From NCBI GenBank assembly GCA_964016885.1, contig OZ024741.1, forward strand, positions 185,876,001 to 185,940,000: a stretch of 64,000 nucleotides of DNA, read 5' to 3'. Positions within the stretch are counted from its first letter, which is position 1, and each line of letters begins with the position of its first letter. Positions 1-64,000 of the stretch are shown here, piece by piece. Position numbers and translations under genes: made by a program. The notes under the pieces are model-generated. The model saw only the letters and a program-made list of their open reading frames with translations. It had not been told where the DNA came from and made no database searches. This stretch comes from Eledone cirrhosa. Its lineage: Eukaryota.

Positions 1-880
1 AAGGCAGAGCAAATCTCTTAGCCTATGCATATAGGTGTGGAAATCGACGCTGAATTTCCTCTTGCATCCAAGAAAGGGGTTCACCTATTTTTGGAAAACT
101 GATTTAGATTATGTCATCTGCTTGAAGTTCAATGAATTCTTCCTGAAATATATCGTCCAAATCATCGACGTTAGCTATGAAGGGATCTGCTACCCAGATT
201 GGAATGTCCATCGGCAAATGGTCAACAAACCGTTCTCTCATGTTGTCTTGTAGCGCAGGGAGGTGAGCGGTATAAATTTGGAGTTGGTCATCGCTTACAA
301 TGTTTTGAACATTGGCGACACTAGGAAAATTATAGAATTCCCGTCAACAAAGACTTTCGATGACATTCAATTTGGCCAGGAAGTTTTCACAGCATTCCTT
401 GTTTTAAGCAAGGTGATCTTCTTCCTCTGCAAAACCAAAATAACGCTATTGCATTTGTCGAAGATGTCGGTGAGGTAGGCGCAGTTTTGCCTCACAACGA
501 GGGTTTTCTTGTACAGTTCTGTGTTGCGTCCTCGCAGAAACTCAATGATAGATTTGAACAGTTCAAAGAAGTGAGTAAAGCACTTGCCCTTTGAAAGCCA
601 CCTCACTTCATTATGAAGGAGCCACTTGACTAATTCTTCGTCATTATCTTGGCACAGTTGCCGGAAAATTCGTTTATTGAGGGAATGCCATTTGATAAAA
701 TTGATGACATCAATGGCCAAATGCAAGGACTTGCTCAGCGGCTCACTGAGTTTCTTCGCAGCCAAGTGTTGTCGATGAATGACACAATGAACAGCAAATA
801 CAGATACATTTTCTCTCTTCAGAAGAGTAACGAACCCTTAGGCTGGCCGACCATTGCTCTTGCGTCGTCCGTAGCACATG
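1..880 (-). mobile_element. hAT-superfamily (Buster/Charlie/ZBED8-like) transposase remnant, frameshifted, runs off the window start
   Basis: ORF 367-765(-) has VINFIK..SLNKRIFRQLC..LLHNEVRWLSKG and AYLTDIF; an upstream frame gives TDDARAMVG (cf. TDGA.AM.G). These are typical hAT transposase motifs. Confidence 0.85.
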
Positions 881-886
881 ATACAA

Positions 887-1372
887 TGTGTGTTGTATTT
901 GGTCCTAGATGTATGTATTACCTGCATATGTGTTGTATGTAGTCCTAGATATATGTATTACCTGCTTATGTATTGCAAGTGGTCTCAGCTGTATGTATAA
1001 CCTGCTTGTGTGTTGTATGTGGGCCTAGATGTGTGTATTACCTCCTTATGTGTTATATGTGGTCCTAGATGTATGTATTACCTGATTATGTGTTGTATGT
1101 GGTCCTAGATGTTTGTATTACCTGATTATGTGTTGTTCGTCGTCCTAGATGTTTGTATTACCTGCTTATGTGTTGAATGTGGTCCTAGATGTGTGTATTA
1201 CCTGCTTATGTATTGTATGTGGTCCTAAACGTATGTATTACCTGCCTGTGTGTTGTATGTGGTCCTAGATGTGTGTACTACCTGATTATGTGTTGTATGT
1301 GGTACTAGATGTGTGTATTATCTGATTATGTGTTGCATGTGGTTCTAGATGTGTGTGATACCCGCTTCTGTG
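887..1372. repeat. 40-bp minisatellite, about 12 copies
   Basis: Unit TGTTGTATGTGGTCCTAGATGTATGTATTACCTGCTTATG recurs with period 40 and a few substitutions per copy. Confidence 0.95.
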
Positions 1373-1862
1373 TTTTTGCTTTTCTTTTTTTTATTTGTAA
1401 TATTATTTATACAATAGGGAATAAAATAGATCTACATAGTGTTAACTTGTTACGGTTGAGTCAAATATATTGTTATCGGTGAAGGAAAGATAAGATTCTA
1501 ACTGGCTGCGCTCAAAGTGTCCTTGACCCAGTTGACTGTGGGTTTTTCCATTTTTAGGATCTTAATAGCCGGTTAATGTCTAGACACACCTGCTCACAGC
1601 TGCGGTCAGACCATAGTTACGCTGTCTGCATGCTCATTCAGATGCATTCACACTGGCTGTCTCAAAGACATACAAATATGGCTTATAAAACTTACCAAAC
1701 TAAGGAGCCTTACAGCCCCCCCCCCCCCTCACCCCCAGCTCCAAACGCCCCCTCAACGCGACCTTGCTCCAAAATGCCCCCCCCCACCCTGGAGTTCCTA
1801 AATGCCCCCTGGAGTTCCGAAACGCCCCCCCCCCCCCTGGGGGGCATATGCTCCCCGTTGAG

Positions 1863-4293
1863 AACTTTTGTCCTAGATCTCTGTTTTAAAAATAACGAAG
1901 TGCTCATCCACAATGTAAAAGTGACACCAACAACTTTCTCGGATCATAACTTATTAGAACTAATGATATGTGGTCCGAGAGAATCAACAGAGACACAACC
2001 ATCAAGAAGCACCGGGACGTTATCCAGCCTTAACTTCTATAAGGCTAACTGGAAAAAGATCAAGAGAGAAATCCTGAAGCAAATATGGAGCGAATAGACC
2101 GCCACACAAGACACCAACACACAATTTCAACACTTCATGACAACGATACATACTATATGCCAAAAGTTTGTCCCGGAGAAAAAGGCCAACAGACACAAAC
2201 ATCTTATTCCCAGAGATAGGAAAATCCTTATAAGACGAAGAACCAAGCTCTCAACCCAGTTGAATGCACACCAAGAAAACAAAAACAAGAAGGAATCCTA
2301 TTTGAAATGTGCACTACGTGACACCGTGATTGCACTCAAACATTTCCATGAACATGAGAGAGCAAAGAAAGAAAGCAGGGCCATCGAAAATATTAAAACA
2401 AACCCTAACGCTTTCTTTAAATTTGCAAAAGAAACTGCCTGGATACGCTGCAAGATTGGGCCACCCTTCCATATAGATGATTCATTAACCGAGAATCCCC
2501 AAGAGATAAGTGAAATACTGAACGAACAGTACAAAAGTGTGTTCACATGTCCACTGAGGCACATGTAAATAACAAAGCCAGAGGAGTTTTTTGATGCCAC
2601 AACACTCCATGAAGAAATGGCGACCATCGGCCACATAGACATAACGGAAGAGGATGTGGTATATGCCATAGTGGAAATTAGACAGACTCAGCTGCTGGAC
2701 CTGATGGATTCCCAGCAGTCCTCTTAAAAACATGCAAGCGGGCCTTAGCAACTCCACTTAAGACGCTCTTCGGAAGCTCCTTGGCTAGCGGTATACTACC
2801 CAGGGAGCTGAAAGAAGGCACAATATGCCCTATCCATAAAGGAGGTAGCAGAGCGGAAGCCAAAAACTATAGGTCAGTCTCCCTGACGTCACATATCAGT
2901 AAGGTCATGGAGCAAATCATCAGAAAGAAGCATATCACTTTCCTCGAATAAAATGACAGCCTGACTAGCATGCAGCATGGCTTCCGCCAAGGAAGAAGCT
3001 GCCTTACACAGCTGCTACATCACTACGATGGGTACTGAAACAACTGCTAGACAGCTCACATGTGGACGTGATAAATCATGACTTTGCGTAAGTCTTTGAC
3101 AAAGTCGACCACGGAATGATATATCACAAACTAAATGGACTCGGCATAACTGGAAAAGTAGTTGAGTGGCTGCACGACTTCTTAAAGGACAGAAGCCAGA
3201 GAGTCGGAATAAATGAAACATCAATAACAATTGGGGTGCCCCAAGGCACAGCCTGGGACCACTACTGTTTTTGGTGGCTCTCTCAGACATGCCCTCTGTA
3301 GTACATACAACAACACCCATCACTAGCCATGTTGATTACACTAAAGTAGCACAAGAAATAAAAAACCCGGCTGACGCTGCCCTTTTACAACAAGATCTGG
3401 ATTCCATATACAAATGGGCGGAAGACAACAACATGCAGTTTAATGCTGGCAAATTCCAAGCCCTACAATATAAACCTGCAAACACAAATACAGTACAACA
3501 CAGTTACGCCGGACCAGGAGGGACCGATAACCCCGTGTCAAAATCGATACGAGACCTGAGTATAGACATAAGCGATGATGCATCTTTTTCCTCATACATC
3601 ATGAAAGTGGCGACAATGTGCAGACGACTCGCTGGCTGGATCTTGAGGACTTTCCGGACAAGAGACCGAGACACCATGTTGACACTATAGATGACATTTG
3701 TCCTAAGCCGCCTGGACTTTTGCTCCCAGTTATGGTCACCCCATAGTGTCCAGGTAACCACGGAGCTTGAGACAGTCCAGCGAAGCTACAACAAGAGGAT
3801 TGCGACGATGGAGGAGATAAGCTACTGGGAGAGGCTAAAAGAACTGAACCTCTCCTCCTTGGAACGAAGACGGGAGAGCAATGCAGTGATATATATGTGG
3901 AAAATCCTGGAGGGACTAGCACAAAACTTTGGCATTGGGAGCTGGACCAATCGTCGAACAGGACGTCACTGTGTGGTGCCAAAAGGTTTCGTCTTCGACA
4001 TCTAAAATAAGGAGCAGATATTCCAATAACCTGGGATTCCACGGACATCAACTCTTCAACAAGCAGCCGAGGGATCTGAGAGATCTGCATGGTGTGGATG
4101 TGGATGTCTTCAAGAAAAATATCGACACCTTGCTATCCAGGATCCCGGATGAGCCCACAGCAAGGCATGAGGGAAACCTTAGGGCAACAGCAACGAACTC
4201 CCTCTTGCCCCAGCGGCCAACCAATACAGGCTGGAGATAAAATGTGTAGCAACAAGGGCGGATGGCTGGAACAGGTAAAAGAGTAAGAGAGTA
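1863..4293 (+). mobile_element. 5'-truncated degenerate CR1/L2-group LINE (end of APE endonuclease, RT, 3' UTR)
   Basis: DLCF..SDHNLL (endonuclease end), KNYRSVSLTS, HKL..GITGK..WLHDFLKDRSQRV, GVPQGT, LQQDLDSIYKWA..NNMQFN, SYWERLKELNLSSLERRR; many stops and frameshifts; 3' tail AGTAAAAGAGTAAGAGAGTAA. Confidence 0.9.
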
Positions 4294-4434
4294 ATATATA
4301 TATATCGATAGTGGAGCGACAAGATCCCAGACCTCATTCGCTAAACGAGTGGGATGGAGCACATCAAATCGGACTAGGAAACAATGTTTCCATTGGTTTT
4401 CAACTGCTAATACTATCTGTCGGTCGAACCTCCA

Positions 4435-4520
4435 GGCAGAAGGAGCAACGTGAGATAAAGTGTCTTGCTCAAGGACATAACGCATTGCCCGGTCTGATAA
4501 TCGAAATCATAACCTGACGA
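4435..4520 (-). mobile_element. SINE fragment (different family from the main SINE)
   Basis: Minus strand reads GCGTTATGTCCTTGAGCAAGACACTTTATCTCACGTTGCTCC after a degenerate B-box-like TTCGATT, a common invertebrate SINE body motif. Confidence 0.5.
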
Positions 4521-5377
4521 TATATATATATATAATTGTTGCTAAGATATTTTTCAGATGTTTTATTCGAAGTTTCGATTCCATTTACGAGTAGCTGGTA
4601 AGTTTGCATTCTCTTGGATATCGAACGTAATATTCATTCTTTTCATGCATAATTATATTTAGAGAGTTTAGGTATGTTCGTCAGTTGTGAGTTGTCCAGA
4701 GAAGACTGGAATTGATCTAATATCGGTTTTTAAATTTACCATTAACAATACCCGTATAATTTTAGTGCTCAGCATCAACGAATAATTTTGAGTATATGGC
4801 CTCTTCCTCATAAATAATTGCAATTGTATTATATGTCTGATTTAGAATTTGAAGTTGTGATTTATTTCTCGATATGTGCTTATTGAATCGGGATGTTTGT
4901 AATAAGCGTGTGCATATTAACCTTAGGAATATGGCTTCGCCTCTGTATATAAATTGAAAGAGAGAAACAGTATGTAGTTCTAACAAATGTTTTGCCATTG
5001 CAAACATAAATTTGTTTCGAGAATGTAGGATAGAAAGCAAATAGTGTTCAGGTATATTCTCTTCTTCTTGCCAAAGATGGTTTGATGGTATACTTATATA
5101 ATTTGTCCACAAGCTTCTAGTGCATTACTATAATTATTGTTGCTTTTCAGCGCGATTGGGGAAGGTTTAAATCACCTTCAATAAATGGCTGGGGAGTGGT
5201 GCACTGTGGAGTGGATGACAGTTGAAACCTCGAACAATTAATTATAAGCCAGCATAACAGTAATAATTTAATAGAAAATTAATTCCTCAATATATCATGT
5301 ATTCTGAACAGAATTTGTGACAAAATATGAAATATCATGTGATACAGGTATACAAACGCAAATGCTAACGCCCAGAC

Positions 5378-5382
5378 ACACA

Positions 5383-5479
<97 letters not shown>

Positions 5480-5517
5480 ACACACACACACATACACACA
5501 CACACACATATATATAT
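5378..5517. repeat. (CA)n/(TA)n microsatellite
   Basis: Direct reading. Confidence 0.95.
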
Positions 5518-5701
5518 AGGAAAATGTTTAACTCCGACGGCAGAGCTCAAGCCGTTTCGACGGCTACTTCTGGATTGAAATAGCCGTCGAAACGGCGCGA
5601 GTACAGCCGTCAGGGTTAAACAATTGCCTATTACCCACTCTACTACCCTAAGTATTGAGTACTCTGTTGCGTTATGGTCCATCTGGTTCCTTACCACACC
5701 T

Positions 5702-5705
<4 letters not shown>
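5518..5705 (+). mobile_element. Short copy of HHR element family A (5' inverted arm, 3' half of ribozyme, tail)
   Basis: Homologous to 7990-8125; imperfect palindrome 5518-5629 followed by the ATTACCCACTCTACTACCCTAAG tail; flanked by (TA)n. Confidence 0.8.
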
Positions 5706-5749
<44 letters not shown>

Positions 5750-5752
<3 letters not shown>

Positions 5753-6133
5753 GGGCGGGTAAAAACTCACTCAGATGGAGGATGGGTGCTATACGACAAT
5801 GCTGAGGATGGCTCTGAACATTAATCATTATACACTGAGTATTAAGAACTCAGAGCTGTACGGAGCGTCCCAAAATTCAGCTCGTGTGTAGCCCTGAGGA
5901 AACTGTGGTTAGCTGGACATGCTCACCGACATCCATAGTTTACACTGCACTCAGTGCTCCTGTGGGAGCTCCTGCATGGACACATTGGAAGAGTGAGACC
6001 GAAGTTGACATATGTTGATGCCCTAAGGACATACACTGGTCTCTTGGAGACAGAGGACATGGCATGTGATAATGAGGGACAGAGACCGCTGGAGAGAACT
6101 CGTCCATGGATCTCGGGAGTTTTACCCGCCCTG
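5750..6133 (+). mobile_element. RTE-like LINE 3' fragment
   Basis: Broken frames give LAGHAHRHP..VLLWE...GRVRPKLTYVDAL..MRDRDRWRELV; a second copy lies at 28322-28500. Confidence 0.7.
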
Positions 6134-6147
6134 GATATATATATATA

Positions 6148-6197
<50 letters not shown>

Positions 6198-6199
<2 letters not shown>

Positions 6200-6309
6200 A
6201 ACCAGTAAGACCCCGACGGCTGAGCTCAAGCCGTTTCGACGGCTAATTCTGGACTAAATGAAAATTTATCCTGGTATATAAATAGCCGATCTTCTCAAGG
6301 GGTAATTCC
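6198..6309 (-). ncRNA. Type I hammerhead ribozyme, U3-A8 core variant
   Basis: Minus strand: GGAATT-ACCCC [TTGAGAA] GATCGGCTA..TAGCCGTC [GAA] ACGGCT-TGAGCTC-AGCCGT [C] GGGGT-CTTACT-GGTTCC. Stems I, II and III all pair; GUC cleavage triplet. Confidence 0.8.
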
Positions 6310-6676
6310 ATATATGGTCAAAGTGATTGTCACAAGGATTGGTCACAAGTTAGTAGTAATTCTGTGATGGCAAATTAGTGGGGGAGAGGGTGGCTAAACC
6401 TGCCAGTAGGAGAAAAAGGGGAGGGGGTGGAGTAGACCCAATCATGCGTTGGTAGTGCCGGCTACAGCTGGGCAAGAGGTCAAAGAAGATACTAGGGAGA
6501 GGGAGGGAGAGGAAGTCGAAACGGTAAGTAGAACAATGGAGGGTAAAAATATATATATATGAAAAAATAAAATACTGAGAGTGATAAAAGCGAATAAATG
6601 TAAAGAAAAAATATAAGCAATTTCTACGACCTAAGTCTCTAGCTATTGCTAGGCTAGATAAATAAATAAATAAATA

Positions 6677-6708
<32 letters not shown>

Positions 6709-7931
6709 AATAAAAAATAAGTAGGGTAGACTAGGGCTATAACACCCCACTTGCCGATTTTGTAATGGGTAACCCCTGCTTGCCAAGGCAGACGTAAGAC
6801 CTTTTTATTCTTTTATCGCTTCTATATTTCCATCTTCCCCCCATCCCTCTCTAGTCCTTCTGCCCCAGTTCTCTTTCTTTGTCGGCGTATTTTTCTCGCC
6901 CACCCGAGGCAGCCCTTTGGCCCCTTGTAGCCTTAGTACCCCCACCCTCTCCCCTAGTCTATGATAGATTTGGCGGACTCTGCTTTTTATAGCAGTTGTG
7001 TTAGACCTCGGATACTTGCCCCCTTATCCGACCGCTCCCCCTTTTTTCCGTGCCTTCTATATTTCTTAGTGGCACCTCTGCCTTAATTTCTCGTTTCAGT
7101 ATTTCTTTCTTCTCTTTTCTTTTGGGCGGGGTGGATTCTGAATTTATTTTTCCGTATTCTACTTTTATCTCGTACGAACTTTCATGTAGCTTGTTTAAGA
7201 ACTTTTGTAGCGTGGCGGTACCATTAGAGTTAGCATCAGTATATTTTTTCGGAACTCAGAATTATTTCTCGTACTAGTTTACTTTTCTGCACTGGGTGGT
7301 TGCTGGCCTTGTACCCGGGGTAGAAACCTTTATTAATTATTTCGTGGTAGTTTCTTTAGTATTTGGCCCCCATTGTTGACCCGTCACCGTATAATATACG
7401 TACTTATACCTCTTAAAAGGGTCCTTTCCTATTCCGTCCCACCTAGGTTATTTACTTATTTTTTTATTACTTTATTTCTTTATTTCTTTATTTCTTTATT
7501 TCTTTATTTCTTTATTTCTTTATTTCTTTATTTCTTTATTTCTTTCTTTATTTCTTTATTTATTTATTTATTTATTTATTTATCTAGCCTAGCATTAGCT
7601 AGAGACTTGGGTCGTAGAAATTGCTTATATTTTTTTCTTTACATTTATTCGCTTTTTATCACTCTCAGTATTTTTTTTTTCATATATATATATTTTTACC
7701 CTTCATTGTTCTACTTACCGTTTCGACTTCCTCCTCCTCCTCCTCCCTAGTATCTTCTTTGACCTCTTGCCCAGCTGTAGCCGGCACTACCAACGCATGA
7801 TTGGGTCTACTCCAACCCTCCACTTTTTCTCCTACTGGCAGGTTTAGCCACCCTCTCCCCCACTAATTTGCCATCACAGAATTACTACTAACTTGTGACC
7901 AATCCTTGTGACAATCACTTTGACCATATAT

Positions 7932-8043
7932 GGAATTACCCCTTGAGAATCTCGGCTATTTATATACCAGGATAAATTTTCATTTAGTCCAGAATTAGCC
8001 GTCGAAACGGCTTGAGCTCAGCCGTCGGAGTCTTACTGGTTCC
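7932..8043 (+). ncRNA. Type I hammerhead ribozyme, U3-A8 variant, second copy with disrupted stem II base
   Basis: Same as 6198-6309 but TC replaces GA at the start of stem II and GGAGT replaces GGGGT in stem I. Confidence 0.65.
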
Positions 8044-8249
8044 TATTACCCACTCTACTACCCTAAGTATTGAGTACTTTGGTGCGTTATGGTCCACCTG
8101 GTTCCTTACCACATTTCCTTCGTTATATATATATATATACTTAACAAAAAAATGTGGGAAGAAACCGGGTGGGCCATAACGCACCAGAGTACTCGATACT
8201 TAGGGTAGTAGAGTGAGTAATAGGAAAAGTGTCACGTCCTGACTCTTTT

Positions 8250-8306
<57 letters not shown>

Positions 8307-8326
8307 ATACATATATATATATATAG

Positions 8327-8465
8327 GGGTGAAAGCAGCGATTCTTTGCTTAAACTTTAATCTGTTATTTTAATAAATGTTTGCTCTACGGTTCTTATAT
8401 ATTTGATATATATTTATCCTTATCGAGCCCTCTTTCATGTAGTCTTCAAATATATTATTATTACT
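8327..8465 (+). mobile_element. Short dispersed element (family F) in (TA)n
   Basis: Matches 49927-50148 and 46452-46520 (GGGTGAAAGCAGCGATTCTTTGCTTAAACTTTAATCTG...). Confidence 0.7.
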
Positions 8466-8502
8466 ATATATATATATATACACGCACTTATAGATACACA
8501 TA

Positions 8503-8582
<80 letters not shown>

Positions 8583-8588
<6 letters not shown>

Positions 8589-9132
8589 AAAGAATAGAGG
8601 TGTAACACACGAGTCATGATATATTGGTAAAAGGAAAAGAAAATGGTGACAAATTGTTCCCAGTGAAAAATAGTTTAATTAGGAATAAGTAAAAATTAGT
8701 AATAGTATTGGTTAGTATTCAGTTTTGGTTTTAAGTTTTACCGGTTGCGCATTTCTAATGCTTTTCAAAAATAATTTTGAGATAGAGCGCCCGTGATGTT
8801 TGCTCTAATCTGATTAGTTTTGGAAATTCTACCTGCTTTATGTAAAAAAAGTGGCTCCAGATGTATGAAAAAATTCTTGTGGTCAAAACAATTTTGATTG
8901 GTCGGTAGAGGTCATGTGAATGTTAAAAATTGATTTTGCGCCAAATGTAGTTTGTCTCGGCTGATTGAGAAGTCACTGAAAAATAAGTCTTTCAAGACAA
9001 ATATGTGTGTGTGTGTAGTAGTAGTAGTAAAGAGGTTCGTTGTTGTGTTAATGGTCAGCAGGGATGTGTGTGCGAACCGCAGCCTGCTGACAGTTCAAAT
9101 GCCTATTAAAACAAGTGTGTGTGTGTGTGTGT

Positions 9133-9178
<46 letters not shown>

Positions 9179-11936
9179 CAGAGTAATTCGTGGTAGAGGG
9201 ATCGGACAGTAGGAATGTGTCTGTACGTGTGTGGGGGATATTTTAACATGTTAAAAGATATTTTTCAGCTCTTGTCTTATACGGAGAAGTGTGTGCGTGT
9301 GTGTGTATATGTCTCTTTGTATGTTAATGTACGTGTGTGTATGTGTGTGTGTGTATACATGTGTGTGTGTGTGTGTGAGAATGTGTGTGTGTGTGTGGGT
9401 GGACCAGTATGTTTGTGATACTGGTAAAAATGGTGTACATTATTCGATATTTTCAGTAAAAACAATTGAACACATCACAGACTTCCCTTACCAACACTTG
9501 CACGGACAAAAACACAAGCCAAACCTCAACAAGGAACAATGGAAAGAATTATATATATTAAAAACCAACAGAACCATTACAATTAAAGAGGCTGATAAAG
9601 GGAGTACATATATCCTAATGGAGACAGAATTCTATATCAACTTAGCGCTCTCCACTTTGCAAAACGAAACATACTACGAAAAGGCTGAACACTACAATCA
9701 ACAGAAAATTATGAGAGCCCTAAAATCTCTGGTCAACCAATACAAAGAAGGACTCACTAACAAGGAATTCAGCTTCATCACAGACTTCACAAGTAAATCC
9801 AGCCTTTTCTACGGTATCCCTAAAGTACATAAAAACGAATTAATAAGTAAGGCATGCAAGGAAGCCACAGACATAGTCATCAATGTCCCCTCACCCAATG
9901 ATCTCAAATTAAAACCTATAATAGCAGGCCCCGCTTACGAAACCCACCGCCTTAGCAACTTCATAGATACCCTTCTCAAGCCTTTTCTCAAACACATCAA
10001 AATCTATATAAGGGACGACCTAGATATGCTCAATCACCTCCCTAATATGCCCCTTTCTGATCAAACCCTACTAGTGACGTTCGATGTATTGTACCTATAC
10101 TCCAACGTCCCCCACAACCTAGGAATAGAAGCTATCCAATTCTGGCTGGATAATTACCACAATGAACTCCCACAACGCATCAAAAAAGAATTCGTGATAG
10201 CGGGACTCAAATTTATCTTGGAGAACAATTACTTCGTTTTCAATAACAAACCCTACAGGCAGAAATCTGGGACCGCTATGGGAACGAAAACAGCCCCACT
10301 TATGCCAACCTAGTCATGGGGTACCTGGAAATCACCCTCTACACTAAAGTACTAAACAAATTTGGAAACACTCTCCACTTACACATAGAAAGGAACTGGA
10401 AGCGATATCTAGATGACTGCTTCACCCTTAGGCACGAAAACATCGAGAAACTTAAAGAATTTCAAACCCTTATAAATGGGCTCAACACGAATATTAACTT
10501 CACGATGGAATACAGCCATCAACAACTCCCCTTTCTCAACATCCTCATTAAGATTCATAACCAAAAAATAGAAACAGACATATACTACAAACCCACAGAC
10601 TCCAAGCAATATCTTCCTTTCAACTCTTGCCACCCTAAAAACGTTAAAATTAATATTCCCTACAACTTAGCCAAGAGAATATGTACTATAGTCTCCAATA
10701 AAAACACCCGTTACTTACGGCTACAATAACTAAAGGACACACTCATAGGCAGGGACTACCCTGCATCACTAATTGACAATGGAATCCAACGTGCCCTAAA
10801 ACTCAGTACCCAGGACCTTAGACACCCTAAAGTAAATCAACCGTAACTAAAAGCTCTTCCATACATCTCCACACACAACCCCCTCAACAATGAGGCCTTT
10901 GACACAATCCTCCAGATAATCCCTGTGTTAAAAAGGACCATAGAATGAACCAAATCCTACGAACACACGATATCATAAATAGCAAAAGACGATCTAAGTC
11001 AATGAAAAACATCCTAACACATGCCAAAGTACTGCCAACCACAACAACGAAACCCACAGTAAAAAAATGCGATAGACCCAACTGTGGCAAATGCATCAAC
11101 CTAATAGAGGGTTCGGAATTCTGTTCTAAAGAATGACAACGTTTTATAGTAAAACACAATTTCACATGCGCATCAGAACATCTAATATATGTATTAACTT
11201 GCTCAGGTTGTCGAGAACAATACATAGGCCAGACCAAAAACAGCCTCCGCCAACGCATAACTGTCCATAGATCCCAAATTAAAATACAGGAATACAGGAA
11301 AATACTACTGAGTGAACACATTGATACCTGTGGCGCCCAAAATCATCCCAACTTCAGAATCTTTCCCCTCTACAAATTTAAAGATAATGCCACCCACACC
11401 CAGCGCATCAGCAAGGAATCTCACTTTATTAACAAATACGCACACGTCTAAACACTTCTCCCTAAGACGAACACACAACATACATACGTCAACATACATA
11501 CCTACATCAGCATACATCCTACATACATCTCTATCGACATATAAACACAATGACATACGTAAACACGCATGTTCTATGGTGCAACACAAATATACACAAA
11601 TTTGCATACCTTTTGATGTCTATAGATATGAACGTGCCGACACACACACATACATATACGCACACATGCATTGCACACTGATGGGCACATACATATGTTT
11701 ACACAAGTATTCCAATACGGCAAGGCCTAATGGATTCCCCTTGCAGTACGTACAATCTGGACACTCACACACACCTTGGTCTTATGCCAATACTATATAT
11801 CATTTCACACCTTTTATTATTAAGGTTTTTGATGTTCTATTGAGAGAATCGTTTTTACTGAAAATATCGAATAATGTACACCATTTTTACCAGTATCACA
11901 TAAATACTGGTTCACCCACACACACACACACATTCT

Positions 11937-11968
<32 letters not shown>

Positions 11969-12640
11969 CACACACACATACACACACGTACATTAACATA
12001 CAAAGAGACATATACACACACACGCACACACTTCTCCGTATAAGACAAGAGCTGAAAAATATCTTTTAACATGTTAAAATATCCCCCACACACGTACAGA
12101 CACATTCCTACTGTCCGATCCCTCTACCACGAATTACTCTGCTACACACACACACACACTTGTCTTAATAGGCATTTGAACTGTCAACAGGCTGCGGTTC
12201 GCACACACATCCCTGCTGACCATTATCACAACAACGAACCTCTTTACTACTACTACTACACACACACATATCTGTCTCTTGAAAGACTTATTTTTCAGTG
12301 ACTTCTCAATCAGCCGAGACAAACCTACATTTGGCGCAAAATCAATTTTTAACATTCACATGACCTCTACCGACCAATCAAAATTGTTTTGACCACAAGA
12401 ATTTTTTCATACATCTGGAGCCACTTTTTTTACATAAAACAGGTAGAATTTCCAAAACTAATCAGATTAGAGGAAACATCACGGGCGCTCTATCTCAAAA
12501 TTATTTTTGAAAAGCATTAGAAATGAGCAACCGGTAAAACTTAAAACCAAAACTGAATACTAACCAATACTATTACTAATTTTTACTTATTCCTAATTAA
12601 ACTATTTTTCACTGGGAACAATTTGTCAGCATTTTCTTTT

Positions 12641-12642
<2 letters not shown>
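8583..12642 (+). mobile_element. Penelope-like element (Neptune-like), 5'-truncated copy with inverted pseudo-LTR
   Basis: About 8640-9465 is the reverse complement of ~11850-12640; the internal RT/GIY-YIG region is closely similar to 51467-53470; (TA)n flanks. Confidence 0.92.
9466..11465 (+). pseudogene. PLE reverse transcriptase / GIY-YIG endonuclease, disrupted
   Basis: KEADKG, FYGIPKVHK, LVTFDV..LYSN, GTAMGT, RYLDDCF, YYKPTDS, CDRPNCGKC, LIYVLTCSGCREQYIGQT; several stops and frameshifts. Confidence 0.92.
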
Positions 12643-12694
<52 letters not shown>

Positions 12695-13135
12695 TTATAT
12701 ATATATGTATGTGTGTGTATGTGTGTGTAAAAAGAGAGAGAGAGAGACGAGAGAGGGACAGATAGAGAAGGAGAGATGAGAAACTACTGATATTTGATTC
12801 TACCGATATCCACCCACAATGCAATAGTTAATCCGGGGAGGGGCATATATAAGACACTTGCCCAATGATCGACGCAGCGTGTTTGAACCAAGAAGCAGCG
12901 GGTTGCAAATTATTCTTCTATGCCACTTATTTCTCTTTTTAGTTATATATATATGGGGGGGGGGAGTGTGTGTGTCTATGTATTTGTGTGTGTGTCTCTA
13001 CGTGCATGTGTATCTGAGTGTATGTATGTGTGTGTGTGTGTGTATGTGTGTGTATGTGTGTGCGTATGATAAATATTAGTTACGGTATAAGTTTATGTAT
13101 ATAACACGAAAGCCAATAAATGAAATAACCTGATG

Positions 13136-13188
<53 letters not shown>

Positions 13189-13210
13189 TAAATATATATA
13201 TATATATATA

Positions 13211-13248
<38 letters not shown>

Positions 13249-13357
13249 TATATATTTATATAGAAATACATTCATTCCTGAAAGTATACATAAGGAGTAT
13301 CCGAGAATGTACAGGCACATATGTATGTAGGTGGGTGAGTAAACGAAAACGGGATCA

Positions 13358-13415
13358 ACGGGCTTTCCTGTTTAGCTGTAGGAGATTTCCCCTACAGCTA
13401 AACAGGAAAGCCCGT
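13358..13415. repeat. Perfect 25-bp inverted repeat with 8-nt spacer
   Basis: ACGGGCTTTCCTGTTTAGCTGTAGG-AGATTTCC-CCTACAGCTAAACAGGAAAGCCCGT. Confidence 0.9.
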
Positions 13416-13654
13416 CTGCTGTCTTGTGTTATAGCTGTCAAATTATCGCACTCATCCATGCCTGTATGTTTTTTTAATTACACGGAAACTGGGGAGTTAT
13501 TCCATTTGTCAGGCAATCTAAGTGGATTCATCGTCTTTTGACTAAACAACAATGTAGTTAAATTATGTCTAATTACGCCAGCTTCATGTGCGAAATGAAA
13601 TCTTCTGACAGATATTATATGCACATATTTTTCTTATGCGTACATTCGCATTTA

Positions 13655-13707
<53 letters not shown>

Positions 13708-14142
13708 TCTGTCAGTTACACTTTCTCTCGACTGACCTCTTCCTCACACTTCCACTCACTCACCCTCTGTTTCTCCCCTTCTCACTTCCTCCAGTTTGGC
13801 TTGTGTGGGTCTCTTCTTGCTCACATCTCACACACATCAACACGGCCTGTACCTTTCCCGCTCATGAAATCCACCCAGGTTATGCTGACCGGACAACCAT
13901 GTTGCTTGTTTATTTTCCTATCTTCGGTTTGCTTTTATCCTTCTATGTTGTTTACTTGTCCCCCTCGCCTTACGCGAATTCTGGTCCCAATAACTTGTTT
14001 TACTTATTGCTCGCACCAACCTGAGTTATCTGATTTTTAATGCGATGCAATACCAATGATGGTTGGAAAATCACTGACGAAGGACTATTTTTATCCTATG
14101 TAACCCATGTGCAAACCATGCAGTATTCTTCTCTCTTCTCAT

Positions 14143-14220
<78 letters not shown>

Positions 14221-14304
14221 GCAAAATATGAACGAATAACAGCACACAAAAATACACTACAATGAAAGTTTCTATTATGTTACGCTTGATATAGTAGGAA
14301 GAGA

Positions 14305-14340
14305 GTCTTAACGTTTCCGACGTTAGTCCTTCATCGGAAT
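14305..14340 (-). ncRNA. Degenerate minimal hammerhead motif (family G)
   Basis: Minus strand CCGATGA-A-GGAC-TAAC-GTCG-GAAACGTT; homologous to 27501-27536 including downstream flank. Confidence 0.5.
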
Positions 14341-14757
14341 ATAAACTTGTGAAAAAGTAAGCTTGACAAGCGTGAGAAGGAATGGAAAACATTTTTTTAG
14401 GTGACTAACCACACGCATGCGTGTGGTTAGTCACCCATTTTGTGGCATATATATATATATATATATTATATATAAGTAGAAGTTGTAATTAATTTGTTGG
14501 AAGTCCCACAAACCTAAATGTTTATAACTGATTTAGAGCACTTAACAATACTGGAGTAAATATTCAATGATATTAAATAAATGGAAACTATATTTATAAG
14601 ACCATATTTATTTTTTCCAACCGATAAGGTATGATTTTCATGGGTACATCTCTATTTATATATATATATCACCTTGATCACCTTGACCGACCAGTCTGTC
14701 GGGCGCCAATCGGCGCCGCTGGTCACAGCACGTCGTGGTGTTTTAGCCATAAATAAC

Positions 14758-14941
14758 TGTTTCTACTTTTGGCACAAGGCCAGCAATTACCCAGTGCATT
14801 ACTGGTACTTTATTTTATCGACCCCGTAAGGATGAAAGGCAAAGTCAACCTCGGCGGGATTTGAACTCAGATCGTAAAGGGACGTAACTATGCTGGAAAG
14901 CATGGCGTCCGACCCTCTACCGATACTGCCAATCCACCTTC
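14758..14941 (-). mobile_element. tRNA-derived SINE with 19-bp target-site duplication
   Basis: A-box TGGCAGTATCGG and B-box GTTCAAATCC on minus; TSD TGTTTTAGCCATAAATAAC at 14739-14757 and 14942-14960. Confidence 0.9.
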
Positions 14942-15038
14942 TGTTTTAGCCATAAATAACGCCATCCCACATTTAATAAAGTAATTAAGTCAAATATGTA
15001 AAATTTTGCTTCGTTTATTATAAATTATAGATATACTG

Positions 15039-15088
15039 CTATACATATTTCGGTGACAGCCATAATTGGCTGTGACCTCTTCAGGTAG
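15039..15088 (-). ncRNA. Minimal (PLE-type) type I hammerhead motif
   Basis: Minus strand CTAC-CTGAAGA-GGTCACAGCCA-ATTA-TGGCTGTCACC-GAAA-TATG-TA-TAG; canonical core, long stem II, imperfect short stem I. Confidence 0.65.
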
Positions 15089-15460
15089 TCCGAATTTATG
15101 TGGGAAAGACAGGTTCACGTGTTGTTGAAATGTGTTTTACTCCGTCAATACATCGATATGTTCTGCTCCTGGTTGTGTTGTTATTTCTCTGGGGAACTGG
15201 AATCATATGGGTTAGAACAAACAATTTCGGCGTCATAGGACACGCTCGCATCCCATTTGTCAGTTGTGAGAACATTCCTCAGTCAAAAGTATATAGACAT
15301 TTTTCTGAGGCGACAAACTCATGTAGTTGTTTTTGCCGGATGTTTAAGTACAGCTGACCTCCTCCATTGTGTTGGTAGTGACAGTGGTTTTAAGGGGTCA
15401 GCTGGCAGGTCAGCTTTAGTGTGCTGCGGCTATGTTCTGAAGAATTTGTGTGTAGGTTGG

Positions 15461-15513
<53 letters not shown>

Positions 15514-15561
15514 GGCGTAAAATAAGAAAATTATAACAATTAACTTACTTACTAAAATTTC

Positions 15562-15643
15562 ACTCCAACTAATTAGTTTCTGAAAGGGAATAAACATAGT
15601 TTCCGAAGAAATGTACGGAGAAGCCTTTCATCATCAGGGAAGT
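15562..15643 (-). ncRNA. Type I hammerhead ribozyme (family B, best copy)
   Basis: Minus strand ACTTCC-CTGATGA-TGAAAGG..CCTTTCA-GAA-ACTAATTAGT-T-GGAGT; 7-bp stem II, palindromic stem III, GUU triplet. Confidence 0.8.
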
Positions 15644-16091
15644 CTATTCTCAGCTAAGTTTCCAGGCAATGCGCGGACACAGGGAACTTATACAAAAATA
15701 ATTCAGTGGATGGAAAAAAGCAAAGCGTGGACTAAGTTCCAAGCCATTGAAAAAATCACTGCCTACTGCCTCGGTAGCAAATTCAAAAGAATCAATCACG
15801 TGACATCGAGGTTAATCAGTGAGGAGTGGTTTGTTAAGAAGACAGCAGCCGAACCGTTACTATGAACTATAGTAGCAGTTTTTGCCAATTTTGGCTCAAC
15901 AAAATAATTTGGAGATAATTATAAAGAATTAGTATATCTACTAACATATATATACAGATGCATACCTATGCCAGCAAATATATAGGTTTTGTCTTAGTAA
16001 CTTTGTGGTTCAATGCATGGGGATGCAGAACAATAATATGAAAGACGTAAAATAAGAAAATTATAAAAATTAACTTACTTACTAAAATTTC

Positions 16092-16173
16092 ACTCCAACT
16101 AATTAGTTTCTGAAAGGTAATAAACATAGTTCCCGAAGAAACGTACGGAGAAGCCTTTCGTCATCAGGGAAGT
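16092..16173 (-). ncRNA. Type I hammerhead ribozyme (family B, copy 2)
   Basis: As above with a C.A mismatch at the stem II closing pair; exactly 530 nt from copy 1. Confidence 0.72.
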
Positions 16174-16769
16174 CTATTCTCAGCTAAGTTTCCAGGCAAT
16201 GCGTGGACACAGGGAACTTATACAAAAATAATTCAGTGGATGGAAAAAAGCAAAGCGTGGACTAAGTTCCAAGCCATTGAAAAAATCACTGCCTACTGCG
16301 TCGGTGGCAAATTCAAAAGAATCAATCACGTGACATCGAGGTTAATCAGTGAGGTTTCTTATTTTACGTCTTTAATATTATTGTTCTGCATCCCCATGCA
16401 TTGAACCACAAAGTTACTAAGACAAAACCTATATATTTGCTGGCATAGGTATGCATCTGTATATATATGTTAGTAGATATACTAATTCTTTATAAATATC
16501 TCCAAATTATTTTGTTGAGCCAAAATTGGCCAAAACTGCTACTATAGTTCATAGTAACGGTTCGGCTGCTGTCTTCTTAACAAACCACTCCTCACTGATT
16601 AACCTCGATGTCACGTGATTGATTCTTTTGAATTTGCCACCGACGCAGTAGGCAGTGATTTTTTCAATGGCTTGGAACTTAGTCCACGCTTTGCTTTTTT
16701 CCATCCACTGAATTATTTTTGTATAAGTTCCCTGTGTCCACGAATTGCCTGGAAACTTAGCTGAGATAG

Positions 16770-16851
16770 ACTTCCCTGATGACGAAAGGCTTCTCCGTAC
16801 GTTTCTTCGGAAACTATGTTTATTCCCTTTCAGAAACTAATTAGTTGGAGT
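16770..16851 (+). ncRNA. Type I hammerhead ribozyme (family B, inverted copy 3)
   Basis: ACTTCC-CTGATGA-CGAAAGG..CCTTTCA-GAAACTAATTAGTT-GGAGT. Confidence 0.72.
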
Positions 16852-17014
16852 GAAATTTTAGTAAGTTAATTTTTATAATTTTCTTATTTTACGTCTTTCA
16901 TATTATTGTTCTGCATCCCCATGCATTGAACCACAAAGTTACTAAGACAAAACCTATATATTTGCTGGCATAGGTATGCATCAGTATATATATATGTTAG
17001 TAGATATACTAATT

Positions 17015-17120
<106 letters not shown>

Positions 17121-17135
17121 AAATATATATATATT

Positions 17136-18016
<881 letters not shown>

Positions 18017-18029
18017 TGTATATATATAT

Positions 18030-20360
18030 GATGATGTGGACCGACATCCTAAAGCCAAGCAGACGCACTGCAAACAACTTCCAGGCGTCCAACAATGGCA
18101 TGCCATGCTTGTATGGGCTCCGCAAAGACCACAAGACAGTCGACGACCCGACAACAGGACCACCAACAAGACCTGTATGCGGAGCAAATATAGCTAGCAA
18201 CTACAGGATCTCCTAATTCCTGGTTATACGCCCCATAATCAAGATGTCCCCAGATGTATGTGACAGTACAGAGGACCTCCTCAGCAGAACCAGTGAGTGC
18301 AACATAAACAGGAACCTATCCAACTGCATAATAGGCAGTATGGATGTGGTATCACTGTACCCATCCATTAACATTGATTTTGCTGTGGGAAAATATTTGG
18401 AGATGATCATTGAGAGTGAGGTGGAGTTCTGCGACGTCGACACAGACGAACTGGGCCTCCTCTTTAGACTTACCTAAGACATTGCCTACCTAGACAGCCT
18501 TGACAGTAGACCCATAAGAGGTAGACCCCCAACCATAAACTAAATGGCAAAAAAGACTCCCATTGGAAGGTGGATTGGGTGGACCAAAGCTATACGGACC
18601 CCCCAAAACAATGATCAGGTAAGAAAAATGGTCGCACATGCAATAGGGGCTAGTATGAAAACTACCCTAAAGCGCCACATATTCAAGTTCAACAAGAAGA
18701 TCTACACCCAAAATGAGGGAGCAGCCATTGGCGTCAGCATAGATGATGACGTTGCCAACCTTTTTATAGTATGGTGGGAAAGGAGTCTCAGAGATCTCCT
18801 TGATGAGAACTCCATAGACCTCATCATGTACTCTCGCTACGTAGACGACATCAATATAGTAAAAAGGACATCCCCACAAGAGAGCACTAACAAGTTTGAT
18901 TTAGAACGTAGCACAATGGAAAGCATCCAGCAGATGGTTAATTCCATACACCAGAGTATAACTGTAACTATCGATTACCCTTCCAAACACCCTAACAATA
19001 GATTACCTGTATTAGACACGGAACTCTGGATTAATGCTATAGACGAGAGAGCCCAAATTCTCCACTCACACTATGCTAAACCCCTGGCCTCCAAATACCT
19101 GATACTCAAAAACTCAGCAATGTCCAGTAGTGCTAAGTTTAATATTCTGATCGCAGACTTGGTACGAGTGATGAAGAACGTGTCCCGCATGTGCGACCCA
19201 ACAGAAATGGAAAGACACATCCAATACTTCATCAACCGCATGCAGTTCTCTGGCTACAACCAAAGAGACAGAATCCGAGTATACGAAGGAGCTACGGAGA
19301 AGTATAAGACCCTCATAGAACTGGACATGAAAGGAATTTGCCCATTATACAGGAGCAAATCATTGAATAGTTTAGATAAGACTAGACATAAGATAGGGAA
19401 AGCCACTTCATGGTACGACAACAAGAGATTCCATAGTGTCATGGATGTGGACGCTACCCCTGGAGGGAAATTAGCTAATCAGTGTAGAAAGGGCCTGAGA
19501 AAGACCCACTTAAAGGTTAAGGTGGTAGAAAAGCCAGGAACCACTATAAAAGGCCTGATAAGCTAAACCTACCCTTTTAAGAAAACCCACTGTACTAATA
19601 GGAAATGTATCATATGTAGAGTAAACCCCCGGATAAACTGTAAAACTAGAAACGTAGTCTATAGCATATGATGTACAGAGGTTACTACAACATGACAACA
19701 ACATACATAGGCGAGACAGCTCGTAGCATAGGTGAGAGGTTAGACCAACACTGGGGGGGGGGCATAAAAGGACGAACAAACGGTTCAGTACTATACGAAG
19801 ATGCCAGACAACAACATGACGGTAACATAGACAACATAGAAATTAGAATAATATCTAAACATATAAATGACCCAGCAGATAGGCAAATCAGAGAGACCAG
19901 CGAAATAGATCTTAGAAGGTCAAGGCTAAACAGAAAAAATGAATGGAATAACAACACCCAAACAAACAACACTGTCCTAAGAGAAGTATAAATAAATAAA
20001 TAAATAAATAAATACATACACAAGCACAATAACAACAAACACACATAAACACACACTAGTAAACTAAGATAGAATACAATAACAAATACACAGTCACTCA
20101 AACACGAACACACATTAAACAAAACACTATACACACACGCAAACGCATGCGCAGAGAAGACAAAATATAAATAAATAAATAAATAAACTAAATAAAGATG
20201 GCATACAGTACAACGGGAGGAAACATAATAGCACCACTGACGATGTTGCAGATGTGCAACGAAAGAACTTTCTTAGACTACATATATGTGTTTGTGTCTA
20301 TATTGTATTTGTATTTTTGACCGTTGGTCAGTCAATGGCAACATTGAGGACCGAATAAAT
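18030..20360 (+). mobile_element. Second Penelope-like family, 5'-truncated and degenerate (RT plus GIY-YIG)
   Basis: [95 protein letters not shown]. Confidence 0.9.
20237..20275 (+). ncRNA. Hammerhead-like motif in 3' region of the second PLE
   Basis: CTGACGA-T-GTTGCA-GATG-TGCAAC-GAAA with perfect 6-bp stem II; stem I not convincingly paired. Confidence 0.5.
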
Positions 20361-20489
20361 TAAATTAACCGATATAGAAGACACAGAAGCGAAAACCAAC
20401 CAAACAGTGAGTATGTTCTGTTATTAATTCTGGCAATATTATTACACAAATATGACCCTCCCCAAGTATAACAATATATATATATATAT

Positions 20490-20574
<85 letters not shown>

Positions 20575-21039
20575 GATAGAACGTGAGAAAGAGAGTGAAA
20601 GAAAGATTAGGAGAGAGAGAATTAGATTGATAGATTTGTGTATATATATGCAAAAATACACACTTTTTTAATTTTAATATTTTACGGGATTGATACTTAA
20701 ATTTGACATGTTTTGAAATGTTTCCTATGAATGATATATCCTTTGTTTTTCATTACTGGTGGATGAATGTAAACCAACACCTTGGAGTGGTTACGCTGTC
20801 CTTGTTGTCAATTAATCAGATGTTTCTTCTACATACACACTGCTATTTGTTTATGCTTTCGAATAGTAGAGATTGATAAATAAGTACCAAACTGTTTTAA
20901 AATACGTAATGACGTTCATATGATGGAAACATCCATGGATGGAGGTACCCTGGGATGGTAGTATTTATGTGACAGAAATCAGTAAAATTATAAATAAATA
21001 TTTTGAATGTAAAACGTACAATGTTTACGAATCTTGCCC

Positions 21040-21590
21040 CTTATATTCTCGATCATATAAAAAGCTGTAAATATACCAGATATACAAAAGTTGTTGATAG
21101 CTTTTGACAAAATTAAAGGTTTCAAGTATTGGCTCAAGAACTGAAAGTAGGAGGGGTGAGTCGATTATGTCTAACGCAGGGCTTGACTACTACTTTCTCT
21201 CAATGGGCTGCGCGGGAGTTGCACTCAGGATATAAAGTGGTGTGACATATGCCGCAAAGCGTTATGAAAAGATAAATTGAAGTAACGAACGAGGACTTAT
21301 TTTCTGTAACTCTCATTGCAGAGCATATTACCGAATAATGAAATACACACTTTCTGTGAAATTAGCTAACTATTCATTATTTTCCAATATGCTTCATTAA
21401 TATGAAGAAGATCTGGGCTTGTATTCTTTTAACACGCGAATTAAATAATTGATTACCAACTTCTTTCGGGATTTAACAGAATTAAAAACAACAACCGCAG
21501 AAAATATTTATATGTTTCGTGAAACATTAAACTATAAAAGGCGTGACAGAATTTTTGTCGTCTTTCGTTCTGACGGAATTTGTATCACAC
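21040..21590 (+). repeat. Diverged local duplication, copy 1 (copy 2 at 25612-26290)
   Basis: Collinear similarity, e.g. AATATGCTTCATTAAT.TGAAGAAGATCTGGG and TTTCGTTCTGAC.GAATTTG occur in both. Confidence 0.8.
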
Positions 21591-23124
21591 TTGAACGAAA
21601 ATCGAGATTTATTACAAGATTAATACAAATATTTCCAAAATCTGGTACTGTTTGAGAAACCTATTACAACTACATTTAGATTTTGTTGTATGAAATGCAC
21701 GAAATAGCATATTTTCAAAAGAATTTGGACGATGTATATGGTATTTTTTATTAACAAATATTCAAGGGAAATAGAGGATAAAATATATATTCACATATTG
21801 TCAACAAACGGGAAAAGTTCCTTGCGGTGTTATTTCCAACGCTTTGAGTTCAAATCATACCAAGGTCAAATACAACGTTCATCATTTTGGGATAAATAAA
21901 ACAAAGGTGGCAATTAATAGATCATCGGACGAAATAGCATCAAGTAATTTTTCTGAATATTTACTTTGTAATTTCCTTTATAGTAAGCCGGTTTAATACA
22001 TCAACTGGATTAACACCATCACCTAGTAATTTAGTGCAATAGTCGATGCCACACTGTTGTAAACATTAAGGTCAAGTCTTCGGCATGTAGAGAGATTCAT
22101 TCCCCCATCATACAACCAAACTTTATAGAAACATGTCTACCCATACACACATATCAAATATATATATATATATATGTACATGTATATATACATATGTCTC
22201 GGGTGCTCTAAAAAAAATAAAAGGACATGGACTCGGTCCTTGTGTTTTAATTAAATGTTTAAATTAGCCATATTTTGTTCATGAAGAATCCTCGTATACC
22301 CTCAAACTGTCGAATCCGGTAGAGAGAGCTTATCAAGCCGTCTCTATATATATGGCCCCCAAAGAAGCTTCTTGTACTACTAGAAGTTCGAAAACAAGAA
22401 ATTTATAAAAGATATGGGATGTTTTATCAATATATCTGATATATATATATATTATGTATATGTTCTGTAAGATTCTTGATGAGAAATCGTGTGATGAAAC
22501 CGATATTATTATATTTGGGGATGGTCATATTGACAATATTGCCAATAGAAAGACACACACGCACCATATACTGTTCACTTTATTGTTCGTTATACGTCCA
22601 TTTCTTCGTTTGTCAAAGTTCTATCATCACACATTATGTGACCTCCTCATTTTCCTGGTCATAATATATCTTATAGTAGTAGTAGTAGTAGTAGTAGTAG
22701 TTACTAGAGCAAAGCGTTTTAGTTTACTAGTTTGTCTAAGGTTTTATTCGACCATAGATTTACAGATTAAATGATAATAAAAAAGAACCAGGAAGAAAGA
22801 AGTTAATACAGAATATATTTTCACACTTGTTTTAAATATGTTTTAATTACAAAAATAACAGGTGTATCGGAAAAGTATATCAAGGAAAAAATGTCAATGT
22901 ATAGAAAAAAAATCGATGCATAAAACTATAATGAAGATACTTTCTAAACATAGAATATAAGAAAAGTTAGAAAAAAATGTATATTCTAATTACTATATTT
23001 AAATTTAGAAACTATTTCCAATGTGTTGGATTGACATAATGTTCTCTTCAGTTAATTTTCTCTAGTCATTTATGACACACTTTCACACACACACATACAC
23101 GTGTGTATATCCATTATACATACA

Positions 23125-23157
<33 letters not shown>

Positions 23158-23267
23158 CAATATATATATCAAATTCAGAAGACGGTCTCGTCTTCGTAGC
23201 TTTCTTGAAATAAAGCTGACAATAGGCTACACAAAACCACAAAGAATGAATAAAATGTTAATATAAT

Positions 23268-23648
23268 ATTTGTTTCTACATTTGGCACAGGCCAGCAATT
23301 ATCCCAGTGCATTACTGGTACTTTATTTTATCGACCCCGTAAGGATGAAAGGCAAAGTTAACCTCGGCGGGATTTGAACTCAGATCATAAAGGGAGGTAA
23401 CTCTATGCTTCAAAGCATGGCGTCCGACCCTCTACCACTGCCAATCCACCGCCCTTAATAATTGTTTCTACTTTAGGCACAAGGCCAGCAATTAACCAGT
23501 GCATTACTGGTACTTTATTTTATCGACCCCGTAAGGATGAACGGCAAAGTCAACCTCGGCGGGATTTGAACTCAGATCGTAAAGGGACGTAACTATGCTG
23601 GAAAGCATGGCGTCCGACCCTCTACCGATACTGCCAATCCACCGCCCT
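23268..23648 (-). mobile_element. Two tandem tRNA-derived SINEs
   Basis: Two near-complete copies of the 14758-14941 family (about 23268-23455 and 23460-23648). Confidence 0.9.
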
Positions 23649-24029
23649 TTAATAGAATAATAAAAACAAATTATATTTAACTGTTATCACATTCACCGTT
23701 ATTATACAAAGTTTGACAATTTAAAAATATTGTTCTATTAAATGCCCTAATTATAATTAAACAACACTGCATTATGTATACGAACTTCCCCGTTATTGTT
23801 GCATTTCGTCCGTTCGAAGTCTATACATAAAGAACTTGTCAATAGGCGGTGTATCTGCTAAATTGGTGAAGCGTCCAAATAAGTTGACATGCTGTATCTG
23901 CTCTTGCTCCGAACATTCTGTAGTCAAATTTGATCTCAAATCCCGTCGATGGTCAAATCTAATCCCCCGACTGCATGAGAATAACTGATTATTTGAGTTG
24001 AAAATGATAAATAACTACCACACATGAGA

Positions 24030-24650
24030 GTTCAAATCCCATCCAGGTTAGCTTTGCCTTTTATCCTTACTGGGTCGATAAAATAAAGCATCAGCAATGG
24101 GGTCGAATTAATCAACATTTCTTTCACCTTCAAGTTGCTGGCCTTATGCCTAAAGTAGAAACAATTATTAAGACAGGATAATAAGAGAAAATTCAGTGAA
24201 ATAACAGAAATGAATTGCAATCAAGAGAAAATTCGTATCAGGATCGGGATATGTGAAAATATAGTCTTATTATTTAATCTGGAGTAAGAGTGATGGATTG
24301 GCAGTAACGGTAGAGGGTCGGATGCCATGCTTTGCCGCATAGAGTTATGATCTGAGATCAAATCCCGCCAAGGTTAGCATTGCCTTTCATCCTTACGGGG
24401 TCGATAAAATAAAGTACCGGTCATACACTTTCCACCTCCCCCAAAATTGCTGGTCTTGTACATATATAAGAAACCATTATTTAATCTGGAATAGGACGGA
24501 GGATTGGCAGAGTTCAAATCCAGCCGAGGTTAGCGTTACTTTTTATCTTTACGGGGCCGATAAAATAAAGCACCAGTAATGCACTGGGTCGATTAAATCG
24601 ACTCCCCCCCCCCCACCAAAATTGCTGGCCTTGTGCCTATTGTATAAATC
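24030..24650. mobile_element. SINE cluster (24030-24170 minus; 24285-24480 and 24490-24650 plus)
   Basis: Shared GCCTTTCATCCTTACGGGGTCGATAAAATAAAGTACC core and B-box variants. Confidence 0.8.
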
Positions 24651-25611
24651 AATACTTAATCTGGAGTTTTATAGCAAGTAATTTTGACGTCACGAGAAAG
24701 CAACGTTCAGCTATGGTTTGCCTGCGTTTAAACTTTCATCGATTTTTTGCTGTCGTCGTATAACTTGAGGACAAACTCGAACCAGTTAACATTTAATCAA
24801 AGACATAAGTAGTTGATTTTTCTCAGAAATATCTCATATCTTCACTCAAAAAAGTATGATTTTATTTTAAATTCTAGAAAGATTTGGTTGTTATTTCTAA
24901 TAATTCGGTCCAACAATCTAGTGTGGGTGGAGTTTCATCTGTGGCTTGGTTCTTGTCTGATTAGTCACTTTAAGGCGTTTAAATTCTGCAGCTCGTAGCC
25001 GGTCTCTTCTAGTTTGTAACACCTGGATTCCAGCGGATATTACTTGCGAAACGTATAATTAATGCAGAAGTTTTAAAGTTAATCGCTCAGACCATCATTT
25101 ATGGCTGCTTTTAAAATGACTTAAAGGGCGACATTATCTTAGACATAATTGGTTTTGTAATAAACGTAATTGTGTTAACCCTTTCTGGAAGTTGTCAGAA
25201 TTAATATAGAGGATAAAGATATTTCAGTTGGCCTTAATGACCACATTTTGCCTCGGTTGGCGGGTGGTTTCGGGTACTAAGCTATGGTGTCAACTAATAT
25301 TATACAAACGAGCAAAGATTAATCTAATTTTACATATTAAAGTAGAGTTGTGCGGACTATGGTTATACGGTTTGTTTATTAATACATTTGATGATGAGGG
25401 AAAGTTCAGTGAAATGGTATAAATGATACAGCAATTCATTAAATGCCTTGTAGCACTTTGCTATGTCAAATCCCCTCAGATATCATCTTTATCTTCTGCC
25501 TATCATGAGTCAAAAACGCAAAGAGAGTCAAGTATTCCGTTTGATTCAATTGTTTATACCGTGTGCTCAATAAAACGTAATCTTGTATCTAAGTTATGTG
25601 GCAATTTTACC

Positions 25612-26290
25612 TTTTATATTCTCAATCTTATAAAAACCTGTAAATATATTAGATATACAAAACTTGTTGAAAGCCTTTGATGAAATAAAAGGTTTCGTAG
25701 GCTCAAATCCAGAAATTATGTGGCGTGAGTCGATTATCTCGAACCCAGGGTTTGACTACTACTTTATCTTAATGGACACCGAAAGGGTTATATGACTTCG
25801 GCGGAAGTTGTACTCAGGATATAAAGTGCTGTGACAAATAATAAAGTGTTACGAAAAATTATTTGAAGTAACTAAACAATTTAAAACACATTTTAATGTT
25901 TAATTACAATAATTTTGTAATTTCAGACATTGAGAATGAGGTCAGAATTAAAGAATGTGGTATATTTTAAGAATTTCTTGCGCTCAGGATTTATTTGCTG
26001 TAACGCATATTGCAGAGCATATTACTGTATCAATGAAAAAGAGGTTTCTGTGAAATTAGTTAAATATTCATTATTTCTCAATATGCTTCATTAATTTGAA
26101 GAAGATCTGGGTTTGTGTATTTTAAAACGCGAATTAAATGATTGAGTACCAACTTGTTTCGGAATTTAGCACAATTAATAGTAAACAACCCCAGAAAATC
26201 CTTATAATATGTTACGTCAAACGTTAAACAATAGAGGGTGTGACAGAATTTATTTCATGTTTCGTTCTGACAGAATTTGCATCACTTGTC
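25612..26290 (+). repeat. Diverged local duplication, copy 2
   Basis: Collinear with 21040-21590 plus an extra internal segment at about 25875-25985. Confidence 0.8.
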
Positions 26291-27500
26291 AAGTTATACA
26301 AAAGAAAATCCTCTTTCATTTACCATCTCTTATACAATGCCCTATTTATACGATCGCAGGTCAGGCCGACTTTATTTACAAGCATTTCCAATATATTAAG
26401 ATCACAGGAGACAAATAATCAATAAATCTTTCTTAATCTAGACGATTGATTTTTTCTTTCTTTCTCTTTTTTGCTATATGATGTTTCCAATAGAAAATAC
26501 TTTGTTCTGTTTTTCCTTTTGATTCTTCAGCGATGTTATTCTTACTATGTTATTTTAAGTATTGTTGGTGTTGTTCATGCTACTTTTGTAGCTTCAAGAA
26601 ATAGTTTTATGGAAAATAGGCAGAGAGAATTTCAAGATCTTACGGTCGTCACATAATTGGTTTGTGTTCCTCTTACATAATATTGTTCGTGAATATAATA
26701 GAGATTTCTAAATACGAAAGAAAATGGATGGACACAGCTGCAATTCATTTCATCAAAATGTGTTCAGATCGGTCAGAATTGATATATGGTTAAACAACAA
26801 AAACATTATAAAATTTTATAAATGCTTAAAGCAAATGAGCGTATCGTCACGCTCATACTTCAAAAATTATTCTTATTTTAAATCTGCATTATTTTGCTTG
26901 CATTACTTGTGTTAACATTTTTTGATGAAGAACAGTCGAATATATGGTACTCGTTATTTGATTGACAATGACTTTAATATATTCTAGAATTATGAAAGAC
27001 GAAATTCTTCTTACGTTGCCGCTATCCATTCTCAGCAATACATGCATTATTAATTAATTAATCTTCGTTATCAGCACCTGTATAATTATGCTATCTGTAG
27101 ACAGATGATGGTGATGGACAAACATGTCTAAAAACAAATCAGACATTTCTATTTTCATCACCCAGTTATATACAATATTTACTGTAATTTCATTGTTTAC
27201 TTTCCATATTGTAGCTAAATTGTAGTTATTTCAAAAAAGATACATTACATTCCACTTTATTAAAAACACACTTCAATTTAGTATGAATTTGTTTCTTTTT
27301 ATGCACACACACATAAACTCCATTGTGTATGTATATACATAATATATTACACATACATACCTTCATATAATATACGTACATAATATATATATGTATATTG
27401 TATGTATGTAAATGTAAAAGGTAAACAGAAATAACAACACCATCGGTACAGTATATGGAAGGGATATATTAGGTTAACGCTTGATATAGCAGGAAGAGGG

Positions 27501-27536
27501 TCCTAACGTTTTGGACGCTAGTCCTTCATCAAAAGA
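27501..27536 (-). ncRNA. Degenerate minimal hammerhead motif (family G, copy 2)
   Basis: Minus strand TCTT-TTGATGA-A-GGAC-TAGC-GTCC-AAAACGTT-AGGA. Confidence 0.5.
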
Positions 27537-27776
27537 AAGAATGAGAAATAAGATAGATTTAGGGGACAGGTGGGTTGGAATTGGAAAAAATGCATTTAAA
27601 TGAAAATAACAGGTCCATTCATGTTGACATCTCTTCCAAAATTGCTGGTGCGGGCGTTTTGTGTATAATTTAATTTTTAGAAAAGTGGATGATGGTGCGT
27701 GTCTGCCTGAAATGGAAAAAAAAAAACGTTTTGTAAAAAGAGCTATACTTGTGCACGTGCGTAAGCATGTGTGTGA

Positions 27777-27826
<50 letters not shown>

Positions 27827-27974
27827 ATGCATGTATATACGTTCATACAGGCACATATATATATATATATAGGGAGGGGGCGTGTGAGTGTGTGTGTGAG
27901 AGTCCCGGGTTCAATTGGGGGTAACAACATTAATAAGGTACTTAATAGATTGGTAGAGTGTAGTGTAAATATCA

Positions 27975-28130
27975 AATTTAATTTAGAAATGGTTTCTACA
28001 GGATTAGAGCTGTTTCATTCAAAGGAAATGATCAGGAAGGCCGACTGTCAGTTGGGTCTCCCGAAGATTTCCTTCGAAAGAAACAGTCCTAGTCCTGTAG
28101 AAACCATTTGGATTTTAGTCTTCAGATTTA
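27975..28130. repeat. Imperfect inverted-repeat element related to 45395-45525
   Basis: AAATGGTTTCTACAGGA..CTGTTTC pairs with GAAACAG..TCCTGTAGAAACCATTT. Confidence 0.65.
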
Positions 28131-28146
28131 TTATTATTACAAAAGT

Positions 28147-28284
28147 CAGGACCACGGCGGCTGAACACCAGCCGCTTCGACAGCTAGATCCGTTTGGGTG
28201 TAGCTGTCAAGACGGCCGTAGCTCAGCCGTCGGGGTCCTGATTCTTTTCGTATTAGCCACTCTACTGCCCTTACTCTGGTGCGT

Positions 28285-28290
<6 letters not shown>
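28147..28290 (+). mobile_element. Old diverged copy of HHR family A
   Basis: ..GCTCAGCCGTCGGGGTC..CCACTCTACTGCCCT.. with a 5' inverted arm. Confidence 0.65.
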
Positions 28291-28600
<310 letters not shown>

Positions 28601-28804
28601 TTAGTTACACATGGGGCACGCACGTGTATCCTATTTATATAAGATTATAGTGCGGTAAGGTGTTATATGGAATATAACCACTTTAAGCGGGCAATCAGGT
28701 AATAAGGTAGTAATAAATTACTGTCTTCACTGTTTAGGGTTTAAAATATATATAACTATAAAAGGTTTTAGTATATACATAACCATAAATAGTATCCTTA
28801 ATAC

Positions 28805-28891
<87 letters not shown>

Positions 28892-28940
28892 CTGTGTGTG
28901 TTTGTGTGTATGTATGTATATACATATGCATCAGTAAACG

Positions 28941-28981
<41 letters not shown>

Positions 28982-29656
28982 GTAAACACTTCCATAATTA
29001 CGTAGATCAATAATTTAATTCCCTCAGCACACGGTGCACAAACACAGATGCACGTGAATATACACAACCTTACTCACACAAGATATTTCTTGCATTTACA
29101 GGAAAGTAATCTCAACATTTTAACAATTATAAAATAAACACACACATAATTAACTGAATTGATAAAAACTATTTTTTCTTTTTAAATTAGTATTTAATAG
29201 AAAATATTTTTTAAATAGCAAGATGGTGGAAATCAATTCAATGTTCTCCATACTTTACTAGAATATTATTCAAGGTTATATGCCTCATGTATAGCCTCAG
29301 GTGTGTATAAAATGGTAATGGAAAGTAATTAAGCTGGCTTACTTTAAAAACATTTAGTTTGCTGCAACAGGAAACCGGGTTTCGGTTACCAACAGGGAAG
29401 TTCTTTTACAAGAGAAGAAAACAATATAGCGATAGGCAAGATTCTTTACAATTATATTAGAGAATCCACCATTATACTTCGTATTTAGACGCATTATTCT
29501 AAGTGGGATTTAATGGATACCTCAGAAATACAAAGAAACAGACATATATATATATATATATATATACATGTAAAATACACAGACACGCACACACAACACA
29601 CACACAAACACAAACACACACACTTACATACGCACACACGCACGCGCGCGCACACA

Positions 29657-29745
<89 letters not shown>

Positions 29746-29893
29746 TATATATATATATACAAATATATATATACAAATGTGTGTGATTTTCTGAATATTT
29801 GTATGCCAATAGTATTTGTAATATGAATAAAGAATGAGAATTACACACACGCAAACAGATGCATCGAAACACACACACACACACACACGCACG

Positions 29894-29957
<64 letters not shown>

Positions 29958-29984
29958 TTAACAGCCAGATAGATAGATAGATAT

Positions 29985-31125
29985 GTTTCTTTATTAGCCA
30001 CAGGGGCACAAAAGAAGGGGACAAATAAAAAGGGGGAAGTTTACATACAATAGAAACGTGTAAAATACTATCACAAATACAATTTAAAAGTTAATCGATT
30101 TTCCCCAATAGGGTGAGACATTACATATGGGTAACATACCCCCGAAAAAATGTGCAACCCTCATCTCCAGGAGTACGAAGAGTTTGTACCCCTTTCTTCT
30201 CCTCCTCTTTTTCTTTAACCTACAGGCTGATATAGAGAGAAGGCCCATTCACTCGAGCCATTCTTGCCACTTTCACCCACCTTTCATAAAACTTGCTGGG
30301 GTACAGCACCTCTCTCTCCATCCTGATTCTTCTAAAAAGATCAATTGTTGGCCGGAGAGAAAGGTGTCTGACATCAGCCCTTTCAACCCTGTCCACCATA
30401 CAACCTCTTTCGCCATTTGGCGGTTTGATCATGACAATGGACTCGGTGGTCAACCAGATTGATCCCACCCGCGACAATAGTCGTTTACATAGCCCCACAG
30501 ATCTGTAACGCCCGGGCAGTGTATGAATGCATGCGCGACGGCTTCTTCGTCTCGCACGCACCTCGGACAGATCCTTTTCGAAGGGTCGCTGCTCAGGCGC
30601 CCATGTCTGTAGAGCTTGTCTCGAACTGGTAGAGCTCCTCGGTAGCACTGCCAGGCCAGGGACTTTTGGAAGTTGTCCATCGGTCCCGGGCGGAAGGTCC
30701 TACCGAACAGACTGGCTAGTTCGTCTTCCTCTACGCTTAGAGTTTCACCGAACGCCTTGTCGCATTTGCTGCAGATCAACCCTCTATAGAATGACGAAGT
30801 GGAGTCTCCACTGATCACCGGGTCTGCCTCCCAAGAGGGCTGTGAGCGCCTGAGCACATTCGATGTGCCAGTCGCCCATTTTCCTCGGTCTTTGCTTGAC
30901 CCAGGACTGCAGTTCGGTCAGCGAGACGAGACGCGGGTAGGCTCGCCTCACGAACGGGGCCCACACTGGTTGACCGATGAGGAATACGTAGAGATGCTGA
31001 AGCCCGAGCGCATGTTTGCGCATCATCAGCCACGGCATTCCCAGCCCTCCGTTGGAAGGGTGTTGGCAGCAGATGGATCTTCTCACCAAAGAAGCCCGCC
31101 TCCTCCAAAGGAATTGGAAGATAAG
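29985..31125 (-). mobile_element. L1/Tx1-like LINE 3' fragment
   Basis: GGLGMP, FQKSLAWQCYRGALPVRDKL, CPRC..EEAVAHAFIHC (zf-RVT-type); AATAAA near the 3' end on minus. Confidence 0.85.
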
Positions 31126-31491
31126 TAGGTATATAGATAGATAGATAGATAGATAAATAGATAGTTAAATAGATACATAGTTACTCACAATGGATTTGCA
31201 TAATATGCTTAGATTTATCATTTTTTACATCTGTCGATAAATCAATTAATCAATCACTGAACCAATCAATGAATCACTCTACCTATCTATCTTTCTATTT
31301 ATTTATTTTAATATATAACCATATATCTATCTATCTATGTATTTTATCAATATTTTCTCTGAATACATACATATATAATGGCTGCCCCCTCGTTATCGAG
31401 TATGGCCATTGCACGAGAAAAAAAACCCACATAATAATTGTTTCTACTATTGGCACAAGGCCAGCAAATAACCAGTACATTACTGGTAAAC

Positions 31492-31547
<56 letters not shown>

Positions 31548-31549
<2 letters not shown>

Positions 31550-33157
31550 TAAAATGGAGTTTGGACTAGATAAATGCGCCAAACAACGTTCACCAGAGGA
31601 AAGCTGCTGAAGAGTTCAGACATTAATCTTGATCGGGGGGAACGTGATAAGAGAACTTGATCAAGAAAAAACTTACAAATATCTAGGTGTTTGTGAAGGA
31701 GACGGAATCAAGCACTCGACAATGAGGGAAAGGATAAGGAAGGAATGTTACCGCAGAGTAAGAGCAATCTTAAGAACGGAATTGAATGCAAGGAATAGGA
31801 TCGATGCCATAAACACGCTTGCCATACTAGTAGTAACCTACAGTTACAATGTCATCAACTGGTCAAGCACAGAGATCCGTAGGCTCGATACAAAAATTCG
31901 AAAATTCTTAACCATGCACAGAATGCATCACCCTAAGGCAGATATAGATAGAATATATCTCCCTAGGAAAGAAGGAGGACGTGGGTTAATCCAGTTAGAC
32001 ATTGCGTTGAAAACTGCAACAATTGGATTATCTACATATCTAAGGGAATCACATGATTGGATGATCAAACTCGTTTTGAAACACGAAAGCATCAAAAGAT
32101 CATATTCCATTACAAAAATGCACAAAGATACAGTAATGGACTACAAATTTCAGAAGTCCCATTTACTGCTGAAATGGAAAACACAGAAAAAGCAAAGCAG
32201 GTAAAAGTAACTGCAAAGAAAGAACTGCTACAGAAACTGGCTAAGAAATGGCAAGAAAAGCCTCTGTATGGAAAATACCCAGAGCGAGCTAACAATCCTG
32301 ATGTTGACAAAACTTTAACCCATCAGTGGTTGGCATCCTCTGGACTGAAATCGAAGACTGAAGGACTGATTATATCAGCACAAGATCAGTGTCTGCCAAC
32401 AAAAAATTACCAAGCCAACATAATAAAAAATGGATGCAGCCCATTATGCCGTGTATGCAAAAAACAACCAGAGACCATTGCCCATATAATTTGAATGTGC
32501 AGTCCTATAGCTCCAACCGAATACCTAAACAGGCATGACAGAGCTGCACAATACATACATTGGATAATGTGTAAGCATTTTGATCTGCCCCATCAAAAGA
32601 ATTGGTGGGAGCATCAACCACCTCCCATACTTGAAAAAGATCACATCTCAATCTTGTGGAACTTTAGCATCCAAACAGACCGAAAAATAGATGCAAATAG
32701 ACCTGATATAATATTGAAGGACTTTAAAAAGAGGGTATGCCTGCTAATTGATATGTCTGTTCCAATAGACAAGAATGTATCTATAAAAACATTTGAAAAA
32801 TTGAGCAAGTATAAGGACCTGGAGATAGAAATTGGAAAAATGTGGAAATTGAGAACTAAAACAATACCAGTGGTTGTAGGCGCTCTGGGAATGATACCTA
32901 AGGGGTCTAATGATTACTTATCGCAAATCCCAGGAAACCCACGTATAGGAGAAATACAAAAGATAGTACTAATGGGAACTGCCCATATACTAAGGAAGAT
33001 TCTGTCAATATAAATACATCACAAGTCTAAACACTAAAGATGCATGTGTGAGTATGTATGCTCTTTCTTGAACATGGCGGACCTTGTTGTCTCTTGGGGT
33101 CACTGGTTGTGACTTGGTGATAACTCGTATGAACATAAAGCAAGATAAATGCAACTG
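31548..33157 (+). mobile_element. R4/Dong-like non-LTR element 3' portion (RT C-terminus, CCHC, restriction-like endonuclease) in (TAA)n
   Basis: YKYLG, RIYLPRKEGGRGL, CRVCKKQPETIAHII, YLNRHD, NRPDII..LLIDMSVP..K..KY; (AAT)n on both sides. Confidence 0.9.
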
Positions 33158-33277
33158 TAATAATAATAATAATAACAAAAATAAAAACGACAACAACAAG
33201 AGCAATAATAATATAGATATATATATATATGTATACACTCACGCGCACACACAAACATATCTACACACACACACACG

Positions 33278-36200
33278 TTAGCAATAAACAGCGCTGCGAT
33301 CGAATGTGCCTTTTCAGCCCAGTTTATGAACTAAATGTCTTGCACAAAGTTGGCAACCAAAACATTTACTGGGAATAGCCGACTGTGGTTGGAGTTCATG
33401 TACTTTTGCATGTCGTTTGAGCCCTCCTGCTGATTTAGATTCTCTACCACATGCTGGCAAGCATGATGAGTAGCATCTCCAACAGCAGCCTGGTAGTCAA
33501 ACACTGGTCTTACTTTATGACTGCAAAGATGACTTTTGAGTTCAGCTTTGCTTAGGCAGAGTCTCGCACAGACGTTGCATGTCAGCACCATAGGAGGACC
33601 TTCGCCGTCTGGAAATGCAACAGCAATGCCCTTCCTCACATCTAGCTTTACTTTCTCGTATGCGATTCGAGATGTCCGAAAGGCAACTTTCCCCTCATAT
33701 ACAGTCTTTCTCCATTTATTATGATCAGCAGCAACATTTTCCCATGTATCAACAGAGATGTTAGCGTCTTTCAAAGAAGCTTTCAAGGAATCGTTATACC
33801 TCTGTTTTGGTTTATGAGACGGTAGTTTTCCTTTAACTAACTCTCCATAAAAGAGTTGTTTTGGTATTCTAGAATACTTCATCCTGCCAAGGTGACCACC
33901 CCAACGGAGTCGTTGCTTAAGCACAAGAGCTTCTATACTGTCACACAGAAAGCTTTCCAAAATCTCGACATCACTGCTGTGGTCCCTCCAGTGAACGCCA
34001 TGGATCCGTCTGAGACACATCTGATGGAAACGCTCCAATTGCTTAAGGTGGTGTCGATATGTGACCCAGGTCTCGCAGGCATAAAGAAGAGAAGAGAGCA
34101 CACATGCCTTGTACACCTTTACCTTTGTCATCTTGCATATGTCTCGCCGACTCCAGAGTCGCCTTTCTAGCTTTCCGAAAGCATCACTTGCTTTCCTAAT
34201 CCTGAGTGGGATTTCATTATCAAGGTTGTTGTATCGATTCACAGTGCTTCCCAGGTAGACAAACTGATCAACCACTCCAATTCATTTACCATGCACATAT
34301 ATATTTGGTTCACTGTACTGCTTACCAGGGGCAGGTTGGTACATGGCGACGGTTTTTTTGACACTGACAGTCAATCATAGGGCAGTGCAAGCATCAGAAA
34401 ATGCATTCAAAATGTGCTGCATATTAATCTCTGTGTGCGCTACAAGATCGCAATCATCTGCATACAAGAGGTCTCTTATGATTAATTTAAAAACTTTTTG
34501 TTTTTGCAGCAAAGCGCCTTATGTTAAATATGCTGCCTGAGGTTTGATATCGGATGTAAACACCATGCTCGCAATTCCTGAATGCAATATAGAAAACCAT
34601 TGCAAAGTATATGACAAACAGTGTCGGTGCTGGAATATCCCCCTGTTTCACTCCATTTTTTACTGAAATAGGCTCCGATATGTTACCTCCGACATTAAGC
34701 CAAGCCTTCATGTCGTCATGGAAAGATCTAACTAAAGCAAGGAACTTATCAGGGCAACCAAGTTTCTGGAGAACCTTCCATAATGCATTTCTGTTAAAAG
34801 TATCGAAAGCTTTTGTCAGATCGACCAAGACCTGATACAGATCCAAACTTTGTTCCATACACTTCTGCTGGAGCTGTCTAGCTGAGAAGATAATATAAGT
34901 AGTGCCGCGTCCAGCACGAAAACCAGATTGACTTTCAGGAAGATCACAATCTGCAATGCGTGTCAGCAGACGGTCCAGAAGCACCCTACATAAAACTTCC
35001 CCTACGACAGAAAGCAATTATATACCTCTGTAGTTCCCCCAATCATTCCTGTTACTCTTTCCCTTGTACAAGACCACCATTACTGAATCTTTCCAGTCCT
35101 CAGGTATGGATTCATTAGCCCATTTGAGAAAGACTCCGCCTAACACGTGATTTCACATACTTGAGTTCCTTATGCAACATATTCTTCTCCTGTCGTTTTG
35201 CCATCAAGTAGCGTGACAGAGTGCGCCTCTTATCAGCCAACAAGTCTTCTATATGTTTCATCATTCTCATTAAACCAGTCCTGATGTTTTCTCTCAGAAC
35301 ACGCCTGCCAACATCATAAACCGACTTTTTAAGGGTCGGCCAATCCTCACCAAGATCTGCAACCTGCATCGCTTCTCGCAATGTCCTCTTCATAGTTTTA
35401 TCCCTAAGACGAGCAGCATTCAATCTTCTGGGCAGGGCAACACCAGGAGCTCTGATTTTACGTTTAGGGATTAGTTTCACCTTTGCGCGTACCAGCCGGT
35501 AGTCCGTCCAGCACTCAGCTCCACGAAGACACGAACACACTGCACATCCGGTCTGTCACGCATCCTGACTAGCACTTAGTCCAAAAGATGCCATTCCTTA
35601 GATGCAGGATGCACCATGTAGTCTTGAATTTGTTCTTTTGTTGGAACATGGTGTTGGTAATACACAGATCCAGCTCCTTACACATCTGCAGCAGGAGCAT
35701 ACCATTGTTGTTACACTTTCCCAGCTCATGCCTTCGGATTACATTCCATATGTTAAAATCTCTACCCACTCTAACATTAAAGTCACCAAGCACGATGACT
35801 TTGTCTGCCTGAGGGATATTTCTTAAAACACCTTTCAAGGCATGGTAAAAGGGCACTTTTTCTTCATCGACAGAATTCATAGTTGGAGCATACACACTCA
35901 CCAGGGTCGCATATCTTCCTTTGTCCAGCGGAATTCTCATGGACATAAGACGCTCACTAATCCCTACTGGGAATTCTTTTAATTTATTCACAAGAACAGT
36001 CTTAACATCAAATGCTACCCCAGCCTCTCTTCTGGTTCCTTCATCTCTTCCTTTCCAGAAGAATGTATATTCTCCACAAAATTCTGTAAGATGACCATCT
36101 CCAGCTAACCTTGTCTCAGATAAAGCTACGATGTCAAGATCGTAACGTCGAAGCCCCTTTGCAACAAGAGTGTTCCTTCGTTCAGGATGTCCCAAGGAAT

Positions 36201-36615
36201 CCCTGTCAAGCAGCGTCCGTACGTTCCAGCAGCCAGGACTAAATGCCTTGTTTGAAAAAAAGGACATAGAAACATATATATATAAACAATAAAAATGAAA
36301 ATTGAAAAATAGAAAAATTCCCCAATTAATTAATGCAATCGTGCAATGCCTGTTCGTGAAGAATATTTTTAAAGTGAGGAAAGACTGTGCACTGAGCCAA
36401 TCCCTTTCTCTGAGCGACAGTAACTATAACCCGAAAAGAAGTAAAGATCAACATCATCGGTAACTACTGAGCCGCTGGTTTTTTATCTGGAGTTATCCCA
36501 GTTTCCTGAGTTGCCTTCTCCTAGAAGAATGCCCTGACAAGGGCTAGGGCTTCTTCACTCCCAGTGGTTTAACTGCGCGATCGGGTATCCAGCCTGACTA
36601 TTTCTATGTCCCCGC
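33278..36615 (-). mobile_element. Near full-length degenerate RTE-clade (BovB-like) LINE
   Basis: GCWNVRTL, ALSETR, SVYAPT, LGDFN (APE); PESQSGFR, VDLTKAFD, GVKQG, LLYADD, FVYLGS; C-terminal C2H2-like CNVC..KSHLCSH; frameshifts. Confidence 0.93.
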
Positions 36616-36879
36616 GCATAAAAAAAACTCACTTATTGACACTCATACGTACGACATACACACATACGCACACACACACGCGCACACACATACATACGCG
36701 CGCACATACCAACACTCATGCATACAAACAAACACACCCACACTACTAACTTACACACACACACACACATATATATATATAAATATTACCGTCATTACTG
36801 ATACAAGATTACAAGGTTATGTCAACTGTTGACTTTCGAAAGAGTTCGTATAGTTGAAGCCGTTCGTGTTACCGTTCAT

Positions 36880-37175
36880 TACAGCAAAGAGTTACGGCGC
36901 TTTATGGTCTGAGTTCAAATCCTGCCGAGGTTAACTTTGCCTTTCATCCTTACGGGGTCGAAATAAAGTACCAGTAATGTACTGGTGTATTGCTGACTTG
37001 TGCCAAAAGTAGAAACAATTAGAATTGCTTTACAGCATAAAGCTATGGCCCTCCACACTCCGAGCTCAAATCCCGCCGAGGTCAAAAATGCCTTTCATCC
37101 CCACGGAGTTAACAAAAGAGAGCACCAGTGATGCGCTGGGACAATCGCTGGCTCCGTGCAAAAAGCAGAAAAATT
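36880..37175 (+). mobile_element. Two SINE copies (one diverged)
   Basis: GAGTTCAAATCC..GCCGAGGT..GCCTTTCATCC core occurs twice. Confidence 0.75.
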
Positions 37176-37690
37176 ATTATTATTAAAGTTGTTGTTTTCT
37201 TAGGGCCCGATCGCTGGTGATGGTGATGGCGGCGGTGGAAGGGGTGGTGGCAGTTGATGTTGTTGTGTTGTGTGTGTTTTCTTTTTCTTTCTTTCTTTTT
37301 TGTTTTTTTATTTTGTATCGTTTGATGCCGCTATTGTTGTAAATGTTCATTTCATTCTAAAGCTGTTGTTGCAGTAAACATTAGTGCCGGTGTTGTTGTT
37401 GTTGTAGATGTTGGGGTTGAAATCTGGTCGTTTGACTGAGTGATGTATATACACACCTATACATACATATATATTTATATACACACACACATTCAACACA
37501 GAGTAGACAGTTTGACAACAGGTCAGTGACTTTATTTTACAAGGGTAATGACATGTGTAAATGTAAATGTGATGGTGGGGAGAGAGTGTAGACGTTATTG
37601 TGGTGGTGGGAGGCAGTGAGATGAATCTAGTTCATTTGTCCGTTTTCTTCTTGCAAAATTTGAATTTTAGCCATATTATATTGAGATGTA

Positions 37691-37845
37691 GAGGGTCTGA
37701 CGCCATGCATTGCAGCAAAGATTTACGTCCCTTTATGGTCTGAGTTCAAATCCCGCCGAGGTTAACTTTGTCTTACGGGGTCGATAAAATAAAGTACCAG
37801 TAATGTACTGGTATAACTGCTGGCCTTGTACCAATAGTAGAAACA
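37691..37845 (+). mobile_element. 5'-truncated SINE with 16-bp TSD
   Basis: TSD ATTATATTGAGATGTA at 37675-37690 and 37846-37861. Confidence 0.85.
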
Positions 37846-38050
37846 ATTATATTGAGATGTAAGTAAATGTAAAATGTAAAATATAACTAAGGATTGCTCT
37901 GGCAAAATATACGAAAATATTTGTGTAACTTCCACAAACATCTGTCATGATATTCCCGAGTCCAGTGAGCAAATATTTGTTGTATACAAAAATTAATTAA
38001 AAACTTACCCATGAAAGGACAGCGTGTGTTGTGCTATCTACAAGCTCCTT

Positions 38051-38116
<66 letters not shown>

Positions 38117-38119
<3 letters not shown>

Positions 38120-38306
38120 AACCAGTAAGACCCCGACGGCTGAGCTCAAGCCGTTTCGACGGCTAATTCTGGTTAGAATTAGCCGTCGAAACGGCTTGAG
38201 CTCAGCCGTCGGGGTCTTACTGGTTCCTATTACCCACTCTACTACCCTAAGTATTGAGTACTTTGGTGCGTTATGGTCCACCTGGTTCCTTACCACATTT
38301 CCTTCG

Positions 38307-38308
<2 letters not shown>
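38117..38308 (+). mobile_element. Short copy of HHR family A: perfect ~54-bp fold-back plus tail
   Basis: AGGAACCAG..GGCTAATTCT-GGTT-AGAATTAGCC..CTGGTTCCT, then a tail identical to 8045-8125. Confidence 0.88.
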
Positions 38309-38347
<39 letters not shown>

Positions 38348-38364
38348 CATATATACATATACAT

Positions 38365-38427
<63 letters not shown>

Positions 38428-38431
<4 letters not shown>

Positions 38432-38605
38432 TAAACGGAATAGAAAATGCTGACAAATTGTTCACAGTGAAAAATAGTTTAATTAGGAATAAGTGAGAAT
38501 TAGTAATTGTATTGGTTAGTATTCAGTTTTGGTTTTAAGTTTTACCGGTTGCGCATTTCTAATGCTTTTCAAAAATAATTTTGAGATAGAGCCTCCGTGA
38601 TGTTT
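38428..38605 (-). mobile_element. Solo pseudo-LTR fragment of the Neptune-like PLE (contains variant HHR at ~38540-38575)
   Basis: Matches ~8620-8800 and ~50315-50500. Confidence 0.85.
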
Positions 38606-38645
38606 ATATATATATATAAAGAATTGTTTCGCTCTACATGGCTTA

Positions 38646-38998
38646 ATACAATAAATGTAACCTGAGTTTTTCGAATATTAATCATAACATTCGATTCGTT
38701 TGCAATTATGCAAACAAGCCTCAATTTTATAGCCATGTCAGTAGAAATAGCCTATATCTAGGATATAGCATATATTTTCACTAGCTCTGACAGTTTGGCA
38801 GGTGAATAGTGAGCTGTACTGATGATAGGTGATACCCAGAAACATTAGTGTCTGCAGTTCTGTTCACATGCCAACATAAGAGCAAGAATGAAGGGGACAT
38901 TCCACTGACATGGCTATAAAATTGAGGCTTGTTTGCATAATTGCAAACGAATCGAATGTTATTATTAATTTTCGAAAAACTCAGATTAATTTATTATA
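38646..38998 (+). mobile_element. Non-coding element, family D: ~100-bp inverted repeats enclosing a hammerhead ribozyme
   Basis: 38646-38746 is the reverse complement of 38900-38998. Confidence 0.85.
38795..38874 (+). ncRNA. Type I hammerhead ribozyme, canonical core, extended bulged stem I
   Basis: TTGGCA-G-GTGAATAG-TG-AGCTGTA [CTGATGA] TAGGT-GAT-ACCCA [GAA] ACA-TTAG-TGT [C] TGCAGTT-CTGTTCAC-A-TGCCAA; predicted cut after C38852. Confidence 0.85.
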
Positions 38999-39026
38999 TA
39001 TATATGTGTAATTTATTATATATATA

Positions 39027-39213
39027 GGGCGGTGGATTGGCAGTATCGGTAGAGGGTCGGACGCCATGCTTTCCAGCATAGTTACGTCCCTTTACGATCT
39101 GAGTTCAAATCCCGCCGAGATTGACTTTGCCTTTCCTCCTTACGGGGTCGATAAAATAAAGTACCAGTAATGCACTTGTGAATTGCTGGCCTTGTGCCTA
39201 AAGTAGTAACAAT
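39027..39213 (+). mobile_element. Full-length tRNA-derived SINE
   Basis: GGGCGGTGGATTGGCAGTATCGG..GAGTTCAAATCCCGCC..AAAGTAGTAACAATT. Confidence 0.9.
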
Positions 39214-39244
<31 letters not shown>

Positions 39245-39302
39245 ATTGTGTATATATTTGCATGTGTGTGTGTGGTGTGCGTGTGTGTAAATAAATAAAT
39301 AA

Positions 39303-39339
<37 letters not shown>

Positions 39340-39579
39340 CACCAGGCGCATGCGTGTATTTGCGAAATTTTGTCAACGTGTCATTAGTTATTATGTGAGG
39401 AAGCAGAGCATTAGTGTAATTAACTAATGACATGAAATCTATCTTACATTGCCAATTTAAATATGAATTCTCTCCAACACAAGAGTAGAGATTTACTTTC
39501 TATTCAAAATTGTTGTACTTATTTTTAATTAAATAATATATATACATATGTATATAATTATATATATATATAATATATA

Positions 39580-39623
<44 letters not shown>

Positions 39624-39630
<7 letters not shown>

Positions 39631-40170
39631 TTGGTGCTCTGAAATAGCGATATATATATGAATGTATATATAGTGTATTTTGCAATACACTGTATGCTTA
39701 ATTAAAAGCATTTTGAAGACCTTACGCTATTGTTTTAGAGTAGTGACTGTCTCACTTACTTTAAATTTTCACCAATAGCGTAAGGTCTTCAAAATGCTTT
39801 TAATTAAGCATACAGTGTATTGCAAAATACACTGTATATACATTCATATATATATCGCTATTTCAGAGCACCAATTCTAATTTTTAATTACTGCTTGACC
39901 GGCAACCGCTCTGTATAATCAGTTCCTGATTATTACTAGAATTCTATAAGAATCAAACATTCATGATTTTCGGCAAACAGGTGGAGTACTTGGCTTTGAT
40001 AAGTACCAAATAGTACGAAACAGAACTTTGTCAGCTTTATCTCCCCCTGTTTGCTGAAAATTTAAATTAAGTGAGACTGTCACTACTCTAAAACAATAGC
40101 ATAAGGTCTTCAAAATGCTTTTAATTAAGCATACAGTGTATTGCAAAATACACCTTATATACATTCATCT
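39624..40170 (+). mobile_element. Non-coding element, family E: inverted arm plus ~321-bp unit with direct terminal repeat and HHR
   Basis: 39624-39770 is inverted relative to the rest; 39773-39848 repeats at 40094-40168. Confidence 0.85.
39966..40061 (+). ncRNA. Type I hammerhead ribozyme, U3-A8 core variant, long stem I with internal loop
   Basis: ATTTTCGGCAAACAGGTGGAG-TACTT-GGCT [TTGATAA] GTAC-CAAATA-GTAC [GAA] ACAG-AACT-TTGT [C] AGCT-TTAT-CTCCCCCTGTTTGCTGAAAAT; predicted cut after C40032. Confidence 0.85.
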
Positions 40171-40187
40171 ATCTCACTCTCTGTCTC

Positions 40188-40296
<109 letters not shown>

Positions 40297-41109
40297 ATAT
40301 ATGTGTGTGTATGTACGCATGTATTCATGTATATGTATATTTTAACACCATTTTTCATTATACTGTTGTTTTCCTGTTACTAATCTTCCTCATTTGTGTG
40401 GTTAATGTGTGTATATAGTTAAAGGAACGTCAATATAAATATATAAATGTAGTTTACTCGAACTTTACCTACAACACCAAAGCATGTTATTTACTAAAAC
40501 ATATATCTTATGCATATTAGTGCATATACATATATGTGAGTGCGTGTAGGTATGTATGTATGGATGTTTGAAAGTACGTATCTCATTATGTCTTCAATAT
40601 TTTTTCTATTATATCATATTTTATTGCATATCATATGATATTGTATTACTCTTGTCTACTTCTAGGTTTTTTTATCCGTTATTGTCGCTATATTCAATAA
40701 TTATACGATATTATCCTTACGGAGTCGATAAAATCAAGTACCAGTAATACACTGGGTAAGTGCTGGACTTGTGCCAAAAGTAGAAACAATTATTTTTAAG
40801 TTCTTGTAATTTCGTTATCATCAACATTATATTTTCATGTTTATTTATTCATTTATTATAAGGAAACATGTCTGGTCGCCCTTTGCTACATGCTTTTTAC
40901 CCTAGCTTCTCTCCTTGACGGAACTGCAGTCATGGGTCCAGCAAAGGCCGAAAGGGAGCACTTGGACACTGGAATATCTTCAGGCGCTCATAACCCTCAT
41001 CCAATCGGGACTAACGATTAGTGGAAACTCAACCTTGTTGTTATATAGAGGGTTAGTGGAGGGTAAGAGTGCCGACGACCTTGGCTGACTCTAGGCGTCA
41101 ATGAAAATA

Positions 41110-41580
41110 AACTAGCCAATCCCTTCTGGAAAAGCTTTGGGACGGGGCCCATGGACAATTGCCAGAGATCTCTGGCTTGGCAGTGCTACCGAGGAAATTT
41201 GCCAATTCGGGATAAACTCTACAAGCATGGAAGCGCCGTCAACCCGACCTGCCCACGACGTGGGTAGTGCGACGCAACCGTCCTGCTCGCATTCGTTGAG
41301 TGTTCGATCATTGTTGTCTTGTGGGTTTATATCGAACACCTGCTGTCGCATATAGGGGCAGAACCGCCTACCAGCTGAGTCCATTGTGAAGATTTCGCCG
41401 CCGCCTTCCTTTAGCCGGGAAGGGCAGTCAGTTTTTATCTGCCTGATGGTTGTAGCGAAAGAAGTCGTGTGGTGAACACATTTGAAAGGGCTGAACACGA
41501 GCACTTACATCTTCGGCGAAGCTTGATTAACCTTTTCAAATTTAACTTTCAAATTGGAAAAGGAAACCAGGGTGGAGGGG
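41110..41580 (+). mobile_element. L1/Tx1-like LINE 3' fragment
   Basis: GPMDNCQRSLAWQCYRGNLPIRDKLYKHG..TCPR; homologous to 30300-30700(-). Confidence 0.8.
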
Positions 41581-41585
41581 GAAGT

Positions 41586-41586
41586 A

Positions 41587-41637
<51 letters not shown>

Positions 41638-41644
41638 CAGCAGC

Positions 41645-41703
<59 letters not shown>

Positions 41704-41763
41704 GAGGAGGAGGAGGAGGAGGAGGAGGAGGAGGAGGAGGGGGAGGAGGAGGAGGGGGAGGAG
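41586..41763. repeat. Compound (TAG)n/(GGA)n microsatellite
   Basis: Direct reading. Confidence 0.95.
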
Positions 41764-42800
41764 TATAAATATCCTTATTATTAGCATCATCCTCATCATC
41801 ATCAATAATATTGTTATTACTGTCATTTTGTATTTTCACAAATCCCTTGCTTTTGTATCAATACAACTAATCCTTATTGATAACTAAGTTCCATTTGCCG
41901 AGGTTAAAGAGAGTGGAGGGGGAGTCTCTGCCCTCGAGTGAATTTTCTAAAAGTGGGAGGCGAGAATTTTCGAGTAAATGTGTCAACACTCAGTGTCTAT
42001 CACTCTTCTAGGAGATATATTTCGGAGAAGGTACGTTTCCCCTGGAAGTCAACGTAATACTGAATTTGTGGGATTCCTTGATTTGCCGTAGGTGGTTGTC
42101 TTCATTTTGGGACACCTTATTTGATTCCTTTTATACGCCGATATTATACACGTCTGTTTATTTCATTTTATTTTATATTTACTTTATAACACATTCTGCG
42201 TGAATCCTTGCTGTATGTGGAAAGCGACCTTCTAATGTCCACTAATTCATTGCCCTTAAGGCGAATACAGAGACTATTGTCCTCTTATCTTCTGATTTTT
42301 GTTGCGTGTTTCTACTGCACATACAATTGCAGATGTGTGTGACTTGGATATGTTTAATATTGTGTTTTGGTGTACTTTATAGACAGTTTTCTGCAACATG
42401 TCTACAATGATTATTAGTACTAATTGCGGTATATTGTACATAATGTTATGTTCTGTGATATTGCTTAGACATTTTTTGCACATTTCCTATCATTTTAAAT
42501 TAACTGTTTAGGTTGTCAGCCCTTACGTTCTGCTTATCTTTAGTTTATATTTGATCTTTATATTTTGAAAATATCAAGATTTCTTTTAGAGACTGATCAT
42601 CGTCTGTAACAGATATTTTGCTTAGGAGGAACTTCACTTCATCTTCATCCTTGATAACAATATTCAATAGATTTTCTTGTTTTTGAACAACCGTAACGTC
42701 GCTTTGTCATTTCTCGAGATTTTTCAAGTAAGTTTAGCAGTTCATTTCTTTCGGTATTCATAATGCTTGTATATATTTTACTACTACTACTACTACTACG

Positions 42801-42843
<43 letters not shown>

Positions 42844-43025
42844 ATACTAACACTACTACTTCATCATCTTCTGCTGCTGCTGCTGTTGCTGCTACTGGTG
42901 TTGTTGTTATTGTTGTTTTTTATGCTGTTGTTTGTGTTGTTCTTATGTAGGTTTCACTCTATCGCTCACATATTTCGAAGAGATTAATAGAAACTTAGCA
43001 TTTCTCACAGTTCTGTGAGTAATTA

Positions 43026-43105
<80 letters not shown>

Positions 43106-43924
43106 TGGGGTGGGGTGGGAGGCCATTTGCTTCTTTCTTCTTAATCAAGGAAAACGGAACCACCCCAAAGTTTCGAATTAAATTTAATATAATTTTAAGC
43201 CCGTTAAACAGAAAAAAAGGGAATGAAATATATATTTTCAAAGCAAAGCCCTGATATGTAAGCAGACTACAACATTAATGAAAAAGTTGAGACAATTTTG
43301 ACAACGCATACATTACTCCCATATATTGTGCTAAGCAAGAATCTTATATGCAATGGGATCTCTTTCACCGACATTGTTTATACACAACCAATTGCAGTCA
43401 AATATCGAGTTCAGAGAATAACTGTAACAGTTGTATATTACAAAGGTGTGACTCGCCAAGCTTGGGAAATTTATTGAAGGATGAGCAACGAAAAATGTAA
43501 CATATCTCAGCCTCGTGAAATTGGAAGTGTGTTAATTGTACTCTCAAATCAACAGTTAAAGTAAACTCGAACCAAGTAGGTCTTCCAATAGAGACCAAGG
43601 ACTGTAAGTCCTACAACTGCCCATATGCTCAAAGCTCAAATCTGGGACCAACGCTCTAACAGTGTAGTACGGAACCATTCACCATGGACGTACACAAATA
43701 AAACAATCAACCTTAAAAATACCCCCCCCCCCCTCCACACACACACACATACAGATACACACACACTCACACACTAGTTCTGAAAATTTTAGATTAATGA
43801 ATGCAATGAGTATGAACATATTTTGAAGTAGACGGATAGCAACGTTAAAATCACTGACACTGCTGTAATTCCTAACAGCAATACTTAGTTGAAATATTCC
43901 TAACAACCAGAGTTCTAATAAGGG

Positions 43925-44388
43925 TTTCTGATTTGGGCACAAGGCCAGCAATTTGGGGGGAGGGGAAAATCGATTAATTCGACCCCAGTACGTGACTGGT
44001 ACTTGGTACTTTTATCGACCCCTTAATGAGGAAAGGCAAAGCTAACCTCGGCGGGATTTTAACTCAGAACGTAAAGAGTCGTAATACCGCAATGTTTATT
44101 GCCTGACGTTCTACCAATAATACTAATCCACCACCCTAACCATAATACTAATAACTGTTTCTTATATAGGCACAAGGGCATCCATAGTACTAATAACTGT
44201 TTCTATTTCAGGCACAAGGCCAGCAATTACCCAGTACATTACTGGTACTTTATTTTATCGACCCCGGTAAGGATGAAAGGCAAAGTTAACCTCGGCGGAA
44301 TTTGAACTCAGATCATAAAGGGACGTAACTCTATGCTTCAAAGCATGGTGTCCGACTCTCTACCGATACTGCCAATCCACCGCCCTAG
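43925..44388 (-). mobile_element. SINE cluster; youngest copy 44198-44386 with 16-bp TSD
   Basis: TSD CCATAGTACTAATAAC at 44182-44197 and 44389-44404. Confidence 0.88.
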
Positions 44389-45074
44389 CCATAGTACTAA
44401 TAACAATATGAATTAGAACCAAATTAGAATCAGTAGGAAAATGTCAATAGTGGCGAACGTGTTAGTAATACAAGGAAAGTCTCACTTGCCGAACAGGTAG
44501 CGGTGTGAATGACACTCGCCAACATTTACGGCAAACATGAATGTTGCTACGCTAGAGTTATTGAGCATAAGAATGAATAAAGTGATTGTGATTCGAAAAT
44601 CCCAATGGCAGAGATAATTTATGTCAGTCGAGTTACGTAACTTCCTCTCACCAATCACCACCTGAGCAACCTTTACTATCACTACTACCACTATCCCAAC
44701 CATTACTGCCACAATAAGCTACATGTGCGCCTAGTGTAAAACATGTCACATGGGCAATCTAGATGCAATGGTAGCCGAAATTTTCTGAATGATGCTTCAG
44801 GTACAGTATGAAATTCCTTGGAGTTATCGGATATGAAATTTCTTGGTGTTATCGCAGTATATACGAAACAGAAATAGGGTGGATGGTTATATAATTATAG
44901 CATATATATCCTGCTGACGTCCTATATGGAGTGACGAGTGATATTGGTTAGTATACATAATGTGCCAAATCATATAATCATTTGATACAAAGAGATGATC
45001 CTCGAAAAAAGAGGGAGACCACCGAGACGAAATCAACTAGTTTGCATATGATTGACATTTAAGTAGCATTCATG

Positions 45075-45104
<30 letters not shown>

Positions 45105-45106
<2 letters not shown>

Positions 45107-45241
45107 CCAGAAATAGCCGTCGAAACGGATTGAGCTCTGCCGTCGGGGTCATACTTTTTCCTATTTCCCACTCTACTACCCTAAGTATTGAGTACTCTGG
45201 TGCGTTATGGTCCATCTGGTTCCTTATCACAATTCCTTTGT

Positions 45242-45243
<2 letters not shown>
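45105..45243 (+). mobile_element. 5'-truncated copy of HHR family A
   Basis: GTCCAGAAATAGCCGTCGAAACGG..GCCGTCGGGGTC plus tail. Confidence 0.8.
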
Positions 45244-45323
<80 letters not shown>

Positions 45324-45394
45324 TGTGTGTGTTTATCCTTTGTTCAATCCAGGATAACCACAGTAAGTAAAGTACTCAATACATAGCAGAGTAT

Positions 45395-45525
45395 AAATAT
45401 TTAATATAGAAATGGGTTTCTAACAATCATGATACCTGATGATTCGGGAGAAATCATTAGCAAGCCCTGGTGATTTTTCACGAATGAAACAGTTATAGTC
45501 TTGTAGAAGCCATTTCTATATCAAA
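45395..45525 (+). ncRNA. Degenerate hammerhead-like motif with long stem II inside a small inverted-repeat element
   Basis: CTGATGA-TTCGGGAGAAATCATTAG..CTGGTGATTTTTCACGAA-T-GAAAC; stem I imperfect. Confidence 0.5.
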
Positions 45526-45823
45526 TATAAATATATATACATATGTGTGCGTGTGTGTGCGCGTGTGTATGTGTGTGTGTGTGTGTGCGCGTGTGTGTGA
45601 GTATAAAGAGGGAAGGAGAGAGAGTTAGATAGAAATAGAGATGTATACAATTGTTTTGCAAATTATTCTCGTTATCATTCCACCACAATACACGTAGAAA
45701 ACGTTACTATACTTTTACCTATTTCTGATCTACACATACAACGTGTTTAATTGTTTGCAGATTTTCTTTCACTCAAACATTCAGCAGCTACGATTACAAA
45801 CCTGTTGCTAAATTTATTTAGTA

Positions 45824-46440
45824 CTAGCAGTGGTACCCGGCGTTGCACGGGATAAGGTATTTTGGAACGCGGGCCGCCAACAGACCTAATCGTGGAAAAA
45901 CTGCATGCCTAGACAATATGTAAAGAAAATAAACCGAATACTCTGATGGCTGGATAATCTAAGATTTTCCTCGATGAAGCAAGAAAAAGGCAGGTTTTCA
46001 CCTAATGCGGGCCCTAGGGGTTCAAGAAAATGAATTTTTTTATGTGCATAACATGCCTTGAAATTTCGGGAAAATCGGCTAGACGTAACGCCTCAAAAAA
46101 GCCCTAAAAAGCTGAAAAAAGGTTTTTCACCTAATGCGGGCCCTAGGCCATAAAAAAAGTTGGATTTTCTTGCTCACGGTATGAAGAAGACACTGACTAA
46201 TACATAGTTACAATTTCAAGGAAATCGGACTCAGGTAACGCCTCAAAAAACCCCTAAACACCTGAAAAAAATGCAGTTTTTCACCTAATGCCGGCCCTAG
46301 GGAATTAAAAAGTTGAATTTTATGTGCATAAACATAAGTAATACACATCTAAAGTTTCAAAAAGAACGGTTGGGTACTTCTCGGGTTTCACACACATACA
46401 CACATACATACATACATCCTTCCTCAGTTTTATATACATA
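45824..46440 (-). mobile_element. Non-autonomous Helitron-like element with internal ~130-155-bp subrepeats
   Basis: Minus 3' end: hairpin CCCGTGCAACGCCGGG then CTAG followed by T; TTTTCACCTAATGC.GGCCCTAGG occurs three times; 5' end resembles TATATAAAACTGAG. Confidence 0.75.
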
Positions 46441-46615
46441 CATATATAGGTTAAAATAACAGATTAAAATTTAAGCAAAGAATCGTTGCTTTCACCCTTT
46501 ACGGGATCTTCTGAAACTAAAAACATCAATCTGTGAACGCAGAAGTAAATATTTCGAAAAATGTTGCAACCGAAGGAAAACAGGAAGATGATACTTTGGT
46601 TCGTGAAGACGTTCC

Positions 46616-47435
46616 CTAGCAATGAACGGAAAATAGCGAACATAATACGTCATCAATGTTCGTAAGAAAGTTGTAATGCAGACAGCCAGGCATACGACAG
46701 ATATTATAAGAGGGCGACGGAGATGGATAACCGGCGCCTAACACTCCTTTAACAACAGAACATTGAAAAATAAAAGCTGTAGTTAATATCTTTAGACCGC
46801 AAGGAATATATAAATGCAAGTTTGAAGTCAATCGGAGAAGAAATGTGGATTTGTATAGACTTTGCAAAAATGAGGACACACACACAGACAACATCAGTCT
46901 TATATATATAGACTAGCAGAAAACCACCCGTGGGCGGTTTTATGCTAGTCTATATATCTAAAACAGAGAATGTCTGTCTGTCTGTCAGCTCACTAAAACT
47001 TGAGAACCATCCAACCGATTGTTTTCAAACTTTAGACATGTAATACTTATGGTCCTGTGAGTGTTTTGAGCAAACATTATTTCAAATTTTCAATGCCCTA
47101 GGGACCGCATTAGGCGATTTAGCGTTCTCTCTATATAATTCTTAGTCTTTCTTTTTAGATAGATACATAGATATAACGTTGCGCGCTTATAATATCTGTC
47201 CGTATGTCTGGCTGTCTGCATTACGTCATTATGACGCGCTCAGTGTGTGTGTGTATATATATATGTATCGTAATGCAGACAGCAAGACATAGCTTTCCTT
47301 CCCCTCTTCTGGCGTCTCGCTCTCTCCCTCCCGCTATCCCCCTCTTGTAGTCTGTCTCTTTCTTTCACTCTCACTCTCTCTCTACGCGTCGGACAGACAG
47401 ACAGAGAATTTGCTGGTTATATATATAAGTAGATT
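46616..47435. mobile_element. Cluster of Helitron-like termini
   Basis: TCTATATAT 5' ends on minus (46912) and plus (46949) separated by the palindrome CTAGCAGAAAACCACCCGTGGGCGGTTTTATGCTAG; (TCTG)n subterminal tracts. Confidence 0.55.
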
Positions 47436-48224
47436 ATCTCCATAACAATTTGTCCAGCGGTGAATTGACAGTAACGGTAGAGCGTTGACCAAAATTCTTT
47501 GCTGCATATAATTACGATTTTATGTTCTTAGTGCAAGTCTCGCTTAGGATAATTTTGTCTGCATCCTTCCACTAGAAGGCGCTAGAATAAAGTACCAGTT
47601 AAATACTGAAGTCGATATAATAGACTTTCCCTATTCTCCAGATTGCTGGCATTTTGGCAATGTTTGAAAGACTCATATAACGGTGGCCTTCCTTGTTTAA
47701 AATATTGTGTGTTGTAAACTTAAACCCTCGTTATTTCGCCTTTAGTAACATTATCTTGTGCATGATCTGAGGGAACATCGATCTGTACCGGAAGGTCTGC
47801 AAAAATAACATGAGTGTTGCACTTCTTTGTATGACTAAGCTATGAATGAAAAGAAAGAAGGTACATATATCTTTCAGCACTTCATATCGTTGTTCCTGTC
47901 ACGTGGCTGATTTATTAACAAGACAAACAAACCAATAAGATTTTGGTAAATATCGAGCAGGATATCCGTCTTGTTGGAATAGGATTTGGTCTTCCAAACA
48001 ATCTGATTGGATTCTAGAAACGAATTTTAAATGACCTTTATATATCTTAAATATCGGCACCTGCTTAAATACACAACAGGAATAACAACAACAAAAATAT
48101 CACACCCCCCCCCCCCCTCCCACCGTCAACCCGTCAGCGCAAGAACAATACCAATAAACAGCAAAAAAAAACAACAATATGTATGCAACACGAATCATAT
48201 TAAAGATGAAGTAAGTCATGAGCG

Positions 48225-48875
48225 TGTTGATAATGATGATGGTGAAGGTGGTGATGATAAAGATGATGATGGTGATGACGATGATGTGGATGTCGAGAAT
48301 GTCAAGGACAAGGATGACGATGACGAAAACGACGATGGCGATGGTGATGGTGATAACGAAGATGATGTTAGAATTGAGATTGATAGTGATGATATGAATG
48401 ATGGCGATGAATGATTCTGGCTAAGATAATGACGAAGAGGGTGATGATATTGATGTTGATGGTAGGGTAGATGAAGATGAGGGTAGTGATGGTCCTGATA
48501 ATAGGGGGTTGATTTTGATGATGATGATGATGATGATGGTGAAGATATGATGATGGAGGTGGTTATGAGTTTAGCGATGATGGCGTGTTTGATGATTGTT
48601 ATAATAATGATGATGACGAACCGTACGAGGATGTTGGTGATGAGGTGAAAAAGAAGAATTTTGTATTTTGTGGTCATGATTAAGATGAAGTGGCGGGGAC
48701 TAGGAAAAAGGAAAAGGTGCTGGTAATGATGATAATGATTAGGAGAGGGAGGAGGGGGAAATAGGAGGAGGGGTAACGATGGTGGTGGCAGAGGTTGAAT
48801 TGGTGGTGGTGTATCGGGTGATGGTAAAAAAAAAAAAAAAGAAGAAGAAGAAGAAGAAGAAGAAGAAGAAGAAGA
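48225..48875. repeat. Low-complexity (GAT)n/(GGT)n/(GAA)n region
   Basis: Degenerate trinucleotide repeats. Confidence 0.85.
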
Positions 48876-48945
48876 ATTCCCTTCCAATTTATCTTCAGAA
48901 ACATATATTGTATACCATCTACTATTTACCATTCTTATTCTTATT

Positions 48946-49125
48946 TTGGCAGTATCGGCGGAGGGTCGGACGCCATTGTTTACAGCCTAGAGTTACGGCC
49001 CTTTATGATCTGAGTTCAAATCCCGCCGAGGTTAACTTTGTTTTTCATTCTTACGGGGTCGATAAAATAAAGTACCAGTAATGTACTGGCTAAATGCTGG
49101 CCTTGTGCTAAAAATAGAAACAATT
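48946..49125 (+). mobile_element. tRNA-derived SINE
   Basis: Same family as 39027-39213. Confidence 0.88.
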
Positions 49126-49886
49126 ATTATTATTGTTGTTGTTGTTGTTGTCTCGTAGATTATTTTTAAGGGAACAACAAAAAAACAAATAAAAAAAAAA
49201 ACAATTTGATACAAGAAGGAATCTCAAGGACCAATTATTTCCAAAGACGGATATCCTAGTCAAAGTGTTACCACAAATTTCTGATTGGTTTATTCATGCC
49301 ATTGATAATCCAGTCAGGTACAAGGACTAATATATAGGGCAATTAAACAACAAACGAGAGCAGCAGCAGCAGTAACAAATAGCTACAACATGATCGAATC
49401 TTTTCAGAAATCAATCAAACATCTACGAATAACATGAAATACAATCAATATAAAAAAAAAAATATGAAGAATTTTGGCAATGTAAATAAACACGTTTTCT
49501 TTTGTGCGATTTGTACCTGAAGATAGTTATAAATATCGGATTTCGTAACAATTCTTTCTTTAGCGCTAAACCTGTTAGAACCTCAAATACAATAGGAAGA
49601 CATGTAATTTCTCTCAAGACAGAAATTCTATCATATTTTCCATTGTCTAACACGAACGCTTATTTGTATTTATATTCTTTAATATATTTTTAGTCACTAA
49701 CATTGTTTGATTTCCTGTTTGTCTGTGTAGCTTTCTGTTTTCAAAATCTCCGAATATCCGTATGTCTCCATTTTGTATACATCCGTAAATATCACTCTAT
49801 ATCCCCATCCCCGATACACACACACGCTTCCCCTCTCTCTTTCTCTATTGATATTTCTCTCTCTGTCGCTCTCTCGCTCTCTCTCT

Positions 49887-50281
<395 letters not shown>

Positions 50282-50438
50282 AAAGAATAGAGATGTAACA
50301 CACAAGTTATTATATATTGGTAAACGGAATAGAAAATGCTGACAAATTGTTCACAGTTGAAAAATGGTTTAATTAGGAATAAAAGAGTATTAGTGATTGT
50401 ATGGGTTAGTATTCAGTTGTGGTTTTAAGTTTTTAAGT

Positions 50439-50475
50439 TTTTACCGGTTGCGCATTTCTAAATGCTTTTCAAAAA
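50439..50475 (-). ncRNA. Variant minimal hammerhead motif in 3' pseudo-LTR
   Basis: Minus strand TTT-TTGAAAA-GCATT-TAGA-AATGC-GCA-ACCGGT-A-AAA: U3-A8 core, GCAA in place of GAAA, palindromic ACCGGT. Confidence 0.55.
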
Positions 50476-50796
50476 TAATTTTGAGATAGAGTGTCCGTGC
50501 TCTTTGCTCTGATCTGATTAGTTTTGGGAATTCTACCTGTTTTTATGTTAAAAAAATGGCTCCAGCGTTATTTTTGTGTTGCAAAAATGCTTGTGGTCAA
50601 AACAATTTTGATTGGTCGGTAGAGGTCATGTGAATGTAAAAAGTTGATTTTGCGCCAAGACTGTTTTTATGTTAAAATGTTAGAAAAGTGGCTCCAGCAA
50701 AAATTATGGTCAAAACAATTTTGATTGGTCGGTAGAGGTCATGTGGATAAAAAATTGGTTTTGCGCCAAGATTGAGAAATGACTCTTTCACAACAA

Positions 50797-50852
<56 letters not shown>

Positions 50853-51243
50853 TAGTAGTAGGAAGGTGTTCGATGCTGCGACAATAGCCACCAGCGATGT
50901 GTGTCAAATGGCTATTAAGATAAGTGTGTGTGTGTGTGTGTGTGTGTGCGTACATACACACAGCAGAGTCATTCGAAGGTCAAAAGATATTTTTCAGCTT
51001 TTGTCTTATACGGAGAAGTGCGTGTGTGTGTGTGTGTGTGTATAAGTCTCTTTGTATGTTGATGTACGCGTGTGTATGTGTTTGTGTATATATGTGTGTG
51101 TGTGTGTGTGTGCGTGTGTGGGTGGACCAGTATTTTTTCCCCCCTGGTAAAATGGTGTACATTATTCGATTTTTTCAGTAAAATCGGTTCTCTTAATAGA
51201 ACATCAACAATCTTAACAATAAAAGGTGTGAAATGATATTCAC

Positions 51244-51275
<32 letters not shown>

Positions 51276-51466
51276 TATACATATATATATTCACTACATA
51301 TATACATATATATATATACATATATACATACACATACATGCACATATATTTTTTTGTATTGCACCATAGAGCATGTGTGTTTACGTGTGTCATTGTGTTT
51401 ATATGTGGGTAGAGATGTGTGCTGATGTAGGTATGTATGTTGACGTGTGTATGTTGTGGGTTCGTC

Positions 51467-53790
51467 TTAGGGAGAAGTGTTTAGACGGGGTCCGTATTTG
51501 TTAATGAAGTAAGATTCCTTGCTGATGCGCTGGGTGTGGGTGGCATTATCTTTAAATTTGTAGAGGGGAAAGATTCTGAAGTTGGGATGATTTTGGGCGG
51601 CGCAGGTATCAATGTGTTCACTCAGTGGTATTTTCCTGTATTCCCGTATTTTAATTTGGGATCTATGGACAGTCATGCGTTGGCGGAGGCTGTTTTGGTC
51701 TGGCCTATGTATTGTTCTCGACAACCTGAACAAGTTAATACATATATTAAATTTTCCGATGCACATGTGAAATTGTGTTTTACTATAAAACGTTGTCCAT
51801 CTTTGAAATAGAATTCCGAACCCTCTATTAGGTTGATGCAAATGCCACAGTTGGGTCTATCGCATTTTTTTACTGTGGGTTTCGTTGTTGTGGTTGGCAG
51901 TACTTTGGCATGTGTTAAGATGTTTTTCATTGACTTGGATTGTCTTTTGCTCTTTATGATATCGTGTGTTCGTAGAATTTGGTTCATTCTATGGTCCTTT
52001 TTCAATACAGGGATGTTCTGGAGGATGGTGTCAAAGGCCTCGTTGTTGAGGGGGTTGTGTGTGGAGATGTATGGAAGAGCTTTTAGTTTTGGTTGATTTA
52101 CTTTAGGGTGTCTAAGGTCCTGGGTACTGAGTTTTAGGGCACGTTGGATTCCATTGTCAATTAGTGATGCAGGGTAGTCCCTGCCTATGAGTGTGTCCTT
52201 TAGTTCTTGTAGCCGTAAGTAGCAGATGTTTTTATTGGAGACTATAGTACAGATTCTCTTGGCTAAGTTGTAGGGAATATTAATTTTAACGTGTCTAGGG
52301 TGGCAAGAGTTGAAGGGGAGGTATTGCTTGGAGTCTGTGGGCTTGTAGTATATGTCGGTTTCTATTTTTTTGTTATGGATCTTAATGAGGATGTCGAGGA
52401 AGGGGAGTTGTTGATGGCTGTATTCCATCGTGAAGTTAATATTTGTGTTGAGCCCATTTATAAGGGTGTGAAATTCTTTAAGTTTTTCGATGTTTTCGTG
52501 CCAAAGGATGAAGCAGTCATCAAGATATCGCTTCCAGTTCCTTTCAATGTGTAAGTGGAGGGTGTTTCCAAATTTGTTTAGGACTTTAGTGTAGAGGGTG
52601 ATTTCCAGGTATCCCATGACTAGGTTGGCATACGTAGGGGCTGTTTTCGTTCCCATAGCGGTCCTAGATTTCTGCCTGTAGGGTTTGTTATTGAAAACGA
52701 AGTAATTGTTCTCCAAGATAAATTTGAGTCCCTCTATCACGAATTCTTTTTTGATGCGTTGTGGGAGTTCATTGTGGAAGTTATCCAGCCAGAATTGGAT
52801 AGCTTCTATTCCTAGGTTGTGGGGGATGTTGGAGTATAGGTTGACTACATCGAACGTCACTAGTAGGGTTTGTTCAGAAAGTGGCATATTAGGGAGGTGA
52901 TTGAGCATATCTAGGTCGTCCCTTATATAGCTTTTGATGTGCTTGAGGAAGGGTTTGAGAAGGGTATCAATGAAGTTGCTAAGACGGTGCGTTTCGCAAG
53001 CGGGGCCTGCTATTATAGGTCTTAATTTGAGATCATTGGGTGAGGGGACATTGATGACTATGTCTGTGGCTTCCTTGCATGCCTTACTCATTGATTCGCT
53101 TTTATGTACTTTAGGGATACCGTAGAAAAGGCTGGATTTACTTGTGAAGTCTGTGATGAAGCTGAATTCCTTGTTAGTGAGTCCTTCTTTGTATTGGTTG
53201 ATTAGAGTTTTTAGGTTTCTCATAATTTTCTGTTGATTGTAGTGTTCAGCCTTTTCGTAGTATGTTTCGTTTTCCAAAGTGGAGAGCGCTAAGTTGATAT
53301 AGAATTCTGTCTCCATTAGGACTACTGTACTCCCTTTATCAGCCTCTTTAATTGTAATGGTTCTGTCGGTTTTTAATCTATTTAATTCTTCCCATTCTTT
53401 CTTGTTGAGGTTTGGCTTGTGTTTTTGTCTGTGCAAGTGTTGGTAAGGGAAGTTTGTGATGTGTTCACAGAATTCGTCCAGGATTTTATTTCTACCTTTT
53501 GAAGGGGTGTAATTGCTTCTATTTCTGGCTAATGATTCATCCTCATTGTACTGGTCGAATAGTTGTTCACTAAGTCGTAACTTTCTACAGAAGTCTGTGA
53601 TGTCTTCCTTCATTTCATAGTAGTTAGGACGTAGTGGGGTCGGTGTGAATTTAAGACCTTTGGAGAGTAAGTTGATAAGGTTGGGTGTTGGTTCTGCACT
53701 AGTAAGATTGATAATTTTTATTACTATCGGTTTCTCCTCCCTGTCTTGTGTTATTTTGTTTGCCTGTATCTGTGTGCTGTGTCTAAAAAA
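51467..53790 (-). CDS. PLE RT plus GIY-YIG endonuclease. Frame open from 53790, first Met 53613; one 1-nt deletion near 51695.
   Basis: IINLT..LLSKGLKFTPTP, KEADKG, LRPII, TFDVVNLYSNI, AMGT..APTYANL, RYLDD, LPFLD, CDRPNCGIC, LIYVLTCSGCREQYIGQT; C-terminus (LRQRMTVH..SEHIDTC..KE..LN) lies in the shifted frame. Confidence 0.92.
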
Positions 53791-55061
53791 TGGTTGGGGT
53801 AGAGGGGTTGTCTGCTGATGTTAAGTGGTCTCCTGTGTTTGTTATATTCCTTGTTGTTGTAAAATGTGGTTCGGGTTGGTGGTTGTAGATTGAATGGGGT
53901 GTTCCTGTACTGCGAGTATGGGTGTGTGTTTCTATGTGCCATGTTGTATTGTGGTGTTATAAGTGGCCTACGTTGTTGGTTGTATCGTGTGGTGTGGGTT
54001 TGTTGTGTATTGTGGAAGTGAGAGTTGAGAAAATGGTAATTACCTTGCTGTCCCCTTGAGGCGGGGAAGTTGTTGCATCTATCATGGCGGTGGTATCTTT
54101 TCCCTATGTTTGACGATGAGGAATCCGCGTAGTAGTTGAGTGATTTGGTATGGTGTCTCCTTGAAGGGGGAAAGTTGTAAATGTCATTCTGGGGGAGATG
54201 ATTTCTTGGGTTTTTGTTCCTTCTTATGGTAGCGAGGTTGGGAAGTTCATCTTCGGTGTGGTGCTTCCTTCTTCGTTTGTTTGAGGCTTGGGGGTTTGAG
54301 AAGTTGTTGTGCGGTTCAGTTATGGGTTTTCCTATTTTTATGAACGGGTTATTGGAGGTGTAATCCGTTTGAAAAGTCGATTCATAGTGTAGGAACCAAG
54401 CGGCACTTTTTTCCCAGCGTTGAAGGGATTTCAGTTCTTCTCTGTTGCAGTCCCCTTTCCATAATTTGGAGATCTTCTCTACCTTGGGGCCTTCAGTTTT
54501 GTTGTTGATTTCCAGGAGGATCTCTTCATCGATGGTTTTGATTTTTTCCTCATTTGTCTGGGCCCTCAGTTTAAGAAGTTCAATTTCTGTCTTCATTTTT
54601 TCCAATGCCATTCTTTCCCTAAGGTGTCTTTGAGGTTCGGGTTCATTTGGAATGGACTTTATTTGTAGTTTACGGGGGAGAGTTAGAGGGGTTGAGTTAA
54701 GCCATTTTTCATATATCTCTGCTTTGTTGTGATTTTGTATCATCTTCCAGAATGAGAACTTTCTGTCTCTGAGGGATTTGTTCCATTTTGGAATTGTTCG
54801 AATTTTCATTTTGTGTGAATCAATCTCACATGGTTCTTCGTTGGTTTTTCCTGGGTTGGTAGTAGTGAACATAGTTTGGATAGTATCGCAAAGGTTTTGG
54901 AGTTTGTCGCCGATTTCGGAGGGTTTGTATCCGGTGGCGGTTTCCTTATTTGTGGAGTCAAGTTTGTCGACCAGCAAAGATAGGTTGGTGTTGATTTTCT
55001 TGAGTTCCTGTAGGATCTCTTCATTTGAGTTGATGAGGGTTGTATCCGTTTTTGTTGGCAT
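53751..55061 (-). CDS. PLE upstream ORF (436 aa from first ATG): predicted coiled-coil N-half, low-complexity basic N/Q/H/R-rich C-half
   Basis: Uninterrupted ORF between the pseudo-LTR and RT; heptad-like EEILQELKKINTNLSLLVDKL and MALEKMKTEIELLKLRAQTNEEKIKTIDEEI; basic KRRRKHH. Confidence 0.8.
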   Translation of the reverse strand: MPTKTDTTLINSNEEILQELKKINTNLSLLVDKLDSTNKETATGYKPSEIGDKLQNLCDTIQTMFTTTNPGKTNEEPCEIDSHKMKIRTIPKWNKSLRDRKFSFWKMIQNHNKAEIYEKWLNSTPLTLPRKLQIKSIPNEPEPQRHLRERMALEKMKTEIELLKLRAQTNEEKIKTIDEEILLEINNKTEGPKVEKISKLWKGDCNREELKSLQRWEKSAAWFLHYESTFQTDYTSNNPFIKIGKPITEPHNNFSNPQASNKRRRKHHTEDELPNLATIRRNKNPRNHLPQNDIYNFPPSRRHHTKSLNYYADSSSSNIGKRYHRHDRCNNFPASRGQQGNYHFLNSHFHNTQQTHTTRYNQQRRPLITPQYNMAHRNTHPYSQYRNTPFNLQPPTRTTFYNNKEYNKHRRPLNISRQPLYPNHFLDTAHRYRQTK

Positions 55062-55250
55062 TTTCTGTATCTCGTGTGAGGATATGATAGTTAAAAGAAT
55101 AGAGGTGTAACACACAAGTTATTATATATTGGTAAATGGAATAGAAAATGCTGACAAATTGTTCACAGTTGAAAAATGGTTTAATTAGGAATAAAAGAGT
55201 ATTAGTGATTGTATGGGTTAGTATTCAGTTGTGGTTTTAAGTTTTTAAGT

Positions 55251-55287
55251 TTTTACCGGTTGCGCATTTCTAAATGCTTTTCAAAAA
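55251..55287 (-). ncRNA. Variant minimal hammerhead motif in 5' pseudo-LTR
   Basis: Identical to 50439-50475, 4812 nt away and ~190 nt upstream of the ORF1 ATG. Confidence 0.55.
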
Positions 55288-55608
55288 TAATTTTGAGATA
55301 GAGTGTCCGTGCTGTTTGCTCTGATCTGATTAGTTTTGGGAATTCTACCTGTTTTTATGTTAAAAAAATGGCTCCAGCGTTATTTTTGTGTTGCAAAAAT
55401 GCTTGTGGTCAAAACAATTTTGATTGGTCGGTAGCGGTCATGTGAATGTAAAAAGTTGATTTTGCGCCAAGACTGTTTTTATGTTAAAATGTTAGAAAAG
55501 TGGCTCCAGCAAAAATTATGGTCAAAACAATTTTGATTGGTCGGTAGAGGTCATGTGGATAAAAAATTGGTTTTGCGCCAAGATTGAGAAATGACTCTTT
55601 CACAACAA

Positions 55609-55682
<74 letters not shown>

Positions 55683-55749
55683 TAGTAGTAGTAAGGTGTT
55701 CGATGCTGCGACAATAGCCACCAGCGATGTGTGTCAAATGGCTATTAAG

Positions 55750-55787
<38 letters not shown>

Positions 55788-56018
55788 ACATACACACAGC
55801 AGAGTCATTCGAAGGTCAAAAGATATTTTTCAGCTTTTGTCTTATACGGAGAAGTGCGTGTGTGTGTGTGTGTGTGTTTGTATAAGTTTCTTTGTATGTT
55901 GATGTACGCGTGTGTATGTGTTTGTGTATATATGTGTGTGTGTGTGTGTGTGCGTGTGTGGGTGGACCAGTATTTTTTTCCCCCCTGGTAAAATGGTGTA
56001 CATTATTCGATTTTTTCA

Positions 56019-56074
<56 letters not shown>

Positions 56075-57493
56075 TACATATCTTATATATATATATATAT
56101 ATATACACGCACAGACACACACACATACACACATATATATATGTGTATACGGTGTACCTCCCGGGATTCGCGGTCCCGGTTATTCGTGGAATTTTCCTTA
56201 GAACCTAACTAATAATTGTTCATGGAAACCACCGCATATTCATGGAATTGTAAATATCTTCCGCGATTTTTTAGTGCTTTTTCGTGACAATACATATTTT
56301 TTTAACGCTAAATTATTAATAACAATATTCCGTATTTGCCGGCCTTTTTTCCGGCCTATTTGCCGCCACGTGCATATACATATGCACATGCATATGTATA
56401 TGTATATATATATATGTGTGGATGTGTGTGAATATGAGTAAATATGAGTTAGTGTGTATGTGTGTGCGTTACTTGAATTTCAATAAGCATTTACATTTTT
56501 CTATCGCTGATTACTCATAAAGATTATGTATTGATTCTTGCACCATCTGGTAACGGCCACGCCTTAGATAGATATGGGGAAGACCTTATAAATCCCTTTA
56601 ATATACTCGTCACTTACAAACTGCAAGCTTCGTACATGTGCCCTTAACTTAGTTACAAATACACATAATCTCTTTGACAAATCCAATAAACAAAGGGGAA
56701 ATATTGATGCTTAAACTTGTCACTCATTGTTTTTTCAAAATTCTAGCCACCAAATTAGCAGAACAACCTCTCTAGTATCTCTTGTAAAAAAGACAAATTT
56801 TGTATATAGATCGGCCCAATATTACGTCACTGCCTTAACAAATAAAGGCTTCACAGATAACATTAAGTATTTAAAATTCCTGCTTAACAATATATTAACA
56901 AAATATTATCTTGTGCACAACCCCGAACGCGTTAGCCTATTGATAAGAAAACTAAGACCCTTATCTAGTGACATGTAGTCCCAGGAAATTATAATGAGAT
57001 CAAAGAAATTGCATCAAATTCCACATTGAGATATACATTAGTTTTCATTTCAGATCAGCATTCACGCATGTTGGCTGACAGCTTAAGCACATGAAAATTC
57101 CCTTGAATTATCAACTTGATATGTTCTCTGTACATTTCTAATATATTGGCAATTGATTTGACGAGATTTGCCGATCAGAAAAGATAAGGGTATAGGCTTT
57201 ATCTACAATGTCAATAGTTGAGTCTATTACCTGAATCCCAGAGCGACTGCATTTCTAGTCTCAAACTGTTCATGTTGAAAGTTTCTACGTCACTCTTCCT
57301 TGTTGACTATGTTAAATATTAAACAATTGATGTTTGCATAATGCACGCATTTATTTCCTTTGGAGATTTCTTCTGCAGTAACTGGGAGTTCATAAAAGTT
57401 CAGAGTTCCAAACTAAGCCGGCAACATAGTAACAGAATACCGCAATCAATTATTGAGCACATATAGTGGTACAAAATATTTCACAAACTATTT

Positions 57494-57840
57494 TTTACCT
57501 GTTCCAGCCAACCGGCTGATGTCATGCTGGAGTACCGCCCTTGTTGCTACACGTTCTATCTCCAGCCTGTGTTGACTGGCCATTGGTGTAAGAGGGAGTT
57601 CGTTGCTGGTGCCCTTAGGTTACCTTTATAACGTGCTGTGGGCTCATCCGAGATCCTGGATAGCAGGGTGTCAATATGTTTCTTGAAAACATCCACGTCC
57701 ACACTGTGCAGATCTCTCGAATTTCTTGGTAGCTTGTTGAAGAATTGAGGGCCTTTGAACCTCAGGCTATTGCAATATCTGCCACTTATTCTAGATGTGA
57801 AATACGGCGCCTTTGGCACCACACAGTAACGTCATGTTCG
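57494..57840 (-). mobile_element. 3' fragment of the same CR1/L2-group LINE as 1863-4293
   Basis: RDLHSVDVDVFKKHIDTLLSRI.DEPTAR..NLRA.ATNSLL matches ORF 3929-4240. Confidence 0.9.
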
Positions 57841-58194
57841 GTAATATTCATTTCGATGATTTAACGGAATGAGTAATTGTGTGTATCGAATCTATTAATA
57901 TGGGGAAAAGACCAACGCCTATGACCAAAACAATGCTCACAATACTGGAGAGACAAAGGGATATACTCTGTTAAAAGCATCGTAAATGGTGGGTGCAATG
58001 TTAAGTTAGTTTTAATTAATGTTAAGTTAGTTTTAATTAATTATTAATAATAATGAACCCTAAATAATTAAAACTGCATTCTCCGACATAATAGAATTGA
58101 TGGCTGTTATTAAACACACACAGATGCAATTATAACAACAACAACGATAGTAATAAGCATACTAATACTACTAGTAAGTATAACGATAATAGTT

Positions 58195-61100
58195 TCATTT
58201 ATTGGCCAGAAGGGCCGACATATGGAGGCCAATATTATAGACGGGTACAGTGGGGTTTATACACAACAATCGATTAAAAGATATGAAAACAATAACCATC
58301 AAGAAGAAAAATTCAGACAACAGAATACGCCAATATGGAGGGGGATAACCACCCAGAGTTGACTCAGGTACACCACCAATCCTGAACCACACGACGCTTC
58401 GAGGGCACTCGTGAAGGGCACCTCTCTCGTCCTCAAATGCAACAGCCTACAGGGGCCTGTTCAGCGTAGGCCCACTCTAACGGGCCATTCTTGCCACATT
58501 CACACACCTTTTCTGTACTTACAGCACTTCTCTCTCCACCCTCACCTTTCTTTCAAAGTAAAACTTGAAAAAGTTGATGAGGGATTGGCTGAAGAGAAAA
58601 GTTTTTGCCTTTAGTCCTTTCAACCTGGTCCACCATACAACTTCTTTGGCTACTGCCAGCAGCCCGACGAAAAATACCTGCACTTCCCGATCAAAATAAG
58701 GCGGCAGATCGATTTTCACTATTTACTCGGTCAATAGCCAGACCCGCCCTACCCGCGACAACAGCTGTTAGACATAATTCCACAAGCCAGAAATGCATGG
58801 TCACTGGACAAGTGCGTGCAGAACAGTTTCGTCGCTCTGCGCACATCTCGGGCAGGTTCACCTGACAACAGTGTCGTGCCTGTAAAGTTTTCTCGAACCG
58901 AAAGTGCTGCAAGTAGCACTGCCAAGCCAGCAATTTCTGGAAGTTATCCATAGTTCCCGACTTGAAAGTTTTCCGGAACAGACTGGTCAGTTCGACTTCA
59001 TCAACGCCCAGAGCTTCTCCGAATGCGCACTTGCCCACTACTAATCACCTATAGAACTCAAGAGTATAAGTTCTACTGACCATATTGCCCGCCTGGTAGA
59101 AAACAATGAGCGCCTGGGAAAAATCCAGTCTATGTCTCTTCTTGACCCAAGACTGCAGCTCATTCAAAGAGACAAGCTTCAAAAAGGTCTGTCCACATCT
59201 GTTCACCTCTTAGGCAGAACATCTGGAGATGCCTCAGCGCTTGTTTGCACATCATTAGCCACGGCAATCCCAGCCATACATGTAGATGTTGCTGGCAGCA
59301 GATGGACCGCCTTACCACTGGAACATGTCTCTTTCACAAGAATTTAAAAAGTAGCCAGTCCAATTTCGTGAGACGCCAACGGAAGCAAGGCACGGCAGTC
59401 AGGCGTTAGTTGTTGACGCGATGTCCGTGTTCACCACCTTTGCCAGACTTTTCAAGAACAGCTTCCACTCAGCTCACTTCTGGGTGAGAGTGACTACCCT
59501 GTTTCTTAACCTCGTCCCAATTCTATTCTACCTGGAGGTCTGGTTAAAATCAAATCCGGAGCTACTTTACCGTTTTGGCCGTCCAGCGTCCGACGACGCT
59601 GTTGAAAGGGATGGACCTTTCTCTCCAGGTGCCGAGCTGCAAGCTCATCGACTTTTCAGTGTTTAGATTTTCTCCCGTCAACCTTTGATGTTCCTCCAAG
59701 AAGATGCCGCCCACCTCAATTTCCCAGGTGTTCGATATAATCATGATTATGTCGTCCACTTATGCGGACACAGCCTTTCAACGTCCAAGTTCGAGTGGGA
59801 TGCCTTGCAACAGCTCCAGCTTCCACAGTATAGTCTCGATAGTCAATACGTATGGAAGGGCGGAGAGAGGGCACCCTTGGCGGACCGATCAGGAGATTTG
59901 AAACGGTCCCGAAAGATGTCCATTAACTTTTGACCACCAAGCACAATCCACTGTGCATTGCAGTGATCCAGCTGGACCGAAGCTGGTTGATTTTGCCTCC
60001 AAGTAACAATGGCCAACCCAATTGAAAACTGTCGATTGATCTAAATTGACAAGATCCTCACCGAAGCCAGGTTTACAGCAAACACTCCCTATGATATACC
60101 GTAAGTGGTGGAGGTTATCGTGTATGGACCTGGTCGGAATTGCACTTCCCCTAACAAATCCTCGATGACGAGCGCCAATCTTTTCGCTAGAACCTTGGCC
60201 AAAATCTTAAACTCTGTGTGGGGCAGGGTTATGGGCCTGAAGTTATCTAATGCATCTCTCTTGTTCTCGTTTTTCCTTAGAATCACTACTCCCCGGCTCA
60301 CAGAACTGGGAATACTCACGTTGTTGTGGGAGTTGTAATAGAGATCTTCGATCAGATCGGAGAACACGTCTGGCATATTTACGTAAAACACGTCTGGCAG
60401 ACCATCCGAACCGGGTCACTTGCGCCTCGTGTAGGTGACTAGGGCATCCCGAATCTCAGCTGAAATTATCAGGCTTTCGCAGCATCGGACGGCGAGAGAT
60501 AAGGTAGGCCGTCGTGATAGGAACACAATACGACACCGTCACAGGACTCTCCCCTCCCCCCGAACAGCCGAGCAAAGTGCTGGCGAATGACCTCACAACT
60601 CTGCCTGGAATCGTTTCGCTCGCGTTCCTCACATTGTTTTGTTACCACGCTGCTCCTCTACCACGCGGGCCCATCGAATAGCTTTGGTTCCCCCTTTCTT
60701 AGAGCACGCGCTTTTCTTCTGACAATGCAACCTTCGTGTTTCCTATTAAAGAAATGGTCTAATGCCATTCTCGACTCTAGCACCTCATTTTCATTTACAA
60801 TGCCACTCTAAATAGCCTCGTCTAATTTAGATACCAACTCCCACTCCTTTCTATTTTTGTCTAACGCTACTACTTTGCTAAAGCCTATCGACATTACTCT
60901 AATCTCTCTTTTGACAGCCTCCCATCACATATTGTTGACAAGATTCCTGTCAACGTTTGCTTAACTAAGTTGTTGACTCGGTCCCTGTAAGCCTTACGTG
61001 TCGTAAACGTCATGTTCCGCTTCCAGTAACCAGGTCCTAACTTGCGTTTCTTATCTAGCTCGACCTTATAGATCACAAACTTGTGATCTGATTAGGCAGC

Positions 61101-61720
61101 CGTTTGAAAATGTGCACAACTTATACTAACATTATCTATTGATATACTAAAATCCTATCTATATATGATCTAGGTGATCCTATGCAGTTGGTCCAGTTCC
61201 ACACAGGAGAATTAAGGAAACCTATCGTTACTTATCAGACAGTTGGAACTGGCTACATCAGGTACTTGGCGGATTTGCACACTCCACTCCTATCAGTTAC
61301 TCCCACACAATCCCAGCGTGCGGCTAAGATACCGTTCCAGTCCACTGCTTACAGTAAAGAGCGAGACATTACCATAAATGATTCCAGGGGCATACAAAAA
61401 TAAGGCCGTCCGTTTTGTTCCCATCTAGGACCACCAACTTACCATGCGGATCAAGGAAGATCGATATTACCTTGAGATCTAAGCCTTTCCTTAACAGCAC
61501 TGCCACCCCACCTCCTATTCCAGGCCGACTAAGAGATGCGAAGATCTAATACTCGTCGAAAATGGGGGCTAGTGCGCACGTCTTAGATATCCTGGACTCG
61601 CTGACGGCAGTCATCTATGTCTAGTGAGATGAGGTCGTTCAGCCAGCGACCCTGCTTCCAGGATGACTCCAGGCCACGACCATTTAAACATTCCACACTT
61701 AATATGGTAGTTGGCCGGTT
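58195..61720 (-). mobile_element. Degenerate L1/Tx1-like LINE ORF2 (endonuclease to zinc finger)
   Basis: LNGRGL (endonuclease start), SDHK..GPGYWK.N, NFRPITL..EFKILAKVLAKRL, QGCPLS, MDNFQKLLAWQCY; many disruptions. Confidence 0.88.
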
Positions 61721-62703
61721 AAAATAAAGGAGGAAAGGTTTACTTACCTGCCGGAGACATCGCGTAATCCCACCTCCATACTTGGTGAAGTTTAATTTGG
61801 CAACCCATAATCCCTTTGTAGGTGTCGAGCGTCATTTGTTCCAGAAACGAATCATCTGGCACACGAAATGTGCTCATTCTAAATATCTGTATGAGGGCCC
61901 GCAATTCCCCGTTGGCCTCTCTAATAAGGAAGAGGTTTTGAGTGTTTTGTTGTTGTGGTTTTACTTGGTTACCTTTGGCTGATTCAAATGTCCTGTTTAC
62001 TTCATTGTTACGCTATTTGATTGAAAGCCGGAAGTACGAGTCACTGAGAAATATTTCTAGAAATAGCAGTGAAACGCTCTCTTAAAACACAGACCTTACT
62101 TTTCCAAACGGAATAACACATTGACTTGTTTCGTTCTCGATATAATATCTAATAAAGAAATGTTGCATTAACACGGGCAGTGCGCCATTGATCTTAAACA
62201 GGCTTGACCATAGCTGACATTAGGTTAAACAACAATAACAATAATAGCAATCACACGTGGCTGGGTGAAGGGCGATATTGAGTTTTAGGTGATTTGAACT
62301 CAGAAGTTAAGAAAAACATGACTATGCACCACAAAAACATTTGTCCGTCTCTTTAAAGATTGTACAATCCAGTTTACTTCCGTATTAATAAGAATAGTTT
62401 TATTGAAAACGTATCTGGAAATCGGCTTGCAGCCAAACGAACACTGCACGCTTCTCCAGAGTAGAAATTGTATTAAACTTTTTTACTATAATAAACAAAA
62501 TCACGCAAATCCACACATAAATACATACACAAATACACATTTAATTCTTAGCTTACTTAATACTGATTAGTTGTAAAATAAACACAGACACACACAGATA
62601 CACACACACATGCATACATACATACAGACAATCACATCTAAATGATGCATTGCCTAATATGAATACCTCACTTCAAAAATAAACAAAAGCACACACACAC
62701 ACA

Positions 62704-62759
<56 letters not shown>

Positions 62760-63230
62760 TTCATAAAGTCTGACACACACAGTCACACACTTACACACAG
62801 ACACACAGAGAAACCCACAAATACAAAGCAAATAATGTGTTGCCTAATATTAAAACGTAATAGTTAAAAAAACACACAGAGATAAAATATTACTTCCACA
62901 AACACACAGAAACAAAAATAAACTCTCTCTCACACATAGAGACAATTACAGATACAAAAACATACACATATAAACGTACACATACACAGCTAAATGGTCT
63001 GTTCCCTAACACTGGTCTGGCTTGATTCTATCAGACTTAGAAGAGAAATGAAAGAGAAAATTGAATTTGGCAATTTTTCAAGTCAAAGATGATAATGAAT
63101 ATGGGGTTAGGGGCTTATTCCTATGCACTTGCATTCAAACTATCTAAACAACACCCACGAGGGGAATTTCATGTAATTATACAGTATTTCTCTCCCATGA
63201 GGGGAAGAAGCATGCATCTCCCTCTCTCTC

Positions 63231-63311
<81 letters not shown>

Positions 63312-63336
63312 CACACACACACATATATATATATAT

Positions 63337-63379
<43 letters not shown>

Positions 63380-64000
63380 ATGTGTGTGTGTGTGTTTATT
63401 TATTCATCTTTTTTTTCGTTACTGTTTCGAAATAGAAAAATGAGAAAAAGTTAGTCAACAAACAAAAGATGAAAATTATAAAGGAAACTCTGAAATTAAA
63501 AAAAAAGAAATAGATAAGGAAAAATAGACGAGGTGGTGGGGAAGGAGTTAAGGGCAGAACATTGAAGATAGAAATGGAAAATTTTAAAACTAAATTGAAA
63601 TGGAAAAAGAAGCTATATCATTCGCTTCTTTTATTTGGTTTTTATATTTTACATGTTTTCTTTATCTAGGTTTATTATTGAGAATTGTTGATTTTTTTAA
63701 AAATTAATATTGTTTCTTTGTTACTTGGGTTTATGGAAATTTTTGGGGGTGACTTTTTTTTTTAATGTAATTAACGCCGTAAGAGATTGGCTGTTGAAAC
63801 ACACGAACAATGCATACATTCACATATATACATACATTGACAAAGGAGAGAAGGTAATGTAAAGAAAGTGGGTGGTGCTTTCTGCCCCTGTAGAATTAAT
63901 GGTGCACATGTCTTTAGAATCACACCTGAAGTCACGGTACGCACATTAAGCCTTTTCTCACAAAGTTAATCCCCCTAAGAGATTTATTTAATACAGTAAA

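What the first reader, a model, noticed from the sequence alone, without database searches (positions are those of the whole stretch)
39624..40170. Independent U3-A8 hammerhead in a ~321-nt unit (family E)
Sequence unrelated to family A, yet it again has a UUGANAA core. It has a perfect GTAC/GTAC stem II, 4-bp stem III, GUC, and a 21-position distal stem I beyond an internal loop. The unit is terminally redundant (period 321) with an inverted arm. With family A and the PLE pseudo-LTR, three families in one window use this normally uncommon variant, suggesting it is enriched in this lineage.
Basis: partly seen in the sequence, partly recalled or inferred. Interest (0 to 1): 0.8.

Follow-up and report, generated by a model that had tools for sequence, protein, structure and literature searches.

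The report
Hammerhead retrozyme with Penelope-style insertion
A 321-base repeat with many copies in this animal genome carries a hammerhead-shaped motif predicted to cut its own RNA; it is likely a protein-free passenger of Penelope-type jumping genes, a known kind of element, and its unusual U-A core pair is already published.

Summary
Observation confirmed. A type I hammerhead lies at 39966-40061 (+): U3-A8 core, 4-bp helices II and III, GUC at 40030-40032, 21-position distal stem. It sits in 1.25 units of a 321-bp, 33% GC repeat. An inverted truncated copy precedes it, a 30-34-bp tail is on one end only, and both flanks are (TA)n: the anatomy of Penelope-like-element (PLE) insertions, shared by an autonomous PLE in this window. 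About 4,000 contigs per run map to one unit; diverged ones bridge every junction tested, so the period is native. U3-A8 is the majority in this subfamily, but loose ends reveal a sister with the usual C3. This copy is decayed and has one hammerhead, so it cannot release a circle alone. U3-A8 is published (Perreault 2011; about 1,300 motifs in Schistosoma PLEs, 2014). The window tally (3 U-A of 6 families) does not show lineage enrichment. Non-LTR retrozymes and their PLE dependence are in print; the PLE insertion signature on one was not found in my searches. The scan noted U3-A8 PLE hammerheads in other genomes, nothing on this sequence. Cleavage and circles untested.

The parts
39536..39623 (.). 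(TA)n microsatellite, left target flank
39624..39775 (-). Inverted, 5'-truncated copy of the element's 3' end; starts within the 3' strand of the distal stem, has no hammerhead core, carries the tail and joins (TA)n
   Evidence: 108 of 109 identical to 39773-39881; 115 of 122 to 40051-40172
39773..39881 (+). Upstream partial unit (pseudo-LTR-like): 79-bp repeat plus tail
39852..39881 (+). 30-34-bp tail behind an internal (AT) tract; present on the inverted arm, absent at the right end; other copies end here in (TA)n
   Evidence: loose ends at 39881 in 40, 45 and 50 contigs of X1, X2, X3 and at 39855 in 18 contigs of X1
39773..40093 (+). One 321-bp unit, 33% G+C, no long reading frame
39966..39986 (+). 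Distal stem I, 5' strand (pairs with 40041-40061)
   Evidence: pair probabilities 0.59-1.0
39987..39995 (+). Internal-loop TAC and 5' strand of proximal helix I (39992-39995 pair with 40033-40036)
39996..40002 (+). Catalytic core box UUGAUAA, U3-A8 variant
   Evidence: kept in related copies
40003..40016 (+). Helix II with loop CAAAUA, aligned to loop 2 of Rfam HH9
40017..40032 (+). GAAA box, helix III, GUC triplet; predicted cleavage after 40032
   Evidence: majority letters at 40025 and 40028 make 40020-40031 a perfect palindrome
40033..40061 (+). 3' strands of proximal helix I and distal stem I
40094..40172 (+). Downstream copy of the 79-bp repeat, ends without the tail
40168..40302 (.). 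CT-rich then (TA)n microsatellite, right flank; no target-site duplication can be discerned

Best explanation
This is one slightly decayed copy of a high-copy, non-coding 321-bp repeat with a U3-A8 type I hammerhead motif, likely a non-LTR retrozyme that Penelope-like-element (PLE) enzymes copied into a (TA)n tract. Shown: hammerhead anatomy, native 321-bp period, many diverged copies, and the PLE insertion pattern. Inferred cycle: tandem source loci are transcribed; successive hammerheads cut after C17 to free a unit-length RNA, probably as dimers through the palindromic helix III; a host ligase closes it; a PLE reverse transcriptase/GIY-YIG endonuclease primes in (TA)n near the internal AT tract and copies more than one turn, leaving a partial tandem, an inverted truncated copy and a tail on one end. 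This locus has one hammerhead and would be a dead-end insertion. U3-A8 is a subfamily trait, probably a tolerated double transition from C3-G8.
For: Anatomy and chance control. Family: 4163, 3963, 4421 and 65 contigs laid on one unit, from 99+ to under 90% alike (X1-X3 are one sample). Of 32 listed pieces, 6 bridge the tail-to-next-unit junction 39881/2 at 84-93% identity, 9 bridge 39965, 11 the cleavage site, 7 bridge 40061; the share of laid contigs that run on into unlike sequence is 0 in X1-X3. Majority letters turn two G-U pairs of this copy into Watson-Crick pairs (39972, 40028; 96-99%) and a third in about half (39992); 40025 plus 40028 make helix III a perfect palindrome; loop-2 positions 40010 and 40011 vary. 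Loose ends at 39971 (X2, 6 contigs) and 40075 (X4, 1 contig) give a sister whose two distal-stem strands pair over 13+3 positions by inspection, with a G-C to A-U change and a compensated 2-bp insertion, a 6-bp helix I strand complementary to 40033-40038, and a core starting CUGAU. PLE signature: inverted copy, partial tandem, 30-40-bp tail at one end, (TA)n bias are described in PMC8557442 (passages). The autonomous PLE insertion at 8514-12728 and the C3-G8 family at 15506-17026 show the same polarity, longer end on the inverted copy. PLE ORF 51676-53820(-): RVT_1 29 bits, E 1e-6 (cut-off 29.6), DKG, CxxC and GIY-YIG-like words. U3-A8 active in vitro and seen in nature: PMC3088659 (passage).
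Against: No cleavage or RNA data. This copy prefers an alternative fold in which the core strand pairs with the helix III strand, and helix I has only 4 pairs plus two U-U in the laid subfamily. No listed variant in 13 core positions is weak evidence alone (P about 0.13), and two C>T rows and one T>C row were not shown, so C40032 and, in X2 and X4, T39996 are not cleared. 40023 G>T (13-20%) breaks a helix III pair; the main X4 variant has G10.1-U11.1. Only contigs 80% or more alike were laid, which selects for this subfamily. No contig spans a whole unit, so tandem dimers with two hammerheads were not seen. No sequence similarity between E and any PLE in the window, so the partner is not identified. 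The two sister strands come from different runs. In a 2026 preprint 8 of 9 tested Xenopus retrozyme dimers did not cleave.
Confidence: 0.72

Rival explanations
1. The pieces are 5'-truncated 3' ends of a longer autonomous PLE stacked in tandem and inverted; the 321 period is where one copy happened to be cut short, and there is no small circle.
For: PLE insertions are built of truncated tandem and inverted copies; the right end and the inverted arm are truncated pieces; 595 loose-end rows were not shown.
Against: 6 of 32 listed pieces, 84-93% identical and from 3 runs, cross the junction 39881/2 with 31 or more letters on each side; contigs that run on into unlike sequence make up 0 of those laid in X1-X3; the hammerhead is full-size, not the minimal type of metazoan PLE repeats.
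Confidence: 0.1
2. The element is a real PLE passenger but the U3-A8 subfamily no longer cleaves; it spread as uncut transcripts or from a sister with a C3-G8 core, and the hammerhead shape is a relic.
For: Helix I is weakened to 4 pairs plus two U-U where the sister has a 6-bp strand; alternative fold preferred in this copy; Naiad PLEs spread without hammerheads; 8 of 9 tested Xenopus dimers did not cleave.
Against: Both core positions changed together and keep the pair; majority letters restore pairing and the helix III palindrome; U3-A8 hammerheads are active in vitro.
Confidence: 0.12
3. A DNA-level foldback or satellite repeat whose inverted arm arose by hairpin-driven rearrangement, with no retrotransposition.
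For: Long inverted arms with a 40-bp spacer; the inverted arm and upstream copy differ at only 1 of 109 sites, as conversion would give.
Against: Fixed 3' ends that join (TA)n in many contigs; the same asymmetry in an RT-coding PLE in this window; compensatory changes in the RNA stem of the sister subfamily.
Confidence: 0.06

Closest known systems
Metazoan non-LTR retrozymes (Cervera and De la Pena 2020, PMC7229834; Li, Clavereau and Pollet 2026, bioRxiv 10.64898/2026.07.22.740005)
   Same: Unit of about 300 bp, low G+C, non-coding, full-size type I hammerhead, thousands of copies, co-existing PLEs; described in coral, mussel and axolotl, where they give circular RNAs.
   Different: U3-A8 core; 4-bp palindromic helix III and 21-position distal stem; this locus is 1.25 units with one hammerhead rather than a tandem array; it shows the inverted copy and one-sided tail of PLE insertions, which word searches of both main texts did not find discussed (supplements not seen).
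Minimal hammerheads of PLE pseudo-LTRs, including the U3-A8 variant of Schistosoma Cercyon (Cervera and De la Pena 2014, PMC4209133)
   Same: U3-A8 core; palindromic helix III region fit for dimers; PLE-type setting; pieces on opposite strands 100-700 bp apart are mentioned there.
   Different: E has canonical helix II with a six-base loop, a full helix III and no extra base after A9; no RT gene between the repeats.
Rfam Hammerhead_HH9 (RF02275) and the canonical Schistosoma-type architecture
   Same: Loop 2 and the internal-loop bases of stem I align to the HH9 consensus.
   Different: 19.8 bits against a gathering score of 52; U3-A8; shorter proximal helix I; multi-copy mobile repeat, not a single intronic motif.
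Non-autonomous PLEs without hammerheads (Chlamys derivatives such as MRC1, PMC8557442)
   Same: Short passengers that form pseudo-LTRs and tandem insertions (passage).
   Different: Those resemble their autonomous partners at the 3' end; no such partner was found for E in the window, and E carries a hammerhead.

Membership tests
Type I hammerhead ribozyme | Core boxes 3-9 and 12-15.1 with a Watson-Crick 3-8 pair | tested here: met
   UUGAUAA and GAAA; U3-A8; variant accepted in PMC3088659
Type I hammerhead ribozyme | Three helices around the core, helix I open | tested here: met
   4+4+4 pairs; helix III weak in this copy (probability 0.02)
Type I hammerhead ribozyme | NUH cleavage triplet | tested here: met
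   GUC 40030-40032
Type I hammerhead ribozyme | Loop 2 / stem I tertiary contact | tested here: inconclusive
   Sequence motifs align to HH9; the contact itself cannot be tested
Type I hammerhead ribozyme | Self-cleavage | not testable with these tools
   No assay
Rfam Hammerhead_HH9 (RF02275) | Score at or above 52 bits | tested here: not met
   19.8 bits; not filed under HH9
Non-LTR retrozyme | 150-450-bp low-GC unit with a type I hammerhead | tested here: met
   321 bp, 33% G+C; native period
Non-LTR retrozyme | No protein coding | tested here: met
   Longest stop-free stretch 67 codons (minus strand), 41 or fewer in the other five frames
Non-LTR retrozyme | Many genomic copies | tested here: met
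   About 4,000 contigs per run of mixed identity on one unit
Non-LTR retrozyme, 'active' locus as defined by Li et al. 2026 | Two consecutive units with complete hammerheads | tested here: not met
   One hammerhead at this locus; it is a monomer-type copy. Not filed as an active locus
Non-LTR retrozyme | Tandem dimers or multimers elsewhere in the genome | tested here: inconclusive
   All junctions bridged, but no contig spans a whole unit; no genome held
Non-LTR retrozyme | Expression as linear and circular monomer RNA | not testable with these tools
   No RNA data could be laid
PLE-type insertion | Partial tandem, adjacent inverted 5'-truncated copy, 30-40-bp tail at one end, microsatellite target | tested here: met
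   against PMC8557442
Autonomous PLE | RT plus GIY-YIG ORF | tested here: not met
   None in the element; not filed as autonomous
Non-autonomous PLE derivative | Homology to the pseudo-LTR or 3' end of an autonomous PLE | tested here: inconclusive
   No BLAST hit within the window; rest of the genome not searchable

The most novel reading that the evidence does not exclude
A canonical-hammerhead retrozyme family whose insertions carry the full PLE signature (inverted truncated copy, one-sided tail, (TA)n target), which is direct structural evidence that PLE enzymes copy small ribozyme circles by more than one turn; and whose C3-G8 and U3-A8 sister subfamilies form a natural experiment on compensatory switching of a ribozyme's catalytic core, repeated in several unrelated families of this AT-rich lineage.
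Probability: 0.4. Interest if true: 0.55.

Novelty: new member of a known kind. Interest (0 to 1): 0.33.

Why it matters
Retrozyme mobilisation by PLEs rests in print on shared hammerheads, co-occurrence and pseudo-LTR homology. An insertion with the PLE-specific inverted copy and one-sided tail adds a different, mechanistic line of evidence, and a 321-nt template would be a small substrate for the PLE retrotransposition assay that PMC8557442 calls the next task. Sister subfamilies with C3 and U3-A8 cores allow a direct kinetic comparison in one scaffold. The U3-A8 pair itself is not news.

Tried and rejected
No whole genome is held, so no genome-wide U3-A8 count. Run search: no RNA holder listed; nothing is inferred on expression. 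Summed contig depth dips over the hammerhead (about 36-40 thousand against 150-380 thousand just upstream); contig depth cannot rank parts, and both diverged sisters and this copy's clustered private changes could cause the dip, so I did not use it to estimate the U3-A8 share or a copy number. Rfam over the whole window: 167 weak matches, no hammerhead among the 150 listed. Viral contigs: 0 matches. Metagenome contigs: 1 match, L001, only 20 bases alike and inside unrelated coding-like sequence, rejected as chance. Loose-descriptor hits at 22530+, 26292- and 23842- have no family or stem support and fall within the shuffle background. Pfam did not hit the GIY-YIG part of the PLE ORF, nor ORFs 18544-19563, 9255-10310, 53754-55118. 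Earlier scan notes: none by sequence, none for this genome, none relevant for octopus. Papers: no kinetic paper on U3-A8 found; the paper on small PLE hammerheads asked for is not held. Searches for cephalopod hammerheads or retrozymes and for retrozymes with inverted truncated copies found no paper describing this; subscription papers and supplements were not seen.

Full report
Observation. The motif is there as described. On the + strand, TTGATAA (39996-40002) is followed by helix II (40003-06/40013-16, loop CAAATA), GAAA (40017-20), helix III (40020-23/40028-31) and GTC ending at C40032. Proximal helix I has 4 pairs and then two U-U juxtapositions; beyond an internal loop lies a 21-position distal stem with 20 pairs. 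With all helices at least 4 bp, 30 shuffles of the window gave 0 U3-A8 hits and 1 hit of any core; a relaxed scorer gave this site 29 points, and 1 hit in 20 shuffles reached 26. The region folds at z=-6.2. Rfam HH9 aligns over 39979-40054 (19.8 bits, E 0.014, gathering 52), matching loop 2 and the internal-loop bases of stem I: this is the full-size metazoan architecture, not the minimal PLE type. Against activity of this copy: the hammerhead fold is 2.0 kcal/mol above the minimum and helix III has probability 0.02.

Anatomy of the insertion. Between two (TA)n tracts lie an inverted arm (39624-39775), a partial unit (39773-39881) and a run to 40172, with a 79-bp repeat at period 321. The inverted arm starts in the 3' strand of the distal stem and ends with a 30-34-bp tail; the right end lacks that tail. 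PMC8557442 and its preprint (passages read) list these as PLE traits: partial tandems, an adjacent inverted 5'-truncated copy, a 30-40-bp tail at one end, and (TA)n bias. The window gives internal controls. The PLE insertion at 8514-12728, 94% like the PLE at 51353-53467, has the longer end on its inverted copy and the shorter on its main copy, and the C3-G8 hammerhead family at 15506-17026 (period 530) does too. The PLE ORF 51676-53820(-) hits RVT_1 (29 bits, just under the cut-off 29.6) and has DKG, CxxC and GIY-YIG-like words; Pfam did not confirm the nuclease part. E has no similarity to these PLEs and only one hammerhead, so this locus cannot free a unit-length RNA by two cuts.

The family. 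No genome is held. Four runs of unknown kind, one study, two samples, hold the sequence. On one unit (39790-40110) 4163, 3963, 4421 and 65 contigs were laid, spread from 99+ to under 90% alike. Of the 32 pieces listed (12,833 more not shown), 6 bridge the tail-to-next-unit junction at 84-93% identity, 9 bridge 39965, 11 the cleavage site and 7 the end of the stem. So the 321-bp cycle is a family trait, not a chance truncation. Loose ends join (TA)n at 39881 (40, 45, 50 contigs) and at 39855 (18 contigs), the two 3' ends seen at this locus. The window copy has 7 private changes against letters held by 96% or more of the depth in X1-X3 (39834, 39890, 39972, 40011, 40025, 40028, 40067). The majority letters turn G-U pairs at 39972 and 40028 into Watson-Crick pairs and make helix III a perfect 12-base palindrome, as expected for dimer-competent hammerheads (PMC4209133, parts 1-2 of 4 read). 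Counting the change kinds per run shows no A>G at 40001 at 5% or more in any run and no T>C at 39996 in X1 or X3; three rows (two C>T, one T>C) were not shown. None of the 38 listed variant places lies in the 13 core positions, which alone is weak (P about 0.13). Against: 40023 G>T (13-20%) breaks a helix III pair, and only contigs 80% or more alike were laid.

A sister subfamily. Two loose ends (behind 39971, X2, 6 contigs, agreement 0.64; before 40075, X4, 1 contig) give the two strands of a different distal stem. By inspection they pair over 13 positions, one bulge and 3 more, with one G-C to A-U change and a 2-bp insertion matched on both strands. The 5' strand continues into six bases complementary to 40033-40038 and then CUGAU, a C3 core; position 8 is beyond the 30 letters shown. 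That the strands belong to one molecule is inferred. This supports selection on the RNA stem and shows that U3-A8 marks a subfamily, not the whole family.

The enrichment claim. Family A is real and unrelated to E: U3-A8 cores at 6298(-) and 7943(+), long helix II loop, 6-bp helix III. The PLE pseudo-LTR has UUGAAAA in 5 copies but GCAA in place of GAAA in all 5, and scores 22 where shuffles give 0.3 hits per window. The window also holds C3-G8 hammerheads (15637-, 16167-, 16776+; remnant 15084-) and a U3.G8 remnant (27532-). That is 3 U-A of 6 families. Schistosoma has about 1,300 U3-A8 and 2,000 C3-G8 minimal motifs; 3 of 6 is ordinary at that share (P=0.44; motifs and families are not the same unit, so this is rough). 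Perreault 2011 (PMC3088659, passages) reported natural U3-A8 and notes it was already active in vitro. C>T and G>A drift through a U.G intermediate in an AT-rich genome (window 38% G+C) is a plain route to repeated U3-A8; this is inference.

Mechanism. Most likely (0.72): a non-autonomous retrozyme-like element. By analogy with coral, mussel and axolotl retrozymes (PMC7229834, parts 2 and 4 of 6, section 14 and passages read), tandem source loci are transcribed, cut by successive hammerheads and closed by a host ligase; a PLE RT/endonuclease then primes in (TA)n and copies more than one turn. Shown here: structure, period, copy family, insertion pattern. Inferred: cleavage, circles, the PLE partner. 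Rivals: truncated ends of a long PLE (0.10), a non-cleaving U3-A8 subfamily (0.12), a DNA-level foldback (0.06).

Comparison and novelty. It works like a non-LTR retrozyme and meets the size, composition, coding and copy criteria; this locus is not an 'active' retrozyme by the two-hammerhead rule of Li et al. 2026 (10.64898/2026.07.22.740005, parts 1-3 of 5 read), and circles are untested. That preprint argues for PLE origin from co-occurrence and pseudo-LTR homology in Xenopus; its main text has no 'tail' and one 'inverted', in a reference title. PMC7229834 has no 'inverted'. Supplements were not seen. PMC8969392 (passages) only says retrozymes may rely on PLEs. PMC7151607, PMC3884650 and PMC6155905 (passages) added nothing on U3-A8 rates. 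Searches found no report of this family. The host looks like an octopus from recall of its SINE and microsatellite make-up; no call tested this. Earlier scan notes report U3-A8 PLE hammerheads in other genomes, none on this sequence.

Verdict. A real, new family of a known kind. The PLE signature on a full-size-hammerhead repeat and the C3 / U3-A8 sister pair are the parts worth a specialist's look. Interest 0.33.

Noticed in passing
window 15506-17026: A second non-coding hammerhead family with a C3-G8 core: two cores 530 bp apart on the minus strand (15637, 16167) and an inverted copy (16776+) with the longer end; helix III is a perfect 10-base palindrome. With two tandem hammerheads it is a better candidate than E for releasing a unit-length RNA.
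   Followed up: partly
window 8768-, 12507+, 38572-, 50472-, 55284-: PLE pseudo-LTR motif UUGAAAA / 4-5-bp stem / GCAA / CCGG / UA: minimal-hammerhead-like but with C at position 13 in all 5 copies; activity doubtful.
   Followed up: partly
window 6195-6720 and 7520-8046; fragments at 5508, 28150, 38107, 45105: Family A: U3-A8 hammerhead with a 35-nt helix II loop and 6-bp near-palindromic helix III; many truncated and inverted pieces in (TA)n.
   Followed up: partly
3' ends at 39624/39881, 8578, 50271, 17026: The long 3' ends of E, the PLE pseudo-LTR and the 15.5-kb family all finish with an ATTCT word a few bases before (TA)n; could be a shared priming or cleavage signal, or chance in AT-rich DNA.
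   Followed up: no
run X4 on window 39967-40065: In this smaller run of unknown kind one contig (depth 398) dominates the hammerhead region, with 10 other letters and 2 gaps including G10.1-U11.1, unlike the spread seen in X1-X3.
   Followed up: no
window 51353-55118 (-): PLE with a 455-codon upstream ORF overlapping the 715-codon RT ORF in another frame, between 910-bp direct repeats.
   Followed up: partly
window 27532- and 15084-: Decayed minimal hammerheads, one with a U3.G8 wobble core, one with C3-G8.
   Followed up: partly
window 39624-39732 / 39773-39881: The inverted arm and upstream copy differ at 1 of 109 sites while the downstream copy differs from the arm at 7 of 122; may reflect conversion between palindrome arms.
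   Followed up: no
window 14746, 23265, 23451, 36879, 37688, 39025, 40713, 44188, 48946 and others: A dispersed 190-bp SINE-like family in more than ten copies.
   Followed up: no
window 38646-38999: Another 100-bp inverted repeat (94-96%) around a 153-bp spacer, between TA tracts.
   Followed up: no
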